The notes below the pieces were generated by a model that had not been told where the DNA came from, did not search any database, and worked only from the letters and a program-made list of their open reading frames with translations. From Catajapyx aquilonaris (lineage: Eukaryota): DNA of 20,000 bases. Location: NCBI GenBank assembly GCA_000934665.2, contig JYFJ02001975.1:45599-65598 (forward strand), written 5' to 3'. Below are positions 1 through 20,000 of this stretch, piece by piece. The first letter of the stretch is position 1. Each line of letters opens with the position of its first letter. Both the position numbers and the translations under genes were made by a program.

Positions 1-126
1 ATTAGGAAAATCTGTCAACAACGAGCACGATAATTAAATCTGTGGGTATGACTTGAATTTTTTATGTCCGAATATACGCGTCGGATTTGTTGTTAAACAT
101 TTTCTCATCGAAAATAGAACGACTAC

Positions 127-148
127 GTCCGTCCGTCCGTCCGTGGAC
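127..148. repeat. (GTCC)4 microsatellite ending in the GTCC-GT-GGAC mini-palindrome; possibly part of a DINE-1/Helentron-like fragment running off the left edge
   Basis: gtccgtccgtccgtccgtggac is seen directly. (GTCY)n tracts are a known hallmark of DINE-1/HINE elements, but no other diagnostic was confirmed. Confidence 0.35.
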
Positions 149-416
149 AGGCATCAGGGCCTAATCAATATGAGATAGCGACTAAAGGTTTTCGGATCCG
201 GATTCATCATGACTGAAATCGGTTTTATGGTGCACTTCCGGTGACCACCCACTTTCGGTTTTCCGGGTACACTCTATCCGCCAAGGTCAAGTAGGAAGGC
301 AGGTGTCCTTGGGTTACTTGGACACCGAAAATGAGAATGGGTAACCCGTCTGTCACTCTCCTAAAAAGTGTACAGTACCTATGATTACCCAGATTACACC
401 TATGATTACTAATATT

Positions 417-894
417 ACCCACTCTGGTAAATAATCTGACGTACACCTCGTTTGGTAAGAATCCTAGTATCATAAGTTTGTAATAATAGAAAATCTCAAG
501 GTAATATTGATAACCATATAAGGTAATATGGATAATCATATAAGGTAATATGGATAACCATATAAGGTAATATGGATAGTCATATAAGGTAATATGGATA
601 GTCATATATAAGGTAATATAGGAAATCCCAGTTAATCTAGGTAATCAGGTAAGATAATCAGGGTAATCATGGTTTATACGTTTTAGAAGAACGGATAACC
701 CCTCAATATTACGTTATGATTACCCAGATTACATCCGTGATTACCCTGATTGCCTGATGATTACCCATATTACCTGATGATTACCTACAGGTATATTGCC
801 TTATGATTACCCATATTACGTTATCATTATCTTGACACTTTCTACTATATATCGTACTTTTGATTACCAGGATTACCTGATTACCAGAGTGGGT
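417..894. mobile_element. Non-autonomous foldback/MITE-like element with 14-bp terminal inverted repeats and inverted subterminal repeat arrays (CMC/EnSpm-like by inference)
   Basis: ACCCACTCTGGTAA (417-430) is the exact reverse complement of TTACCAGAGTGGGT (881-894). The left half is built of GGTAAT units and the right half of ATTACC units. Flanks of the CCC/GGG ends are TA and TG, so the TSD is imperfect. Confidence 0.6.
498..620. repeat. 22-bp minisatellite (AAGGTAATATGGATAAYCATAT) x~5.5 inside the foldback element
   Basis: AAGGTAATAT recurs at 498, 520, 542, 564, 586 and 610. Confidence 0.9.
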
Positions 895-968
895 GTAATA
901 ACCCCATGCTGACAACATTTTGTTATTGTTGTCAAATTAGAATTTACTTAGCAATAAAAAAGTCTACT

Positions 969-1230
969 CGAATCACGCTCGCGTGATTTGCGAATATTGT
1001 CTTTAAATTTTTTAAAGTTGCTAGAAATATGCGTGAAAGTGACGTGCGTGCGAGTGACAGAAAATCCCGCCCATTTCACGCTCCTTTAACCCAATGAAAA
1101 GGGTACTGGTGAGTACCATTGATCAGCATCGGCCTCACCCCAACGGGGGGACACTGATAAGAACAAACGTTTAAAAAAAAAAAGCGGCCGTCTGAATCAC
1201 GCTACAAGGTTGATTACATCCGCCATGTCT
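969..1230. promoter_or_regulatory. CpG-rich island with clustered TCACGC/GCGTGA motifs; candidate cis-regulatory element
   Basis: TCACGC or GCGTGA at 973, 981, 1031, 1076 and 1198; palindrome AATCACGC-tc-GCGTGATT at 971-988; also TCCCGCCC, CCAAT, TGATAA and CCGCCAT words. Function is inferred. Confidence 0.3.
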
Positions 1231-1582
1231 TTTGTTGTACCAGCCCGTCACCTATTCAACAATCATGTGCCCTGGAGATTCTATTCAGAATAACTATTCA
1301 TGGATAGTGAGTCGCATGGGAAACTATTTTTTTGTTAGATCAGAAAGTTCAGTTGATTATATTCCCAGGACGGTGGCTCCCTCGTCCGGATTATTTTCAG
1401 CGGGGGATTAAAATAATGATAGTGTATCGGCAGGGTGTGACGACACGTGGATTAGACTGGACAATGGAGGACAAAATAGTGGACACTTGTGTCCCGAAAT
1501 GTGATAGACATAGTTGTGGATATGAACCAGAACATTGAAATAGTGTAAATAGCAATGTTTTACATAGGTTCAATAGGTTATT

Positions 1583-2110
1583 TCAATTCGATATATCAAT
1601 ATATCGCATTCCATTCGATTTCAGTTTTGATGTATCGATACATACCATACTGTACTATTCAAGATTTCAATTTTGGTGTATTGATATATCGCATTCACTT
1701 TGATATTTCAGTTCTAGTTCGATTTATCGCATAGAATTCGATATCACTGTCGATATATCGCCATAACGATAGAAGTCGATTTTTACGTTTGAATGTATCG
1801 ATATATTCCATAAGATTCAATATTTCACTGTCCGTTCAGTGTCAGTTCAGATGTTTCGATTTATCCCATAGGATTCAATACGTCGCTATCGACATATCGC
1901 TATATCGCACACAACTCGATATTTAAATTTTGATGCGTCGATATATTGCATAAGATTCAATGTTACACTGTCGATGTATCGATATATTGTGTACAATTTG
2001 ATATTTCAATCTCGATGTTTCGATTTATCACTTACAATTCGATATTTCAGATTCGATATATTGAATGCAATTAGATATTTCAGATTCGATATATCGATAT
2101 ATCATACAAT
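1583..2110. repeat. Degenerate ATCGAT/TCGATAT-rich tandem repeat (units roughly 30-45 bp)
   Basis: Recurrent TTCGATATTTCA and GTATCGATATATCGCATA words; TATCGATA at 1633, 1796, 1977 and 2092. Confidence 0.85.
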
Positions 2111-4952
2111 GTGACATCTCACGGGATTATACAAACATAATGTAATTTGACACCCACGCCACGGTACGACCGTTATGACCGTTATAACGGTTAGATCGAG
2201 TTAAACAACGCGCCTACCTCTCTAACGGTCGCTTTTTCATCATTTCTTCCCTCTACATTTTCGACTCATCTTGATCCATCCAATCCACTAGCACACCCTG
2301 TACATCCTACAGCCTATCGTAGTTCATCATCCATGCAAATTGAGAGAGTGGGAGGGAGGAAAAATAGTCGGTTGATAGTGATTTGACAGGTCGGAAGTTG
2401 AATCGGGCTGACAGTCGCGAGAATTTTGTCTAGGGTTTTCCTATGGAAAGTTGGGTCACGGAATGTGGGGGTTTATAGGATTGGAGGGAGAGAGGGAGTG
2501 GGAGGAAGTGGGGAGTCAGCCCTTGCCACTTCACATTGGCTTGGAAACTGGGGGAAGGATCAGGAGGGGAGAGAACTCGTGGGAAAACCTGCATCAGAGT
2601 GGAAAGTTGCAATTATGGAATTTCCTTGGAGGCGGAGTCAGACAAGAAATGGGGAAATGGGGGGAAGGAGGAGAGGGAACGTTGATCCTAATTCACAAAA
2701 GAAAAGTACATTGTTGAAGATAGTTACGTAATCAAGGATTTTAATGAATTTGTGTTAGTACAAACTGGCCATTAACATCGGAGAAAATCGATCAGATAAT
2801 GTTCTCTGGGTATCCCGACAACTGGCTGCCGTGCCGGTCAATTGGCTGCCGTGCCATTTGGATGCTGCCTTTTAGTTGCTGAGTAAATTCGCTCACCAAA
2901 TGACAGGCAACCAAAAGCCGTACATTCGTGTTCTGTGACCCCCCCCCCCCCAGATAATGCGGGCTCTGTGATCCAGCACAAGGATGGTAGTTCATTAAGG
3001 CACTCAGATATAATATTACACAGTCCACATATGCCAGTCTTGCAAGTGTCTAAGTGTAACTAGGCCTAGAGGCTTTTCGAGTGAGTACCCGAGTGTATTA
3101 CAAACTGAAATTGAGATACGCATCATGTGAGTGCATGTAGGCCACAGTACTCATTTGTGATATGACTTCTCTTGAGGCCTAACTAATTCATTTGGCTAGA
3201 AATTTATGCATTGTACTGTACTTTGTTGGCGCAATGCAAATGCACTTGTTTATTTAGTTTGGAGTGGAAAATGGCGCACTATGTGCATGGTATGTGCCCT
3301 AGACCTATATACAAAAATTTTAAAATTTTTAAAATATTGAAACAGTTAACTGACAGATAATCTCTTAAAGATGCTGGTTAAATAGGGCATGTACAAATCG
3401 GTTAAGAATAGTACTTAGTGTGAGTGCTCAGTAAACTGGTTAATTCTGAACCGACATGCCAGGCACTTAATGCAAGCTAAGTAGCAGTTATTAAACGCTA
3501 TAACAATACGTGATTTGAGTAGAAGGGATCAAAGTTGTTGGTGGAAAGTTTCTTGGGGCTGCAATAATTCGATGAGATTTCCAGTATTATGTTACGAGAC
3601 TGGATGTTTTCACACGGGGTAAAACTTACGACTTGAAATATGTACAGTACCTTGCACTGTATTGCTGAATGTGGAGGATATGAGGATTATTCAAAATGTG
3701 AGAGTCTATAGCGCATAGAAGTAGTAGAAAGATGTGAACACTTTTCAAATTTATATTTCGTTGTTTATGTTTCTGAAACTGTTGGCATCCTTTCCTTCAA
3801 TTGGCCAACATGCAACTGTTGCTAAAGTTAGTTGATATTAGATGTGAAAATGCAGCAAATGCAGTGCATGAACAGAAAGTTCTAGCTTGTATGTTGTTCA
3901 TAAAATTTGCAGTGCATGAGAGAGTAGAGATCCAGCTAGGACGAGTTAATTCACAGAGTATGTACTGGACATAACTGTATGATAAATTTGATAATAAACA
4001 CAATTTATTATGATGAGTACAGAAACAACAATTACACAGAGGTTGACTAACACAAGCAACAAAACCAACAATGTTACAGTGTGGGGGTGGCACAACACTA
4101 AATACTATTAAGTTATTATTAATATAAGTTTAATATCAACTCTATTATATATTTATTCATTTTCTATGGATGGTTTATTTTATTCGTTTTTTATGGATGG
4201 TTATTTAATAAATTTTATCTGAATTGCTATTTTTATTAATTTTCTCTGCGTTGCCTTTATTTATTTGTACAGGTATTATTCGGTCTACTACTCATCGAAG
4301 TATTAGCTATTTATTATTGCTATTGAATGTGATTCATTACATTCAAAAACGGATTTAAAAAATTAGGAAGCTTAATAAACTGTCATTAATCATGCAACAA
4401 AATTACTGAAACCTGTCATTAGTGAAATATTATTAAAAACTAAGAGTTCACAACCTGCTAAACCCTTCACATTATCCCCCCTCTCTCTTCCACACCTGCT
4501 ATAAAATTCCATCGGATATTAGCTTAATCGCATTGAAGGCGTGTGTTTCAGCAACACGCCTCCCCCCTGGTGCGCCCCTAGTGGACATTGTGTTGGTTAG
4601 ATGACGAAGCCGTCCCTTAATGGCAATACAATGGATTCTCCCACACACCCTACCCTCTCTACCCCATCTATTCTCCACCAATAAAAAACTACTCGGGTGG
4701 GGGGGGGGGGGGTTGACAGCTGCCAGAGTTCGGCTCCCAAAATCCCCTCTTTCGCCTACCGGATTAACCTTGTTAATAGCCAAATGTGCGCGGGATTTGC
4801 CCGCGGGTTTTTGATCCTACCCCGATTTTTTTTTTCGTGACGAAGACCCCATGTTGGCCCAATAATTGCTCATTTGCATGCAGGTGCGACAGAGGAATTC
4901 ACTCGACCACAATGATGGGCTCCTTAGGGCTGTCAATAGCTGAAATAATGGG

Positions 4953-5250
4953 TTGGATACAACATGGCGCCCTCCATGTGTCTGGATAGTGTTTCTCAAC
5001 CTTTTTACGCTTATGAACACTTGAAATCATATACATATGTTAGGGAACGCCCAAATAGTAATAATTATATCAATTAATGACTAAAATGCATTTACATATC
5101 CTTTTATCACAATTTCTGGTTGAGACACCTGGGATACAACATGGCGGCCTCCATATGGCTGGATACAAAATGACAGCCCCATAGCCCGTTACATCCATGG
5201 AGGCTGCCATATTTGCTCCAGATCAGTACTTACCATTGTTTTGACCTCAA
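4953..5250. repeat. Dispersed repeat family with a TGGATACAAMATGGCGGC (YY1-like) core, copy 1
   Basis: TGGATACAACATGGCG-type units near 4954, 5132 and 5160, plus an inverted unit near 5200-5222. It resembles 6094-6515. Confidence 0.7.
4987..5131. mobile_element. ~145-bp hAT (Charlie-like) MITE remnant inserted into the repeat unit
   Basis: Left end TAGTGTTTCTCAACC (4987-5001) and right end GGTTGAGACACCTG (5118-5131) are imperfect inverted repeats resembling the Charlie-type CAGTGKTTCTCAA end. The element interrupts a CTGGAT|ACAACATGGCG unit, with GGAT present on both sides. Confidence 0.65.
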
Positions 5251-5924
5251 TTGTTGCCGACAAGGTCCAGTTTCAGCTCCGGATTTTCCAGCCTCAAACA
5301 TAAAGTCACCTTATGACACCCTAGGTCATAACCACTAAGTACTCGAAAATTTACACCAGCTCCTACTGGTACTTAGGTCGTATTTCTATTCATTACAGGT
5401 GCCGATTAAACGACGAACCTCGCACTGCAATTAACTTTTCCACTCTAGCCTCTACCCAGGTTCCCCCAAAAAATTGTCTGATTCATCTGCACAACACATA
5501 ACCAAAATTCCATGGAAATACATATACCCTCTCTCTCCCCCCCTGATTATCATTCGTAGGATGCTTCATTATTCAGCGAAGTACAAAATTCCTAAGCTCC
5601 TTTTATTGCCGGAGCTTTATCTCGCATGCCTGATATGAAAGCAATATTTTCCTCCCCCCTCCTCCCCCTTTCCTCCCCTCTCCTCCATACCCCCTCTGGG
5701 CCAAATTACTAGTTGGATTCGGGACTTTTTTATTATTTTTTTTGAAATTTTTGCATATAAGATGTATGCATGGATGATTCTCGAAGGACCGTTTTTTTAG
5801 AGAGGGAAAATAAGGTTAAGAGACCATTGTGGTTAATGCGATTGTTAGTAGGCACATTATTGTGTGTAATGGGGCTGGTAGTCATTCCAAGAACTCTTTG
5901 TTATGATAGAGGGGCATATACTAT

Positions 5925-6515
5925 GTGGGATGTAACTAGGAAATTTTTTAGGAAATCTAAGTTTTTAAATCTAGATAATTATTTTTTATTAAATTTTAAA
6001 AATATTTCTATGAGCAAATGAACTAACAGTGTCATAGACGGTCCCAAAGAGCTTAAATAATAGGCTATCTTTGTACTGGACTTAATATTGTACTGGATAC
6101 AAAATGTCGGCCTCTATACTGTATAGCTGGATGCAACATGGCGTACCCCCATGTGCTGGTTGGATACAACAGTTATGTAGTGTATGGGGGATGTAACTTG
6201 GAATTTTTTAGGAAGTTTGAGTATGTAGGGAGTCTACATAATTGGAGATAATTATGGCTAAATAAGAGTTTGTTAAATTTTTACAATATTTTTATGGGCA
6301 AATGAACTAACATAATGACTCCCCCTAAAAGGGTGCGTGCCCTCAAATGGGGTTAAAAAGAACTAACGTAATGACTGAAAACTACACAAGTGTCCTGTAT
6401 GGCCTTAAATAATAGGCTGGAAACAAAATGGCGGCTGGATGTAACATGGCACATCATTAGGCCGCTGGAGGCGACCATTTTTGGTCCAAATATGGATCTA
6501 TCATTGTTTTGAGCT
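5925..6515. repeat. Diverged direct duplication (~5925-6130 vs ~6187-6435) of the same YY1-core repeat family
   Basis: Shared blocks in the same order: GGGATGTAACTWGGAA..TTTTTTAGGAA, AGATAATTAT, AATATTTYTATGRGCAAATGAACTAACA and CTTAAATAATAGGCT, followed by TGGAWACAAAATG. Confidence 0.8.
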
Positions 6516-7632
6516 ATCTTACTCAATTTTATTCTTCTTAATTGTTAAAAATTCATCTGCATTAACATATTGTATTCATTTACTTAACTAGCACTTTACG
6601 ATAAACCCAATATCTTCTAATATCAGTGATTGACCCATACTTCGTGCAAGGCGTCCACACCCCTAGTTCTTTGTCCATTTGCGTGCCAACCATAACTCAC
6701 AACTTAATCTACGAAATTGGTCCGCCGGTCAAACTATCGGTAAGATGACAATAGAACCCATCTTTACCCCCCTCTCCCCCTCCCCATCTATAACCGACCC
6801 TAAGCTAATGGAGTATTTAAGACCCCCAGAAAGTCAGCTACACAAACAAATGTCCCCTAGCTCGTTCGAGGTGTCATTGTTAGTGTCCAATGAAAGCATA
6901 GTGGGGTGGTGTTGGGGGGGGGGGGGGNGGGGGACTGGTAATGGAAGTGCCAATGAATGACCCCCACCGAATTCTATTACATTCAACCTCATTTAGTAGG
7001 CTAAACAATAGGTCCCCGCATACACAAACAAGTCTAATAGATGTCTTCCTTTTATGAAAACCGCGCTGTGGTTTAGAAAGTCCGTTGTAGGAAATTGTCT
7101 AGTTAACTTGGGAAACTGGGTTTAGAATTAAGTACCGGTCGAGTACGAACTTTCGTTTTAAAAAAAATTTGGGTATGCGAAACTAGAGGGGGTGAAATTG
7201 CAGTAATTTATATGAAGGAATCCTGGAATATTGTGCAGGGGGCATTGTGTAGGCCTGGTTGGTATATTCAGGGACGCTGCCGCATTGGCGCTGTGGTTTG
7301 TAGGCCGCTTTCCTTTATCTTGTATTAAATTGAGGTCAGCTTCATTTTCATAGCTGAATCTATAATAAATGGCTCTAATTAGTTAGTCACTGGCACTTGT
7401 GGCCATCCTGGGTGACCTAGACCAGTAGAGTCGACTAATAATGATGATTGCGGATTCTGATGAGGGGCAACGGCTGCTCGGGTCATGATCCTTCCTGCTA
7501 TCCTAGATCTAGAACACATCCGTCATTTCAAACACTGCTCTAACAAATCATAGTTCGCTGGCATGAACCTCAGCTCACATGGAACTGTAACTCTGACTCT
7601 AATACGGTTTCTTACAGCATATGACAAAATTG

Positions 7633-7831
7633 CAGGGTGTTCCAAGTTAGTGGGTCTTTTTTTTAGTTATGACTGATATCGTTCGAAGTGGTTATTTTTG
7701 TGTAGCTTGTTGTGCCCAAATAATCGAGGCACCTGGATCTGGATGCTACAAAAAAATAATAACTATTTCGCGAGAAATTTCCTATATTGGGCCTAACTAT
7801 TTTAAAAAAACCACGAACTTGGAACACCCTG
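7633..7831. mobile_element. 199-bp Tc1/mariner-type MITE
   Basis: CAGGGTGTTCCAAGTT (7633-7648) is the exact reverse complement of AACTTGGAACACCCTG (7816-7831), and the match extends to 21 bp with one mismatch. Flanks are TG and TA, consistent with a TA TSD carrying one substitution. Confidence 0.8.
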
Positions 7832-7836
7832 TATAT

Positions 7837-8174
7837 CATCTCTTTTAAGTAGTAGAGTACACTGGAAGTTATTTTAACCAACAGTGTATGCAGTTCTTTT
7901 TGGTAACATCGAAGAGTAGCAGCTATTTTCAGTAACAGCGTACACTAGCAGTTATTTTCAGTAACAGCGTACACTACCAGTGATTTTAAGCAACAGTGCA
8001 CGCAGTTATGTTTGGTAACATTGAAGAATAGCAGTTCTTTTTGGTAACATTGAAGAATAGCAGTTCTTTTCAGTAACAGCATACACTAGCAGTTCTTTTT
8101 GGTAACACTGAAGAGTAGCATATCTTTTTCAGTAACAGCGTACACTAGCAGTTCTTTTAAAGGTACAGTGCTTG
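7837..8174. repeat. 25-30-bp minisatellite with three interspersed unit variants
   Basis: About 12 units: A CAGTTCTTTTTGGTAACATYGAAGARTAG, B CAGTTMTTTTCAGTAACAGCGTACACTAG, C CAGTKATTTTAAGCAACAGTGYAYG. Confidence 0.9.
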
Positions 8175-8854
8175 CAATAGCAATACTTTGCCAGTGTTTT
8201 GGATCAGAAGCTACAGATTCGAGCATTCGGGTTATACATCACTTAACATAACCTGTCCAAACCTAACCTTCAGCCTCGAACGACCTCCCTCCTGTCAACG
8301 AGTCTCTGAAACAAAAGCGCATTAGCCTGAACCTTTTCTCCCAGCAAATGAATTGGCCTACTCAGACCGTGGATAAACCCTCGGATCAGATTGAGTCTAG
8401 GCGCCGTGAATGGTACGCTTCCCCCGGATGATCCCTAGGGTCCATCATCCGGGGTGGTGTAGCAGCCCTGTCAATGCTAGGGGTAGGGAGGGGTATAGGG
8501 AATGGAGGGAAGAGGGGGGAGGAATGGAGCATATGGCAGTCCATTTGGGTGATTGTGGCCCCGCGTGAGGAGACCACACTTAATAGAATTCGGCTTGGCT
8601 TTATGGCCGTGGGATTACCCATCCCTTTGTCTGGCCCCGTTCGACTACCATGCTGCTCAGCTGACTGTCATACTGCAGGGGCCCCTGGGCCAAACCATGG
8701 TTCTGCCACCCCCTTGTGGGGACAGGGGGGAGTTAATTCAATTGACAGTTTTTTGGGGCATCTCCTGTGGTGCTAACAGCTGACCTATAGATCATATGTG
8801 AGTCATATGAGTAGGTCACCCACTCACCAAGGTGTGAATGTGATGAGTAAGACC

Positions 8855-9790
8855 ATTATTAATTAATTTATCAATATGGTAGTTTGTTTATTTATTCAAT
8901 ATTTTATTTATTCATTCATTCATATAGTATTTAAGTTATTTATTTATTTATTCATTCATTCATATAGTATTTTAGTTATTTATTTATTTATTTATTTATT
9001 CATATAGTATTTTAGTTAGTTATTTATTTATTCAGCAATTAATTTATATTTTATTTATCTATTTAATATAAAGGTAATATATTTTAATTTACCTTCATTT
9101 AATTTAAAGGTACCGGTAATATATTTTAATTTACCGTCATTTAATTTCTAGTAATCAATTTCATTTAATTTAGCTGACTTCGTTTTAATTTATGTAATGG
9201 ATTAATTTTTATTCATTTTAACTAATTTTATTTGTTTCTAATTAATTAACTTTATTTTAATTGACTCGTTTTTGGTTTACGTAATTAAATAATTTTGTAA
9301 ATTTTTGTTTATATTGTAAATGTTCCGAGTAATACCATTTTTTTATTTATTTATTTATTTATTCAGTGATTTAGTTATTTATTGAGAATGAGAAATGAGA
9401 GATGATTGAGAAATATTTAATATATCTATTTTCAAATAAGAGTAATCAATTTTCATTTACTTTTATTTAATTTAAAGTAATCAATTTTCATTTACTTTTA
9501 TCTAATTTAAAGTAATCAAGTTTCATTTACCGGTACTTTTGTTTAATTTAAAGTAATCAATTTCATATATTCTTGGTTAATTTTATTTATATTTAGTCTC
9601 AATAATATTTTTAACTTTAAATTCATATATTTTGAATTACTTAAGTTAATTTTATTTGACTCATTTGTTTCTTGTAATTAAATTTTTTCGTAAATTTCCC
9701 ATTATTTGATTAATAATTTTTATTTATTTTGTGCATATCGTATTTTCATTTATTTTGTGTAGGCCCATATCGTATTTTTAATTAATTGTG
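8855..9790. repeat. Very AT-rich low-complexity block containing 40-bp and 35-bp tandem repeats
   Basis: CATATAGTAT at 8921, 8961 and 9001 (period 40); AGTAATCAA at 9441, 9476, 9511 and 9552; a duplicated unit at ~9070-9150; (ATTT)n runs. Confidence 0.85.
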
Positions 9791-10609
9791 GGCTCGTCCA
9801 TTACCTACGCATTTCATGTGTGATGGCATTCATATGTTCATATGCTTACAGTGTGTGGTCAATATTGTTAGCCTGTGTCCCTGCTGACCTCCGCTACTAA
9901 AATTCTGTGTCCCTTCCCCTCGAAATTATACTTTGTAATTAACTCTCCAGCCAGATTACTGCAGGTAAATACAACAAGGTTTTTTTTACAACCAAAAACA
10001 CCCAACTTCATTTGCATTTAGAGCATAATTCGCATAAGGAATAATTTATCTTAACCCCCAGTACTTTTTTCCTCTCACCGCCTCCCAAAATACTCATGCA
10101 TTTCTACAGCAAGAATACACACCTAATTTGGGTCCAGCCCACTAGAAAAACAACAACAATAAAAACAAAAAAAAAAATGTAAGAGGAAAAAATAGGCGTA
10201 ACACTGAGGCCTTTTGATATAATCCTACATAACGAGGAGGAAAAGGCACAATTTTCATTCCTAGGGAACTCACATACGGAGCAATTAGGTCACTATTATG
10301 AGCCGTTACGCACCGAGTCTGCGGTTATTTGTGTGTTTGCACCGCGGTTTATGACTCGGTGAGGCTCGTTATGTCCGGGCGAGTAGGCCTCCGGAATGGC
10401 CCCGGGGCCAAAGGAGGGTTCAAAAAACTGGGGTGTGCAACTTTAAGCCAAGACTTAGCAGTAAATAATGCACTGCTTGTGTATTTATCTCATTTAAAAA
10501 TAAATAAATAAGGAAGGATTATTATAGGCTATATATTAATTCAATCTACCCAATCTATCTATTATATTAATTCAAAAGGAATAATTTGCACATAATTTAG
10601 CACTTTTCA

Positions 10610-10792
10610 AATTATTAAGCAATTTAAGAATTAATTTGGCAATTTAAGAAATTATTATTAAGCAATTTTAAAATTATTTAGCAATTTAGAAATTTATTTG
10701 GCAATTTAAGAAATTATGAAGCAATTTTAAAATTATCCAGCAATTTAAGAATTTATTTAACAATATTTAAAATTTGTTTAGCAATTTAAAAA
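10610..10792. repeat. ~20-bp AT-rich minisatellite with a GCAATTT core
   Basis: GCAATTT at 10619, 10639, 10662, 10681, 10701, 10721, 10740 and 10781. Confidence 0.85.
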
Positions 10793-10861
10793 TGATAATC
10801 AGGGAAAATCACCAATAAAAATATTGAAAAAAATACAAAAATGGCAACACTGTACGAATTA

Positions 10862-11240
10862 CAGGGTTGTCACGTTTAAACCAACACTTAGCAGTATGTG
10901 CCCGCTACTGTGAGTTAATGAAGTTAATTTTAAAAATAAACGAGGAAAGAAAAGATATTTACATTAATTTAAAATTGATAATTAGGACAAAATGTAGCAA
11001 TTTAAAATGCATTTAACTATTTCGCAATTTATTTTATAATTTAAAAATTTATATTACATTGTAAAAATTTATATTACGTTGTAAAAATTTATATTACATT
11101 GTAAAAATTTATATTACATAGTTAAAATTTATTTTACAACTTAAAATTTGTTTTGCAATTATTTAAATATGATAATTAGGGCAAAAATCATAAATCAAAT
11201 TAGTGACATAATATACAAATATAGGAAAATGGCAACACGG
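10862..11240. mobile_element. Possible hAT-like non-autonomous element in a tandem arrangement
   Basis: Begins CAGGGTTGTCA (10862) and ends TGGCAACACGG (11230-11240). The junction TGGCAACAC..N6-9..CAGGGTTGTCA occurs at both 10842-10872 and 11230-11257. Confidence 0.4.
11041..11140. repeat. 20-bp minisatellite (GTAAAAATTTATATTACATT) x5
   Basis: Exact 20-bp period at 11041, 11061, 11081, 11101 and 11121. Confidence 0.9.
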
Positions 11241-12862
11241 TAAGAACAGGGTTGTCATTACTGCTGAGACTATTTAAATATCAATTTCGCTTTCAAGTTT
11301 CCTGCCAAATTATCCTATGCAATATGGAAAGTACCGGCATCATAACTGGCATTCCCAACACATGAATATTTAACTCGAATACTATCGGCACCTTGTACCG
11401 TATTCCGGCTCTAATTATTAAATGAAATTAAATGCTCACGATTCCTGGATGCCACACCCTATAAATATTTGATGGGCGAGGTTAACAAAAGGCAAGGTAA
11501 TTTTTAATAGCAAACTTAATAATTTATTTAACAGGCCTAAGGGAAAACGGGTCTTTCATAAACAAGTGTTATTTTTGCATATTTTCCGCAGTATTTTTGC
11601 ACAAACAGACCGTGGGTGGGGGTTGCATAAATCATAACACATGTCCTGAATATGTTGTCAACTTGGACTAATTTTTTTTTGCGTTATTCCACGACCGTAA
11701 ACGACTCGTCAAAAAAGAAACATGAACGCAAAACCAACACTGAATATTTTTGCTTACACTACACCCAACAATCCAAAAAAAAAAAAACATTTATCCGTAG
11801 GGATTTTTCCCTTTTTGCGTTTTGAATATTTCAGGACTTGCTTCACCAGCACAGTATCTTTTTGTGCTTCGTAGTCGCTTTTGTGCGGCTCTGTAACGTT
11901 ACAACCAGGCCTAAAACCCTCTCCCGTTGGAATTTTTGCAACATCGCTATATCTCCAGAGAATTTGCCAAGTGTGTAATGATATTCAGTTGGGTTTAAAA
12001 ATTATGCGTAGCAGAGAGAATTATTATGTGGTGAAAACTTCTGGCAGAAGCTTATTTTAAAACTAGGTCTAGAACAGTGTTTTTTGAATGCAAACCTGAC
12101 AAGATAATAATGTCGTGTAAATTTGAGGTTTATTTATGGTACCTATGTAAGACCATCTTACTGCACAATGATATTAATAATCCTAATAACTAAAATCCAA
12201 CAGTTTATTTCACCAAAATAATCCTACCTTGAACCAACCCTAATCCAAATTGCCCTCGATAATTCCATACACTCTAAGCCTATGTCACTCACACGTATTA
12301 CACTACCTGGTGACCCCCAATTTTTTGTGTCCCCAGTAGGACTTCATTGCTCATTACACGCTCAACTTTGCTGATCCTAGTGCTAATCCGATGCTCAATA
12401 CAAGTCCCATAGAGCTCGCATTTGTATCAATTACAAATTCGCGCACCAATGGCCAGACTTCCCCCTTAATATTTCACTTTGATAAGCTGGACCCGGGCTG
12501 GCCTGTCAGTTGGTGAATGGACCAGAGGCCGGCCATTAATTGCAGGCGTTTGGACCTGATGTGTCATTCCCATTACTGCCAAAAGCTTACCCCCATCCAA
12601 ACCCCCTCCTTTCAGTGGGTTACACTTGGGGCTAGTCGGGCCTGACCTGGCTCCCTTTGTGTTATCCACTCTCTGGACGTAACAAATTGATTCAACTATT
12701 ACAATATACCTACCAACTATACCAATAACATAGGATCAAAATTTCACCGATTTTCTCAAAAATTCAAATCAAGGTGTGTAGTGCGGTGGGGTCAATTTGG
12801 ACCTCAGAAGTACATGCTTCCACATATAATTATGTCGGATTGGCTCAAACTATGGCTAAAAT

Positions 12863-13260
12863 CTATGTACTATTTCAGCACAATGTACTTTCTGTGTACT
12901 ATTGTATGTACTATTTCAGCTATTGTCCTGATAGAGTACATAGAAAGTACGTTATAGAGAAATAGTATATACACTAGTACATAGAGAGTACATTATATGC
13001 TAAAATATTGCATATTTTAGCCATATTTAGTACTATTTCAGCACAATGTACTCTCTATGTACTATTTCAGCGCAATGTACTCTCTATGTACTATTTCAGC
13101 GCAATGTACTCTCTACGTACTATTTCAGCACAATGTACTCTCTATGTACTATTTCAGCGCAATGTACTCTCTATGTACTATTTCAGCGCAATGTACTCTC
13201 TATGTACTATTTCAACACAATATACTATCTATGTAGACTACTACGCGTATTTCAGCACGA
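12863..13260. repeat. 29-bp minisatellite (GTACTATTTCAGCRCAATGTACTCTCTAT) in forward-inverted-forward arrangement
   Basis: Near-perfect units at 13030, 13059, 13088, 13117, 13146, 13175 and 13204; a forward block at 12863-12920; an inverted block at ~12931-13007. Confidence 0.92.
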
Positions 13261-14524
13261 TCAGACATTGAACTGTTCTTCCCGACAGTTGATACCTTAA
13301 CGCTTAACCTATCTCCCTCAGTTTCATAACAAACAACGTTTCCAGAAACATGTTTACGCAATGCTAATGAGGTTTAAACAAGCGCAATGGATAACACGAT
13401 GAGTGAGCACCAATTATGGGCAGCCGTTTAATAGTTCCCCAACCTTTCAAGAGAGGGGAAATTCACCCCCCATACAACCGCCNCCCCCCTCTGAAAATCA
13501 CACGCATAAACCTGCCACTCGCTTTGCATTTCCGCTAATTTACAGCGTGCATTGCGCAATTTGTACCCATGAATTATGAGCATTAGTTGCGTATAACGTG
13601 TAAATTAATGTTTAAATAATTCGGTTCATGACGGGCTAATCATCATAAAGGGGGTATTTTGATAATATTATTAGTTTATTACGGGCTGTTTGAAGGGATC
13701 GTGAAGCGTTGAGTGTCTTTTTGAGTATGTGTTCTGGTATGACAAACACCAAATTTATTTTTCAACAAAATTGGAGAATTTTTGAAAAAAAAAATGGGAA
13801 CGAATTTTGACATTTGATATGATTCACAAGAAGTTAATATCAGAAGAATTTAAATATCTGACATTGAAATTAATATCCTACCTTCTGTATACAGTTCACT
13901 TATGTGATTATTCTTTCTCGAAAAATAACTTCGAAAAGCAAGAGCTTCATTTTGGTTTAACACATGATAATCAACCCCTCCTCATGTTTCTCCCAGTGGG
14001 AAGATTATTCCAACTGTTATCCACTTCCAACTTGCTCAAGCCCCTCCTTTTATGGCCACTTATGCCAAGAATGCTCGAGTCTCCGTATATCTAATTCAAT
14101 TTCGTCTCAAACTTAGCTTAAAACTTTTCAAAGTTTTTGGAGAATGGAGAAAACCTATAGCGTATAGTAGTAGAAGAAGAGAAAAAAAAGTCGTCGTAAA
14201 TTTCGTTTGATTATGCTGTGACAAGTGGACCAATTGGAAGAGGAGTAGGAATCAAGTTGAGCTGAATCGGCTTATCTTGAGAAAAAGCTTTTGGAAGGTC
14301 ACTAGAAGCTTTACCATGAAGGCGGTTTGGTAAAACCGGTGTGTTAGAGAGTTATAAGTCAAGAGGAAAAACGACTAATTAATTAAGCTGGAAGATAGCC
14401 ACTCATCTATGCCTAGGATCTTCCTAGAAAATCTTTCCCGGTTATATCAAAAACCCAGCTTTGCAGGCGAGGCGAGGTTTTGGAGAAGACTGTACAATAT
14501 AATTATTATTTTTTATCTACACAC

Positions 14525-14855
14525 GTTTTGGTGAAATTATTTTTCTCAAAAATTCATATTTTGATCAATTTTCTTAAAATCAATAATTATTTTGGTCAAA
14601 TTATATTTTGTCAAATTACATTTTGGTCAAATTACATTTTGGTCAAATTTTCTTTCGGAAGATCCACATTTGGGTCAAATAATTTTTCTGAAAAGCTGTC
14701 AAATTATTTCTTGGGAAATTTTAATTTTTGTCAAATTAATTTTTTAAAAAATGGTATATTTTTGTCAAATGATTTCTTGGAAAAAAATATTAATTTTGGA
14801 ATATCTATATTTTGGTCAAATTTTCCGGAAAAATCCTCATTTTGTCCCAAATTAT
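14525..14855. repeat. Degenerate TTTTGGTCAAATT short-unit tandem repeat
   Basis: About ten TTTTG(G)TCAAAT variants; the best-conserved part has a 16-17-bp period around 14590-14650. Confidence 0.8.
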
Positions 14856-15624
14856 TGGAGCAGTTGAAGTGCAAAATGGCGTCGATCCTGTCGTATAAAG
14901 GTCAGATGTGAAAGGTCAGGCGACCAAAAATTCCTATTTTCAGAGGCTTGGAAAAGCTAGCGTCTAATCAAGCGTCCTCTCTCTGATGACGGAGCTCGCC
15001 CCGGGGCAAATAGTCTTCTTTAATTAAGTCTCCTCGGTCGGTTTCCCATATTAAAGGTTCCTCTCCCCAACCCCTCCTTCCCCCCCCCCCCACTCTTTCC
15101 CTCCCCCCATCCAAAAGCCAAAATCCTATCACTCACACCTCTTTCCTTTCGGTCTCATATCATCACGGGAGAGGGGATCACCGAAGGGATCATGTGATGG
15201 ACCAGGCCTTGGAGACCAATTTTGGCGAATAATTTGGTCGCTGGTCCGAAAAAGTGGACCTCTTTTCAGCAGGGGGTTTTCAGAGACGAGCGCAGATAAA
15301 ACTACGATTCTGTTATATTGAGCTCTTAGATCGATATGACCTGAATGCCCAACTGTAGATATGAAAAATATATTAGTCAAAAGTAGAGGTGTATCCAAGG
15401 GTGTATCGATAATTGATTTACAATATGTTATTAAAATTATCGATATATCGATGTGGACGTCGATTTGTTTTAAAATATATGCTCTTTGGTATCGACAAGG
15501 ATTAGATCTTAGGTGTAATTATTTTAACCTACATTTAGTTGTTTATTAATTTTATCAAATAATTATGTATTTTGCATGATATTTATTTTAGTACCGTATT
15601 TGAATATCGGAATTATATATCATG

Positions 15625-15770
15625 ACTCGCTACTCTCGGCCGACAGCGAACGAATGGATGGTTCGTTCTTCCACCCACCAGAGGCTCTGCATCCACCACC
15701 ATTGCGCCTGCGCAGAACGAGGGCCAATCGGAAGCGTCGCTGTAACACCATATGGCGAACCAGTCAGATG
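15625..15770. promoter_or_regulatory. CpG-rich island with NRF1-like, CCAAT and ETS-like motifs (promoter-like or repeat-derived)
   Basis: TGCGCCTGCGCA at 15703-15714, CCAAT at 15724-15728 and CGGAAG at 15729-15734, within AT-rich flanks. Confidence 0.35.
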
Positions 15771-15873
15771 CATAACTATACAACCTGAATATGATTTTAA
15801 TAATAAATAGCCTACTTTGATTTCAGATATTTTACATTATTTAATATTTACTTTCATATTTACTTAGTGGGTA

Positions 15874-16281
15874 CAGTGCTGGACATAATAGCCGTCGCTG
15901 AATGTTTTTTTTCCGTCGGCGACGGCGCTGCGTTACCTGGCAACCCTGTCCGGCGGGCCAATTCAAACATCAGCCCATGGAGAGCGCTTCCATTGTTGCC
16001 ACTGTTTACAAATCGAGTGAGTGACGAGTACGACCCAGCGACGGGTCTCTTCTGCCTGCTTACACAGTATCGGCAGGGATATGCAGGAGAAAACGGGGAA
16101 AATAATGATGTTAGAAGCAATAAGTCATTTTGGAGTCACTCACTCGATTTGTAAACAGTGACAACAATGGAAGCGCTCTCCATGGGCTGATGTTTGAATT
16201 GGCCCGCCGGACAGGGTTGCCAGGTAACGTCGCCGCCGCCGGAAAAAAAACATTCAGCGACGGCTAATATGTCCAGCACTG
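15874..16281. mobile_element. 408-bp Tc1/mariner-type foldback MITE with ~150-bp terminal inverted repeats and a TA target-site duplication
   Basis: The left arm (15874-16025) and right arm (16135-16281) are near-perfect reverse complements, differing by a few substitutions and one ~5-bp indel. Termini are CAGTG...CACTG, with TA at 15872-15873 and 16282-16283 and a 109-bp spacer. Confidence 0.93.
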
Positions 16282-17020
16282 TACATAGAAGATGAAGTTT
16301 CTGGGCCAGGTTATGCCACCACAGGTTAGCTGAATATTTGAACAGCCTAATAAGGTTGATATGAAATGAATTCTTCCAATCATCGCTTGGACACTCAGAC
16401 ATTTTTCCAGCATTCTTGAAGCTGTCATTTTATAACCTCCTGTGCGCCTGTGGGAGAAAATGTGAAGCTAACCTTTGAAGAGCAACGTGACTCATTCTAA
16501 AGTTTACAACCCCCTCCATTTTTCTGTCTTCTCCCCCCTCGCCAACAAAAGGCTTAATAAAACTTCATCCTCCAAGTCGTTACAAATTCTGACCACACTT
16601 TTCCCCCATCATGGCTTTTTGTTTCATTGGATCTTAAAAAGAGCAGGGGGAGGTATAGAAACAGCTAAGTGCAGACACGTGTCTCAATTTAGGGTAATCC
16701 TAGTCATATTTTTTCCGAGAGAAAAAAAAAATGTGGAGTTAACAGAAATTGAATTGGATACGAAATGGCTGCCATTTTTGAGCGTTAGACTGTGCTGACT
16801 GTTAGATTTTTTTTTTATATAGGACTTATCAGATGTTATGGCTAGAAATGGCTGCCACATTTTTTAGATCCAAATTAGGTTTGGTTTGGCAGGGGCTTGA
16901 ACTCGGATAGGACGGGACGTATGTTGAGTCTGGTTTTAATTGGCAGAAATTGGATTTGTTTGATGGTGAAATGCACGTTTTGGAGAGATTTGAGTGTATG
17001 ATGGGATAAACAAGTTGTGG

Positions 17021-17330
17021 GTGACGTCAGTGGCAGCCATTTTGGTTCCACAATCAAATTTTCCTATTTAACATTGATAAATCGGAATTTAATTATGAAG
17101 CCAAAATGGCCGCCACTGACGTCACAAAACTATTATTTAAACATTACGAGATTAATTAATAGTGGCAAATATGTCAAAACAAATATTTATAAACGGTAGC
17201 GGCGGCCATTTTGGCTCCATAATTAAATTTTCCGATTTAACATATGTTAAATTGGAAAATGTAATTATTACATATTTAATTATGAAATATTTCTCACTAT
17301 TATTATTAATCTCGTAATATTTAAATAATT
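17021..17330. repeat. Nested palindromic (foldback) repeat carrying CRE and YY1-like motifs
   Basis: 17021-17125 is an imperfect palindrome (GTGACGTCAGTGGCAGCCATTTTGG ... CCAAAATGGCCGCCACTGACGTCAC). A second copy at 17198-17267 is centred on CATATG. 17131-17178 is inverted relative to 17281-17329. Confidence 0.85.
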
Positions 17331-18774
17331 CATTCAGGTTGTCATTTGTATTTAGCTCCAACAATAAACCAAACCTGACATCAGCAGCAAAGTAATCTAA
17401 CGCGCCGGATATTAAATGGTGCCATCTAGCGCTCCCCCTCTGCAAACTCCCAAAACCCAGACACGGAAATGCGTTTTGGTACGTTATATACTGACTCGCG
17501 AACCTTATTATCGCCTCGAATTCTGGCAGTTAGTGTCTTAACGACACAATTTCTCGCTGACAAACGCAGCTCCAGCAATACGAATCATTTGGTACCAGCT
17601 TAAAAGAGGAAGAAAGAGAAAAAAAAACCCTTTATAGACTCTTTCAATTCGAATCTGTTATTGCCTGAAGGAAGCGATTCATATAGAGTGATTTTTCCTA
17701 CAGGCTTCTAGAAAATTTCGCGAATTTTGCTGCGATTTTTAGGCCCGAAAACGCGGGAGTCCCAATGTGGCAACACTGCATCCTTTTATTACCACAAACG
17801 TGGCAACCATGAAGTGTTAAGTAGCCGCCATTTTGTATCCAAACTTTCAAGAGAGAAATTGGGAATTCTGCTGACTCTGGGTTTGTCCGATCAATCTGTT
17901 ATTGATAGGGTGGGTTGCTAGGATCAGTGGGATTGCTTTGCCCCGTTCCAGTCTCCATTGCCTCGTTTTTTAACATAAGGAATGGTGGGGGTTGTCAGGA
18001 GAGGAAGTTGTGAGAGTGGATCGGGTGTCATTCACAACTTCAAGAATAGTTCTAGGATTTCGTGGATTCCTTTGTCTTGTATAGGTTTGAAGATCGGGTT
18101 TCAAACATCTTCACTTCAAGTGTGTGGTTAACCAGAGTAAAATGATGTCAGTATATCCGTAGGCTATACCATCATCACCATGATAATTATATTTGATAAA
18201 TAAAAATTGCAAAACAATACAGTAATTAATGCTATTAAAACACAATTATTACAAATGGATCTTGCTATTAATTAATTGCATTACTAACTCTAATTCGTCA
18301 GCATGTATTTAACAATAAGTAATTAGAGGTTTGCATAAAATGCAATATTGTGGTATAGAGAACAAAATGCTTTTTTGACTAGCTCTGTTCTACTGCTAAC
18401 ATCAAAATCTACTTTATATTAGCCTTGGGGAAAATCATCTTCAATTTCTGAGGAACATGTTTTAAATATGTAATAGAATCTAACTAGATCATGCACTGTA
18501 CAGTGTACTCACAGTGGAAGCGCAATCTCTGTGATGTGCTAGTTTTGATAGGATTAGAGATTTTCCCGCACGGAAATACTTCCCAGGCATACTGGCGAAA
18601 ACGTGCAACTTTCTGCAATCATAATTAGCCTGCGCAGTGTATTATTACGTTGATTACTCACACTTTCCACACGCCTTGCTTTGTAACACAACCGCACTGT
18701 CAGAATTACGAATAACTTGTTTCAACAATCAGTTTTGCAACATATCATCTCTTAAATTTGGCTAAAACCGGCAA

Positions 18775-19008
18775 GGCAACCGATTGCTATGATAACATAT
18801 TGGCATGGCAACCAATTGCTATGGAAACCGATTGCTATGGCAACCGATTGCTATGGCAACCGATTGCTGTGGCAACCAATTGCTGTGGCAACCAATTGCT
18901 ATGGCAACCGATTGCTATGAGAGCATATTGATATGGCAACTAATTGCTATGGCAGCGCAATCCTGTGGAAACCGATTGCTTTAATAATTGCCATGGCAAC
19001 CGATTGCT
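18775..19008. repeat. 16-bp minisatellite (CCRATTGCTATGGCAA) x~14 resembling tandem RFX X-boxes
   Basis: Clear 16-bp period over 18805-18920, with degenerate units on either side. Confidence 0.92.
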
Positions 19009-19583
19009 AATAATCTGAAACAGAAAGAGATTGCCATAACAACCAAACCTGTATAAGTAAACATACAAAACAAACTTTGTCTCTTTGATGACATTTAGTG
19101 CAAGTCCAGGTCCTCAACACTGAGAACCCTCTTCCTAGGGGATGTACAGGGTGTGCTTCACAGTAGACTTGACACGGAAACGCAGCAGAAAGGTAATCCC
19201 ATTTACATAGAGTGGTCCTTGGCAAAGGCATCCTGCTCTTTGAAGCCATAGAGCCCTTCTGAAGTGGGCCTATTCAATAAATGGAGTGGCGTCGGCGCAC
19301 AAATTGGCACAAAAATTGTGCCAATTTCAACCCCCAAATTTGTGTGGGGTTAGTTGAGACACACGTAGGAGGGTACTCTCCAACTCTCCAAAATCAAATA
19401 GTTTAGAGTTAAGGAGCATTTGGAGTAGTCTTGTCCCTTTCCCTTTGGATGGGACTATAAAGAGGGGAGTTTACGATGAATAAAATTTCACTTGAAATCA
19501 TGCTTTATGATGCGGGGGATGCGACCCATTGTCCTTGGCACCGATAGGAGGAGGATAGGAGTTGATGTGAGGGGTCAGGACGA

Positions 19584-20000
19584 GAGTAGCCCTGGGCAGG
19601 TCGAGGTTATGTGGAGGTTATGTGGAGGGTTTGTCACCAAATATGCTGTCTCCACGTAGGTTTTTTGATGGATTTATGTTTTTTACGATACTGATTATCA
19701 GCCGCTTTAAAAGAAATAGACAAAACTAAATTTTACGATACATAAACCCTGTAGAGTCACCCTGGGCAGGGCCGTTACGTCAAGGTTATGTGTAGGGTTT
19801 GTCACCTAATATGGTCCGCGAAGGTTTTTTGACTTCTTCATATATTATGCAATACTGGTTATAACATGCCCAAAAAGAAATTTTGAAAATGAATGTTTGA
19901 CACACAAAAACCCTCATGATGCCAATAGTTGCCGCAAAACATGCACATAACGCGACTTGTGGAGGGTTTGCCACCATTCTGTGTTGTCCCCACGGACGTT
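19584..20000. repeat. Diverged ~168-bp-period repeat, probably continuing past the window end
   Basis: TGTGKAGGGTTTGYCACC at 19621, 19789 and 19958; GAGT..CCCTGGGCAGG precedes the first two copies. Confidence 0.7.

Follow-up and report, generated by a model that had tools for sequence, protein, structure and literature searches.

The window, by which I mean the whole 20,000-nt stretch of DNA analysed, contains four short insertions at TA dinucleotides, each carried by one repeat unit and absent from its sister units. The initial annotation had described them as four TA-duplicating micro-insertions; they are real and lie where it placed them, with TACTGTA at 1648 and 6117 (and also at 3214) and TACCGGTA at 9111 and 9528. 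They are listed here with the block that holds the TACCGGTA pair and with the further insertions from in-register pile-ups of tandem units.

786..793: TACAGGTA, 6 bases inserted in just one unit of the 20-bp array 706-829 (in-register pile-up)
1648..1654: TACTGTA, case 1, a 5-base insertion in one unit of the ~40-bp satellite 1560-2115
6117..6123: TACTGTA, case 2, a 5-base length excess in unit 6095-6130, with ambiguous gap placement
8895..9580: AT-rich block of related tandem units, with both CCGG insertions inside
9111..9118: TACCGGTA, case 3, a 6-base insertion, CCGGTA, in unit 9098-9139
9528..9535: TACCGGTA, case 4, 6 bases inserted in unit three of the 35-bp array 9441-9563
13234..13249: complex 11-base excess (insertion at 13236) in the last unit of a 29-bp array (in-register pile-up)

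With the proviso that the gap in case 2 can be placed in more than one way, the sister units at all four sites show just one TA or a close variant. The changes are insertions rather than deletions, and the TA is duplicated, as in a footprint of the Tc1/mariner kind.

In case 1 the extra bases are CTGTA or, equally, TACTG. When the satellite is cut at a common anchor, these five bases are missing from all eight regular sister units, and in its in-register pile-up they form the sole 5-base insertion among 14 rows. In case 2 the unit that bears the excess is 36 nt long against 31 nt in three sister units (5132, 4955 and 6129). MAFFT sets the gap 3 bases to the right of where the initial annotation had it, which leaves the placement ambiguous; the earlier placement has one mismatch fewer by a hand count on the alignment. 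Compared with the nearest large paralogue (6183-6450), 16 bases rather than 5 are absent from the paralogue.

For these two cases a duplication followed by one or two substitutions is a live alternative to a footprint. Extended to the whole set, this would be a history of ordinary small insertions, in which slippage copied 5-6 adjacent bases, substitutions later altered the copy, and the TA...TA words arose by chance with no transposon involved. Four of five bases of the insert match the adjacent five in case 1 (TACTG beside TACTA) and again in case 2 (CTATA beside CTGTA), and the host repeats are old enough to have taken up a substitution, the satellite of case 1 having 86% identity to its consensus and the units of case 2 a mean column identity of 78%.

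The strongest of the four cases are the two CCGGTA insertions. The six bases are absent from all five related units in case 3; in case 4 they are missing from two full units, at 9441 and at 9476, as well as from an incomplete one at 9552. GC content is about 22% over 9001-10000, and within this AT-rich surrounding the two insertions have an identical G/C filler, 417 bp apart, at different positions of related units and with no local template. As read from the alignments, CCGGTA matches the adjacent six bases at 4/6 positions at 9111 and at 3/6 at 9528, and to judge from these bases neither insertion appears to copy its neighbours as a slippage-type tandem duplication would. Slippage would need two and three of the six bases changed to the same G/C word, and this in an array with 97% identity between units; it has also left no other trace, since 13 pile-ups show no exact 5-6 base tandem duplication. 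As an explanation of the set I consider it unlikely.

Other readings of the CCGG sites were discarded. A hairpin (P-nucleotide) or templated-insertion origin fails because the filler is neither a copy nor an inverted copy of either flank, and 9113-9533 is not one element with 7-base CCGGTAA ends, for at each site the repeat unit runs on without a break. Contigs of three of the four sequencing runs begin at 9534, which could reflect an empty allele; a T-run length variant at 9564 explains these starts equally well, and I draw nothing from them. Searched for in the literature, the word TACCGGTA turned up in primers alone.

The pile-ups are wrap-around alignments; a concatemer alignment and a self-BLAST indel table were dropped for their out-of-register or low-identity gaps. 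Across the 13 pile-ups every internal unit-specific insertion of 5-6 bases (4/4, at 786, 1648, 9109 and 9528) has the form TA, C..G, TA, and the dispersed case at 6117 likewise takes this form. The word TACAGGTA at 786 conforms to TA-CAGG-TA provided that the unit was CCTATAT in its ancestral form; the consensus of the array has CCCATAT. The excess at 13234..13249 has two readings: a mismatch-free one, TA-GAC-TA together with TA-CGCG-TA, and one with a single 11-base gap and a single mismatch. Five of six fillers are palindromic or quasi-palindromic, as expected of inverted-repeat tips.

Contigs built separately from four runs cover all four sites unchanged and at the depth of unique DNA, which makes an assembly slip unlikely. 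The reads all derive from a single sample, possibly the very source of the window, and this is what can be said for regarding the insertions as assembly or sequencing artefacts; against the agreement of four separately built sets of contigs, that explanation is scarcely credible. The initial annotation had proposed a table of 5-6 bp indels; of the 12 polymorphic indels listed, out of 14, none is of the footprint type. No allele or paralogue occupied by an element at these TAs was seen in the window or in the contigs of the one sample.

Word counts within the window were set against analytic expectations. The comparison, which the initial annotation had proposed genome-wide and against a Markov background, bears out an excess for TACCGGTA (2 observed against 0.13-0.24 expected, P 0.008-0.025) but not for TACWGTA (6 against 2.5-4.1) or TACSGTA (2 against 1.2-2.5), and the classes TACNGTA and TACNNGTA are not enriched in whole-window counts either. 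The lack of enrichment of TACWGTA in the window is a further point in favour of slippage. When the words of footprint type are taken together, 7 of 14 fall in tandem arrays, which make up 2,965 of the 20,000 bases (15%); this excess has a binomial P of 0.002 if the arrays are weighted by length and of 0.02 if they are weighted by their share of the TA sites. Outside the arrays the window has 7 words against 6.0-6.5 expected, no excess, and thus a genome-wide rain of footprints is not seen. The high density once attributed to the window therefore survives inside its tandem arrays only, and the further candidates put forward at 371, 3643, 3214, 11396 and 15592 are at chance level.

The restriction of the word excess to tandem arrays would suit a process independent of transposons, in which a 2-base staggered break at TA is filled in and untemplated G/C bases are added, mainly in such arrays. 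Several different fillers and the lack of a CC-ended element in the window also favour it, but untemplated addition would not repeat the same four bases, nor would it give fillers with C first and G last, most of them palindromic. A TA-specific break-and-fill process of this sort is not known to me, and I hold it to be very unlikely here. Highly doubtful, too, is the broader claim that TA-specific staggered break-and-fill with short G/C addition, at work preferentially within tandem arrays, and not transposon scars, alters satellite unit length, or, in a milder variant, that an undescribed CCGG-ended TA element has so strong a preference for tandem arrays that 5-6 base gains in satellites go back chiefly to its scars.

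Two elements in the window bear on where such fillers might come from.

7633..7831: short element with terminal inverted repeats (I11: 28 nt, 89%) and CAGGGTGTTCCAAG ends; flanked by TG on the left and by TA on the right
15872..16283: TA-flanked foldback MITE with ends CAGTGCTGGAC...GTCCAGCACTG and two inverted repeats (I1: 95 nt, 99%; I2: 57 nt, 93%)

The MITE, whose termini read TA, CAGTGCTGG...CCAGCACTG, TA, represents a CAG-ended, TA-flanked family. Its summed contig depth is 5,952-15,243 in two bins against about 20-45 in typical single-copy bins, a depth that is hundreds of times higher and indicates very high copy but is not a calibrated copy number. The CTG/CAG filler matches the tips of this element, which on that resemblance is a possible source type for the CAG/CTG footprints. 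In the same way, the CAGG filler matches the tips of the CAGGG-ended element at 7633-7831, a possible source type for TACAGGTA; the bin depth of this element is 527-934, and joints from 7717 to 7811 in 4-5 contigs per run represent shorter copies.

Elements that are flanked by TA and have ends of the form CC(G)...(C)GG are absent from the window. The initial annotation had recognized two footprint types, and the stereotyped form (TA, 3-4 bases C...G, TA), in the shape and size of Tc1/mariner footprints, stands; its derivation of TACCGGTA from an element with CCG...CGG ends finds no counterpart in the window, and the label "pogo/Tc2-like" for that source is unsupported. The ends of pogo and Tigger start with CAG. 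A 1.6-kb "element" with CCGT ends at 15592-17198 (11/14 end matches) was rejected, as the match stops after 14 AT-rich bases. Of the 75 ORFs in the window with at least 60 aa, none matches a transposase family in Pfam, Rfam gives no match in the window, and metagenome scans with exact MITE words returned 0 loci.

I take the micro-insertions, with a probability of roughly 0.6, to be footprints left by the excision of cut-and-paste transposons that target TA and belong to the IS630-Tc1-mariner group, a known and ordinary kind of mutation. An element would insert at a TA and duplicate it; a staggered cut by its transposase would then remove it, with 2-4 terminal bases staying on each flank, and end joining would seal the donor site to give TA, filler, TA. 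For Tc1/mariner elements, 5' cuts 2-3 nt inside the element are described (PMC2170065), and for Sleeping Beauty the canonical footprint has cag or ctg flanked by the two TAs (PMC5224488). TACTGTA would accordingly be a Sleeping Beauty-type scar of a CAG...CTG-ended element, whereas the source of TACCGGTA would be an element with CC at the start of its ends. Three routes could lead to this word: retention of both tips after a 2-base stagger (CC+GG), annealing of a 3-base CCG overhang through its CG, or a 4-base overhang, CCGG, that is self-complementary. A pair of identical scars separated by 417 bp would fit a local hop of one element that was excised twice. The former presence of an element at these TAs, its end sequence, its stagger length and the hop are what I infer from the scars, and to account for up to five kinds of filler (CTG, CCGG, CAGG and perhaps CGCG and GAC), more than one or two element families would be required.

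A product identical to an excision scar, that is, TA, a few terminal bases and TA, would also remain if the same source element had been lost by near-complete internal deletion, either through abortive gap repair or through deletion between its inverted ends. Internally deleted copies do exist in the case of the 7633-7831 element, as its joints attest. For CCGG, however, the endpoints of such deletions must have landed 2 bases inside both ends, and twice, a regularity that the stagger of a transposase yields with no extra assumption. I regard internal deletion as quite unlikely.

If the insertions are excision scars, they are a record of past transposon traffic that left no element behind and a visible source of unit-length change in the tandem repeats of this genome. 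They would also suggest that a TA-targeting family with CC(GG) tips exists, which should be findable in the full genome. The known mechanism is left unchanged by these scars; the only surprise is the limitation of the excess to tandem arrays.

Arca et al. reportedly described, in 1997, four-base Tc1-like footprints (a 6-bp gain) of Minos of Drosophila hydei. The CCGG cases have the same arrangement of TA, four bases and TA, and a self-complementary CCGG tip would religate without mismatch, although the CC(GG) end sequence, in this respect unlike the Minos type, belongs to no element seen in the window. A four-base filler is also within the range given for Tc1/mariner footprints, 2-4 bp (PMC7913693), and for those of the pogo-type Passer, 0-4 bp (PMC9976928).

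As for the consequences of such traffic in a genome, Wicker et al. (2016) regard the insertion and excision of MITEs, those of Mariner type included, as generating small indels in rice (PMC5023962). Their account of two rice species counts 158 excisions against 482 insertions, with 64 of the excisions from DTT_Mariner elements. Around excision sites in rice, flanking mutations are reported to be in excess. The rice excisions are demonstrated by orthologous occupied sites and left varied scars with fillers and deletions (PMC5023962), whereas in this window there are scars only, and these are stereotyped. In ISY100, a bacterial member of the IS630/Tc1/mariner group, the 5' cut lies 2 bases inside the element, and after religation the donor reads TATATA, or TA+TA+TA (PMC2170065). 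Tips are kept there between the TA copies by the same logic as that proposed for the scars here, although the ISY100 results come from a bacterial system in vitro and its filler has 2 bases (PMC2170065). The closest likeness in form for cases 1 and 2 is to the Sleeping Beauty or Tc1-family footprint. While Sleeping Beauty footprints are known from excision assays, the insertions described here are fixed in germline DNA, where the scars alone are seen; nevertheless, they have the same form, TACTGTA with a 5-base gain at a TA (PMC5224488), and the window that carries them also holds a CAG-ended, TA-flanked MITE.

The initial annotation described four micro-insertions that each duplicate a TA, two giving TACTGTA (a gain of CTGTA, at 1648 and 6117) and two giving TACCGGTA (a gain of CCGGTA, at 9111 and 9528), and read them as excision footprints, the bases left at a TA when a cut-and-paste transposon departs. 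All four words are present, and the sister units, the other copies of the same repeat, lack the extra bases. At 1648 all eight regular sister units of the 1560-2115 satellite, cut at a common anchor, pass from ATA (or a variant) directly into the next conserved block; unit 1635 is five bases longer, the sole 5-base insertion in the 14 rows of the in-register pile-up. The insertion at 9111 is absent from 5/5 related units, so its direction is gain and not loss, and that at 9528 is absent from two full sister units and a partial fourth unit in an array with 97% identity to its consensus. The weakest of the four cases is that at 6117: unit 6095-6130 measures 36 nt versus 31 nt in three sister units, the gap can be placed in more than one way (in the MAFFT alignment it falls three bases further right than originally placed; by my count the original placement saves one mismatch), and the closest long paralogue is shorter at the site by 16 bases, not 5.

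All four sites are unchanged, at single-copy depth, in contigs of four runs, all from one sample that is possibly the source of the window. These contigs were assembled separately per run and agree, which makes an assembly slip very unlikely; the agreement applies to this one sample only. In three of the four runs contigs start exactly at 9534, which is the first base that a hypothetical empty allele would share with the insertion allele; a length variant of the T-run at 9564 would explain the break equally. Elsewhere, at 18826, the GGCAACCGATTGCTAT array is one 16-base unit shorter in contigs of all four runs than in the window, and these contigs also show a 2-base difference at 18510; linked base differences cluster at partial depth in three places (6493-6572, 10201-10654, 19559-19655), an indication of a second haplotype in the sample, or of close paralogues. 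Assembly is uncertain at 6928 and 13483, each a single N within a long G or C run.

Thirteen arrays were aligned in register, each to its own consensus, and seven internal unit-specific insertions of at least 4 bases were counted.

Internal unit-specific insertions in the 13 arrays
786, 6 bases: gives TACAGGTA; fits the TA form if the ancestral unit differed by one substitution
1648, 5 bases
1825, 17 bases: local 11-base micro-repeat
9109, 6 bases
9171, 4 bases, GCTG: in a strongly diverged unit
9528, 6 bases
13236, 11 bases: TA-GAC-TA then TA-CGCG-TA without mismatch, or one gap plus one mismatch; candidate only

All four internal insertions of 5-6 bases have the shape of two TAs enclosing a filler that begins with C and ends with G (that at 786 with one substitution). 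Three further insertions at array edges (829, 1567, 19010), none of TA type, I regard as the alignment leaving the array; a stricter count that includes the two 6-base edge events would give 4/6.

Counts against Markov backgrounds within the window bear out the expected enrichment for one word and not for the others. TACCGGTA occurs twice versus 0.13-0.24 expected (P 0.008-0.025, orders 0-3), and both copies lie within 900 bases whose GC content is about 22%; for these bases the expectation of low-order models is 0.001-0.003. No enrichment was found in the window for TACWGTA (6 vs 2.5-4.1 expected), TACSGTA (2 vs 1.2-2.5), the class TACNGTA (8 vs 4.2-4.6) or the class TACNNGTA (6 vs 4.3). Of the 14 words, 7 lie in the 2,965 bases counted here as tandem or short-unit repeats, which make up 15% of bases (binomial P 0.002) and 22% of TA sites (P 0.02). 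Outside these arrays there is no excess, with 7 words versus 6.0-6.5 expected in 17,035 bases, and the further candidates that had been proposed at 371, 3643, 3214, 11396 and 15592 are therefore a chance product. The genuine signal is the comparison of sister units. The heavy insert-and-excise turnover read from the density of such words has no support across the window, the count outside arrays being at chance level. Among the 12 polymorphic indels listed, of the 14 revealed by contigs, none is of TA-footprint type, their lengths being 1, 2 or 16 bases, which counts against the footprint reading.

What could have produced these insertions? The fillers are CTG, CTG, CCGG, CCGG and CAGG, possibly also CGCG and GAC. 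Judged from the bases themselves, flanks in DNA almost wholly A/T cannot have templated CCGG; as a tandem copy, 2 and 3 of its 6 bases would be substituted, with the same word reached at two different related-unit positions. At 1648 and 6117 slippage could have duplicated five bases, of which one or two were later substituted: insert and adjacent bases agree at 4/5 positions, and the host repeats are old (78-86% identical). An exact tandem duplication of 5-6 bases was found in none of the 13 pile-ups. A short C-to-G filler, palindromic in most cases, between two copies of TA is what an inverted-ended element that inserts at TA and is cut out with a stagger would leave, and an excision footprint is the most likely origin of the TA micro-insertions. 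An element with ends starting CC may have entered one repeat unit at its TA and later excised, end joining sealing the donor break as TA-CCGG-TA; it would then have reinserted a few hundred bases off, in a related unit, and on a second excision left an identical scar. Such a local hop I infer for the two CCGG scars, 417 bp apart. Their sequence would be given equally by three cut geometries: a 2-base stagger with both tips kept, a 3-base CCG overhang pairing through its CG, or a self-complementary 4-base CCGG overhang; the CTG scars would fit a 3-base CAG overhang.

Two candidate source elements lie in the window.

15872-16283: foldback MITE of 412 bases, TA flanks, ends CAGTGCTGGAC, halves 93-99% complementary
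7633-7831: short element, 28-base inverted ends, CAGGGTG, starting CAGGGTGTTCC; left flank TG, right flank TA

The MITE shows a summed contig depth of 5,952-15,243 in its two bins versus about 20-45 in typical single-copy bins, a hundreds-fold difference that is not a copy number, and variants of it lie on dozens of distinct contigs, which shows that the family is very abundant. Contig joints between opposite strands at 16024/16059 point to hairpin variants. The short element has a raised bin depth (527-934), and shorter copies of it exist, with contigs from other copies skipping 93-104 internal bases (joints near 7717->7811). TA-associated elements with CAG and CAGG tips thus occur in this DNA. 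For CCGG, the best-supported scar type, no TA-flanked element tipped CC, CCG or CCGG was found within the window, which leaves the pogo/Tc2-like label given to the CCGG scars without support. The footprint reading is supported by the TA duplication, the non-local CCGG filler and the CAG-tipped elements of the window. No element-occupied site was seen at any scar in the window or the contigs of the one sample. Against the footprint reading, up to five types of filler would call for several element families, and the words show no excess outside arrays, where about 4/5 of TA sites lie.

The window is eukaryote-like, non-coding and rich in repeats (GC 22-45%), and the evidence comes from its sequence, the contigs of the one sample and published work. 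Rfam gave no matches, and none of its 75 ORFs of at least 60 aa matched a Pfam family above cut-off; the one sub-threshold match, to the ATG5 UblA domain (13786-14091, plus strand, E 0.0016, 19.4 bits, cut-off 23), could mark an exon or pseudogene fragment. Since many contigs join about 290-292 straight to 956-957, 291-955 (about 665 bases) is an insertion carried by this copy of a repeat and missing from its other copies; within it lie inverted 20-22-base arrays (498-619 and 706-829), no inverted repeat is obvious at its ends, and it terminates in AATAAAAA. A motif of the form AAAATGGCGGC / GCCGCCATTTT is found repeatedly, and on either strand, in 4955-6460 and 16760-17840, including the units around 6117 and a palindromic cluster (17021-17229); it resembles the YY1-type binding word.

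The Minos scar consists of four terminal bases, a 6-bp gain. In Tc1/mariner elements the 5' cuts are reported to lie two to three bases in from the element's end, and the ISY100 donor to read TATATA after rejoining (PMC2170065); the Sleeping Beauty footprint is 'cag' or 'ctg' with a TA on either side (PMC5224488), and published footprint lengths are 2-4 bp in Tc1/mariner (PMC7913693) and 0-4 bp in an element of pogo type (PMC9976928). ZB is described as preferring AT-rich palindromic targets (PMC7913693); such a preference is possibly one contributor to the confinement to arrays, and it is unlikely to explain all of it. Overall, the observation is confirmed and its interpretation as footprints partly supported. 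In rice, insert-and-excise traffic as a source of mutation was worked out via orthologous occupied sites, with 158 excisions versus 482 insertions, 64 Mariner-type (PMC5023962). Tc1/mariner footprints are a known phenomenon, probably seen here as fixed differences between repeat units; a putative CC(GG)-tipped family and scars confined to tandem arrays are possibly new.
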